Shown: positions 1-64,000 of the stretch, in pieces | How positions within the stretch are numbered: the first letter of the stretch is position 1 | Layout of the letters: each line of letters opens with the position of its first letter | Origin: Octopus sinensis | Lineage: Eukaryota | Assembly: GCF_006345805.1 (NCBI RefSeq) | Contig: NC_043005.1 | Coordinates: 12,276,001 to 12,340,000 of the forward strand | Length of the DNA: 64,000 bases | Reading direction: 5' to 3' | Notes under the pieces: model-generated | Database searches by the model: none | Told to the model about the DNA's origin: nothing | Seen by the model: the letters and a program-made list of their open reading frames with translations, nothing else | Program-made: the position numbers and the translations under genes

Positions 1-696
1 ATCCAAAAATAGGTTTATGGTCATTAAATGTCACATAAGAGTTCAAGGGAATGAATTTCAACTCATGATCAATCGGTCAGTTAACTGGACCAGTTACGTG
101 AGTCACATATTGAATGTGCCTACTTTCCTATTCCGTCATGTAAAATATATACTCATGTTATCAATAGCTCCGCACAGTCTGATGGCCTCTATTTGTTAAC
201 ATGATGCCTCAAAGATGTAGTTTACAAAAGTGTAGGTTTAGTTGCTAAAAATATGAATTATGTCTTCTGAAAATTCTAAACAAGTATCATAAATGTTTTG
301 GCATATCTGCAACTTAAAGGCACCGAGATATTTTTTTTTTTTTTGTGGAATGTTTTATTTTTCTTTTAAAAAATACTGAAACGCAACAGCCTATTCATAC
401 TGGAAAAGCTATCATCAGAATGAATATATTTATGTAACAATACAGTTTTCAAAATGCGTGTAATATCTATAGACACACACTGAAAAATAGCTGTTAAAAT
501 GGGAAGCGCACTTTGCGAGCATTTTCCCTTTTTCTTTAAGACTTTATTTATTTATTTATTTATTATTTATTTATTTATTTATTATAGTACAGATTGCATT
601 TCTAACAAGCACCTAGATGGGTACATGAAATATTCAAATAGGAATACACATTCAGCTAAATACGCATGTGCGTATGTGGGGTATGCATGTATTTAT

Positions 697-782
<86 letters not shown>

Positions 783-798
783 TATATATGTATATATG

Positions 799-859
<61 letters not shown>

Positions 860-916
860 ATATATATATATATACATATAATATATATATATATATATAG
901 TATATATATATATATA

Positions 917-1011
<95 letters not shown>

Positions 1012-1100
1012 CACATATACATATGCATATATATATACATGTGTTTGAGAGCATATGAGGTGTGCATTTATGTATATGTATATATGTGTGTGTGTGCATG
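697..1100. repeat. Compound (CA)n/(TA)n microsatellite
   Basis: Dinucleotide runs read directly. Representative of dozens of similar tracts, e.g. 1636-1820, 7930-8060, 11795-12010, 19280-19510, 23820-24110, 39975-40260, 52400-52630, 57480-57930, 59140-59325, 59930-60240. Confidence 0.98.
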
Positions 1101-1745
1101 TATGTCTTTTTGCCTATGTATACGGAGATGATCCGAGATAAAGAAAGAATAGGAAGGAAGAGAGAGAGAGAGAGAGAGAGACAGAGACAGAGGGAGAGAT
1201 GAATAAGTATTTTGTGACGAATTTAAAGCTACTTTATCGCATAGTCGAGTAGAAGTAGCAACAAAATAAATGGCAATACCATTAGCGCAGTCACTAAAAT
1301 TGTAACTTCAACAATAACACATGAAAACCATCTACGAAAACAATATCAATAACATGCCTCGTGGTGTATGCAATTGAAAACAGAAGATTACATTTTACAC
1401 ATTACAAAAACACTAATTTCAGATGATAAATACAACAATTAGGGCAAAAAATATATATATACTTCTACTTTACATGATGCAAAACTTTCCGTTGGATAAT
1501 CGCTAATGTATATCGTTTCATTCGGTAAGTTTACACACCCAGACACAAGTTGGTAACATCATGAAAATTGTATGATTAACCATTATAGGTATACCAACAG
1601 CATCAAAGATGTGGTTCCGTAATTATAAAATAATACACACACACACACACACACACATACATATATATACATACGCACACATACGCAAATACACACGCAC
1701 ACACGCACACACACACACACACACACTCACACACACATACACACA

Positions 1746-1810
<65 letters not shown>

Positions 1811-2229
1811 ATATATATATATTCAGAAACAGGTATTCTAAAAAATCTATACAAGCCTCATTGATTTAGAATTATAATTAAACACAGTTAGTTATTAAAT
1901 ATAGTTCTGTCTACCGTTTTTTTTACTTTACTAATTTCAGAAGTTCGTTGCTGTACATGAATTTTTTTTTGAGATCGAATATATATTTTGATCATTTTCA
2001 GTCAAAAAATGTTTACAAACACTCTCCGATACACAAATATTACATCCCACGTAACTATACATTTATACACGAACAAACACACAAACCACATGCATACAAT
2101 CTTAAAACTGTATTGGTGTATAATAAACTGCAATTATAGTTTTGATGATGATGATAATGATGATTAGGAGAGGACAACGACAGCAAAAAAAAAAAAAGAC
2201 CACAAATTCAATGGGATAGCGTTTGTCGA

Positions 2230-2540
2230 GAACATCAATCCCTGTACTCAACTGCTACTATTTTATCGACCCTGAAATGATACAAAGTGTAGTTGACCAA
2301 AGCGGATTTTCAACTCAGAAAAGAAGCAAGAAGCCTCTTGTCCGACTTGCAAATGACTCCGTCATCTCGCTGCATTGATAACAATAGTTATCGTCCTTTC
2401 TACTAAAGGCACGAGGTTCGAAATTTTGAGAGGTGAACTAGACGATTACACCCGCTGAGGTGCTCTATCGGTACTTATTTTATTGACCCCAACAGGTTGA
2501 GAGGTAAGGCAGATTCAGAACGTAATGAGCTAGAACAAAT
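2230..2540 (-). mobile_element. Two degenerate copies of SINE family D
   Basis: Diverged reverse-complement matches to the family D body (TTTATCGACCC..GAAA.GAT.AAAG..AAGT.GAC; GGTACTTATTTTATTGACCCC). Confidence 0.6.
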
Positions 2541-3037
2541 GCATCAGCGATGACGATTATTACAAAGACAGTTTATATATTGTTGTGTGGAATTTATATA
2601 AAAAATATTATTTTGCAAGAGAGGCAGTATTAATACCGATGTCATATTTAACCCCGCTTCATCATTAACATAACCAAATGAAGGTTGAAATCACGTGATC
2701 TGGTTGTCGTGACGCTGGAAGTGGCGGGGGTTCATTTCCCCGCTAGAGATATAAACAAGCGTGCATTTTACACCAGAATGCAATATCAGAGTTTCTTTCA
2801 TGGCAACTACCTCAGTATAGTTTGTTCTAACAGCATATCCACGTTTATACAAAAAAAAAATAATAATGGGGAAAAAGAAAGGGTATGGAGAGATAAGATA
2901 AAAAGTATAGACAATATACAAGAGAACCTGCAAAGAAATCCCAAAGACCAAGGATTTTTCTGACCATCAAGAGCATAAGCCCTTCGCTAACCGCTGCTTT
3001 CCTATCTACAAACGCGTACTTGTTGTACTTCCATCCT

Positions 3038-3469
3038 CTTTTACTCGTTTACTCTTTTAATTATTTCAGTCATTTGACTCCAGCCATGCTGGAGCACCGC
3101 CTTTAGTCGAGCAAATCGACCCCAGGATTTATTCTTTGCAAGCCTAGTACTTATTCTATCGGTCTCTTTTGCCGAACGGCTAAGTTACGGGAACGTAAAC
3201 ATTCCAGCATCGGTTGTCAAGCGATGTTGGGTGGGGGTGGGGTGGGGTGGGGTGGGGGCAAACACAGACACACAAACACACACACACATATATATATGCA
3301 TATATACGATGGGCTTCTTTCAGTTTCCGTCTACCAAATCCACTCACAAGGCTTTGGTCGGCCCGAGGCTATAGTAGAAGACACTTGTCCAAGGTGCCAC
3401 GCAGTGGGACTGAACCCGGAGCCATGTGGTTCGTAAATAGCTACTTACCACACAGCCACTCCTGCGCCT
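3038..3469 (-). mobile_element. tRNA-derived SINE family A, full length
   Basis: Minus strand reads AGGCGCAGGAGTGGCTGTGTGGTAAG (A box-like)...GGGTTCAGTCCC (B box-like), then CCTTGGACAAGTGTC, an internal CA/TA microsatellite and the tail AAAGGCGGTGCTCCAGCATGG...TAAAAGAG. Near-identical to 32108-32521 and 42708-43128. Confidence 0.92.
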
Positions 3470-4074
3470 ATCATCTTAAACTTTCTCCTATAGTCATCAC
3501 CTTTTTCGCAAATACCGGTCGGAGGCACACCCACCATCACCTTCACTTTTTCAAAATCCAACTACTGCTTGTCTGAACAGAAAGATGTCTTGTCTCAATC
3601 CTTTAAGGCTCGTCCTCCACAGAAGCTGTATCTTCATACCCACAAGACAGAGGGGATAATCTTGCCCCACCCTACTGAATGCAGTTGATGAGACGATAAT
3701 CACGATAGACTCATATAATAACCAAATTTATTCTGCATTCGACAACAGCTGAGCAATATAACTACACAAGCCAATAGTACCTGTATACTGCACGAGGGCA
3801 TGCAATTCAATTTTTCACTTTATGAGCATTGCGGACATCGCTTAACATAGCAAATCTACTGTACTAACAGAACCATGCATTTGAGGACGGCACGTAATAA
3901 ACGAGTAGAATGGCCACAGAAGGTGGTATATAAACCTTTAAGGAAAGGTTTGTACTATGTCTTTGTTTAATACATCAAAAGGAATGGGAAGAAGCAAATA
4001 CAAATACTCGGTCGCTTCAAACAAAATATAACAAAATATATTTTCCCTGTAATGGTAAAATACGACGTAGACGG

Positions 4075-4402
4075 TAAAAACCTCCTTCGGTCATAAATGA
4101 CCATGGGATTGAACCAAGAGAATTCCCCTCCGAGGCATATGTCCAGACGAGGTGGTTTACAGACGACCAGCAGTCGGCCATGCATACCAGCTTCCCTCTC
4201 CATGCCAGAGATGTTATCCATGAGAAAGGCAAAGACCGATACAGCTTGGCATCAGTAATGTCGTAATTCATTTCTACAGCTGAATGAACTGGGGCAAATT
4301 GAAATAAAGTGCCATGCTCAAGAACACAACACACAGCTCGGTCTGAAAATCAAACTCGCTACCTCGTAATTGTCAGCCCAACACTCTAACCACTGAGCCA
4401 TG
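4075..4402 (-). mobile_element. tRNA-derived SINE family B (CORE-like domain)
   Basis: Diverged reverse complement of 54248-54568. Head TGGCTCAGTGGTTAGAG and CORE-like TTGAGCA..GCACTTTATTTCA...CAGTTCA.TCAGCTGTAGAAATGA. Confidence 0.88.
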
Positions 4403-6858
4403 TAAGCTTCATGATATAGAAATACGATGTATGCAACAATTATAGAAGTCTACTGATTGAAAATGTCGAGTATACGAAAGAAATGCTCTTTTCCTTAAAT
4501 AATGTTTTAGTCTAATACGTACGTTTTCAAGAGCCTATATTTATTGAAGTTCAACCTGGCCCGATTTCGCACAAATTAGTGAGTAGTTTCCAGATTTCTA
4601 TATCGGAACTAATCTTTAGGTTAGGATGTCTAGAATGTTCGTCATTAAGGAGATCTAATCAGGCCGAAAATCGTTTCCGACGATACACCGACGATATTCT
4701 ACGCGTGCTCAATTTATTTTAAAACACAAGTCTCAGTTCCCCGAGATAAGATATTACAGCAAGTGCTGTTCAACATTTTTTTATACATTTCAAACCTGCA
4801 GGAGAGAAATCTTCAGGCAGGCCTTACCACGCCAGACAGGTCGAGGGGGTAGGAGACAGACAAAACCTTATCGACAATAAATCGAAGCGTCGGCAGCAGG
4901 GTGTGGATTAAGTTATCGGCATGACCTAACTGTACCAGACCCTCCGAAACAAATGAGTGATGAAAATATCTTGATTATTGTTTGTCACTAAAAAGAGACG
5001 TTCCGGAAGCTAAATACAGTCAAAAATTGTATGCCTTTATGTTTTAAAGGTAAGTTTCCTTGTAATATCAGCCTGATTTTTGAATTCAAGTAATACAATT
5101 GTTTAACAACTTACATATGCTATCACAGAAAAACTATGTCTTATAGAAAAAATCTGAAAGCATACTTGAATTCTGAAGATAAAATGCTATTACGTTCATC
5201 TACTTTTGTTTGTGAGACAGAATTTTTCCTCAATTCTGTCGACCAATTATAATTGTCAACCTTATTTTTGCAATAACATAGTACATTTATTGTATAATTT
5301 AATTACTTTGTCACATAAAAACCATGCCTGATAAATTCTAAAGACAGATTCGAAATCTGCATTAAAAGCAATACAAAGTTCTCTATCTTTATTTCATGGG
5401 AGAGCAAAAATTTCGAATTTTTTTGACCAGTGTAATGAGTCTTGCACATTTTTGATAATACAAAATATTTCATTAATCTTATAAAAATGTTCTTTTTTCT
5501 TTTTAATCTAAATACCGCTGTACAAATTTGATAGTAATCACTGGACGTTTTTGATATCGTTGAACATTATCTTGAACTATGAACTTCTCTGGTATTCTTA
5601 AACATGTCTACGAATGAATACCAAGGTTTATCTACGAGTAAATCTTTCCCAAGAAAATAACTTCCGAGCGTTTTACAAGTGATAAATAACAAAGATAATA
5701 AAAAAAAGGCTGATAATAATGATTACTAATGAAGGAAAAGAATTAACTCTTGTAAGTAAGAATGGTTTTCGAATTCACATAACTCCCAGTAAACAAAAGA
5801 AGCCTTTCTATTTCTTCTCCCAGCATCAAGGCTAGGCATTTTTAGCGAATTCTTTCATAGATAAAAAATATTTGTAAATACGTTCGGCATGATATCACCA
5901 GCGGATATGATGTTATTTGCGCGGGTATATTCCAGTTTCATTCATGGCAAGCATTCATTCTTACAGAAGTTAAATTCGTTCACAAAAACATAAGAATGTC
6001 ATCTATGACATACCTTCTTTTTGCAAACTATCTTGTAAAGAATGAACTGAGAGTCTTTAAAGTATCAGAATAGAGAAACCTCGAAACACATTAATGATAG
6101 AGAAACCTTTAAATCAGAAACAGCTGAACATAAATCGGGCTAAACACGAAATAATATACCATTATGAAATGAAGTTACTATCATTCATACAGAAAGGTAG
6201 TGAAAACTTAGAAAAAATCTAAGAAGCATTATAAATAAATATTACTGAAAACGCAATCAATCAGTCCAGATCTGACATAATATAAACGTTGCTGCCATTA
6301 GTGAAAAATGAATTTAAATTTTTCTAAGTTTCCATTGTCGTTCTCTATCAATTATGGAAATGTAATTCCATTGAGCTATTGTCAACGTTGGGTTTATTGA
6401 TTATGTTTTCAACAAGATCTTAAGTCATACATTTACTTTCATATTTCCAATTTTCCACTACGGTTTTCTACATATGCAAAAGGTTTGGATATAGGAGGTT
6501 GAATTCGAATTTTGGAAGTATTATGAAAATCGATAATTTACGGCCTATCTCATTTGTCCGCTGATGACGAAGCCAGATGCTGTTTTATGTGAGTCGAAAC
6601 ACGATTGTCTCCAAACACGATCTATGGAATATTACACGCACACGCACGCACGCACACACACACACACATACACACACACGCACACACACACACGCACACA
6701 CACACACACACATGCATATATATATATATATTTGCATATATGTAAATTTTATGTAAAAATAAACTTGTGACTGCTACTAATTTGGTTAAAGTTCACGCAG
6801 ATTTTAATTAAAAAACTGCTTTCTGTATAATTATGAAATAAATTGTATACCAAATAAA

Positions 6859-7426
6859 ATTCGGTTGTCCGGAAAGTTCGCGCCGACATTTAAAGGAAAG
6901 AAAAAGGTCAATAAGTACGTGCCATTAAATTTTTAATCAACCAAATATGAACCATTTTGTTGCACAATGTGTCTCCATCTTTCCTTTAAGTTGAAAATAC
7001 CTCCTTCCCAGAATTGAGGTGGTTTCATAGCAAAGAATTCATCAAGGTATCTTTTTACATCATCCAAGAAATTTAAATTTTTACCATTAAGACTATTCTG
7101 CAGAGACTGAATAAGTGGAAATCAGAAGGAGCAATATCTGGTGAATATGGAGGGTGGGGTAACACATCCCAGCCGAGCTGCAGCAATTTTTGTCTGGTTT
7201 CCAAAATTTCAAGTACCGAAAATGAACTTTCTTATTTTCCATTTTAAAGGGTTACAGAACTAACACAGGTTATAGGAACATAAACCGTCTTCAACGAAAA
7301 TATAGTTTAAATTGTGATCTAAATGGAGGGGTAGTCAAATCCTATTTTATGGGCTCAACCATGTTCTAATATAAGTCACAAGGTAAGCTACAATAAATCG
7401 GCATGAACTTTCCGGACAACCCAATA
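6859..7426 (-). mobile_element. Non-autonomous mariner deletion derivative with both TIRs
   Basis: About 28-bp TIRs (ATTCGGTTGTCCGGAAAGTTCGCGCCGA / TCGGCATGAACTTTCCGGACAACCCAAT). Minus strand encodes MENKKVHFRYL fused to QKLLQLGWDVLPHPPYSPDIAPSDFHLF (mariner YSPDLAP motif). Confidence 0.93.
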
Positions 7427-7979
7427 GTTAGATTATTTCAAAATTTCGCACAAGGCCAGAAGTTTCGGGGGACCGGGCAAGTCGATTACATTTTTCTTCA
7501 CTTAGTTTTTACAAATACGTTGCACAGCCACAAATAAGCCATTGTTATATGGATATTTTCGAGCACTTTTTGTGCAAAATATCTGTGTAGTGCGCATAAT
7601 GCTTCATATTGAGTATCTATGACCCAAAAAATGTAATAATCTCATAAGCATACGAGGTCACTTTATCGTAATAGAGTTTCATTTGCAAATAATATCATTA
7701 TAAATATCTATCTCTTCAATTATAAATACCGTTCTACATTTATTGTTCACGTTGTCTATATTTCCCAAAAGAATTTTTTAACCTTCATTCATACAGACCC
7801 CCCCACACACACACACACATATATATATATGAGGACTGCCACCATTATGTTGGCAAATAATCTTTACTCTAGAGTATTGTTACAGAATGTTTCTCGTTCA
7901 GAGATTTAGAAATAATAAGTTTTCTATTCTTGTATATACATACACACATACATGCAGACACACATACACACACACACAG

Positions 7980-8059
<80 letters not shown>

Positions 8060-8085
8060 TTCAATTATCACGAAGAATAAAGGCA

Positions 8086-8517
8086 CACAGGGTGTCTAAC
8101 CTGCTAAGAAATGGGAGACAAAACCCCAAGGAACCGCCAAAACCTCTGAAAGTATGACAGAGAATAACAGTAAGCGGGCGAACCGTTAAACAATTAAAAA
8201 CAGCTTATTAAGGATAATGCCAAGTTTTAAGTTCTGAAGCAGTTCTCAGTTGGGCGCAAAATTAAATCAGAACGCTAACGGTTTTCAACTTGATAAATTT
8301 TGAATTTTTTCTCTCAGTAAGTCGTGCTGAAGAGAGTTGAGGCCGGCGAGTCAAGACTTGAAACCAAGGTACATGAATATCCCAATGGCATTATCCTTCA
8401 TGTTTTTAATTGTTTAACCGTTCGCCAGCTTACTGTTGTTCGCTGTCATACTTTCAGTGTTTTCAGTGGTTCACTGGAGTTTTGACTCCTATTTCTAAAT
8501 AGGTTAGACTCCCTGTG
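8086..8517. repeat. Imperfect inverted repeat (arms 8086-8222 and 8386-8517) enclosing a hammerhead motif, abutting (TA)n
   Basis: CACAGGGTGTCTAACC...CTGAAAGTATGACAG...AAGGATAATGCCA is mirrored by TGGCATTATCCTT...CTGTCATACTTTCAG...GGTTAGACTCCCTGTG. Confidence 0.92.
8322..8376 (+). ncRNA. Minimal type I hammerhead ribozyme motif
   Basis: TCGTG-CTGAAGA-GAGTTGA[loop]TCAAGACTT-GAAA-CC-AA-GG-TA-CATGA. Stem I is TCGTG/CATGA, the CUGANGA and GAAA boxes are intact, stem III is short, and the predicted GUA cleavage is after 8371. Confidence 0.75.
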
Positions 8518-8759
8518 CGTTGTTAGTGCTAATTTTAATTTCATAACTCTTTGACGATGTTTAAAAATCTGCCAACCAGCTATATTACTGCTGTTATAAT
8601 TATCAATCCCTTATATTTACCACAGATAGTATTAACAATAATAATATCTCTATGAGTGTTCATGTTTGATTAGTTAATATGCCACTTTACATTTTTAATT
8701 CCACACTTGCGCATTGCTTGTTTTTTTATTTTGTCCACTATATATTATAGTGGAGTTAG

Positions 8760-9307
8760 CTGGGCATCGTCTGTGAGAAAGATAGCACCATAATGCAATT
8801 CACTCTACCAACAATTTGGAAATGACATGCTGAGCTGCATGGCATTTGCACCGGAAGTTCCAGTACGAATAGATGGTGAACAAATTTAACATCCAGTCAA
8901 CATCATTGCGTTTGGAGTGATCAATAGTGATGGCGAAATTATGCCTCCATTCATCTTCCCAGGCGGCCACATGCTCATCACAGAGGTGTCTATTAAGTGC
9001 CCGGAGGAGCTAGTACTGCCCTGGGTAAAAATGGTGGCTGCTGGGACATAATATGTCTAACAACAGGACTGTGAACTATGCCACAGAAGCAGAAGAACCC
9101 AGTCGTAGCTGCCAGATAATTTCTATGACAACATCACCCCTAACAACTGGCCACCTAACGCCCTACACTGCAATCCCCCTTGACTATTATGTGTGGATCG
9201 CAGTTGAGCTAAGGACCAACAAAACTCCTTGTAACATCAAAGATGAACTGTATGCAAGGATTATGGCAGAATTCTCCAACTTAAACAAAGAGACCATCCA
9301 GAAGAGC
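8760..9307 (+). mobile_element. Degenerate DD37D (maT-type, Tc1/mariner superfamily) transposase remnant
   Basis: Reads HPVNIIAFGVINSDGEIMPPFIFP...LPWV...QQD-x37-D(YYVW) with WPPN..CNPLD. Contains stops and frameshifts and is cut off by (TA)n at about 9308. Confidence 0.85.
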
Positions 9308-9343
9308 TATATATATACATATATATATATATATGTATGTATG

Positions 9344-9385
<42 letters not shown>

Positions 9386-10159
9386 CGTAATATTGCAAAT
9401 CATGGGTATGTTGAAAAATGGATGATATTTCACAACCACATTATTACATTCTGTACTGTTGCCAAGCTTTATATAACTTCTTTTTTTATGAGATTCTGGT
9501 TATGAAAACAAGCACGCGAGTACATACCCAATCAGTAATGAAAAAACACAAGAACACACACGCGTGTACTAAAGTAACACGCAGCTTCATTAAAAAAAAG
9601 CTTCTTAATCTACAAGCACAAAAACGTGTCTACCCACCAAACGCTTTGGATAACGACAATCCACAACATCTGCTTTGACTGACACGCAAGAGGCTGTTAC
9701 TTCGTTAGGTGTTATATGGATTCTGCAAAGGAAACGGCTTAAATAAATCCCAAAGAATACGTAACTACATACCTACTAAAATAAATGTCTTGCTCAAAGT
9801 CAGGCTCGAATCTGGAACTACACAAATGCAAAGAAAATTCCCGAATCACACCATTATAAATGTTTCACATGTATTGCAGAAAGTATATCGGCCATTTTTT
9901 TTTCTCTTTTTCTCTTCTGTTTTTCGCAACATTTTTAGAATTTTGAAAAACTTTCCTGTCCGATTCTGCCAAAGGGAAATTCAACCGCTGAAAAAAAAAA
10001 TTATAAAAAACACATACTGCATTATCAAAACTTCCGCTCTTTTACAGTTATGATATTTAATTTTTTTTTAGATTTAACATGTTCTTTCATACTTTCTGTC
10101 TGGCTGGCCGTTTCTTACCTCCACTTCGTTCTCTCTCTCGCCCCACTCTTTCTCTCTCT

Positions 10160-10160
10160 T

Positions 10161-10238
<78 letters not shown>

Positions 10239-10383
10239 CATCTATCTATATATCTATCTATCTATCTATCTATCTCTATCTATCTATCTACCTATATATC
10301 TATCTATCTACCTATCTATCTTTCTATCTATCTATCTATCTACCTATCTATCTATCTATCTATCTACCTACCTACCTACCTAC

Positions 10384-10461
<78 letters not shown>
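10160..10461. repeat. (TCTA)n tetranucleotide microsatellite
   Basis: About 300 bp of TCTA/CCTA units. Confidence 0.98.
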
Positions 10462-10681
10462 GACTGTCTGTCCATCTATTTATATCTCTGTCTCAGTAGT
10501 AATGGGTGTTTATGCATACCAAAATAGAATGAAATTTATCCATCTGGAAAATTCAGTTCCTGGCATCGGTACCTGTTGCTTGAGTTTGAAATTAATTTTC
10601 AAATTCTAATATTCGTAAGAATTGCGTGTCTCAAAAACCAAAAAAATTATATTTATTTCCTAATAATACCTACATACACAC

Positions 10682-10712
<31 letters not shown>

Positions 10713-11009
10713 TGTATGTATGTATGTATAAATGTTTATGTATGTATGTATATATATGTGTTCTTTGATTCTTTGGCTTGATTCAGCCATTTACATGCGG
10801 TCATACTGAAGAACCACGTTAAAGGATTTTAGTCAAAGAAATCGATCCCCAAGGCTTATTCTTTGTAAGCTTAGTATTTATCCTATCGGTAGCTTTTGCC
10901 GAACCGCTAGTTAACAGAGACGTAAACACCCCAACATCGGGTGTCAAGCGATGGTGGGGCATAAACACAGATAGAAGGACACACATAAATATTTATACAT
11001 GCATATATA

Positions 11010-11236
11010 TTTTTTTTTTTGTACTTGTTTCAGTCATTTGACTGCGGCCATGCTGGAGCACCGCCTTTTAGAGTGGTGAAAGAGTACAGCAGGGATCACC
11101 ACCTCCTGCCGGAGCCTCGTGGAGCTTTTAGGTGTTTTCGCTCAATAAACACACACAACGCCCGGTCTGGGAATCGAAACCGCGATCCTCCGACCGCAAG
11201 TCCGCTGCCCTAACCACTAGGCCATTGCGCCTCCAC
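11010..11236 (-). mobile_element. Chimeric SINE: family C head plus family A tail
   Basis: Minus strand: GTGGAGGCGCAATGGCCTAGTGGTTAGGGCAGCGGAC...CTCTTTCACCACTC joined to TAAAAGGCGGTGCTCCAGCATGGCCGCAGTCAAATGACTGAAACAAGTAC plus poly(A). Confidence 0.88.
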
Positions 11237-11244
11237 ATATATAT

Positions 11245-11277
<33 letters not shown>

Positions 11278-11289
11278 CATACATATATA

Positions 11290-11505
11290 AAGGGAAATCT
11301 TACGAAAATAAACAAAGACGAAGGCATGTGGTGTACAGACAAGCAGATGTATTAGTATAGCACTCAGGAATAGAAAAGTCTTTTACGTTTCGAGCCTACG
11401 CTCTTCTACAGAAAGGGACACCGAAAAAACAAGCAGAGAAACAAGGAGAGAAGAAAAATGTGTGTAGTAGCTAACGATCTATCATGGCGTCTGACTTCGG
11501 ACAGA
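11290..11505 (-). mobile_element. Penelope-like terminal fragment with hammerhead-like motif (11378-11417)
   Basis: Minus strand CTTT-CTGTAGA-A-GAGC-GTAG-GCTC-GAAACGTA-AAAG. Flanked on both sides by TA-rich microsatellite. Confidence 0.65.
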
Positions 11506-11549
11506 ATGTATGTATATATACATACATACATATATATATACACACACAC

Positions 11550-11619
<70 letters not shown>

Positions 11620-11792
11620 ATGCATGCATGTATGTATGTATATACAGTTTCCGACAACAAAAATCTACTCACAAGACTTTTGTTTGCCCAAGGCCATAGC
11701 AGAAGATATTTGTCCAAGGTGCCACTCAGTGGAACTCAACCCGGGACCATGTGGTTAGGAAACAAGTTTCTTAGCACACAGCCGTGCCTGCG

Positions 11793-11850
<58 letters not shown>

Positions 11851-12011
11851 ATATATATACATATATATATACATATATATATATATACACACACATACAT
11901 ATATATGCCTACATAAACACACACACATATACATGTATTTATATACGCACATACATATATACATGCATACATACGCACATACATACATACATACATACAT
12001 ACATACATACA

Positions 12012-12192
12012 GACAGTAGAATGGACACGAAGTGCAGCCTCTCTTGGACAAAAGACCACTACATCACATCACACTTTGAAGGCTTTACGTTTGCAATCAA
12101 GGAGCAGGAGATTGCCACAAACTACCTGGTGAACAAGAGAGACGTTCTTGCAATCCCATGATGCAACCGCATGTGTAGGCTATGTCATGCTT
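12012..12192 (+). mobile_element. Fragment of an RLE-type (R4/Dong-like) non-LTR retrotransposon ORF
   Basis: [34 protein letters not shown] followed by CNRMCRLCH, matching the EG...A.QEQ...T...CRLC region that precedes the RLE zinc knuckle. Confidence 0.7.
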
Positions 12193-13343
12193 AAAGGAGA
12201 ATCTGGATAAAGTGGGATTTTCAGAAAGAGAAATCAACCGCTAATTCATACATTTCATGTGCAATCAGTGAGTGGAACAGTAAAACTATGCAAGACTTTT
12301 CTCAAGTTCCAAATGGGAATTTGTCTGTGTTAGCTACATCCCACAGATAGAACCGTGTATCTCCTCAGTAGAAGATTTATAATAATCCAGAAAACAGAAG
12401 AAACAAGTATTGACACTTTTCTACATGATACAAAGCGTGTATATTTTTTTTGTTTTCTTTTAAAGATGATTGGGTATATGTAATAAAAATTATGAGGTTT
12501 TTCTAGCAGGTTGTCTTGCCAGAGAGAATGCCCTTCGTTGAGTCTCGCTGGTGTAATTGACATGCAATGAAAGCGCATCATTTACATGACAGTGTATGAA
12601 TGTTGAAACACATCCTTGCATACACCCATTCACACGTATGCATATCTCTATAAGTACACACACAGTAACCATTTTCCATTATGAGTGTACAATTACTTTT
12701 CATGAATATGTAAGTATATGCACCCATACAACTGTTGCTGATACTGTTGTTGACGTCATTGTTGATTTTTTTTTCTTTGATCATATACACTCTCTGCTGT
12801 ATGAAGAACACATCATGTATATGAAAAAATATTTTGCATTTATGTATAATAATTTGCATGTATAGTCACGTGTGATGCGCAAGTATGGATAAATTCATGT
12901 TTGTCTGCCCGCTGTGTGTATGTGCATGTGTGCGTTTGTGTGTGTGTGTGTTTGTGTGTGTATTTGTCTGTTTATGTGTGCAATTGCGGGTGTAAGCGTG
13001 TGCTTGAACATCTCTTAATATTTTACACCTCAACTAATGCAGTTTTAATGAGGTAGTTTTTCATTGTGTGTCTTGATACTTTACGACCGAGACGTGATAT
13101 AACAGCTGTCCATGTTGATTATAGAGTGCAGGGCCCTGTCTATTCGTCGTTCATACTACCACAAATATTGTTATTGACTTTATTGCTGTTATTCAACCTA
13201 CATGTCAGCCTCGATCGATACATCTATGAATAAATAGGTTCCAGCTCCATTAGTCCCTCTTTTAAACATCAATTATTACACATGCACACATATACATGAA
13301 CACATACACGTACATATGCGTGTGTATGTGTGTGTATGTATGT

Positions 13344-13394
<51 letters not shown>

Positions 13395-13776
13395 ATATAT
13401 ATATGCATACATACATATACATATGCATAATATATGTATGTATGTGTGTTTGTGTATATATGTTTGGGGGTGTTATACCCACATAGTCAGAATGCCTTCC
13501 TACGAACGGATGTACCCCACTATATAATCCCCAAAGAATTATTTCCCTTTATGGTAATGCTTATTTTGCATTTCACAACTTACGGAATTGATTAAATGAA
13601 CACAACTGGGCTTGATATGATTGAAAAAAGATATGAAATTTTAAATTTATGACCCAATATCCTCGCAATCAAACTACTGAAGCGAGTAAAGTGGAAACTA
13701 AGAATGTGTATCGTATGGCGATTTGCAAACTGTGGGTGTTTTGTATATTATATCTAGCATATGTATATTATATCAG

Positions 13777-14007
13777 GGCGGCGAGCTGGCAGAAACGTTA
13801 GCGCGCCGGGCGAAATGCTTAGCTGTATTTCGTCTGTCGTTACGTTCCGAGTTCAAATTCCGCCGAGGTCGACTTTGCCTTTCATCCTTTCGTGGTCGAT
13901 AAATAAAGTACCAGATACGCACTGGGGTCGATGTAATCGACTTAATCCCTTTGTCTGTCGTTGTCTGTTCCCTCTATGTTTAGCCCCTTGTGGGCAATAA
14001 AGAAATA
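13777..14007 (+). mobile_element. tRNA-derived SINE family D
   Basis: GGCGGCGAGCTGGCAGAAACGTTAGC...GAGTTCAAATTCCGCC (B box-like), central GCCTTTCATCCTTTCG.GGTCGATAAA..AAGTACCAG (resembles the Meta/Nin-type SINE central domain) and tail TTTAGCCCCTTGTGGG..ATAAAGAAATA. Confidence 0.9.
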
Positions 14008-15233
14008 TATATCTAGCAAGACATATGAATACGTATAGGTTTCTTCGATTGCTCAGATTATCTCAGTAGAGTAGATCGCGGATTGATTGATTTGGTAGAG
14101 CGTCGAACAAAATGTCTTGTCATATTTAGTCGCTTTTGCAATTCAGACGTGTATTCCTGTCGAATTGAGATCGTCTTTCATCGATGAAAATAATCACTAG
14201 TTATCATCATAGTCGCTCTTTTATTGATTGTAAACTCAGCCATATAGCCTTTTGTTTATATTAAAATGCATAATCAGTAATTATATTCCCTTTAACTGCT
14301 CATCAACAGGCAGATCATACTGTGTTTCATCACCCTTAAACTCCTTTACATAAAGGTACTACATTTCTAAATTAGTAGACAGAAGCAAAATCATAAATAA
14401 TTGATTCGGGTATCTTTATATAAGCCGAATGGTTAATAATTCGTTCCTCATCACCTTCTTTACATCTTTTATATTCATGTAGACACTATGTATTCCTTGA
14501 AACTAGAACAGCTAAATATGCATAAGGTACATTAAAGGGGACCATTTATTGGTGTGAATGATTGATAATTGACTTCGAGGAGCTTCTACGTAAGTACTGA
14601 ATATCCTACGAATGCGGTCGAAAGTTTGGCTTTATTCCAATTTCAAAGTGCTTATTGAGAAATTTCCTCTCCCACCACTGCAAAAATGAAAAATAGATAT
14701 GAAAAATGTTTTAAGCCTCACAGCCAAAAAGTAATTTAATATGAGTTAGCTTCAACATCCAATAACACAAATAACTTAATGTTAACGGTAATGCTTCTCT
14801 TGTGCGATTAATCATAAATTGGAATATGTAGGAATTGATAACGTAAAATTCAAAACTAAATGCTAATTAGCATTTAACTCTCAACTAATAAAAAAATTAA
14901 AGCAAACAAAAAGGGGAAACCATGTACAGGTTTTATGGTGCCTTTTGAAAATACTGTTACTGGTGATGCATAAACAGATAATTTAAATTTTAGTTGGTGG
15001 TTGCATTATTAAAAATTAAGTGCAAGCATTATTTATGCTGGCAACATTTACAGTTCGTTTGTCATTTTTCGATTAAATAAATTAAATCAACATTTTACAA
15101 TGCATAAGAGTATGCAATGGCTAGGACTAATTAAAAAAAAATACTTGTCTAAGTTCACTGTTCCATGAAATGTGGATTCATAAAACATACTTTGTGATGA
15201 TCTAGTAAAAATAGCCAGCGGGTCTCCATCAAT

Positions 15234-15800
15234 TCACAGATTTGTGATTAAAACTAGAGAGGTTGCGTTGGGTAAGGCAAAACTAGATATCTTTAAAAAT
15301 TTAATCGTAGATACCGAATTAAATACTGATTTAGGGGACAAAAAATAACTGCCTGTGGAAACAGTAAAACACAAGAATTTCTTGTTCAACCAATAAATTG
15401 AATTCATATACACACACAAAGAATAAAGAAAAAGAATCCAATCACAATTACCAATCAGCAACCATTAGTAAATAGTAAACATCATTAACTATTGTTATGC
15501 AGCACTAATTTGCTTAAGTGAACATTAGCAAAAAATTACTTATTCATTATATTAAGTTTTTAATCCATTGCCTGACGGTATTAACACAAATTACTTCATA
15601 TAAACAATTTATTATTATTAATTAATAATAAATTAGTATTAACTAGTAGTACTGAACGCTAAGCAGTATCATTTAGTGTCGATACTTTGGTAAGAAAAAA
15701 TGGGCTAGCTCCTGAAACAACAAGGGGCGGTGAAGTTACATTCCTCGGTTCAGAGGTCTTGTCAGTTTGCAGTAACCCGAGCATTTTCGTTCAGTTCACA
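15234..15800 (-). mobile_element. Possible ancient Penelope-like ORF remnant
   Basis: DWILFLYSLCV...KSVFN...TIK...S...PNATSLV loosely matches the PLE motif WFNPPYS..V...KIFN..TVK.SYS..PN..SII that is clearer at 46015-46170. Confidence 0.35.
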
Positions 15801-17149
15801 TATTTATGAGTATGTTAGGGAGACCAGAGTAAAGCGGAAAAGCGAAATAGTATGTTAGATAATTTTTTCTGGACGTGTTAATGTTTAAATCAAATGCAAG
15901 AATAATGCAAATAGATAGGCTCACTCCTCCTTAAGACCTTTTAAGAACTTATAAATGCTGATAGGACTGGGTAAGAGGATCTCACTAAATTAACAAGGAA
16001 TATTGTGACAAAGACTTATTAGAAATTAGTGTGATTTGAGAAAGTAACTAGTCTCCAGGGTGTAGGATACAGGGCGAAATTTTACATTACAGGTGAATGT
16101 TTTTTAATTATGATTTACAATTATGTTTTAGGGGTTGATCATGTTTTTTAGGTTTTCTAAGCAATGAACTTTGTATTGTTGTGGCACATCTACGTGAGAA
16201 GAATTTGGTAAATTTCATCCCATAGCCTTAGTCTATGTGAAGGAACATAAGATGGCCGTGGTTGCACACATAACAGTTTCGATTAAAATATATTTACTAT
16301 CAGGGTTACGTAGCATAAAAGTAGAGGTGTTCCGACTTATCGGAACATTTAAACGGCTTTTCGGTCCTGCAGATAGAAATGAATGCATAGTAAATGTATG
16401 TGTGTCTGTTAGTCACCATTAGAGTAAATAAGTGATCGACAGTTAACGTTTGATGGAACGAAGGATTTTAGATGAGAAATGTACATAAGATGTTTGGCTT
16501 GTCAATGCGAGTGTCAGCAATAAAGGAAAAGGATAATACCAATTGAAGATAAGGATAATTGCATCAATATTCGCTAACAATAGCCCATGCCATTCATTAA
16601 TAGTCAACAGTATTAATTATTATTAGTTTGCTGTACTGACAGAAGCAAGAGCACGTAACATAGAATTCTTGGCTGCATTTAGTTACGACCCTTTATATTC
16701 TGGATTCAATCCCACTGCAGTCGTCTTTATTCCTCATTCCGTCGGAGTTGATAACATGAAATACTCAGGGCTTATTCGATTTGTAATACACTCTCTACGA
16801 TTGCAAAAATCAATAAAATCAATAAAAGACAACTGTAGTGAATAGACACTGCATGTGTGGGCAACAAAGAACTTGTACAGCTGCATCACCTTTAATAATA
16901 GATCTTCTCGATCGTCATTGACGTTTCATGTTGGTTAAATCTAGGGATGCAATGCGTATCTCCGAGATCTTAAATGTTTTGATCTTATTACATTATTTTG
17001 CATCTTACACAAATAGAATAACTTCTAAATGGAATTTGTCATTTGTGTTTTATTGAATGGTGTTGCAGATAATTCTATTTAAGTTTTCGACCGTTTGTTT
17101 TTTTCCTCCTGATTTTATTTCGTTTGCACGTATTTGTAATAGTTGTTAT

Positions 17150-17504
17150 CGGACTCGCGGTCGTAGGATCGAGGTTTCGATTCCCAGACCGGGCTTTGTG
17201 AGTGTTTATTGAGCGAAAACACCTAAAAGCTCCACGAGGCTCCGGCAGGGATGGTGGTGATCCCTGCTGTACTCTTTCACCACAACTTTCTCTCACTCTT
17301 ACTTCCTGTTTCTGTTGTACCTGTATTTCAAAGGGCCGGCCTTGTCACTCTCTGTGTCACGCTGAATATCCCCGAGAACTACGTTAAGGGTACACGTGTC
17401 TGTGGAGTGCTCAGCCACTTACACGTTAATTTCACGAGCAGGCTGTTCCGTTGATCGGATCAACCGGAACCCTCGTCGTCGTAACCGACGGAGTGCTTCC
17501 ATCC
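17150..17504 (+). mobile_element. SINE family C, slightly 5'-truncated, with 12-bp TSD
   Basis: Matches the family C head from CGGACTCGCGGTCGTAGGATCG. TSD AATAGTTGTTAT at 17138-17149 and 17505-17516. Confidence 0.92.
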
Positions 17505-17766
17505 AATAGTTGTTATTCTACTTGATTAATAGGCCGATGGATTGGCATGTATGCTAACCTGCATGACTAAACGCCTTACAGCATTAGTTCCTAGTCTTTA
17601 AGTCCTCAGTTCTCCTTCCATCAAGGTCAAAGAAATATTTCATTGCCCAAGCCTCAGTAAAACAAAGTGCCAGTGAAGCAAAAAACGGTTTCTATTTCAA
17701 CGACTAGATTTTGCCACACTAAATCGCTGGATCCGTACCTAGATTAGCCGCAATTATTAATGGTTT

Positions 17767-18122
17767 ATGATAATAATAATGAAATTAATTGTATACAGTG
17801 CTCAGGTGCACCACAACTTGTCAGAAAGTGCATATGAAGTACATGCAGTAATGTAGAAATGTCTGGAAAGCGAACAATGTATGAGTCAGATACATGCTTG
17901 TGTGTGTATGGAGGGGAGAAAATCAGGTGTAGTGTTGGTGAATCTCAGGAAGCATGGAAGTTTTGAAGGATGCAGTGCTCCGACAACTTACAACTGATGC
18001 CGGCAGTTTGTTCCATGCTTCAGCAACTCTCAGCGTGAAAAAATGTTTGCTGAAGTCATGGGAGCTGTGCTGTTTTCTTACTTTGTAAATATGTCCACAG
18101 GTGTTAGATGGGTGGAGTTTGA
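17767..18122 (-). mobile_element. CR1-clade LINE 3' end (ORF2 C-terminus, 3' UTR, (ATT)n tail)
   Basis: Minus strand NTCGHIYKVRKQHSSHDFSKHFFTLRVAEAWNKLPASVVSCRSTASFKTS matches the CR1 pattern TRGH..K...FF..RV...WN.LP..VV....FK. Confidence 0.88.
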
Positions 18123-18519
18123 TGTATGATTATTCACAAGCTGTCCAATTAACTGCTCATATATTCTAAAGCCTTTGAGCATTTGGTTCATGAAATTCTC
18201 ATTGCATGGTTCAGGTTTTCATTAATGTAGTGTTACATCTGTTGCACTAGATTAGCTTGTATATTCTTGCGAAGATATTATTGACGCTGTTATTGCCTGG
18301 TGTAAAAATTAAAAACGATGATAACAGAATCAATAATATAGGCGAGTGCAGGCCCAAGAAAGTGTTAAATAGCTGAAAGATTAGAATTGATTAAAAGATA
18401 TACTAAGTATGTCTACCTACCAGAAATAGCAGTCAAGGCCCTTATTTAAATGCCCGAAAAGAACGCTAATATTAACTACAGAAATCAACCGTCTGCGAGC
18501 AAACAGATCAAGAAAATAT

Positions 18520-18731
18520 TTCAACATACACTCAAGTATTTTCACTCAGGTGGACCGGTCTCCGGACTGGCATTATAGCCACACCTTCCTTAGCACGGGT
18601 TACCATGATGAAAAGCCTCAACCGGCCACGTTGAACGGTTGGGACTTTTCATCATGGTAACACGTGCTGAGCAAGGTGAGACTATAACGACACTCCAGAA
18701 ACCGGTCCACGTGAGTGCAATGTATGTTGAA
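18520..18731. repeat. Imperfect hairpin; ungapped 82-bp arms (18543-18624 / 18636-18717) with an 11-nt loop
   Basis: Hand alignment gives 13 isolated mismatches and no indels. An outer TTCAACATACA/TGTATGTTGAA pair extends it. Confidence 0.93.
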
Positions 18732-19076
18732 AAATCGTCTTTCTGTAGTTATTATCAGGGTTCTTTTCGGCGATTTAAATAAAAGGTTTGGCTGTTATTT
18801 CCAGTAGGCAGACATACCACACCGCCACTCCTACGCCTGCATATACATTTCTATGAATATGCATATGTAGCTGTATAAATAAATTCATGCATATGTGCGT
18901 GTGTTTGTGTGTGTGTGTGTGTATGCATGTATGTATTAGAAACGGTCGAAATCCATGCAAGCATTTTGCCCAGCGGACAACGATTCTACTACCTTGCCTG
19001 TGTATATACATACATTTGTATATACATATACATACATACACACACATCCATGTACGCATACGCACACACAAAACAC

Positions 19077-19108
<32 letters not shown>

Positions 19109-19119
19109 TATATATATTA

Positions 19120-19630
<511 letters not shown>

Positions 19631-20128
19631 ATTAAAGAATATATATATATAGGAGTACCTGGGGATGATATGGTGCACGCCAGCATTCTAGCACAGAGAC
19701 ATGCATATTCTCTACGCATTTTTAGCGTGTAAGATAAATACAGCAGACGGAACACGTAAACAGACAAACAGGAATATCACACTACTAGAAAGCTTCCAGT
19801 CTTCGCTGCGTGTGCAAGTTACAGTGATATGCTGTAGTGATGCAAGCAAATCAGCTAAAATTCAAGATTTTGCTTCTCAGCAATCTACGTGTCCCTAAGA
19901 CATAGCTAGCCTCAGAAAGTAATCGATATGCACTTGACAAAATGCTGCAATGCTATATGTTATATATGCCGGAATAACTGGATAGCATCAATTACAGCAA
20001 AAGATCTGCTCTAGGGATGATGCTGAAGCATCTGGTGCAATTGCTCTTTCCATTAGACGACAACTGATGATGTCAATATTATGTAATTTAACAAAACTGT
20101 GCTAGCCTATATATGTATGCATATAAGT

Positions 20129-20217
<89 letters not shown>

Positions 20218-20219
<2 letters not shown>

Positions 20220-20510
20220 AGATCGTTAATTTAAAATAAGATAACAATCTTATCAAGTGGCCAGCATGGAAAAAACAATAATTATTGAAATTATAACTTA
20301 TTATAACTACGAGATACCACCATGCTGAAAATAGCAGCGATGGTCTGACTTTAAAACCACCTTAAATGTTCATATACCACACGGAGAGAAGACAACATGA
20401 CAAGATAAAACTAGTAAAAAATTACTGGATAATTCCAGGTCCCAGATTTCTTGCTTTGCATTTAGGAATGATTTGCCTCATCAGTGGGATATACACAGAG
20501 AGAAACATAA
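20218..20510 (-). mobile_element. (TA)n-anchored Penelope-like terminal repeat family with a decayed hammerhead motif
   Basis: Shared block TAAGATCGTTAATTT...CAAGTGGCCAGCATGGAAA...CCATGCTGAAAATAGCAGC, also at 20830-20990, 40776-40948 and inverted at 40952-41087. Minus strand ATCCCA-CTGATGA...GAAATC at 20430-20490. Confidence 0.7.
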
Positions 20511-20519
20511 ATACATATA

Positions 20520-20588
20520 TGGTGGTGCTATTAAGTTAGACATGGCCTGGGCCAATACTGGCCAAAACCTTTCTAAGTTATTCTAAGT

Positions 20589-20590
<2 letters not shown>
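20520..20590 (+). mobile_element. Extreme 3' end of the LINE at 38655-39077
   Basis: GCTATTAAGTTAGACATGGCCTGGGCCAATACTGGCCAAAACCTTTCTAAGTTA is identical to about 39018-39072. Both copies are followed by (TA)n. Confidence 0.9.
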
Positions 20591-20623
<33 letters not shown>

Positions 20624-21010
20624 CTGTGTGTGTGTGTGTGTGTGTGGTGTGTGTGTGTGTGTGTGTATAAATACAACATACGAATACTTACATATAGAAC
20701 GTGTACATACATATATATGCGCGTATGCATCATGACTAGTTCAAAATGCCCGCTTCTTAATTCCATGTGCGATATGTTTAAAACGTCACCGCAGTAAATA
20801 GTGACGAAATAAATTTAAATTTATATAAGTAAGGATAAGATCGTTAATTTAAAATAAAATAACGATCTTATCAAGTGGTCAGCATGGAAAAAAATAACCT
20901 TCAAAGTTAATAATTATTAAAATTATGACTTAAGCTATTTACGAGATACCACCATGCTGAAAATAGCAACCATGCTGAAAATAGCAGCTATATAAGTTAT
21001 AATTTTATAA

Positions 21011-22009
21011 CAGTGGATAATGGCAGCCATTATCATCGAAAATGAGGAAAAGGAGACATTCTTCAAGCCACGATAACGGACGAAAGAGGAAGGAAAGGGG
21101 GAACATTAGAGATGAGTGTCCAGGCAGACACAGAGGTCTTGGAACGTTTGTCCGAGACGATCATAATGGGAGATATAACTTTAAGAGTATGGGTGGAGGG
21201 CAGAGCTCCTCGGTGTTTCAAATGCGGCCTGAAGGGCCACATAAGAGCTAATTGCCCTCCACTAGCGAAGGAACCAAGTAAAGAACCAACAAAAGAGGTA
21301 GAAGAACCCAAGGAAGAACAGAAAGAGCCAAGAGTGGAAGAGAAACAAGTGGTCGTAGAAGAGGATCCAGCAGAATGGGAATCCATGGGGAAAAGGAAGA
21401 AGAGAAAAAGAAAAAAAGGCAAGCTATACTGAACCCCAACCCATCCCAGCACCACCCGCACCCTTTGTGGCCCACCCTTCCCTTGCAGACGTTAAATCTA
21501 ACCACTCCCCACCAACAACAGACATACAGGATAACTTACAAAATTTTCGTCCCGCAGACCATTATATAGGTGTAATAGACGATGAAGACTTATTTGAAAT
21601 ATTGAAGTATTGGGGAAAGGTTGATTTGTCAGACAGAGGGAATGGGGAGTGGGGTTGAAGTAGTATTATCAGGGGACCATATAAAAGAACTCGAAGAAGA
21701 ACTTAATATGGTTTATTTGTTAGCAAAGAAAAGGATAGAATCGGATAGGAGGTATGAACTTTCAGAAACAAAATGGGGTGAAACTGGAGGACTACATTAT
21801 TTTTTTAATGAAATAGGGAAAGAAGGCAAGTAAGTGATTTTAATTGATGGGGCGGTTAACATCACTCTCATTTCTCATTTTCACCCTTTTCATCTTTTAT
21901 CATACGTTTATGTTTTTGTTTTAATTTGAATTTGAATTTTTGGTGTTTTGTGTCCCCAATTTATTGTGATGTCCCCTCTATGTAAACCCTTTATGAGAAA
22001 TAAAAAAAA
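21011..22009 (+). mobile_element. ORF1/Gag-like zinc-knuckle retroelement with poly(A) tail and no RT (HAL1-like), 5'-truncated and frameshifted
   Basis: ORF 21112-21432 contains RVWVEGRAPRCFKCGLKGHIRANC (CX2CX4HX4C), an E/K-rich linker and W..MGKRKKRK. Coding-like sequence continues across frameshifts to a stop at 21833, then a T-rich 3' UTR, AATAAA and A8 (21999-22009). Confidence 0.75.
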
Positions 22010-22477
22010 TCATAGAGCACAGTTTTAGCTATCTTTTCATTGAAGAAGGTTTATGTTCGTATAACCTGTGTTAATTCTGTAAGACTTTAAAATGGAAGAT
22101 AAGAAAGTTCATTGTCGGCACTTGATGCTTTGGGAACCAGACAAAAATTGCTGCAGCTCGGCTGGAATGTGTTACCCCACCCTCCATATTCACCAGATAT
22201 TGCTCCTTCGGATTTCCACTTATTTAGGTCTCTGCAGAATAGTCTTAAGGGTAAAAATTTCAATTCCTTGGATGACGTAAAAACATAACTTGATGAATTC
22301 TTTACCATGAAACCACCCTAATTCTGGGAAGAGGGTATTTTCTAGCTAAAGGAAAGATGGAGATGCATTGTGTAACAAAATGGTTCATATTTGATTGATT
22401 AAAAATGTAATGGCAAGTATTCATTGACCTTTTTCATTCCTTTAAAAAGCAACACCAACTTTCCGGACAACCCAATA
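22010..22477 (+). mobile_element. Second copy of the non-autonomous mariner; left end missing
   Basis: MEDKKVHCRHLMLW fused to QKLLQLGWNVLPHPPYSPDIAPSDFHLF. Right TIR AACTTTCCGGACAACCCAATA. Confidence 0.92.
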
Positions 22478-22897
22478 TATTTGTCTGGAGAAGAATATGT
22501 GTATGACATTGTGTTATTGCTATTAGTAAACAGAAACGCGTCTGAATATATGACAAATTCCCATTCTCTTTTAACATATATATTCTTGTTGTCTTTACTA
22601 ATTTAATAAAAATTTACATAGTGGCATTAGCGCATGTAAATATGTAAAATGAGTCGCATACTCGATGGAAGAGATTAAGATAAACTGGATAATACACTGC
22701 AGTGCTAAATTAGCTTCGGCTTGATTTAAATAACCTGTGCATAGAATATGTTGGGCGGTTATAAAACGTCATTTAAAAAATAATGGCACTAAAGTACAAA
22801 GGCTGAAAACTTTTGCTCTAGTTTTTCCACGGGTCGATGAAGTAGCTATCAGTTAATTATATGGAACTATTTAATCGGTTTTGTTTAAACTAACTTC

Positions 22898-23307
22898 GGA
22901 TCTTTTCGGTTTGAACGGCAGTTTTTTCTAGCGGTGTCATATGAAATTGTCACCCATAATTATGACCCTAGAATCGATCTATTGCATTTCAATCTGTTTT
23001 AGGGTTAGGGTTAGGGGTTATGGAAGGGTATCTTTTTTCCTTCACAAATGTAAATAAACCCAATCTTAAACGAGGGACATATTCATACGGCATAGAATGC
23101 TTTTTAACTCAATAGACGTCACAGATTGGTTGAAATTGCAGAAATGGAAGAAGGAAAACAACAAATATCTTACAAACTATAGAATTTTCTCAGTAAAGCC
23201 AAGAGAAAAAGATGTTTTATAAACACAGTCTACCAGTATACGAAGTTTAAAATCTTTTAGTTACCTAGAAAATATGTTAAAAACTGCCGTGAAAACCGAA
23301 AAGATCC
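22898..23307. mobile_element. MITE with ~28-bp TIRs and 8-bp TSD, containing TTAGGG repeats
   Basis: GGATCTTTTCGGTTTGAACGGCAGTTTT ... AAAACTGCCGTGAAAACCGAAAAGATCC. TSD CTAACTTC at 22890-22897 and 23308-23315. Three TTAGGG units at about 22999-23017. Confidence 0.92.
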
Positions 23308-24050
23308 CTAACTTCTTCAGATATCGGGATAATTTTACACTTCACAGTTAAACTACTATAGCCAAACTAGCAGATAACCACAACTAATTGGGTGATTTTA
23401 TACATTTATTTTTAATATTTTCCTGTTTCAGCGTCTTAAAAGTGACACAGCTTTCTTGCTGCTTCAAGCATCTTCTCGTAGGCGTTATACAAAGATTAAA
23501 AAAAAAAGAAGGTTTATCTTTACTGTAGTCGAAATGCCATTAATAGCTAAAAGAGATCTTTCGTATTTATAAGCAAAGCTTGCAATCTACTCCTCAACAT
23601 ACACAGATCTAACTATAGCAGAGCATTATACTATATATGTACAAATGCCACGGTTTTATTTTTTAATAGATTAGGAAAAAGAAAAAAAATTCTCCTTCAT
23701 GTATTTTAATATTGTTTGAATAGGATTTTTTTTTGTATATACAAACGGTTACACAGCATCACACTTTACATGTCTGCTGCCATCTCTTCCCTCACCAACC
23801 AATTACGCTTCCATTTACGATATATATATTATATATATATATATATATGCATACATATATATTTATGTGTTATGCATATGTTTATGTATATATTAGTGTG
23901 TGTGTATGTATGTATATATATATACATACATACATATGTATGTATATATATATATATATAATATATATATATATATATACATATGTATATATATATATAT
24001 ATATATACATACATATGTATATATATATATATATACGTACATATATATAT

Positions 24051-24098
<48 letters not shown>

Positions 24099-25074
24099 TA
24101 TATAAATACATCTATGTGTGTGTGAAGAGAGAGAGCGAGAATTACACGCGCACACATACTCGCACACAACGCACACGCACGCCCACACGCACACGGGCAT
24201 ACACATCCACACGCAAAACGTTCTCGCACATGCTATATGCCTTTGTTATGTCGACCAATAGTGTATCACGTGAGACAGACACTTTAGAAAATAATAAATA
24301 TAACTACCATGATAATGGAATCAATCAGAGATAAAAGCTACTAGAACATCATTACTAGCATAACTAATAACGAGAAACTGCTACTACTACTACTACTACC
24401 ACCTACACTACTACTACCACCTACACCACTACTACTACTATTGCTGTTGCTGCTGTTCATACTATCACTTACTCCACCATCAGAATTATAACTTCCTCAA
24501 CGTTCCAATTTACTTCAATATACCCATCAAGATCTTGGTACTTGAAACCACTGCGAGTCTTACGTTATCGCTTCGTCCCACAACCTTAAACGTCTTAGAG
24601 TTCATATTTTGTCTTTCTTGAAATGATCCTATTTTCTGTGGAGTTTTGTTTCTTTTTTTTTTTTTGCGTTGTGTGACAGTTTTCCACTCCTCTCCAAGTG
24701 TTCTAACTCAGCGCGAAAATAGAAATATACTAGAAAAAAATAGGGGTGATTCCTGAAACTAAGGACGAAGCGACGCATTCCAGTACTCTGAGACTTGTGA
24801 GCGCTAACAATGCCTATACTCTGCTAATGTTCTGGGCATCGCTACTCTTCCTTTTGCATTCTTCGTCAGCTGTTCTGGTCCTTTCTAACAGAAATCTCTC
24901 AGCGGTTCTTAATGGCCTTCATATAATTAATATAGGCTTTCTGACATGAATCCGTATTGTCATCTTTGAGGAAGCTATCTGAGGAAGCTATCACGCAGCA
25001 AATTCGCTTATATAAAAATATAAAAAATGTACATACACAATTGAATGTACATCCAATAATGTTTACAATATCAT

Positions 25075-25381
25075 TGTTTGTTCCTTCTCGAGCCATGCCT
25101 GGCTCATTAGGGCCAGTTTCCCGGTTTCCTTGGCGTATAGGTTCCCCACCTGGACGGGACACCGGTCCGTTGCAAGTGAGCTGCAATATGCAGGAGGAAA
25201 GAGTAAGAGAAAGTTGTGGCGAAAGAGTCAGCAGAAGTTCGCCATTACCTTCTGCCAGAAGGAGCCGCGTGGAGCTTAGTTGTTCCGCTCATAAACACAC
25301 ACATCGCCCAGTCTGAAATTCGAACCCGCAATCCATCGACCGCGAGTCCCCTGCTCTAACCACTAGGCCATATGCCTCCAC
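25075..25381 (-). mobile_element. SINE with family C-like head and a distinct tail
   Basis: Minus strand GTGGAGGCATATGGCCTAGTGGTTAGAGCAG...GGTTCGAATTTC, tail GGACCGGTGTCCCGTCCAGGTGGGG...GGAAACCGGGAAACTGGCCCTAATGAGCC...AACAAACAA. Confidence 0.85.
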
Positions 25382-25824
25382 TTATACTATCATAGCTGCT
25401 TTTAATTCAAAATTTAGCTTTGTTTCACATGTGCCACACTACAGCACATCAGCAAGTAAGCTTCACGCTATTTCCATATATGTCCCAGACCGGTGATTTA
25501 TTTCCTTTCGAGGTGTGTCGAGTACATGGTACCGAGGTACTACAGTAATAGGGAAACTACTCGTATCTAGCATTCTTGCTCACCTCGGGAGGAGTTGTGT
25601 CGCCTGTTCTAGTAGAGTCAGTGCTCTTTAACACGCGGGGTTGTATGGGGAGCTTCCATGCTATCCTGCAACAAATTGCTATGTAGGCAAAAGACGTACG
25701 CTATGTAAGTATGACTGATGATATATGCACGTATGTATATGTGTGTATCTGTATCAATACATACATAATCATATACATGTACACACATACATACACACAC
25801 ACACACATATAGTTTTATTCTTTA

Positions 25825-25900
25825 ATTCAACGCCGGCTGTGGAGCGGTGATGGGGAACAAACATAGACACAAAGACACACACACACATATAATATATATG

Positions 25901-25931
<31 letters not shown>

Positions 25932-26578
25932 ATGTGTATATATAAATATTTAAATGAACACACATACACACACACATATGTGTGTGTGTGCACATACGGG
26001 TACAGTATGTCACCAAAGGTGCAAATAACATGAAATAAGTAAACCAACGAGAGAAGAAAAATGGACAACCGAACAAGTAAACACAGGCAAACGACCCTGC
26101 ATCAGTTGTCGGCTGTCTATCTACTCCTCATTTCGAGCATCCGACGACAATATGATTCTTCAAAGACAGTTGCTCCCATAAATTCTAAAAGAAAATAAAA
26201 ATTAGGATTTATGGAGGGTCAAAGTTGGGAATAAAAACAGCACAGTGGAGACATACAAGGAAAGAGAACGAAAACAAAAATGGAGGGTCGTTAAACCAGG
26301 GCGAGAGGAAAATACTGAACTGTGGGAGGAATATTTTCTTTGAATAGAGAAAAAAATAGAAGAGAGAGACAGAAAAAAAAAACGCCCAGTCCTTTGAACG
26401 TCCATGCAGGAATACGACGGTCCTCTTTCAGTTTCCGTCTACCAAATCTATTCAGCAGGCTTTGGTCGGCCTGAGGTTATAGTAGGAGACACTTGCCCAA
26501 GGTACCATGAAGTGGAACAGAAATCGGAACCATGTAGTTGGAAAATAAACTTCTAACCACACAGCCATGCTTGCACCT
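25825..26578 (-). mobile_element. Degenerate SINE family A copy interrupted in its microsatellite by an unrelated insert (about 26000-26410)
   Basis: GCGGTGATGGGGAACAAACATAGACAC at about 25845 and CTTTCAGTTTCCGTCTACCAAATC...CCACACAGCCATGCTTGCACCT at 26425-26578. Confidence 0.7.
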
Positions 26579-28732
26579 ATATATTTATGTGTATTTGTAC
26601 GTATATGTGTATACATACATATATATATATATGCGTGTGTGTGTGTTTGTGTGTGTGTGCGTGTGTGTGTGTTTTGTGTGTGTGTGTGTGTGTGTGTGTG
26701 TTTGTGTGTGTGTGTGCGTGTGAAGTGGTGGACTAATGGTTTAGTATTCAGTGCTGCACTCATGATCGCGAATCATGGTTTGGATTTTGCTGCCGGCGAT
26801 GTGTTGTGTTCATGAGTGACACCCGTCTTCTTCCGCTTCCTCAGTTCACTCAGCTGCAGATGGGTTACCCTGGTTACCCTGCACGGACTGGCGCTCCTTT
26901 TAGAATAAACATTGGCATGCCCGTCTTGTCCCTAGAGTGATACCATTCGAAATCTCTAACGATACGAGGAGGCACCTTGTGACCAGTGTTGCTTAAAATT
27001 ATCCAACACTCTGCACAGAATAGTGATATATGTATATTCATATTGATTATGAGTCAGCTATTAGATGGTTCTATGGTTAATATAATCACAAATAAACGCA
27101 CCCAAACCTGTCGCAAAAAAGTCGACACATTAATTCATTATTGATATGATCTTTACCAAAATATTGTCCTTGTTATTGATCCTACTGCATTGGAGGTCTG
27201 CATATTAAATAGAAGGAAAATTTCTTGGAATAAAACGTTTATTTTTCTGATCAGCATCCGCAGTGAGGAACACAAAAGAATTTTCTCTGAGCTTCGAAGA
27301 TGTGCATTATACCTGTGTTGCAAGCATCACCTCGATCACCACCTCCAGTAGTATTTCTACTACAAATGTTATGTACGATTTATGTTTGACACTCACAAGC
27401 TGCCTGTAGATCAGACAGATATTTGATTCTACCAGCCAGAAACCTCACGCTTCATAACCCACTATAATATCAATATAAAGGTAATGGTAGTTGAAACGCA
27501 TAAGAGCAACATACTCAAATGATATGAACAGACAATTATTAATTCTGAATTTCTCACTAAATAAATTTCAAGAGGAATGAATCTGATTGTTAGAGTGAAA
27601 AGCTACAACTGCTTCTGTTGCAAAATCTCAACATCCATAGATGTTCCCTGAAAATAGGGTATCTTTTAATAGATAATAACTATGACATCAACAAATAAAA
27701 CAATTATAGAACATTAAGTAGCGCCTGATATATCATGCAAAATTTCAGTACATTTTACCACAGCGTTTTTAACATATGCCATCTCAACTAAACAACGCTT
27801 ATATCTTTCAAATATTTACGGACTTTGCTTTGTTTTGGACGCTCAAACCTGTCGTAAGCGAGGTGCCGTAATGTACCTCGGGTATTTAAACTTCGTGGAG
27901 TCCACCTTTCTCCAGTTCTGACTCTAGGCAATTTATTTTCAGAAAGACACACAGAGAAATGATGTGTGTGTGTTAGAAAGAAAAAGTACTGGACTGGTAG
28001 TTTATTTCTTTATCCTAAAAGAACAGATTTTCTTCTCTCCTTCACATTAAACACTGCATCAGTTCAAAGACTTATACTGACTATACAAGAAAGGGAGCCA
28101 AATAACAATTTCTTAAAACTGTACGTTATCTTACGATCACATACAAGAAGAACTGCATTAAGAGAGATAAAACCCTCAATGCATACAAACGACTTTCAGA
28201 TGCAAACACTAGGTTTCATTATTTATACGTCACATTCTGAATCAGGAAAGCACAGTAGAGTGGCTGTGCATCCCAAGCAAGTTCTAGTTTATTCTGACAT
28301 GGTTTGTTAGTAGCTCATACACAACTGTTATGCAAACGAACAAAGCACTATATCTCATCGATATAAACGATTCGATTTGCTTCTGTTTTTGTTTAATTTT
28401 TTTTCCCTGAAAAATGCGCGATATTCAAGGAACATTGAGCAGAGCGCTGAAAATGATAGCCCTGAAAAATAATCTATCCTAGATTAATAATATCGTAAAC
28501 ACACGAGTTCTTGTGTGTTCGGAAATTTACAGTGTAGTTCCATATCAATTTGCATATTATCTTCGTCCATGACCCAACTAATTTCTAAATGATATTTCTG
28601 AATTTTATGCAGACAATTTGCATCGTTATAAAAAAAAAAAATCTCTGGTCTGATATATTTCGACAAAAGCTTGCATATGCAAACCCGAACACCATGTAGA
28701 AACATAAATTACGAATTACGAAACATAAATTA

Positions 28733-29139
28733 AGGCGGCGAGCTGGCAGAAACGTTAGCACGCCGGGCGAAATGCGTAGCCGTATTTCGTCTGCCCTTAC
28801 GTTCTGAGTTCAAATTCCGCCGATGTTGACTTTACCTTTCGCGGTCGGTTAAATAAGTACCAGTTACGCACTGGGGTCGATGTAATCGACTTAATCCGTT
28901 TGTGTCTTTGTTTTTCCTCTCTGTTTTTAGCCCCTTGTGGGTAGTAACGAAATAGGTGTTTCGTGTATCTTTACGTTCTGAGTTCAAATTCCGCCGAGGC
29001 CGACTTTACTTTTCATCCTTTCGAGGTCGATAAAATAAGTACCAGTTACGTACTGGGGTTGATATAATCGACTTAATCCTTTTCTCTGTCCTTGTTTGTC
29101 TCATCTGCGTGTAGCCCCTTGTGAGTAGTAAAGAAATAA
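28733..29139 (+). mobile_element. SINE family D with tandemly duplicated body
   Basis: A full monomer to about 28955, then a second body from TTTCGT..CTTTACGTTCTGAGTTCAAATTCC. Flanking direct repeat GAAACATAAATT. Confidence 0.9.
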
Positions 29140-29696
29140 GAAACATAAATTACGAATAATATGTTTGATAATTCTTTTCTAAACGCATTTCTTCTCGAGA
29201 ATAACATAAAGAAATCTGAAAGCATTGTACATAATCATAATATACATCGCTGAATGTCATTTCCTGCCAGGAAATTGTATATTGCTACACCGTTCTGCCG
29301 TATAATAAGGTTAATAATTTGTCTATGGATTTAGGCTCTGCTACTAATGGGTACCTATAGTTCTTCCTTGCTGGTGTAGAATTGCTAATGGCATAATGAT
29401 AGCTCCACTCTCTCTATAATATATTTGATATTCAATGTTTGTATCATATTCTCACATCATGAATCTATTTTCTTACAGATAAAAATTGGGAATCTAGAAT
29501 AGTTTATTATCTTCGTTTGCATGTGTGATCCTTTAACGAAATACACCCCTCCCTAAATTGCAGACAGACTAATATATGGCGTAAAATAAATCACATGGGG
29601 TTTCTGAAATAACCTTGGACGGCATCGCAATTAGCTCGCTCCATGCACCGTCTTTCACTACTATACGCGCGTAGGCACACACACATGTATGTGTCA

Positions 29697-29746
<50 letters not shown>

Positions 29747-30173
29747 TTGTGAGTTATTTGGGTGATGATCGTAACAATGCAGTAGTGTTAATTAGACGTG
29801 CATGTATTTTTTTCTTGACTTGCTTGCTTATTTAACAGAAGTATAATGGCTCGGTGAATGCGATAATGAGTAAAATAGTGCGCTCTTGTCTCTAGGGTCG
29901 ACAATTTGACGACCCTTACATACGCTGTGTTGTTTTTTATGTAAACCAGTCAGCTTTGTTTACTCAAGTCTTAATGCATCATTACGAGACTGTTATTTAT
30001 TTAAGCATTTACTGCAAAACTATTTTAGCCTAGTTTTCAAAGCCCAAGGGTTGGAATTTAGACAACGACATGTATTTCTGTTTTATGTCTCTTTGCCGCT
30101 TTTTACTGTCAGTTTACACAGACGCCCTTTCTCTCACACTGGCATTTCCAAATAAATATACATATATGCCTCT

Positions 30174-30208
<35 letters not shown>

Positions 30209-30954
30209 GGCAGAGTTACGAATATAGCAGTAAAATTTTGAAGAGCGTACTATTATCATGGGTATTTTTACATGCAACTATTTGTAGTTACAGTGTGTTT
30301 AGAATTAATTAAGGAAGTAACAATTATTAAAATGGTCTGTATATTTAGCTTATACCATTGGGAAGGAACGTTTGAATATGCTTCTTGCCTGTGTTCGTAT
30401 ATCTACCTGGGGCTTGTGTCATAGAAATGAGAAGTATATTTGAATTATGTTCATACCATTTATGTAATCTTTTTTGTATGTGAAATGAGAAATTTTTGAG
30501 CCTTCCAAACTTTTGTTTAATCTTTTGGACTAATGTTATGAAGTATATCCGTGAACTTCGCTCTCTCAGCTAATACTCGAGACCTGTAATATCAACATGG
30601 TTTATGTTTTTAACAATTGTAAGTTGTTGGCCGTGAGTGAATTCCTATAAGCGGAGAAAGAACTGGCGATAATAGTTAGGGGGTGGGTGTAAAAGGGAAA
30701 AGCTATAATGGAAGCTAGAGGATGACCGACTTGTAAGTTGGATTTATAAGAGTTCCATGCAATTAACCAGGCATTAGAAAGCGGAGAGTACTCAATATAG
30801 CCGAGTTGAAGAATCAGAGTGAGAAGATGACATGTGTGAGGACCAGATATCTTAACCTCTTGTGTGTGCGTGTGTAAGTGTGTGAGCGTGGGGGGTTCGG
30901 GTCACTAATCCGAGAAATTAAGATATATGGTTTAGAATCACGTGCTTCTTTGAT

Positions 30955-31246
30955 TATGGTATTCGGCTCACGAAAATAAGGTCGTGGTTTCTACTCCCGG
31001 CATCACGTTGTGTCCTTGAGCAAGACACTTTATTTCTCGTTGCTCCGGTGCACTCAGCCACTTGCACTTGAAAACGGATGCTGGTGTGTTTACGTCCTCG
31101 TAACATAGCAGTTCGGCAAAAGCGTCCGATAGAATTAGTACCATGCTTACAAAGAATAAGTCCTGGAGTCAATTTCTCCGACTCAAGGCGGTGCTCCAGC
31201 ATGGCCGCAGTTAAATGGACTGAAACAGGTAAAAGAATAGAATAAA
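30955..31246 (+). mobile_element. Chimeric SINE: CORE-type (family B-like) head plus family A tail
   Basis: GTTGTGTCCTTGAGCAAGACACTTTATTTC..GTTGCTCC joined to GATGCTGGTGTGTTTACGTCC...AAGGCGGTGCTCCAGCATGGCCGCAG...TAAAAGAATAG. Confidence 0.8.
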
Positions 31247-31477
31247 AGAACTGGAGAACATCCACAATAGATGGAATTTAGTTCCCTTTGGTCGGTCTTC
31301 ACGCTGAGTAAAGATAGGAGGGTTTCATATTTATGCCTGGATACGATAATGGAGCCGGAGTTCATTAAGATTCTTATGAATGCATACCGTTACATTATTT
31401 AGTTTCTGCAGTGATATTGCCTTTAAAGTAATGTGTAATAAATTAGTTATCGTTCAACTTTAGGATGTAGTTATATA

Positions 31478-31768
31478 TTTCTTGAATAACCACAAGGGGC
31501 TAAACATAGAGGGGACAAACAAGGACAGACAAAGGTATTAAGTCGATTACATCGACTCCAGTGCGTGACTGGTACTTAATTTATCAACCCCGAAAGGATG
31601 AAAGGCAAAGTCGACCTCGGCGGAATTTGAACTCAGAACGTAGCGGCAGACGAAATACCTATTTCTTGAATAACCACAAGGGGCTAAACATAACAGCAGA
31701 ACGTAACAGCAGACAAATACCGCTAAGCATCTCGACCGACGTGCTAACGTTTCTGCCAGCTCGCGGCC
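31478..31768 (-). mobile_element. SINE family D with internal duplication
   Basis: Reverse complement of family D. ATTTCTTGAATAACCACAAGGGGCTAAACATA occurs twice. Confidence 0.88.
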
Positions 31769-32107
31769 TTTTTAGGATGTTGTTATATCTATGCCAAACT
31801 CATTGCATTTGCTTATCTGAATGTAACCATAGTGTAGCTGTTCATAACAGTGATGGCGAGCTATGATTTTTACAAAATTCTGGTGATATGGCTGGAGTTT
31901 CGTCTCCCAGAGAATTAAGGAGAAACAATCGCACGACGCCAGCAATGTTAGCTCCGTTGTAAGAATGTATGCGTGGGGATGTGAGGTGAGATGTGCGTGT
32001 GTGTGTGCGTGCGTTTGTGCATTTGCATGTGCGTGTGTGCGTTTGCGTCTGTGCGTGTGACTGTGTGTATGCGTATCTCTGAAAATTTGCTTTTGAGTTT
32101 GCAGTTA

Positions 32108-32521
32108 CTTTACTCTTTTACTCTTTTACTTGTTTCAGTCTTTTGACTGCGGCCATGCTGGAGCACCGCCTTTAGTCGAGCAAATCGACCCCGAGACTTA
32201 TTCTTTGTAAGCCCAGTACTTATTCTATCGGTCTCTTTTGCCGAACCGCTAAGTGACAGGGACGTAAACACATCAGCATCGGTTGTCAAGCGATGGTGGG
32301 AGGGACAAACACAGACACGCAAACACACATAGGCATATACATATATATACATATATACGACAGGCTTCTTTCAGTTTCCGTCTACCAAATCCACTCACAA
32401 GGCATTGGTCGGCCCGGGGCTATAGCAGAAGACACTTGCCCAAGATACCACGCAGTGGGACTGAACCAGAAACCATGTGGCTGGTTAGCAAGCTACTTAC
32501 CACACAGCCACTCCTGCGCCT
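32108..32521 (-). mobile_element. SINE family A, full length
   Basis: Near-identical to 3038-3469 and 42708-43128. Confidence 0.93.
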
Positions 32522-33257
32522 TCCGAGTGTTTTTGTTATAAAAACATTTCAAATTACGCACGCTTTTAAAATTATAGCGTGATTCATTTCGAAAACTATC
32601 CCTGCGAATGTCTCTGTTATCTATTTATCTATTTTGATTTCATTCATTCATTCATTCTTTCTCAATTTTTGTCTTCTTTCCACTTTTCATGACATATATT
32701 TAATTGTTTTTCAGAGACAGAAATTATATATGAAATGTCATTCAACAAGAATATAATGAGAAAGCTAAAGAAAAGTATGCTGTGCTAAAAGTACTGAAGT
32801 GTCACATTAGACGGTTATATTTATTAAAATTACCTGTAAGTAAGGTAAGTGGAAACTTCAAACGAATCCGAAATTCGAAATAATAAACCATCGGAAAAAA
32901 ACGGGCAGTTTTCATATAAATATATCAATAATATTAATAATATTTAGACGCATAAATGTCCATAGTGTAATTGTATTTTATATGTCGGTATGAGCGCGAG
33001 TGTATATACGTGTGCATGTACGTGTGAAGAGAGTAAGTGAGAGAAAAATCTTAACAGAAACAACTACTATGACAAAGATAAAAACAACAATAATAATAAT
33101 AATGTTTTTGTTTATGTTGCATAGTGGAGCGTACATTTATATATTTTACAGAAAACGTTTATAGGTTTTGCAAGTATATCCATGCTTATTTAAAAATGAG
33201 GCTTGCAATACAAGCGATTAACACTATATCAAGATAAAATTAATATTATATATATAA

Positions 33258-33310
<53 letters not shown>

Positions 33311-33867
33311 TTAAAAGAGATAACCTTTGTTAAGCAATTCACTATTCAGAGACATAATCCATATCAAATAGAAAAACACTTTAAATATACCATAATAAAT
33401 ATTATTCAAAAAATCAATAAATTCAATAAATATCATATTGACTACGCGCGTTTCGTGACTATACTGTTTTTATCTTTATTTGTACTGTTTTTTTTCTATA
33501 TTTGTATTGCTTTTATGTCCTGTTCTTGTCACCTTTTTTGCCCCTCCGCAAAAAAAAATATTTAATTTATTTGCGGGAAGGATTGTTTCATTGTAGTCGT
33601 GTTCTGCCCTTACCTTCGAAACACGCAATGAGTCGAAATAGGGGCAGCTAAAGAAGAGGAATGTTCCCTCTGTTGTTTGTCTTGTACTCTGTTTTTTCGT
33701 TGTTAAAAAAAGTCCGTTTCCTTGTTTTGTTTCTATATTTTCGTTTCTCATTGTGTTCTACGTTTATTTGTTGTGTCCTGTACTCATATATGCATGTTTA
33801 TATACATATAGATGTAGGTATGTACATATATGTACGTATGTATGCATATATTTTATTTATTAAATTG

Positions 33868-33909
<42 letters not shown>

Positions 33910-33999
33910 GTAAACGATTAAGGTGGCCATTCGTGATCTAGAAACGATAGACAACAAATACAGTAGTACAGTTGTCACTAAAGTGATGGAGTGCGGCAG

Positions 34000-34153
34000 T
34001 AAGCACTAGCATTGCCAGAGATAAGAGTCAAAACACCTCTTAGTCACATGAGATAACTCCTCTAACAGCTGTCAAGGGAATCAGCCGTTAGAAATGTGTT
34101 CTCTTGGAGCTAAGTGTTGTTTTGACTCTTCTTTCTAGCAATGCTGGTTCTTA
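34000..34153. repeat. Imperfect hairpin (~70-bp arms) between (TA)n tracts
   Basis: AGCATTGCCAGAGATAAGAGTCAAAACA...TCTAACAGCTG is mirrored by CAGCCGTTAGA...TGTTTTTGACTCTTCTTTCTAGCAATGCT. Confidence 0.85.
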
Positions 34154-34174
34154 ATCCCCCCCTCTCTCTCTCTG

Positions 34175-34211
<37 letters not shown>

Positions 34212-35857
34212 CATTTATATGCATAAACATTAATATATGAATATAAATGAAAAACAAATAGAAGCAAGAATACATGCGCAGTGGACAAACCACGTTCTAC
34301 GCGCTCTCGGAGTCTCCATGACATCGGACGTCTTCCACTTCTAACTCTGGGTCCTGTGATTAACCTGTATAAGTTACTCTAGGCACAATGCATTACACAT
34401 ACCCTGGATATATCAGTTTTAACCAATAGTTTGCCATCTATGGGGATTTTAAATTCTAGCCCTATTTTCTCTCTTCCAATAAACACCTTAGCTTCATATT
34501 TTGTATATTTTTCTTATCCGATATTCGTTGATGATTTTCACAACTTAAAAGAAATGTGTGTACGGGCAACAAAGACGAGTTTTCACTTCTTTAATCTCAA
34601 ATACTTTTTCTTTGAACTTACGTGTTTAATTCTGTGTTTTTTCTTCTCGTTTTCATATTTCAGAGTAGCTTTTCGACGACGATGGGAGATGAATCTGAGA
34701 GTGCTTTCCACAGCTTCTAGGCCCTAACTACCAGCTATAATCATGAAAGAAACGAAAAAATATCTCACGACCAACACGGTTTTTGTATCTTTCGTACTTA
34801 GTGAAGTATCTATCCACAAGTTCTAAAATCATCTGTTTTGAACGTAATTCAAATCAGAAAAATAATTCATCCAGTAAATGTCGACGTGACTGAAGGTTAC
34901 ATATTTCACGCGTGGTGTGCGTTGATCAAATTGGCGCGGAACTGGATTAATACCTTATTTATTGAAGTTACTAGGACGAAAGGTAACATTGACAGCTGCA
35001 GAATATATAAATCAGAGAATAAAGAGCTGCAACAAATATTGTAGATTATTTTCCATTTGCACGAGTGAGTCTGCCAAATCATTGCCCTTACCACTCAGAA
35101 TTATAGTAGGTATGATAGTAGGGATAAATATGATTTAGAGAGTGGCAATCTTGCGATTGTAGAGTGATATTTGTAGAAGACGTGTATTATGTAATTACAT
35201 TTTTTTTGTTAGAAATGACATCGCTAGGAATATTGGTAAGGCAGTAAAAGTAATGCTGCTGACTGTGCTGGGAATGGTGATGGTAGTATTGATGAACATG
35301 ATGCTGAGAGTGCAGATGTTGCAGCTAGAGAGGAAATGATGTAGAATACCTGCATTTGAAACCAATGACAAACACCATCCCGCGAGGACTTATAAATAAT
35401 TAATGTGATAAAATGGAAGGCAAAAGACGAAGAACAAACAACACATTCAGCTTCTGATAAAACTAGCTCAAAGGCATATGTAAGATGGAAATAGAAATTT
35501 TTACACCTTAATATTGATAGATAAGAATATGCGAAATGAAGAAGATCGAAAGATTTCAAAATACAAAGTACGAAAAATGTATGCACACTTTGATAGGAAT
35601 ATATACTATCAGTTTAGCTTGAATGGAGATAGAGAAATCCGTTAGTATGTCCTAGAATATTTCTCGTATTTCTTGTATCTTAAAACAAGTCTAAATGTTT
35701 TTTTAATTACATTAATCTTCATAAATTTAAAAATGAGAAACTGCGACTTCAACATTAAAAAGGAGGCCATCAGATACATTGGGACTTAAAACTAATTGTT
35801 ATACATGAAAGCAATCACGTAGACTAATATAAATTGAACAGAAGACTTTTAATCATA

Positions 35858-36371
35858 TCTATATATATATAAAACTGTAGTTGTGTGAGTGTCTGTCCCC
35901 TTCGATTTAGATTCCTAACTCCTCCCACATTTTGCGGTGCAGTTTAACCAAAACCGGGTATCTTATAGTCGTGATTAATATCGAGCCCGCCTGGCTATTA
36001 GCGCGCGTCTACGATGAGACTACGATTTTAAAAATAATTTAACATCATTTTTTATTCCATTTTAATGCATAATTTTTCGTGTGTCGATGGCGGCGGTGTT
36101 GGCGTCCATGGTCACACCTGCACCTGTTTGCTTCTCCCCTTCTTCCCTCCCTCGTGAAGCTGTGGGGAAGGGAGTGTAAGGAAATCAACGTCGTAAAGCG
36201 TTATCAAGGAGACCAGCGTTCTTTTAGAACAACGACTTCATGGCTTGAAGACACCAAAACAGAAATGGCTAAGAAAGCCCGAATTGGCATCTATAAGGGA
36301 AGTAACTCTCTAAAAATGCTTATATAGTTATTTCCCTTACAAACCCGAGCAACGCCGGGCGATACCGCTAG
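35858..36371 (+). mobile_element. Non-autonomous Helitron
   Basis: 5' A|TCTATATATATATAAAA; 3' GC-rich hairpin CCCGAGCAACGCCGGG followed by CTAG|T; no TIRs. Confidence 0.88.
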
Positions 36372-36849
36372 TCTATATATATATGACTTTAAAAAAAAAC
36401 TTGTTCTACTTCCGACAGCGAAAAGATTTGTACTAAATAGGGAGACAGAATATATGTTTTAGAGCCTTTGGTTCTTTTTCTCTATGTCAATCATTTCAGA
36501 TATATCAGTTTCAGGGCTCGAATGTAAATGAATTACATTAAATACGATAGTATTCTCAACATGGCAGTACCGCAGGAGCGAATTACGTGACAATTGGTAG
36601 CGCATCGAATAGAATATCCTGCAGTGAATATACATTTTTTTCTTACTTTCTGAGGTGTAATGGCACTGACGGCAACTGTAAATTTATACTGTTGGCTTCT
36701 ATGAAATAAGAAGCTGTTATTACACTGAGTCGATTTAATTGACTAAACCTTCTCCCTCGTTCCTATGGATAAGTCAGTTTTGGGGCCTACAGTAAAAAGG
36801 ATTGCTTTGTGAAATCTGAGAATTTTAACATCTAATACTTTTGCTGTAT

Positions 36850-37392
36850 AAGGTGGCGAGTTGGTGGAGTCGTTAGCGCACCGGTTAAAATGCTTAGAGG
36901 CATTTCGTCCATCTTTACATTTTGAGTTCAAATTCCACCAAGGTCGAATTTGCTTTTCATCCTTTCTGGACCGATAGAATAAGTACCATTTGAGTGCTGG
37001 AATCGAATTTTACACACTCCTCCGACATTGCTCAACTTGTGCCAAACTTTGGAACGAATATCTTAGTTCTAAGTTATTCCTGTAAATAAAAAAACTTTTA
37101 TAACAACGACTTCTGAATGCTTGAGAGGACTTTTTATTCTCAACAACTGCAATAATTGTTAAAGGCGTCGAGCTGGCAGAAACGTTAGCACGCCGGGCGA
37201 AATGCGCAGCCGTATTTCGTCTGCCGTTACGTTCTGAGTTCAAATTCCACCGATGTCGACTTTGCCTTTCATCCTTTCGGGGTCGATAAATTAAGTACCA
37301 GTTACGCAGTGGGGTCGATGTAATCGACTTAATTCGTTTGTCTGTCCTTGCTTGTCCCCTCTATGTTTAGCCCCTTGTGGGTAGTAAAGATA
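36850..37392 (+). mobile_element. Two SINE family D copies (older 36850-37040; younger 37162-37392)
   Basis: Both match the family D head, B box and central domain. Confidence 0.88.
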
Positions 37393-37972
37393 CATATATT
37401 TATTTAGCCAAGATTGAAGAAGCCTGACTAAAAATATCACACGATATGGGTTAAATAATATACATTGCATAGTACAGATTTGATATTTGAGTGTCTGACG
37501 AGCTGAGTGGTGTGACTGAGATTTTAATTCTCATTATATAATATGAATTGCTTATGAATGGATGCGACCTAAAGACGGATGCATTAGTGTTATAACAGGA
37601 CATCAAACGTCCTCTCATTTATACTACAAGCGGAGTGTGTCCAGCGAAAGTCTTCCTCGACAATGCGATAATTTGAACTGTGATCGTTTCATTTTCCATT
37701 TTACTGTGAATATGATTTATTCACTACGTTATCACTGAACTATTGATCTTTCTATAGTTAATCTTGGAAATGTTGTCGATAATATATCCAACTAATGTTG
37801 ATATGAACAATGAAATTGTAATAGTTTCTATTTTTACTATAACCGTAACAAAACCTATACAATGCGTATTTTAACTCGGCAGACGTTTATCTATAATATT
37901 CACTCTTTGTGTTTCGTATATCATAAAATGTGTGTGACGGCGTATAACACCCTTAGATCGTTTTAATTTTAT

Positions 37973-38038
<66 letters not shown>

Positions 38039-38654
38039 ATATATATATTACTGTAGATTTGTTTCCAATGCTGATGTAACTCCGCTAAATTATTCCCGTT
38101 TATTCTTATTGAATTGATAAATACTCGTGACTTCGAAAACATCTTGTTGATTTATTTTGGTTTGGTCTGTACAGGAAGCGGTTGTGATTATTTGGCACCG
38201 CCATGCTTTACAAAACCAGTGAGGTTGACGTCATTGGTGATCTTCTTGAATAAGGTGACACACGGCCACTACTTAAGAGAGTCATTACTATTGAAACTTT
38301 TCTGCAGTAACAACAACGAGTCTTCAAGGACGGCATGCGATTTCATGAGGAATCACAGTTCCTCCATTAAAAAAATTATATATTAATCATTACGCGTTAG
38401 GCATTGCAAACGGCAAGCAATTTCATGAAAGTGAATTATATATAAGTTGCGGGTTTTCCTTGTTATTTGCAAATATTACATTTCTTTACGCATATCACTT
38501 TTTACTTTCTGCACCCAAAAATATTTTTTTCAATTACCTGCAACATACATATATATATATATATTAGAAGGCTTGGAGATGATGTGCAGGTTTATTATAT
38601 TAGAAGAAATGAGTTACTCAGAAATCCGGATTTGTTTTATATTCACAGATATTC

Positions 38655-39074
38655 ACATTATCTGTATGATGTGGAAAATATTCCATCAGCACTGTCCGAA
38701 TGATGTTGGCACCACCTTCAAAATACATCCAAGGCTTGGACCACGTGCCATCCGTCCACAACAAAAATCTAAATCGCATCACATAACGACAATACGGCAC
38801 AACTATTTCACCTCAATTGGACCCGCTCTCTTCAACATTACACCAGGACACGTCAAAAAAGAAACTGACCACACAAAATTCAAGACGTCTTTGGACAAAT
38901 TCCTTCAAACAGTCCCGGACAAACCATCCACACCCGGATGTGTCTCCGCAAACAATAACTCTCTGCTCGAATGGGCCTTGGTGCCCAAATCCTGAATTGA
39001 AAGACTTCGCCAGGTGGGGCTATTAAGTTAGACATGGCCTGGGCCAATACTGGCCAAAACCTTTCTAAGTTAAG

Positions 39075-39077
<3 letters not shown>
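38655..39077 (+). mobile_element. CR1/L2-group LINE 3' end (ORF2 C-terminus and short 3' UTR)
   Basis: IICMMWKIF...PNDVG...HPRLG...IRHNYFTSIGPALFNITP...FKTSLDKFLQTVPDKP...NNSLLEW, stop at 38995, followed by (TA)n. Confidence 0.85.
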
Positions 39078-39109
<32 letters not shown>

Positions 39110-39113
<4 letters not shown>

Positions 39114-39395
39114 ATGACCGACCAGACCATCAGACGTTGTTACACACCGCTGGTCACAATGCGTTCGCTTTGTTTTAGCCTTCGAATGACGCCACCCCGC
39201 TGGCTAAGCGAGCAAGCCAACAGAAGAAAGAGTGGTGAAAGAGTACAGCAGAGATCACCACCCCCTGCCGGAGCCTCGTGGAGCTTTTAGGTGTTTTCGC
39301 TCAATAAACACTCACAACGCCCGGTCTGGGAATCGAAACCGCGATCCTACGACCGCGAGTCCGCTGCCCTAACCACTAGGCCATTGCGCCTCCAC
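39110..39395 (-). mobile_element. SINE with family C head and a third tail type
   Basis: Head shared with 11071-11236 and 17150. Tail TCTTTCTTCTGTTGGCTTGCTCGCTTAGCCAGCGGGGTGGCG...GATGGTCTGGTCGGTCATGTGA. Inserted in (TA)n. Confidence 0.9.
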
Positions 39396-39427
<32 letters not shown>

Positions 39428-39435
39428 TGTGTGTG

Positions 39436-39492
<57 letters not shown>

Positions 39493-39990
39493 GTGTGTGC
39501 GTATGTGTATGTGAGAATGTGTGTATGCTTGATGTGTGTGTTGGTGATGTGTGTAGCTCTACAGAAAAGTAGAAAAAGATGCAGTAAAGGATGACCCACT
39601 GCCAAGAAGCAGCTTCTCAATTTATTTAATAAGAAATTTTCTTTTTGATTTTAGTTTATAGGTCGCCCGTAAACTTCAGCTTCCCCAGATATTAAATGCA
39701 CCAGACACATACACGCATATATGCTCACACACACACATGCTCTCACACACACGCACACATACGCACATATCTACATATACACACACATATATATAGAGAG
39801 AGGGGTGAGAGAGAGAAAGATAAATTCATACATACATATATATATACGCGCGCGTCTATGTAAGTGTGTGTGTGTGTGTGTGTGCGTGCGTTTGTTTGTT
39901 TGTGTGTGTTTGAGCTTGTGTGTGTGTGTTATGGTTGAAAATTGTCCGTGATAGCAGACTTAGACCTAAATAGCAATAATAACTATACTG

Positions 39991-40051
<61 letters not shown>

Positions 40052-40106
40052 GAAATATTAAAATTACTAAGTCTCTATAAAAGAGAATATGGCAGCCTTT
40101 ACTGGA

Positions 40107-40169
40107 AATTAATTGTTATCGCCATATATCTATAGGAATGTCATATTAATATGGCGATAACAATTAATT
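40107..40169. repeat. Short perfect inverted repeat (~21-bp arms) between (TA)n tracts
   Basis: AATTAATTGTTATCGCCATAT ... ATATGGCGATAACAATTAATT. Confidence 0.85.
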
Positions 40170-40177
40170 ATATATAT

Positions 40178-40263
<86 letters not shown>

Positions 40264-40320
40264 CGTCTTTGGATTTGGTTTGCAAGATTCTTCATGTGAG
40301 TTCGAGTGTTGAAGCAAATT

Positions 40321-40684
40321 CTGTTGTGTCTGGTGGGAGTTATTTTCTTTTTGTGCCTTATGGTTTAACACACTCACCGGTAAAAGTTTCCGCTTCTTTC
40401 TTATTTTTATTTTCCTAAAATTTTTGTGTTGCGTCTTGCAGCATTTTCATTGGTCTTCACTCTGTCCGTTATTTACACTGCGTTCCAGTGAAGTTGATGT
40501 CATTAGTGATTTCCTTGAATAGGAACGCCGTGTAAGTAACGGACAGAGTCAAGACTATTGAAAAGGTTGCAAGTTGCAACGGAAATTTTAGGAATAAAAA
40601 AATAAGAAATAAGTGGAAATTTTACCGGTGAGTGTGTTACATTATAAGGCACAAAAAGAAAATGACTCTCTCCAGACACAGCAG
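40321..40684. repeat. Imperfect hairpin (~165-bp arms, 40321-40486 / 40522-40684) embedded in (TA)n
   Basis: TGTGTCTGG...TTTTCTTTTTGTGCCTTAT...AACACACTCACCGGTAAAA...ACTCTGTCCGTTA is mirrored by TAACGGACAGAGT...TTTTACCGGTGAGTGTGTT...ATAAGGCACAAAAAGAAAA...CCAGACACA. Confidence 0.93.
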
Positions 40685-40708
40685 TATGCATATATATACA
40701 TATATATA

Positions 40709-40775
<67 letters not shown>

Positions 40776-40783
<8 letters not shown>

Positions 40784-41083
40784 TTATAACTTAGGGTATC
40801 TACGACATACCGCCATGCTGAAAATAGCAGCCATGATCTGACTCTAAAAAAAAACACCTTAAGTGTTCATATAGCACACGGAGAGAAGACAAAAGGACAA
40901 AATAAAGCTAGTAAAAAATTACTGGATAATTCCAGATCCCGGATTTCTGAATATTTTCAGCATGGCGGTATCTCGTAGATACCGTAAGTTATAATTTTGA
41001 TAATAATTATTACCTTTGAAGGTTGTTATTTCCATGCTGGCCACTTGATAAGATCGTTATTTAATTTAAATTAACGATCTTAT

Positions 41084-41087
<4 letters not shown>
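40776..41087. mobile_element. Penelope-like terminus with an inversion (same family as 20218-20510)
   Basis: 40776-40948 is collinear with 20285-20450. 40952-41087 is the inverted copy. The whole is flanked by (TA)n. Confidence 0.75.
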
Positions 41088-41114
<27 letters not shown>

Positions 41115-41117
<3 letters not shown>

Positions 41118-42108
41118 ATTACAGATACAGGGTGAAATATAACTAATTTAATAAAATCACCAAATTTCACCTAGTAGTATTTCGATATGGAAAAGGACCC
41201 TATTCGGTAAAAATTCATATAATTATAATAATAAAGGTTTTTTGCAACAAGTTGCTTTACCATATACCGAAAATTTGAGAAATAGTAGCCAAAAGACTAC
41301 TATTTCCTTTTACTATAAAAATAAGTCTCCACAGAGAACAATATTTGTAACTCACATATGGTAAAAAAGAAGAAAAATAATGAAATCACACAGTCTTCGA
41401 TTAATTACGTGCGTCCATAATTAATCGAAGACTGTGTGATTTCATTATTTTTCTTCTTTTTTGCCATATGTGAGTTACAAATATTGTTGTCTGTGGAGAC
41501 TTATCTTTGTAGTAAAAGGAAATAGTAGTCTTGTCGCTGCTATTTCTAAAATTTTCGATATGTGGTTAAGAAACTTGTTGCAAAAAACCCTTATTATTAT
41601 AATTATATATATATATATATATAGTCATTACAGATACAGGGTGAAATATAACTAATTTAATAAAATCACCAAATTTCACCTAGTAGTATTTCGATATGGA
41701 AAAGGACCCTATTCGGTAAAAATTCATATAATAAAGGTTTTTTGCAACAAGTTGCTTTACCATATACCGAAAATTTGAGAAATAGTAGCCAAAAGACTAC
41801 TATTTCCTTTTACTATAAAAATAAGTCTCCACAGAGAACAATATTTGTAACTCACATATGGTAAAAAAGAAGAAAAATAATGAAATCACACAGTCTTCGA
41901 TTAATTACGTGCGTCCATAATTAATCGAAGACTGTGTGATTTCATTATTTTTCTTCTTTTTTGCCATATGTGAGTTACAAATATTGTTGTCTGTGGAGAC
42001 TTATCTTTGTAGTAAAAGGAAATAGTAGTCTTGTCGCTGCTATTTCTAAAATTTTCGATATGTGGTTAAGCAACTTGTTGCAAAAAACCCTTATTATTAT
42101 AATTATAT
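41115..42108. repeat. Tandem duplication of a ~500-bp unit containing a ~190-bp-arm palindrome
   Basis: Units start GTCATTACAG at 41115 and 41624. Arms are 41217-41407 / 41418-41608 around the loop CGTGCGTCCA. The second unit differs by a 9-bp deletion and at least one substitution. Confidence 0.95.
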
Positions 42109-42707
42109 ATATATATATATATACTGGCTGTGGCACATTTTTACCACGTATTTTGTATATAGAAACAACTTATTCGATGTGTCTCTCCTGAAGCTATGTT
42201 ACACAACTAATTTCTTTCTCTTTTTTTGTAATTAGTTGCAATATTTTGCATTGTGATTTCCAAATGTGGCGAGGTCGATTATCTCTTCTCAACCTCGAGG
42301 CTTTGGGAGATCTCACTCAATATATAAGAAATCCCACTATTTATTGGGACTCTTTAGACTCATTTAGAACCGATTTAATTCATGAAACCATTCCATTATG
42401 ACATTTATTATGATGGATTGACAAAACAATGAGCTGGAAGAATTGTTAGCATACCGGTGAAACCGCTTGGCAGCATTTCGTCCGTTTTCCCGTTCTGACT
42501 TCAATTTCCGCCGATGTCGACTTTGCCTTTAATCCTTTCGGATATCGAGAAAATAGGACATAATTGACCAGCCCTCCGCCACTAATTTTCTGGCATGGTG
42601 CCTATAGTAAAAATGACTATTACGGGTCGGCAGGTTAGTCACTAATGGGGAACATTTAATATAAACGCACGATAATCCTCTTCCACAAATTTCAGGCCAT
42701 GTACCTT

Positions 42708-43128
42708 TCTCTTTTACTCTTTTACGCTTTTATTTGTTTCAGTCATTTGACTGCGACCATGCTGGAGCACTGCCTTTAGTCGATCAAATCGACCCCGGGA
42801 CTTATTCTTTGTAAGCCCAGTACTTATTCTATCGGTCTCTTTTGCCGAACCGCTAAGTAACAGGGACATAAACACACCAGCATCGGTTGTCAAGCAATGC
42901 TAGAGGGACAAACACAGACACACAAACATATACACATACATACATATATAAATATACATATATACGACAGGCTTCTTTCAGTTTCCGTCTACCAAATCCA
43001 CTCACAAGGCTTTGGTCGGCCCGGGGCTATAGCAGAAGACACTTGCCCAAGATGCCACGCAGTGGGACTGAACTCGGAACCATGTGGTTGGTTAGCAAGC
43101 TACTTACCACACAGCCACTCCTGCGCCT
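42708..43128 (-). mobile_element. SINE family A, full length
   Basis: Near-identical to 32108-32521. Confidence 0.93.
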
Positions 43129-44399
43129 ATGCACCTATATAAGAAATTTAAAGAAGGGCTTGACAGAACCGTTAGAACGTCAGACTCCCTCTCAAAGCGA
43201 TTTCTAATCTTATACTAATATGAGATATAAAGAAGCGACAGACTGTTAGAATTTTCTTTGTTACAAAGAAGTTCAACTTCTGAGTTCAAGATAGGTCGCG
43301 GTCAACTTTGTATTTTATACCACCGGATTTCATTAAATAGAGAACAGACTTCGAATTAATCAACAAACAGCCAACCACAAAATTTCTGTCCTTGTGCCTA
43401 TACTAGAAACAATTATTATATATTATAATCATTCGTGTACATCTTTATTACTGTTCGGATATTTTTCGATTTCTTCCTCTCTGTCTATTTCTCTTTGTAT
43501 TTTTCATTTCTTTTATTCGTTATCTCTTTCCTCGTTCAGTTATGTGTTTCTTTTCTTACAATTTATTTTTTATTAAATAAACAGTAAAAGAAAAATGATG
43601 TTGTTATCTCTGAACAACAATGTTTTCAATCAAACCTTGACCTTGGCGACTGTGAGGAATTATTTTTTCCGAACAAAAGGAAAAAAGCTTCTACTTGCTG
43701 GATAAAACAAGATTAGACTGACTTTACAGGTCAATCAAATTTCAACATCCATCTTTTATTTCGATAGTTCGAAAACACAAAGTCTTATCTATTTTAATCA
43801 AATTTTCCTTTGATTTATTTATTTATTTTCATGTTAACTACAGAATGAAAGACTACAACAACAACAACAGCAGCAACAACAAAAATAATAATAAAAAAAT
43901 AATAATAAACTAAAATGTTTTTTTGTACTGTAAGAAAAGAAATCATTGTTAAGCTGTTTATATTCTCTGTAGGAAGACTCTGTCTGGATGTTTGTAAGTT
44001 TTTGGAGTCACATATATGAACAAGTATAATTATGTGTGGGTGATTAAGAAATTCGATTTGCATCTGCATCGCTCTGAGTTCGAATAATCTGCGTGAAATC
44101 TCGGGAAATATAATATCTACTCCTTAGTTTCGGGTTTAGCAATCCTTCATGTCTAGATTTACGTGTTAGGAAACTATGCCATACAGCATGGTGCACTTGA
44201 ATCTTTGTCTCTCTAACTATCAAACTATGTATATATATAGGTTATGAGATGTAATAGTGTCAATAAGACCCAAATGTATCAGGTAATGCTGAGTAAGTGC
44301 TATGGACAAACTATAGTTAAGCTCCAGATTCGGCGATTATGCGAATAAGGAGTCCAACGAAGGTAATATATCAGCATGTGTATATATATATATTTTTTT

Positions 44400-45190
44400 T
44401 CAGAATGAGATAAAAAAACCCAAGGCTGTGAAGATTTTAGAGCATTTATAGGTATAAGGTCTTACAGCTTTTCCCGGAATAATTGTTATATCCCTTCATC
44501 GGAGACGGTGTGAGAAAATGGTTAAGCAATAGTTAATTTAGATATGAAACAGAGAGTGAAGTGGAGGAATGAAAATAGATGTGAGATATGCAGGGATATT
44601 GTATTTGAAGATCTATTATTTAGGCAGAATGGTATACATATAAGATTCCAATACCTAGTGAGTAAATTACAATAGTATTTAAAATTGGTCATTCCAAGTA
44701 TAGAGTTTGTACACAGTGCTATTGAACCGAGGGTTTATTTAAAATGACCTATAAGTAGGGAATATATTTGTAAGGTCAAATGGAAAACAGGAAGAGAGAA
44801 ATAAAGAAAAAAGAAGGAAAAAGGAAAAGAAAAGAAAAATGAAAAGCAAAGAGAGAGATAATAAAGAAATGAAGAGAGGGAAAGTGTACCAGTTAGTGGT
44901 CAGTCAATATAAATTGATAGTAGGAATGCGCAGGTAAGGTTGATAGAGAAAGAAAGGTATGAGTGTGTAAAATGATGATAGGGTAAAGAGTAAGGGAGTG
45001 TCAGACAGAAAGAAGGGGATGAGAGAGAGAGAGGTATAATAATATAAAAGAAAAGGAGTGCCAGGTATGTAGTGTTAGAGCCTATGTGATGGGGCAGAGA
45101 GAGGGTAGGAGTAGTAATATGGTGGATGGAAGAGTTTGGGAATTTAGATTAGGTTGGTTGCAGAGATCAGTGCTTAGTAGTAGAAGAAAA
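44400..45190 (-). mobile_element. Inverted Penelope-like 3' terminal region with hammerhead-like motif (44459-44506)
   Basis: About 44985-45125 is a diverged reverse complement of about 47118-47260. Minus strand GTCT-CCGATGA-A-GGGAT..ATTCC-GG-GAAA-AGCTGTA-AGAC. Confidence 0.75.
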
Positions 45191-45228
45191 TATATATGTG
45201 AAGATGTATACAGATGCATATATTAAAC

Positions 45229-45287
<59 letters not shown>

Positions 45288-45410
45288 TAGTTATAAACAT
45301 CAACATCTACACATACAACTCGTACTCATATGTATATGTACATATGCATACCCATATATACGTGTGTCTGTATATATTATCGCCCCTGCACACGCATAAA
45401 CACATACATT

Positions 45411-47310
45411 CACAAATTCTTCTCTCACCTAAACCTATCTATCACATACTAAAACGCTCACAGAACTGCTAACTTTCTTGACGCAACTCTAAACTTATCA
45501 ACCTCCCAATACTCCCCTTACCACAAAGGTAACCACTATCTTAAATACCTTAATATCCACTCCAATCACCACAAATCCTCTTTCGGTAACATAATCAAGG
45601 GCATCTCAATCCGCATATCCGATCTCTCTTCCAGTGAGGACATTTTCAATAATCACGCACCATATTACAATCAAGCACTCGCCGCTAGCAGCTTTTCCCA
45701 ACAAATAGAATGCATCCATAACACGTGACTCAAACAATGTATATCTCAAATCGTATCTTAAACACGCACCTATCATCACAATCACAACCAGCCACACACA
45801 TTCGTCGATGGAACCCTGGAAGGTCTTATACCTAAGCAATCTAGACCCCACACACATTCATTTAACACAAGGTCAAAAAGTTAAAACAACTAAAACTGCT
45901 AACAACAACAGGCCTCGCCACCCACAAACATTCTCCAAAAATATAGATAACACTCCTTTATCTACAACTTAGATAGCACTACTCACAGATACCCTAAAAA
46001 CCGCAGCGGACGCTTTTGTGGTACATCCCCCCCCCCATTATCACTTGAAGTTAAGACCTTAGCTATATCCTTCTTTAAAATACTAGACTCTAACTTCCCT
46101 CGGCATTCTATCTTTAATCGATCCACCCTGAAACTATCTTATTCTATCCCACCCAACTTCGAATCTATTGTAGCAGCCTCTAATAAGCAAAAGCTTTCTC
46201 TTTATTATCAAAACTCACATAATTACAACTTTAATTATACGAACACTCAACACACACACACAGCTCCAGCACAAATAACCTTACATTAGACCACAACCAC
46301 AACCCAACCCATCCTACTGACACTGCCCGGAACACCACCACAATCTAAACACCCTTAGAAATAGTACAATTAATAACAACAATAGTAATAATAACAATGA
46401 TGTTAATGATAACGTTAATAATACTAATCATCTATAATCTACCCGCTTCTCTAACCTATCTACTGACGATATTACCTCCTCTATTCCTGAACACATTCCT
46501 CAAAATTCACCTAAGTGTAACTGCCGTCCTGGAAGTATATCTGCTCGTTACAAACCCATTGCAGAAGATATAATGTAATTTACAAATTCACTGCCCTTAA
46601 CTTATTACACAACTCTACAGCCTATGCACATGATCAACCAAAAGTTTTAAGCAATGATATGCCGCTCAACTCCATTCTTTTAGATACGATAAGCATAGTA
46701 AATTTACAACACTCACCAACCACATACATCATCTCAAAAATACAAGTATACCCTATAATCTATCATGGTCCATACTGTTTTCAGGGCTTCCTACCGAGGT
46801 AAAAGCTCAACCTACAAGTGTTGTCTGAAGGAGGCACTTCACATTAAAGCACAACTCTCCAGCACTGCTAAATAAACATAATGAGGCACTAAGCACATTC
46901 AACCACCGATTTCTTCACACATTCAAATTCTACCACAAATCCAAATGCCTAAGTGACCATAGAGTATATTTCCACAATACACCTTAGGTAATCCCAATAA
47001 CCTTATAAATCTATATTTTAACTCCTAGTCCCTATCTAATTCCTCTTTCATACTCGAATATCACAACCATCTAATTATATTCTTGTGTATATGCCTGCAT
47101 ACATATGTACGTGTGTATCACCATATTACTACCCCTACACCCTTCTCTCTGCCCCATCACTATTCTCTATCACTACATACTTGACACTCCTTTTCTTTTA
47201 TATTATTATACCTCTCTCTCTATTACCCCATTCCTTCTATCTGACACTCCTTTACTATTTACCCTATCATCTATTTACACACTCATATCTTTCTCCCTCT
47301 ATCTAAAATT
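45411..47310 (+). mobile_element. Degenerate Penelope-like element (Neptune-type): RT thumb, linker, GIY-YIG region and 3' region
   Basis: TANFLDATLNLSTSQYSPYHKGNHYLKYLNIHSNH...ISIRISDLSSSEDIFNNHAPYYNQAL from 45465. Later LWYIPP..SLEVKT...ILDSNFP..IFNRSTLKLSYSIPPN, KCNCR, TTLTNHIHHLK..IPYNLSWSI and CLKEALHI. Many stops and frameshifts. Confidence 0.88.
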
Positions 47311-48249
47311 ATATATATAAACAAACAGAGAGAGAGAGAGAGAGAGATGGGAGAGAGATACAACATACATACATACATACATACATACATACATACATAC
47401 ATACATACATACATACATACATACATACATACATACATACATACATAGAAAGAAAATGAGAGAGGAAGAGACAGAAAGAGTCGGAGTCAAAATGTCTTAG
47501 AACAAATTTAGATGTAATTTTACCTTCATCACCTATTAATTATAGCCTAGAACGATCTCAGCAATTTAACAACAGTTTTGCTCGTTTCATAATGTTAGAA
47601 TCTTCAGATGATTGTAAACAAATGTTAATGAAATAGAAATTACAAAAGTAAGCACTACGATGACTTTTATACGAAGATAAACTAAAATTTAAGTCTGTCA
47701 TCTTAATAAGGATGATACGGAAAATGATTAGTTTATGAATAAGACAAACATACCAGCCAGAGAGAGACAGTGAGTGGGGAGAGAGAAATGACATTGTGCG
47801 TCTTATGTATGGCTTGAAACAAACGTACGAACGTATAAGGAAAATTTTGTATATTGGTAACACTAATGGAAAAAGAAATGAGGAATCGATTGTTAAGAGG
47901 ATGGCTCTTAAACAAGTAAAGAGCGATACAGCAAAGGACAAAGTGACGTCTATCAAATCAAAGCCTGAATAGAAACCAACAGTGAGGCACAGTGGCATAT
48001 GTATAAATATATATAGACGTGTACTCACACGCACTTATATATGCATATATATATACAAAAGCGCGCACAAAATCATACATAATATGTGTGTTTGATTCTG
48101 TTATACCGAGAGCATCTCACCAGTGTCTTTTAGTAACGACTATTCGGCAATATCTACTTCTTTTCCCTTATTATTGTACTTCTGGATAGATTTGACTTTA
48201 AATTGTATCCATTCTTCGCCAAATGTTTTTTCAAAATTGAAGCCTGTGT

Positions 48250-49400
48250 CAACTGATTGTCACACGATAAATATACCATATTCCCATACGATATGCTTTC
48301 GATAGATGTTGCTTCAAAGCCGTTGTTCGGTAAATCTTATTCCACAGAAACTCATTTTCCTTAACATTTTGATATACGTTCGATTTAGCTTGTCATCCAT
48401 TGCTTTCATAATCGTTCATCAAACAACGCCATATTTCATAATGTTTTCTACAGTGAATTCAAAGAACTGTATTTTGTAGGCTTTTGCTTTACCTTATTGT
48501 GGACATGTTTCTTGTTTACCATGCCAACTACATTGTTATTTCATTGTGTCCTTTTGAGCATTCTATTCATGGACTTAAAAACCTGAAACTACAGTATTTA
48601 CTCATTTCACTGTCCATCTTTTCATAATTTAATGTGTTTTTTTTTCAGTGAACTCTAATCTATAAGCTCAGTTTTCTTGTCGTTGGCTGATATACAATAT
48701 CATCAACATATTGCAGTAGTGACCGAAGTTATAAATAAAAGATATAACATAAGTTTATCTGTGTCAATAATCGTAGGAGCAGAATGACGTCTGCTTTCTC
48801 GAGGTGATATTATGAATCCTGTTTATTCTGCATTCGATGTTAAAATTTCTGATGACTAATCCAAGTATAAAATGGAATAAAATGCTAGAATGTCACCTTA
48901 TAGTGCACATACCAGGGTGACGAGGAAATCTGTACCATATACGGATGATAAAACAAGAACGGCGTGATCTTAGTAGGTGTTCTTTATATCTATGGTGGTG
49001 CCTAGGATATATGCTCTAAGAATATACATCAGTTTAATACGGTAAGCTAGGTCGAGTGATATGCTACAGCCTCCATACTCTTATATATGTTACTTTCAAT
49101 AGGCCTTTGTATTACCACAATTTGCGATGATGTTTATGTCCAAGAGAAAAACAATTTTGACTTATTCGCAAAATGTTCCTTATCGGTTATTCTATTAAAA
49201 ACAATATTTTGATGTGGATTTTAGTTTATCATAGCTTATAAACGAAAACTTCTGCATTGCGTAACATAGTACCACGCTTCGGATTGGTACTAGACTATTT
49301 TTCACCCCACTATCAGCTTTTTCCTGGCGAAATATCTTATTAGAAAGTACAAGTGATAGATCTAAAAGAGCTCCATTTTCCATGATACCACTTGTCTACT
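48250..49400 (-). mobile_element. Ancient RTE-type LINE reverse transcriptase remnant
   Basis: Minus-strand fragments in collinear RT order: NRI...ILRISQNCF...SSQIV; ILRAY; GTDF...L*GDILAFY; LQYVDDI (48689-48720); YKIQFFEFTVENIMKYG...TIMKAMDDKLNRTYIKMLR. Confidence 0.7.
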
Positions 49401-50084
49401 GCAAATATATGTGGCATTAATATTTCAAAAGGGCTTTACACAATTCTTCAGCTTATCATTCATGAAGACATTTGTATTTCTAGATAAGGTTTCATTTTCA
49501 TCATTAATGGTACTCTGTTCTGTGATGTTTGGTTGCTTTCCAACTGAGTTTGAGCATTTCATATCTCTTTGTTATTTTCTTTCTAGATAGTTCACATTTA
49601 ATTTTTTTTCCTCAATGTCTGTTCTTTCTCTTTTTTACAAATTTTATAGTTTATCATGTTAGAAACAATTGCTGGTTGTCTGAAACAAAAATCATACGTG
49701 TTTTAACTAGAAGATAATCTCCAGGATCTAGTTGTTAGTTGACATTTTTCATTGCTCATATTTTTTAATTTTCTGAATTTACTCAAGTATATATTTACAA
49801 ATGTATGTGTATATTAGAATATGCTTTACAAATGTAAATGCTTACTTATAAGTGCGTGTGTATGTGTGTGTGTGTGTGTGTATGTGTGTGTGTGTGTTTG
49901 CGTGTGTGTGTATTTATTTTCGTGTTCATGTTCAGCTACAATAAAAAAACAATTTACATTAATCTGATGGGATACTCTATACTTTCTAACACACATACAC
50001 TCGCTCTCTCTCTCTCTCTTTCTCTCTCTCTCACGCACACATACAGATATGTATATTTATACATATATAGACACATACACACCC

Positions 50085-50128
<44 letters not shown>

Positions 50129-50512
50129 CAGATAGATATGCCTATACCTATATAGATACGTAAATGTCGGGCAATGAGAATGAGTGCTTAATGCCGCATT
50201 TATGGATAAAGATTCTCTATTTGTGTATTTAGGCTATCATTGGTTTCATGTGAAAAAAATTACTTACATATCATGCAGTAAAGATTTTGACTACACGCAC
50301 TCACACACACACACACACACATATTCACACATACGAAGGTCACACCTCCAAGCTGGCAAGACTTTTGATATTAAAAATGACCTAATGATCTTAAGCGGTC
50401 TTGTTTCATTTGACCCCCCTCCCTCCACTACCTCCACTAGTCGGCAATTTAAGAGATATATGTTTATGTCTGCCTGCATGGTCGGCTCTCGGCGGTGTCT
50501 ATGTCTGTCTGC

Positions 50513-50556
<44 letters not shown>

Positions 50557-51074
50557 GCATATCTACGTATGCGTCTATATATCTATAATGTATCTGTATA
50601 TATCTTATATGTTGAAACAGCGTCTGTGTCTGTGTTTTGTTGTGGCGAAAAAATACTTTTTCTTAGAATAGTTTGCACAACATTTTTTAAAGAAATCTGG
50701 ATATCTTTCTTACTGATAAACACTTAGCTTCAAATTATAATATTTGTTGGAAGTCAAGTAGATGTACATATAGTGTTATCGTATAGTGAAAGTTCAATAG
50801 GAAGTTTTGAACTCATTATCTTGTGGTTAGTAATCCATTACCTTAAATTTGAAGCCATTAAGACATTTTAAACATTTTTTTACTGGGTTTAGTTTATCGA
50901 CAGTTGCTATGATAGTATATCGCCTTCAAAAGTTTAATTGACCATACTGACCTCTGTACGTATTTGAATCTGGCATTTATTTTATAGATCTCTGCTTGAT
51001 GAACTGCTACTTTTGAGACATAGTAAGTTACAATACTCGATTTAACAAAAAATGTAAACACACATACACATATA

Positions 51075-51226
51075 ATAGGTGCATGAATGACTGTGTTGTT
51101 TAGAAGTTCGCTTCCCAGCCACATTGTCCCACGTTCAGTCCCTCTGCATGGTACCTTGGACCAATTTTTCCAATATTGTCCTCGGCCAACAACAGAACTG
51201 GGGCTGAATTTGGTAGACGGAAACTG
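51075..51226 (+). mobile_element. SINE family A head fragment
   Basis: AGGTGCATGAATGACTGTGTTG...CACGTTCAGTCCC...GAATTTGGTAGACGGAAACTG. Confidence 0.75.
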
Positions 51227-52217
51227 CAGCATTGTTCATCAGAAAATCACCGAAAATCATGTTTATAATGAACAGCGGTGTGAATTACTGCATTATCATC
51301 CTGAAAGATTACGTTTCCCGCCGGAAACAGTCCCACAATCATAGGATTAATTTGACCTGATAACATGCTTAAATAGTCTTGACTATTAATTCTGACATGA
51401 AGGGAAACCATTGGGCCGGAGGATTTCCAAGATACAGCCCAACTCCACCCCACCAGATCATCACAGATCCTCCTCCATGTTTAAGAGTTTGAAGAATGCA
51501 GTCTGGGTCAAATATTTCTTTTGGCTGTCTGCACACGTATACTCAGCTGGTGGCCGGAAATAAGGTAAAGGATGACTCGTCAGAGAAAATAACATACTTC
51601 CACTGCTCTAGGGACCAATTCTGTAGGTTTTTACTCCACTCTAAACGCTTTGCAACGTTTGTCTTTGAAAGTAGTGGTTTTCTGATTACAGCCCTCCTGC
51701 GATATCTGGCTTTGTGTAGCTCCCGGTGAACAATGTTTGTAGAAACTGGGTTTTCAGGGTGGTTATTTAGCTCTGCAGGAATTTTGGGAGCTTTACATTT
51801 GTGATCCTTTCTAGCGTAAGAATTTCGCTGGTCCTTAGCTGGAAGTTTTGGTTTTCTTCCGGAGTTTTGTTTCGACGAGTGGGTTTTTCCCTCTTTCTCA
51901 AAGGCTGTCATTACTTTCGATACAGTACTTCTTGATACACTAACCAGTGCGGCTGTTTTCATTACGCTAGCGCCTGCCATACGAGCACTAACAATTTGAC
52001 CTCTTTGTATGTCCGACAGATCTGTCATTTTAATGAATTTAATTTCCTTTTTACTGATGATATCTGAAAAAGAACAGCAATTGTAGCAAAACATATTAAG
52101 CAACACTAATAATAAATCAACAAACATAAAAATACACTAGCTTTTGATAGTTTTATAGATATTTCAAAATTATGATGCTATGATGCTAGTAGTTCCCATT
52201 ATTTTGTGTTACCCCTG
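51227..52217 (-). mobile_element. Tc1-family transposon, 5' TIR present, 3'-truncated, disrupted transposase
   Basis: End TA|CAGGGGTAACACAAAATAATGGGAAC. MTDLSDIQRGQIVSARMAGASV...VSRSTVSKV...SGRKPKL (paired-like HTH, GRPR-like motif), WKYVIFSDES (first D) and IFQDDNAVIHTA (second D). The third catalytic residue is absent. Confidence 0.93.
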
Positions 52218-52405
52218 TATACACACACACACATACACAGATAGATAGTAACAGAGAGAGAGAGAGAAGGATAGAGAGAGAGAGAAAGAGCGTCGTTACA
52301 CCTTTCGATTGTTTGAAGATGCATTCTGCTTTCCTGACACCGGTCTCTGAGGGATTGTAATGAGTCAATGGCACCGTCTTCCTCCAAACGAATGGATAAG
52401 GGGTG

Positions 52406-52483
<78 letters not shown>

Positions 52484-52494
52484 TATATACATAT

Positions 52495-52527
<33 letters not shown>

Positions 52528-54247
52528 CGCGTATACACACACACGTATATATATATTTAAACATTTATATATATATATACATAGATATATGCGTGTATGT
52601 ATGTATACATATATATATGTGTCCGTATGTGTATGTATTTATCTGTTTATAAGGAACAGTTCTTGGTGTGTAATTTTTAAAGACTTTTGCAGCTTTTTTT
52701 ATGGATAAATTTTGTAAATTCACTTTTATCATCACTACAGCCTGTCTCAAACTCATGCTCAGTGTATGGAGAGATGTTGACTTCTGTACCGCCTCCAAGT
52801 CAACAAGTACTATTTTAACCTTCAGACTTTTATGGTACCAGATATGTGTCATAATGTCTGTGATGTGTGTCTGTTGTTCGTGTGTTAAATCTCGCGAAAA
52901 TTAGCACACAAACACATTAACAAAGGCCATTCAGCCATGAACAAGTATTAACAATATGTGACAACTTCAAACTAATCATCTCTAAAAAATTAATGTTTCA
53001 TTAAAAGCTTGACATATACATTCAACAGGTTAACAACTAAATACTCTTACAATCAAGTCTTTAACAGCCATCTCAGAACTACATTCACACCAAGAAAACT
53101 ATCCTGTCATGACATCAATATTTTCAGACACAATAGGACATCAATATTTGCAATCACAATAGGACAAACATTACAGCAAACTTCATCCACTAATCAACCT
53201 TTATTAGATGAACGGATACATTATGTTGTTGTTGTTGTTGTCGTTGTTATGGTTATATTTTGCCATATAAACACCCACACTATATATTTGGTCTTCACTT
53301 CATTAAGTTTCTGTCAAAGCTCTTTCATCACCCATCCTGTGAGCTTTTCAACGACTGTTTATCCCACGTGTCTCCTCCTGTTCTGCTTATGACATTTTTT
53401 CTGTCTTTTTATCTTACAATAAATGTAAAACAACATAACGATATGAGCGATAGGAAAGAGCTGGGTGTAATGAGAATACCTGTACACATTTTATCTAGAA
53501 AGGATGCAATATATTTGAGATAAGCAAACGTCATAAACCCCGCGGCAAAATTTTCATTACTAGAAAACAACATTCAGATCATGCCTGATACTGTAAAGAG
53601 ATGGAAATCTGATAAATGTTAACACATTCTTCTTTGGAAAGATGTTTGTGTTATTGCATGAAAACGCAAGCATGCTTACAGAAAGAATGCACAAGTAGCA
53701 ATTTCGTACGATCCTTCTACAAAATCTCCGTGCAGCAAAGTATATATGCCCAAATTGACGACTACGAAGTCATATCATAGTGCACAAGCATGTGATTAGA
53801 AATATAAGCACAATTAATTGTGAAGCAGATAACGAGTACTGTCAACAATACTTGTCTTAAAAAGCAATCAACTGATGGCTATTTTCTCTAGGAGATGATT
53901 CCAGATGATGATGATCAATATAAATATGTGGGTGGGTCTTTGCTTATACTTTTATGTTACTGGTTTCACCCAGAGAGTGAGGTCATTCTGGGGCAACACC
54001 GTTTTGTGTGATTGTCTTTCTATTTTGTATTATTTCAGATACCTTAGCGAATTGAACAGAGCTGCACTTCATTGTACTTCCTGCCGCATTATTTGTTCAT
54101 CTGATATCGCAAAAAGAAATTCATCTGGAAGTTCCCTGATGAACACCACATCTTCTGAGGTTATATGACAGAAAGTTTGTTAGATTTGGGTCCTTGGAAT
54201 CCAAACAACTACATTAGCATAGACACACACGCAAGCATAAATATATA

Positions 54248-54568
54248 TGGCTCAGTGGTTAGAGCATCGAGCTCACGATCGTGAGGTTGTGAGTTCGAAT
54301 CCCGGACCAGGCTGCGTGTTGTGTTCTTGAGCAAGACACATTATTTCACGTTGCTCCAGTTTACTCAGCTGTAGAAATGAGTTGCGACGTCAAAGGTGCC
54401 AAGCTGTATCGACCTTTGCCTTTCCCTTGGATAACACTGGTGGCGTGGAGAGGGGAGGCTGGTATGCATGGGCGACTGCTGGTCTTCCATAAACAACCTT
54501 GTCCGGACTTGTCCCTGGGAGGGTAACATTCTGGGTGCAATCGCATGGTCAGTCCGAAGGGGGTCTCA
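54248..54568 (+). mobile_element. SINE family B (CORE-like)
   Basis: TGGCTCAGTGGTTAGAGC (A box), GAGTTCGAATCCC (B box), GTGTTCTTGAGCAAGACAC.TTATTTCACGTTGCTCCAGTT.ACTCAGCTGTAGAAATGAG. Confidence 0.92.
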
Positions 54569-54665
54569 GCATATATATATATATATGAGGTAGTTTTGGT
54601 GAAAGATAGTGAAGTATAACTTTAAAGAAAAAGAAAACAGGACAAAGTTGCAGTCTTACCTTGTA

Positions 54666-54703
54666 TTTCCATATTTCGGGTTGAAAACACCTTCTTCAGG
54701 AAA
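54666..54703 (-). ncRNA. Degenerate minimal hammerhead-like motif
   Basis: Minus strand TTTC-CTGAAGA-A-GGTGTTTTCAACCC-GAAA-TAT-G-GAAA, in a ~240-bp segment next to (TA)n. Confidence 0.5.
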
Positions 54704-55439
54704 ACGCAATAGTTGTAAAAGGTCGTTGCTCGTGAAAGAGAGAGAGAGAGGGGCGGAGAATAAGGAAGGGAAGGTAACGATTGTGCTTTCTGTCGTGAGT
54801 TTTTCCATCATCAAGTGACCTTACTATTTCTAAACTAGATTTAAATTAATCGAATTAGAGTAGTATTTGCATGCGTATGTACATATAGAATATAAGATGA
54901 ACACACGTACTCAAACACACACAAATTTATATATACATATATAGGTATATCAAAATGAAAGAGTTCTGTTATATATTTACATGGAGTGAATGAAATATAA
55001 TTACCTCCCCAAGTTTGCACATATAGTAATATTCATTGCCTATTTATCTCGAAAAGTTATGTTGATTTAATACATGGTATTTTGTTTAATTCCATTAAGT
55101 AATCACGTGTCAATCATTGCAATTGAATTCATATTAATATAATTTTTTTCTTCTTCCGTAGAAATTTATAATTTGCCACAATGCACAGTTTCATTTAACA
55201 ATACTCATCATACTGTTTACATAATTAAAGTGTAACAATACAAACGTGTTGAACACATTGCGCACACATACACTACATTCACACAGTTACACAAGGACGA
55301 AGTCGCACACACATATATATGTGTACATACACATATATACATATATGTATACATATACTTATATATATAGACAAATATATACATATATAAATACATGTAT
55401 ACATAAATTCACACACACACACACACATACACACACATA

Positions 55440-55511
<72 letters not shown>

Positions 55512-55596
55512 CATACACATATTGATAGAAATGGTAAGACATCAAAAGAATGAAAGAGACCTCGATATTATGTAAATAGAGAATTTATCTGTTCCC

Positions 55597-55657
55597 GATA
55601 ACTGAAGAGATGGTGGCGTGGGTTTCCGCTCCGACATCCGAAACTTGGAGTTTTAGC
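55597..55657 (+). ncRNA. Type I hammerhead ribozyme motif in a ~170-bp insert flanked by TA repeats
   Basis: GATAA-CTGAAGA-GATG..GGCG[loop]CGC..CATC-C-GAAA-CT-TGG-AG-TT-TTAGC. Core boxes intact, stem III ACT/AGT, GUU site, stem I with one mismatch. Confidence 0.62.
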
Positions 55658-55689
55658 ATAACTATCGAATAATTGTCACATATATTTAC

Positions 55690-55761
<72 letters not shown>

Positions 55762-57507
55762 TAATATATATATATATTCATACATATATGCATACACACA
55801 CAGACAATCACACACACAACACACAGACACACTCACACACAGACAGAGGAATACACACGTCAGATTTCCTAATAAATCAACAAACAGAAATTTTACACCA
55901 TTCAGTCACGATTAAAATAAAATTGAAATCACATAAAATGTCGTTCAACCGCTAAATAAAATTTATAATCTGTAACTCATATCCTTATCACCAAACACGC
56001 ATGACTTTTTAAATTCGTTTAAGACATTAATTCAAAAAGTTAGCACTAACATGCCAACAAGCCAGCAAATCTTTAAAACCACCTCACCTTGACCGCAAAG
56101 ATATTCACGCTCAATTACCATGACTATTGTGATATTAGGTTTTGATAGCACAATATAATACACGTCTCAAAAAACTAGGACGTATTTTGTTTTTAAATTA
56201 GATGAAGGACTATTCAATAAACTATTATAATATGCATGATTTCATCAGGAAATATCAGCAGAGTAATCATTTAACAACAAATAATATCCAGTGTGACATA
56301 CAAAATATTCAAATAAAGTGAAGCAAAAAAAAAAAAACCCAAAATAGAATCAAGCCATTCGACGTCAACGTATTTAAATAAATGCCACCCAAATGTTCTG
56401 AGAGTTCTCGCATGAAGATTGCGAGTACGTGAAACTCTGGTAGGTAGATAAATATCCAATTTCAATTTACCACACATTCTACATGTTTTGAGTAATCATT
56501 CGTTGAAGGAAATTAAAGCATTCGTATAAACAGTGTATGTGTGTGCGCGTGTATAATGAAGATACGTCTTTCTGATTAAACTTCGAGAATGAGCCGTTTG
56601 CCTTGCTTTGTTTAAAGGAGGAACTAAATGACACAGAACCACTTTTAATTTGTACCACAATCCCTATATCTATCTGTATCATCAATATTTTGTACATTTC
56701 ATCTCGTGTGTCTATACTTATATGAATTTATGAAGTGGTTGACACTAGTTTGTCAACAGATAATAAAGCGGCTTCTACCCAGTTATGCTTATAATAACAG
56801 CACCGTGGCTACATAAATATTAAGGAGAGAGTAAACTATGTAGAATTGATTTACTTTACAGATAATATGCTATATGCATATCGAAACACCAAGTCTCCGG
56901 CAAGATGACGAAGTTAGAGATAACAAATTATACGATATGTAAATATGTAAATATGTAAATTATGTAAATATCAACAGTTTAACAATGACCGTTTGATGGA
57001 ATAAATTCAACAAAAGTTCTCTATGAATATTTCAATATTTGTATTTCATTATATATATATATAATATATATATATATAATATATATATATATATATAGAT
57101 ATATATATATGCATATATATAATATTTTTCACTGCGTATACATATCTAATAAATGTAATATTTTATATTTAATTATGAATCCCAAGTAAAAAAAATATGA
57201 AGATCTACAATACATAGCGTATAAAATGATTGATACTATTTCATATTCGTATAGCACTTTAAGCAATGTAACTTTATTATGTAAAAGTATGCTTAACTGA
57301 AAATACAATGTACGTTGTATAAAAAGAAACGTATCGATTTTTATCATATAAAATTACGTGAACACGGATATATGTGTGAGGAGGACATGGAAGGACATGC
57401 ATATATGTGTCTGCGTTTCGATGACTACGAATAGGCTTTGGAATGTACAGATACGTGTAAGCATGAGAGTATGCGGTTTAATACGTATGTATGTATGCAT
57501 ATGTATG

Positions 57508-57591
<84 letters not shown>

Positions 57592-57994
57592 ATACAACAT
57601 ATATACATACATATATACATACATATATATATCCGTATATATATATTATATATTTATTTATTTATATACATACATACATACATACATATATATATATGTA
57701 TATTTATTTATATTTATATATATAGTATATATTATATATATATATATACACATATATATACAAATTTTAGCACGTACAAACATGCAGAAGCGCGCGTCCG
57801 TATGAGTTCATACCTTCTTTCTTTCTCTCTCTCTATTTCTCTATCTCTACATACACACGCACATAAACACACATATATATGCACCACAAATATATATAAT
57901 ATATAATATATATATATATAATATATATATAACATTTAATTTTCCTACCTTCCATTATACAATTAAGTTTATATATATATATTCTTTTATCGTT

Positions 57995-58132
57995 TTTATT
58001 CTTTTACTTGTTTCAGTCATTTGACTGCGGCCATGCTGGAGCACCACTTGTATCCGAACAAACCGACTGCAGGAGTTATTCTTTGTACGCTTAGTTACTT
58101 ATTCTACAGGTCTCATTTGCCAAACCGCTAAT
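57995..58132 (-). mobile_element. SINE family A tail fragment
   Basis: CTTTTACTTGTTTCAGTCATTTGACTGCGGCCATGCTGGAGCACCAC. Confidence 0.85.
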
Positions 58133-58563
58133 TTGCATATATATGGCTTCTGACATTGCAAAACAGCTAGAAGTTAGCCTAAGAACGTGCGTCACATATC
58201 TGTATAAGCTTAGGTATTTTGGACGAGCTGCTAGAAGAAAACCTCTCCTTCAACCAATTAATATCAAATAAAAGATTTTGAAAATTAAAGGTGTCTATTT
58301 ACTTTCTGCATGTCTGTTTAGATGGAATAGAAAATACGCTTTTTGTATTTCATGTATAGTTTCTATATTGAAATGCCTAACACGCTTATCATTAAATTTG
58401 CTTCTCTAACAGCTCAATTTGAGGCCTCTTGAGCACTACTATGTCTGTTCTATACGGAGAATATCTGATTCTCATCTACGAGCTATATGTATGTGTGTGT
58501 GTGTGCATGTGGGTATGTGTGATTGTGTGTGTGTATGTGTGTGTATGTATGTGTCAGTATGTA

Positions 58564-58605
<42 letters not shown>

Positions 58606-58611
58606 AGGGAA

Positions 58612-58966
58612 GGCGCATGGTTCAGGGTAGAGCGTCAAGATTACGAACGTGAGGTTGTGAGGTCGAATCCCGGACCCCGCTCCGTTTTGTGTTCTTGAGC
58701 AAGACACTTTATTTCACGTTGCTCCAGTTCACTCAGCTGTTCACTCAAGAGTTCACTCAGCTGTAGAAATGAGTTGCGACGTCACTAGTGCCAAGCTGTA
58801 TCGGCCTTTGCCTTTCCCTTGGATAACACTGGTGGCGTAGAGAGGGGAGGCTGGTATGTACAGGCAACTGCTGGTCTTCCATAAACAACCTTGTCCGTAC
58901 TTGTGCTTGGGAGGGTAACTTTCTAGGTGCAATCCTATGGTCAGTCATGACCGAAGGGAATCTTAG
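58612..58966 (+). mobile_element. SINE family B (CORE-like)
   Basis: Collinear with 54248-54568, with a small internal duplication of GTTCACTCA. Confidence 0.92.
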
Positions 58967-59160
58967 CATACTTTATTAAAATGCTGCAAAAATATCACAA
59001 AAAGTGTTGCTCAGACGAACAGGAGTGTGGAACAGTTTTTGTGATATTTTCGCTACTTTCTAATAAAGCATATTACTCTAGCTCCGGTATTCGAGTACTA
59101 TTATTTCCACGTTCCTTCGCATTTATGTGCTTACTCTGTTATATATATAATATATATATA

Positions 59161-59303
<143 letters not shown>

Positions 59304-60007
59304 TATATATATAATATATATATAAGGCTATAAACGTTCATTCATACATCAACATTACTATATGCCTGCGTACATACATATATACGTGTCTTTCTACACT
59401 TAACATGTATATATGCAATAATATTATATTTTGTCACCTCGGCAAACACCAAAGACCTCGATTCGTATGAATGTTTCGAAAACAGTTGTTCTCTTCACAA
59501 CCATTAATTCAAACAAATGTTTGATTCTACTCCAGTATATCCACCACCATCGGATTTGCTTTCACCTTTCTCTCTTGCTTATGTTTTTACATTTTTCTCT
59601 ATAATTTCATCCCTCACACTGTACATCCCTCAATCTCATCTCTCTCTCTTTCTCTCTCTCTCTCTCTTTTCCCAATCTTTTGATTTATAATGTTTCTCTC
59701 TCAAAATCTAAAACAGAGACAATAGAGATCACATCGTGTATATATACGCATATAACTACACGCATGTATGCATGTATGTATGTATATCAGTTTTCTTTGT
59801 GTGTGTGTGTATGTGTGTGTGCGTGTGTATAAGTGCGTGTCTATATGTAGATACACGAGTGTACATGCATATTTATCGATATGATACATGGAAAAATAAA
59901 TACATATACGAAAATACATACACGAAAATATGTGAATATATATATTATATATATATATATTATATCTGTGGTGTGTGTATGTGTGCATGTATATATATAT
60001 ATATATT

Positions 60008-60069
<62 letters not shown>

Positions 60070-60350
60070 ACACATGCACACCTCCATGATAGTATATACC
60101 CACACAACCCACATACGCACACAATATATACATTTATGCATGTATACATATATATATATATATATATATTATATGTAGTGTGTTTGTGTGTGTATGCGCA
60201 TATATATGTAATATATATATGTATATATATATATATTATACATTCACCATCGTACATGTAAACATAGATATGTAAAAGTGATATATCACTAGAATAATTT
60301 ATCTATATACATATGCGTAGAAACACGCACTCTTACAAAAAGTGATATAG

Positions 60351-60392
<42 letters not shown>

Positions 60393-60720
60393 TTCTCCTC
60401 TCTCTCTCTCTTTTTCTCTCACTTCCTCGCTTTCTCTGTCAATGCTCACACGCACGCTCACCCATATGCATACATGTAAACACTTATGCTTGGGTGCGTG
60501 CATGTATACGTGTATTATAAAGGAAATTTTGAATATTATCTGTCAATTTGCTTTGTGAATTTTCTATGCAAAAGTTCCCTTAATCTAGTTTGCATTCATC
60601 TACTTAACTTAGTTAATCAAACTTCAAAATACGGTATTATCGAATGAAGATTGATCGATTCTCAGCGAAATGCCGCCGTCACAATAAATACAAATGTACG
60701 AAAGAAGTGTATTGCAAATA

Positions 60721-61686
60721 GGAAGAAGAAGATGATGATGATGAAGAAGAAGAAGAAGGAGAAGAAGAAGGAGAAGAAGAAGATGATGAAGAAGGAGAAG
60801 AAGAGGAGGAAGAAGTTGAAGAAGAAGAAGGAGAAAAAGATGATGAAGAAGGAGAAGAAGAGGAGGAAGAAGAAGAAGAAGAAGACGAAGAAGAAGAAGG
60901 AGAAGGTGATGAAGAAGGAGAAGAGGAGGAGGAAGAAGTTGAAGGAGAAGAAGGAGAAAAAGATGATGAAGAAGGAGAAGAGGAGGAGGAACAAGAAGAC
61001 GAAGAAGAAGAAGATGATGAAGAAGATGATGAAGAAGAAGAAGAAGAAGAAGAAGGAGAGAAGAAGAAGAAGGAGAAGAAGAAGGAGAAGAAGAAGAAGA
61101 AGAAGAAGGAGAAGAAGAAGAAGATGATGAAGAAGAAGAAGAAGAAGAAGGAGAAGAAGAAGAGGAAGAGGAAAAAGAAGAAGGAGAAGAGGAAGAAGAA
61201 GGAGAAGAAGAAGAGGAAGAGGAAAAAGAAGAAGGAGAAGAGGAAGAAGAAGAAGAAGAAGGAGAAGAAGAAGAAGGAGGAGAAGGAGAAGAAGAAGAAG
61301 AAGAAGAAGGAGACGAAGAAGAAGAAGAAGAGGATGAAGAAGAAGATGATGAAGAAGAAGAAGGAGAAGAAGAAGGAGAAGAAGAGGAAGAGGAAGAAGA
61401 AGAAGGAGAAGAAGAAGAAGAAGAAGAAGAAGAAGAAGAAGACGAAGAAGAAGAAGAAAGAAGAAGAAGAAGATGAAGAAGCAGAAATGAAGAAGATGAT
61501 GAAGGAGAAGGAGAAGAAGAAGGAGAAAGAAGAAGAAGAAGAAGAAGAAGAAGAAGACGAAGAAGAAGAAGGAGAAGAAGAAGAAGGAGAAGAAGAAGGA
61601 GATGAAGAAGAAGAAGAAGAAGAAGAAGAAGAAGAAGAAGGAGGAGGAGAAGAAGAAGGAGATGATGAGAAGAAGAAGAAGAACAA
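60721..61686. repeat. ~960-bp degenerate (GAA)n purine tract (GAA/GGA/GAT variants)
   Basis: Almost pure purine on the + strand, trinucleotide periodicity and internal higher-order duplications. Confidence 0.98.
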
Positions 61687-62014
61687 CATTTGTCCGAGTT
61701 ATAACAAGATTATATTATATTTGGTTTTTCCCCCTACTTACTCTTGCCTTTCGTGTTCGTTTTTATTAATTTCGGTTCTTTTTATGTACGTGTGAAACGG
61801 TGTTAAACGGAATCAAATGGAACGAGACTTCAAGTGAGATGCTTTTCACATTGAACTTATTCCGTTCTAGATTTAAAATTATAATACAATGATTTCTGTT
61901 CTTGGTTTCTTCTCTTAACTGGCGAAATGGTAAGATTATTTTCGCTTTCATTCTTTAATTTTGAAAGTGGCGTCTGAGGTTTTGAAAGCAATGAATACAT
62001 CTTTTTCTTACTTG

Positions 62015-62425
62015 CTATTATTATTATTTTTTTTTTTTCTATCAACTTAATTTCTGATTTATCCATGTCACGCCTCAGCTCCACTCCGCAGCTTTTGTCA
62101 ACCCACGACCTACTTCAAATGTGGCTGCCAAACTGAATACTTATGAAGTTTGATATTTGCAGCTTTTGATGACAGAATATAGCTCTCTTTGAAATGGTCC
62201 AAACTGCACTGATCACAATGGGTATCACACTCACCTTCGAAGCTCTAGGGGTCCTTTTCATTTCCAGTCCTAGGTCTCCGTACTTCCTGGCATTCTCGCC
62301 CGTTGTCTTCAGGTATATTTTGGTCTGAATGTATAACGACGTCGACGCAGATTCATTCTTTAGATTCCTTCTGTAGGAGAGAGATAACCGGTTGGTTATG
62401 TAGCAACTTTTCGTCTGCATGTATA
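62015..62425 (-). mobile_element. Degenerate RLE-type (R4/Dong-like) retrotransposon 3' end
   Basis: ENARKYGDLGLEMKR...VSVIPIVISAVWTI (K..KY.DL..E...PIVIGALG motif); (AAT)n-like tail at 62015-62030. Confidence 0.7.
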
Positions 62426-62437
62426 TTCTTTGCTACT

Positions 62438-62500
62438 GTGGAGGCACATGGCCTAGTGGTTAGAGTAGCGGACTCGTGGTCGAGTGATCGCGAGTTCGAA
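62438..62500 (+). mobile_element. tRNA-like SINE head fragment (family C-like)
   Basis: GTGGAGGCACATGGCCTAGTGGTTAGAGTAGCGGACTCGTGGTCGAGTGATCGCGAGTTCGAATC. Confidence 0.8.
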
Positions 62501-62501
62501 T

Positions 62502-63016
62502 CTTATTACTTATTACTATTTTTGTTGTTGTTGTTGATATTATCTTCTTTCAAATTCCTTTCCATTTTTTTGCCGAGTTTCTTCCCAACACCTAGTACAA
62601 AGAAACTCACTGTACATTGGTAGGCCATCAAAATAAACACACCAGAGTGTTCATTTACAAAGTCATGCAATAGGAAAAGATGGGTAAGAAAGGACAGTGA
62701 GGAAAAAGAAAAAAAAAGGGATAAAAGAATGAAATTAAGAAAAACTGAAAACGAAGAAAATAAGCGGGAAAAGGAATAAAAATTCATAGTGACAATTCTC
62801 TCCTCAAAACGTCCGACGTACCACTTAATACAATATTTTGCACTTCCTGCATGGATGGTAAGCCAGGGATCATCCTCAAATAGTTGTCAGTTCCATTTTT
62901 GATCATTCCATGTGCTCCTGCGATCACTGGCATTCTAACCGTCATGAGATACCACATTTTTTCGATTTCAATCAGCAGCTCGTTATATTTTCTGAGCTTA
63001 TCAAATTCTATTGCTG

Positions 63017-63018
<2 letters not shown>
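62502..63018 (-). mobile_element. RLE-type (R4/Dong-like) retrotransposon 3' end
   Basis: EFDKLRKYNELLIEIEKMWYLMTVRMPVIAGAHGMIK...VQNIVLSGTSDVLRRELSL*, then 3' UTR and AAC/AAT tail. Confidence 0.85.
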
Positions 63019-63053
<35 letters not shown>

Positions 63054-63847
63054 GAGTGAGAGAGCAGTGCATGCCATCAAAGTGAAACTGGGGTAAAATA
63101 TACGAAGCCCAATATACCCATCATGACTACCCGTCTGATAAGTGCACACCAGGCACATGCATCACAACCATATGTGCGCGACATGGTGATCTCATATCAA
63201 GATAAACAGCACATGACCTTGCAGATGGGGCCCAGTTAGAATTTTCTTCAGGTTGAGTAGCCCATCCCGCTCAAACGGTCCCTGAATAAGGGTTGTTTAA
63301 GGATGTTGAAAGAACCACCCATGTTTCCAGAGGTGAACTATTCAAACCCCAAAGAATCCCTCTCAACACATGGCTATGATGCTCCCCCACTACTTCTGCT
63401 CATGATCAGAGATGCACATATCGTCAGCCACTAAGGGACATGCTCAACTGGTTAAGGTCAAACAACTGACAAGCAAATCTGTGGTATTGAGCAGAATATT
63501 TGCTGTAGCCCATCTTTTATACCAAGACAAAACAATGTACATGATAACACTTCTAATCAGTTAAGATCAGAAGCCATGAGAGCCACTGCCTGGTACTGCA
63601 TCGATGGTTATTTGTATGGAAAGTGTTCTGCGTAGGATGTGTGCAGTGCCTAGTAGTACAATTTTCTGTATGTTATATGTGTTTGTAAGTCCTGGTGTTT
63701 TTGTTATGTATTTGTCTGAATATTTTTTATCATGCCTAATGCACCTACTATGATAGGAATTGTTTCTGTTTTTAGATTCTACATTCTGCTTACCTCTATT
63801 TCCAGGTCTTTGTATTTTGAAAGTTTCTCCATTTCTTTTAGAGACAC

Positions 63848-63848
<1 letters not shown>
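63019..63848 (-). mobile_element. RLE-type (R4/Dong-like) retrotransposon 3' end with (AAT)n tail
   Basis: VSLKEMEKLSKYKDLEIEVSRM*NLKTETIPIIVGALGMIKK...IQKIVLLGTAHILRRTLS, a ~550-bp 3' UTR, and (TTA)n at 63019-63052. Confidence 0.88.
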
Positions 63849-63922
<74 letters not shown>

Positions 63923-64000
63923 GAGTGAGAGAGCAGTTCATGCCATCAAAGTGACACTGGGGTAAAATATACGAAGCCCAATATACCCATCATGACTACC
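63849..64000 (-). mobile_element. 3' end of a further copy of the same RLE element with (AAT)n tail; runs off the window
   Basis: TTGAGTGAGAGAGCAGT.CATGCCATCAAAGTGA.ACTGGGGTAAAATATACGAAGCCC matches 63052-63130. Confidence 0.9.

What the first reader, a model, noticed from the sequence alone, without database searches (positions are those of the whole stretch)
8061..8520. Complete hammerhead ribozyme motif in the loop of a ~135-bp-arm imperfect inverted repeat, anchored at a (TA)n tract
Seen: an intact type I hammerhead core (CUGAAGA, GAAA, GUA site, 5-bp stem I, short near-palindromic stem III ACCAAGGT) at 8322-8376, lying between long inverted arms, with no ORF. Established: Penelope-like elements and non-autonomous retrozymes carry minimal type I hammerheads with palindromic stem III that cleave as dimers. 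Inference: this is a non-coding, self-cleaving, rod-folding mobile RNA (retrozyme-like or viroid-like), possibly mobilised by the Neptune-type PLEs also present in this window.
Basis: partly seen in the sequence, partly recalled or inferred. Interest (0 to 1): 0.75.

Follow-up and report, generated by a model that had tools for sequence, protein, structure and literature searches.

The report
Old retrozyme copy, Penelope-style inversion
The hammerhead motif and the mirror-image arms are real, but they are two back-to-back pieces of an old, protein-free repeat of about 480 bases found at 91 or more places in this genome, and the hairpin is likely a footprint left when a Penelope-type enzyme pasted it in, not a rod-shaped RNA kept by selection.

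Summary
Motif and arms confirmed; 'rod RNA' reading not supported. Window 8223-~8676 is one turn of a ~479-bp non-coding unit that closes on itself (periods 457-481 in 7 tandem loci). It mapped to 91 of 92 loci examined, a lower bound; copies are ~82% identical to consensus. The left arm (8061-8222) is a second, inverted, 5'-truncated piece of the same unit. Head-to-head pairs occur 34 times in 91 loci (0 tail-to-tail), each with its own junction. Arm mismatches show no RNA-pairing bias (G-U 161, A-C 137; 23 pairs). 95 of 135 3' ends fall at two sites ~140 nt apart, often against (TA)n; 14 of 15 classifiable pairs use one of each: the Penelope 'inverted copy plus tail' footprint. The hammerhead shows compensatory changes across 57 copies, so it was likely selected in the source elements. 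No partner ORF, no Penelope coding sequence in the window, no tandem array and no RNA evidence were found. Verdict: an old, decayed member of the known metazoan non-LTR retrozymes. This scan already noted the same footprint in younger families of this genome and in other genomes.

The parts
8004..8060 (.). (TA)n tract at the left end; likely insertion target
   Evidence: TRF; abuts the 3' end of the inverted piece
8061..8222 (-). Inverted, 5'-truncated piece of the unit (unit positions ~15 to ~180, counted from the hammerhead cut site); its 3' end is at site A, against (TA)n
   Evidence: (L001 s1662-1503)
8223..8676 (+). Direct piece, about one full turn of the ~479-bp unit (positions ~335 through the cut site to ~304-318, site B); right end known to about 15 bp
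   Evidence: (L001 s1676-2100)
8322..8376 (+). Type I hammerhead motif, predicted cut after 8371. Core intact; stem I has one G-U; stem III ACCAAGGU departs from the family's perfect palindrome ACCAUGGU
8386..8545 (+). Part of the direct piece that is complementary to the left arm (the 'right arm')
8546..8676 (+). Unpaired 'tail': unit sequence between 3'-end sites A and B, present on one side only

Best explanation
This is an old, decayed genomic copy of a ~479-bp protein-free hammerhead repeat (a non-LTR retrozyme), and its two arms are two pieces of that unit joined 5'-to-5', likely made in one insertion by a borrowed Penelope-like RT/endonuclease. Shown: the closed unit, the dispersed family, copy-specific head-to-head pairs, two preferred 3' ends, (TA)n flanks, and compensatory changes in the hammerhead. 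Inferred mechanism: a multimeric or circular unit RNA is bound by a PLE protein made elsewhere. The endonuclease would nick both strands of a (TA)n tract. One DNA end would prime reverse transcription inside the RNA at site A (~unit 165-200) and the other at site B (~287-342). The two cDNAs stop at variable points and are joined head to head, leaving an inverted repeat with a ~140-bp tail on one side. The arms then decayed neutrally to ~84% identity. The ribozyme likely served the source elements (processing multimers into monomers or circles, probably as a dimer); this lone copy is probably inert. Odds on sub-steps: PLE-type insertion footprint ~0.9; both primings on one RNA molecule ~0.6; circular rather than uncleaved linear template ~0.5.
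For: Closed unit: periods 457-481 bp in 7 of 13 tandem stretches where a self-overlap was measurable. Each of 12 sampled unit positions is crossed continuously by 39-92 of 135 segments, and 5' ends are scattered with no fixed boundary. The five shared upstream-flank pairs among 63 flanks involve repeats; the four flanks I checked each hit the window 6-9 times. 34 head-to-head and 0 tail-to-tail pairs in 91 loci, no junction repeated. 3' ends: 40 at A and 55 at B of 135; 14 of 15 classifiable pairs are A+B (p=5e-4; 17 of 18 and 9 of 9 with wider or narrower windows). (TA)3 within 30 nt of 63 of 135 3' ends, against 18 of 135 5' ends within 20 nt. Arm mismatches G-U 6 / A-C 8 here and 161 / 137 over 23 pairs. 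The window's two arms are each other's closest relatives among 59 segments compared. Hammerhead: 82.6% of cells paired, 85 double-sided changes against 37 in shuffles; stem I pairs A-U 23 / G-C 22 and A-U 37 / G-C 6 / U-A 5. Literature: inverted 5' copy, tail at one end and microsatellite bias in PLEs (PMC8557442; PMC3846280); two internal RT start sites and extension of both strands in vitro (PMC11167929); retrozymes as PLE derivatives (10.64898/2026.07.22.740005). The genome holds long RT + GIY-YIG frames of 775 and 780 aa.
Against: No partner was identified: the unit profile had no significant hit in 30 GIY-YIG loci or 20 longer regions; the hammerhead model hit only other hammerheads, best E 3e-5. 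No array of two or more full units was seen (longest segment 693 nt; 2 of 135 cross the cut site twice). 5' ends are not enriched at the cut site (13 against 8.9 expected, p=0.11), so in vivo cleavage is not shown. The partner arm is the single closest relative in only 6 of 18 pairs, though above the median in all 18. Junction tests for same-RNA priming are marginal (9 of 34 adjacent, p=0.049; 10 of 34 near-symmetric, p=0.050). Windows A and B were chosen after seeing the histogram. Covariation counts share ancestry among subfamilies and are not independent events. No target-site duplication was found at this locus, and its right end lacks an adjacent (TA)n. 2 of 92 loci have clear or moderate PLE coding hits nearby (L076, L193), neither as a contiguous 5' body; a third (L163) is a 22-aa hit.
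Confidence: 0.82

Rival explanations
1. The unit is the terminal repeat (pLTR plus tail) of an autonomous Penelope-like element whose coding body I did not find; the copies are 5'-truncated stubs, some read more than once.
For: PLE pLTRs carry type I hammerheads with palindromic stem III (PMC4209133) and give the same inverted-plus-tail layout. Each DNA search scored only 40 candidates, so rare full-length copies could be missed. The family is old, so a parent could be decayed.
Against: The unit closes on itself with one heritable junction: 39 of 135 segments cross position 340, and 16 exceed one unit length. There is no clustered 5' boundary and no shared upstream body among 63 flanks other than common repeats. 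Longest stop-free run on the repeated consensus is 71 aa; only E 0.02-0.1 antisense hits to PLE proteins. No RT or GIY Pfam hit in 64 of 114 flanking frames scanned.
Confidence: 0.1
2. One reading: the arm-to-arm 460 nt is itself a mobile, rod-folding, self-cleaving (viroid-like) RNA kept by selection.
For: Very stable predicted fold (z -19.5). This copy is one of 6 of 57 with core and stems intact.
Against: No other locus has this junction. Mismatches show no G-U excess. In the full insert the hammerhead stems have pair probability 0.01 or less (such models fold hammerheads poorly, so this is weak). The element extends ~130 bp past the arm. One related DNA run lacks 14 bases of the right arm with no matching loss listed on the left (X6; weak).
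Confidence: 0.03
3. The inversion arose after or apart from insertion (fold-back repair, or two independent insertions into one TA tract).
For: TA tracts are fragile and repeatedly targeted (general knowledge). The partner arm is not the top relative in 12 of 18 pairs.
Against: 34 head-to-head against 0 tail-to-tail pairs, most with junction gaps under 20 bp, and the strict A+B end pairing are not expected from independent events.
Confidence: 0.03
4. This copy has been co-opted by the host as a cis-cleaving element or hairpin-RNA source.
For: Near-intact hammerhead in a copy otherwise ~15% diverged from consensus. The locus is shared with DNA runs under three other organism labels, and the only listed change inside the motif is in loop II (X3, 8345; 19 rows not shown).
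Against: About 1 in 10 copies (6 of 57) pass the same test, and a finding picked for a complete motif is selected for this. The orthologues are too close (about 1-3% apart) to show constraint.
Confidence: 0.02

Closest known systems
Metazoan non-LTR retrozymes (coral, mussel, axolotl: PMC7229834; vertebrate survey: bioRxiv 10.64898/2026.07.22.740005)
   Same: Non-coding unit of a few hundred bp, low GC (34%), one type I hammerhead per unit, head-to-tail closure, dispersed monomer-like copies.
   Different: No dimer-to-multimer arrays found here (longest 1.45 units); family old; expression and circles not shown; frequent head-to-head inverted pairs with two fixed 3' ends.
Insertion units of endonuclease-bearing Penelope-like elements (PMC3846280; PMC8557442; PMC11167929)
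   Same: Partial tandems, adjacent inverted 5'-truncated copy, head-to-head arrangement, tail on one end, two internal 3' ends, AT-rich or microsatellite targets.
   Different: No RT/GIY-YIG frame; the tail is ~140 bp rather than 30-40 bp; no target-site duplication detected at this locus.
Type I hammerheads with short palindromic helix III that work as dimers (PMC4209133)
   Same: Core CUGANGA / GAAA / UH; helix III of 2 bp plus the A-U closing pair with a palindromic loop; long helix II.
   Different: Not the helix-III-less 'minimal' form; helix II has an internal GA/AG loop in most copies; cleavage untested.
L1 twin priming (recalled, no call)
   Same: Inverted 5' piece formed at insertion by priming from both target ends.
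   Different: Here the two primings sit at two fixed internal sites and the pieces often overlap in unit sequence; the adjacency expected of L1 twin priming was only marginal (9 of 34).

Membership tests
Non-LTR retrozyme | Type I hammerhead within the repeat unit | tested here: met
Non-LTR retrozyme | Non-coding unit of roughly 50-1000 bp | tested here: met
   ~479 bp, longest stop-free run 71 aa
Non-LTR retrozyme | Head-to-tail tandem organisation of the unit | tested here: met
   Partial tandems; 16 of 135 segments exceed one unit; periods 457-481
Non-LTR retrozyme ('active' definition of Li et al. 2026) | Two or more consecutive units with complete hammerheads | tested here: not met
   One hammerhead at this locus; 2 of 135 segments cross the cut site twice and neither showed two intact motifs. 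The locus fits that paper's 'monomer' class.
Non-LTR retrozyme | Self-cleavage in vitro | not testable with these tools
   Only indirect: covariation; no 5'-end enrichment at the cut site
Non-LTR retrozyme | Monomeric linear and circular RNA in vivo | tested here: inconclusive
   Three runs guessed to be RNA, contigs only, none covering the motif
Autonomous EN+ Penelope-like element | ORF with RT and GIY-YIG endonuclease | tested here: not met
PLE-type insertion footprint | Adjacent inverted 5'-truncated copy, head to head | tested here: met
   34 head-to-head, 0 tail-to-tail in 91 loci
PLE-type insertion footprint | Tail present at one end only | tested here: met
   14 of 15 classifiable pairs A+B; this locus A+B
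PLE-type insertion footprint | AT-rich or microsatellite target | tested here: met
   Microsatellite within 30 nt of 74 of 135 3' ends
PLE-type insertion footprint | Target-site duplication | tested here: inconclusive
   None of 6 nt or more found at this locus; other loci not tested
Viroid-like rod RNA | Self-complementary rod conserved as part of the replicating unit | tested here: not met
   Rod is locus-specific with strand-neutral mismatches

The most novel reading that the evidence does not exclude
The family is a fossil record of a Penelope-type RT copying one small ribozyme RNA circle from two fixed start sites at once, one per target strand. Several subfamilies kept the hammerhead by compensatory change, so retrozyme spread would depend on both cleavage and trans-acting PLE double priming, with sites A and B as the cis signals to test.
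Probability: 0.4. Interest if true: 0.55.

Novelty: new member of a known kind. Interest (0 to 1): 0.3.

Why it matters
The locus itself is an inert relic. The family adds genomic support for a link that is proposed but not experimentally shown: that animal retrozymes are mobilised by PLE proteins. It names two candidate RT start sites that can be tried in the existing in vitro PLE assay. Younger families in this genome, already noted by the scan, would be better substrates than this ~82%-identity family.

Tried and rejected
Rfam: no hammerhead family. Penelope coding sequence in the window: 199 of 210 stop-free frames scanned with Pfam (11 overlapping microsatellite stretches left out), no RT or GIY-YIG; tblastn of frames from GIY-YIG loci gave no PLE-protein hit (the hits in 34 came from non-PLE frames and common repeats). 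Partner search: 30 GIY-YIG loci and 20 longer regions, no unit match. The 605-aa frame next to a hammerhead in L143 has RT but no GIY-YIG, reads like a LINE RT (recalled) and was dropped. Enrichment of 5' ends at the cut site looked suggestive in the first loci (ends at unit positions 2-15) but was not significant on 135 segments. L1-style adjacency and fold-back symmetry at junctions were both marginal. RNA: X23, X24 and X15 (RNA guessed, contigs only) do not cover the motif; this is no evidence of silence. An energy evaluation of a hand-written hammerhead structure was invalid and was ignored. One search failed on a script error and was rerun. One search printed its results before a save error, and its ends ran into TA tracts, so ends were recomputed with masking. 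The unit consensus folds better than shuffles as a circle (z -4.0) but the window copy does not (z -0.7); not relied on.

Full report
OBSERVATION. The motif is present as described: stem I 8322-26/8372-76, CUGAAGA 8327-33, GAAA 8360-63, stem III ACCAAGGU, predicted cut after 8371. It is the only match to my type I descriptor in the window, against 0 in 60 simulated 64-kb windows. Rfam does not detect it. The arms span 8058-8222 and 8386-8545 with 128 of 160 columns Watson-Crick, next to a (TA)n tract at 8004-8060. No frame over 54 aa. Single contigs of DNA runs span the structure, including runs under three other organism labels at about 1-3% difference. The insertion is therefore real, and since its arms differ by ~16% (125 of 148 identical) it is probably older than those splits. 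The scan's earlier notes call this genome an octopus; I did not test that.

WHAT IT IS. Four DNA searches and two pattern searches of the own genome (each DNA search scored only its 40 best candidates) gave 92 distinct loci that I mapped, duplicates removed and the window included; 91 yielded 135 segments. Other copies match the hammerhead and right arm, continue ~130 bp further, then return to the sequence found at 8223-8234. The unit is closed: period 457-481 bp in 7 of 13 tandem stretches where it could be measured, consensus 479 bp, 34% GC. Each of 12 sampled positions is crossed by 39-92 segments; 16 segments exceed one unit, the longest is 693 nt, and 61 run through the hammerhead cut site. 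Median identity to consensus is 82%. 5' ends are scattered, and shared upstream flanks are common repeats. No RT or GIY-YIG adjoins the unit as a 5' body; L076 has a PLE fragment ~850 bp downstream and L193 a weak RT hit nearby.

THE ARMS. In unit coordinates (1 = first base after the cut) the window holds an inverted piece 15-180 joined 5'-to-5' to a direct piece ~335 through the cut to ~304-318. This is common: 34 head-to-head pairs, 0 tail-to-tail, no junction shared. If a rod RNA were selected, G-U should outnumber A-C on the transcribed strand. It does not: 6 against 8 here, 161 against 137 over 23 pairs. The two arms here are each other's closest relatives among 59 segments; family-wide this holds for 6 of 18 pairs, with all 18 above the median.

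THE ENDS. 95 of 135 3' ends fall in two windows, A (165-200, 40 ends) and B (287-342, 55 ends), chosen after viewing the histogram; 74 of 135 have a microsatellite within 30 nt. Of 15 pairs with both ends classifiable, 14 are A+B (p=5e-4); 19 pairs had at least one end elsewhere. Wider and narrower windows gave 17 of 18 and 9 of 9. The window's locus is A+B, so 8546-~8676 is the unpaired tail.

THE RIBOZYME. Across 57 copies, 25 keep the core and 6 keep core and stems, this copy among them (20 or so of these loci came from a search that required the core, so these fractions are inflated). Stem I occurs as UCAUG/CAUGA, UCAUA/UAUGA, UCGUG/CACGA and UCUUG/CAAGA; 85 cells change on both sides against 37 in shuffles, and slid controls pair at most 43% against 83%. 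These are a few subfamily-level events, not independent counts, and two of the five measures did not exceed shuffles. This copy has drifted: a G-U in stem I, a mismatch in upper stem II, and ACCAAGGU for the palindrome ACCAUGGU. 5' ends are not enriched at the cut site (13 against 8.9, p=0.11).

MECHANISM (inferred). A PLE protein made elsewhere would bind multimeric or circular unit RNA, nick both strands of a TA tract, and prime cDNA at A from one end and B from the other; the truncated cDNAs are joined head to head. The basis is the footprint above plus PMC11167929 (parts 1-2 of 4 read): a PLE protein cuts AT-rich DNA, extends both strands and starts at two internal sites that define the tail. 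The genome has long RT + GIY-YIG frames, but no partner sharing sequence with the unit was found. Whether both primings use one RNA molecule, and whether it is circular, is not settled: junction tests were marginal.

COMPARISON. It works like, and by structure belongs to, the metazoan non-LTR retrozymes (PMC7229834, passages; bioRxiv 10.64898/2026.07.22.740005, parts 1-3 of 5), as a monomer-class relic: the 'two intact units' criterion is not met, and cleavage and circles are untested. The inverted copy and one-sided tail are described for PLEs (PMC8557442, passages; PMC3846280, passages), and dimer-type hammerheads in PMC4209133 (passages). Searches for octopus + hammerhead ribozyme + Penelope, cephalopod + retrozyme, twin priming + Penelope + inverted, and non-autonomous Penelope + tail listed no paper on this family; only listings were seen for the rest. 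Supplements were not read, and repeat databases were not available; either may already hold the family.

EARLIER SCAN NOTES. No look-alike stretch by sequence. By words and place, the scan has noted the same two-ended, head-to-head footprint in several younger hammerhead families of this genome and in other genomes. My A+B result came before those look-ups. The notes are unchecked and are not independent evidence.

VERDICT. Real feature, known kind, new old family; the striking hairpin is an insertion footprint. Interest 0.3.

Noticed in passing
window ~8691-9305: High-copy repeat directly right of the element, with broken frames containing a PLDYYVW motif typical of Tc1/mariner transposases (label recalled), followed by (TA)n at 9308-9385; it may have split the element from its right TA flank.
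   Followed up: partly
   Followed up: partly
window 51546-52136 (-): 197-aa frame with a Tc3-type transposase HTH domain, E 8.6e-10.
   Followed up: no
window 21046-21429 (+): Zinc knuckle just below the Pfam cut-off.
   Followed up: no
window 60722-61683: (GAA)n tract of about 960 bp.
   Followed up: no
L138, L139, L141, L143; L140, L142: Two other hammerhead families share the stem III ACCAUGGU but have different stem II; L138 has a 98%-identical inverted copy 2.9 kb upstream.
   Followed up: partly
L126:7286-8228: Young 98%-identical head-to-head inverted pair, 227 bp, with a hammerhead, next to a 775-aa RT + GIY-YIG frame.
   Followed up: partly
unit positions ~296-325 (e.g. L002, L147, L149, L168): A short hairpin lies just upstream of most site-B ends and appears in altered form across subfamilies; candidate RT start signal, covariation not tested.
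   Followed up: no
L010:1309-1404 and L126 ~7170-7260: An unrelated near-perfect palindromic insertion centred on a short self-complementary core.
   Followed up: no
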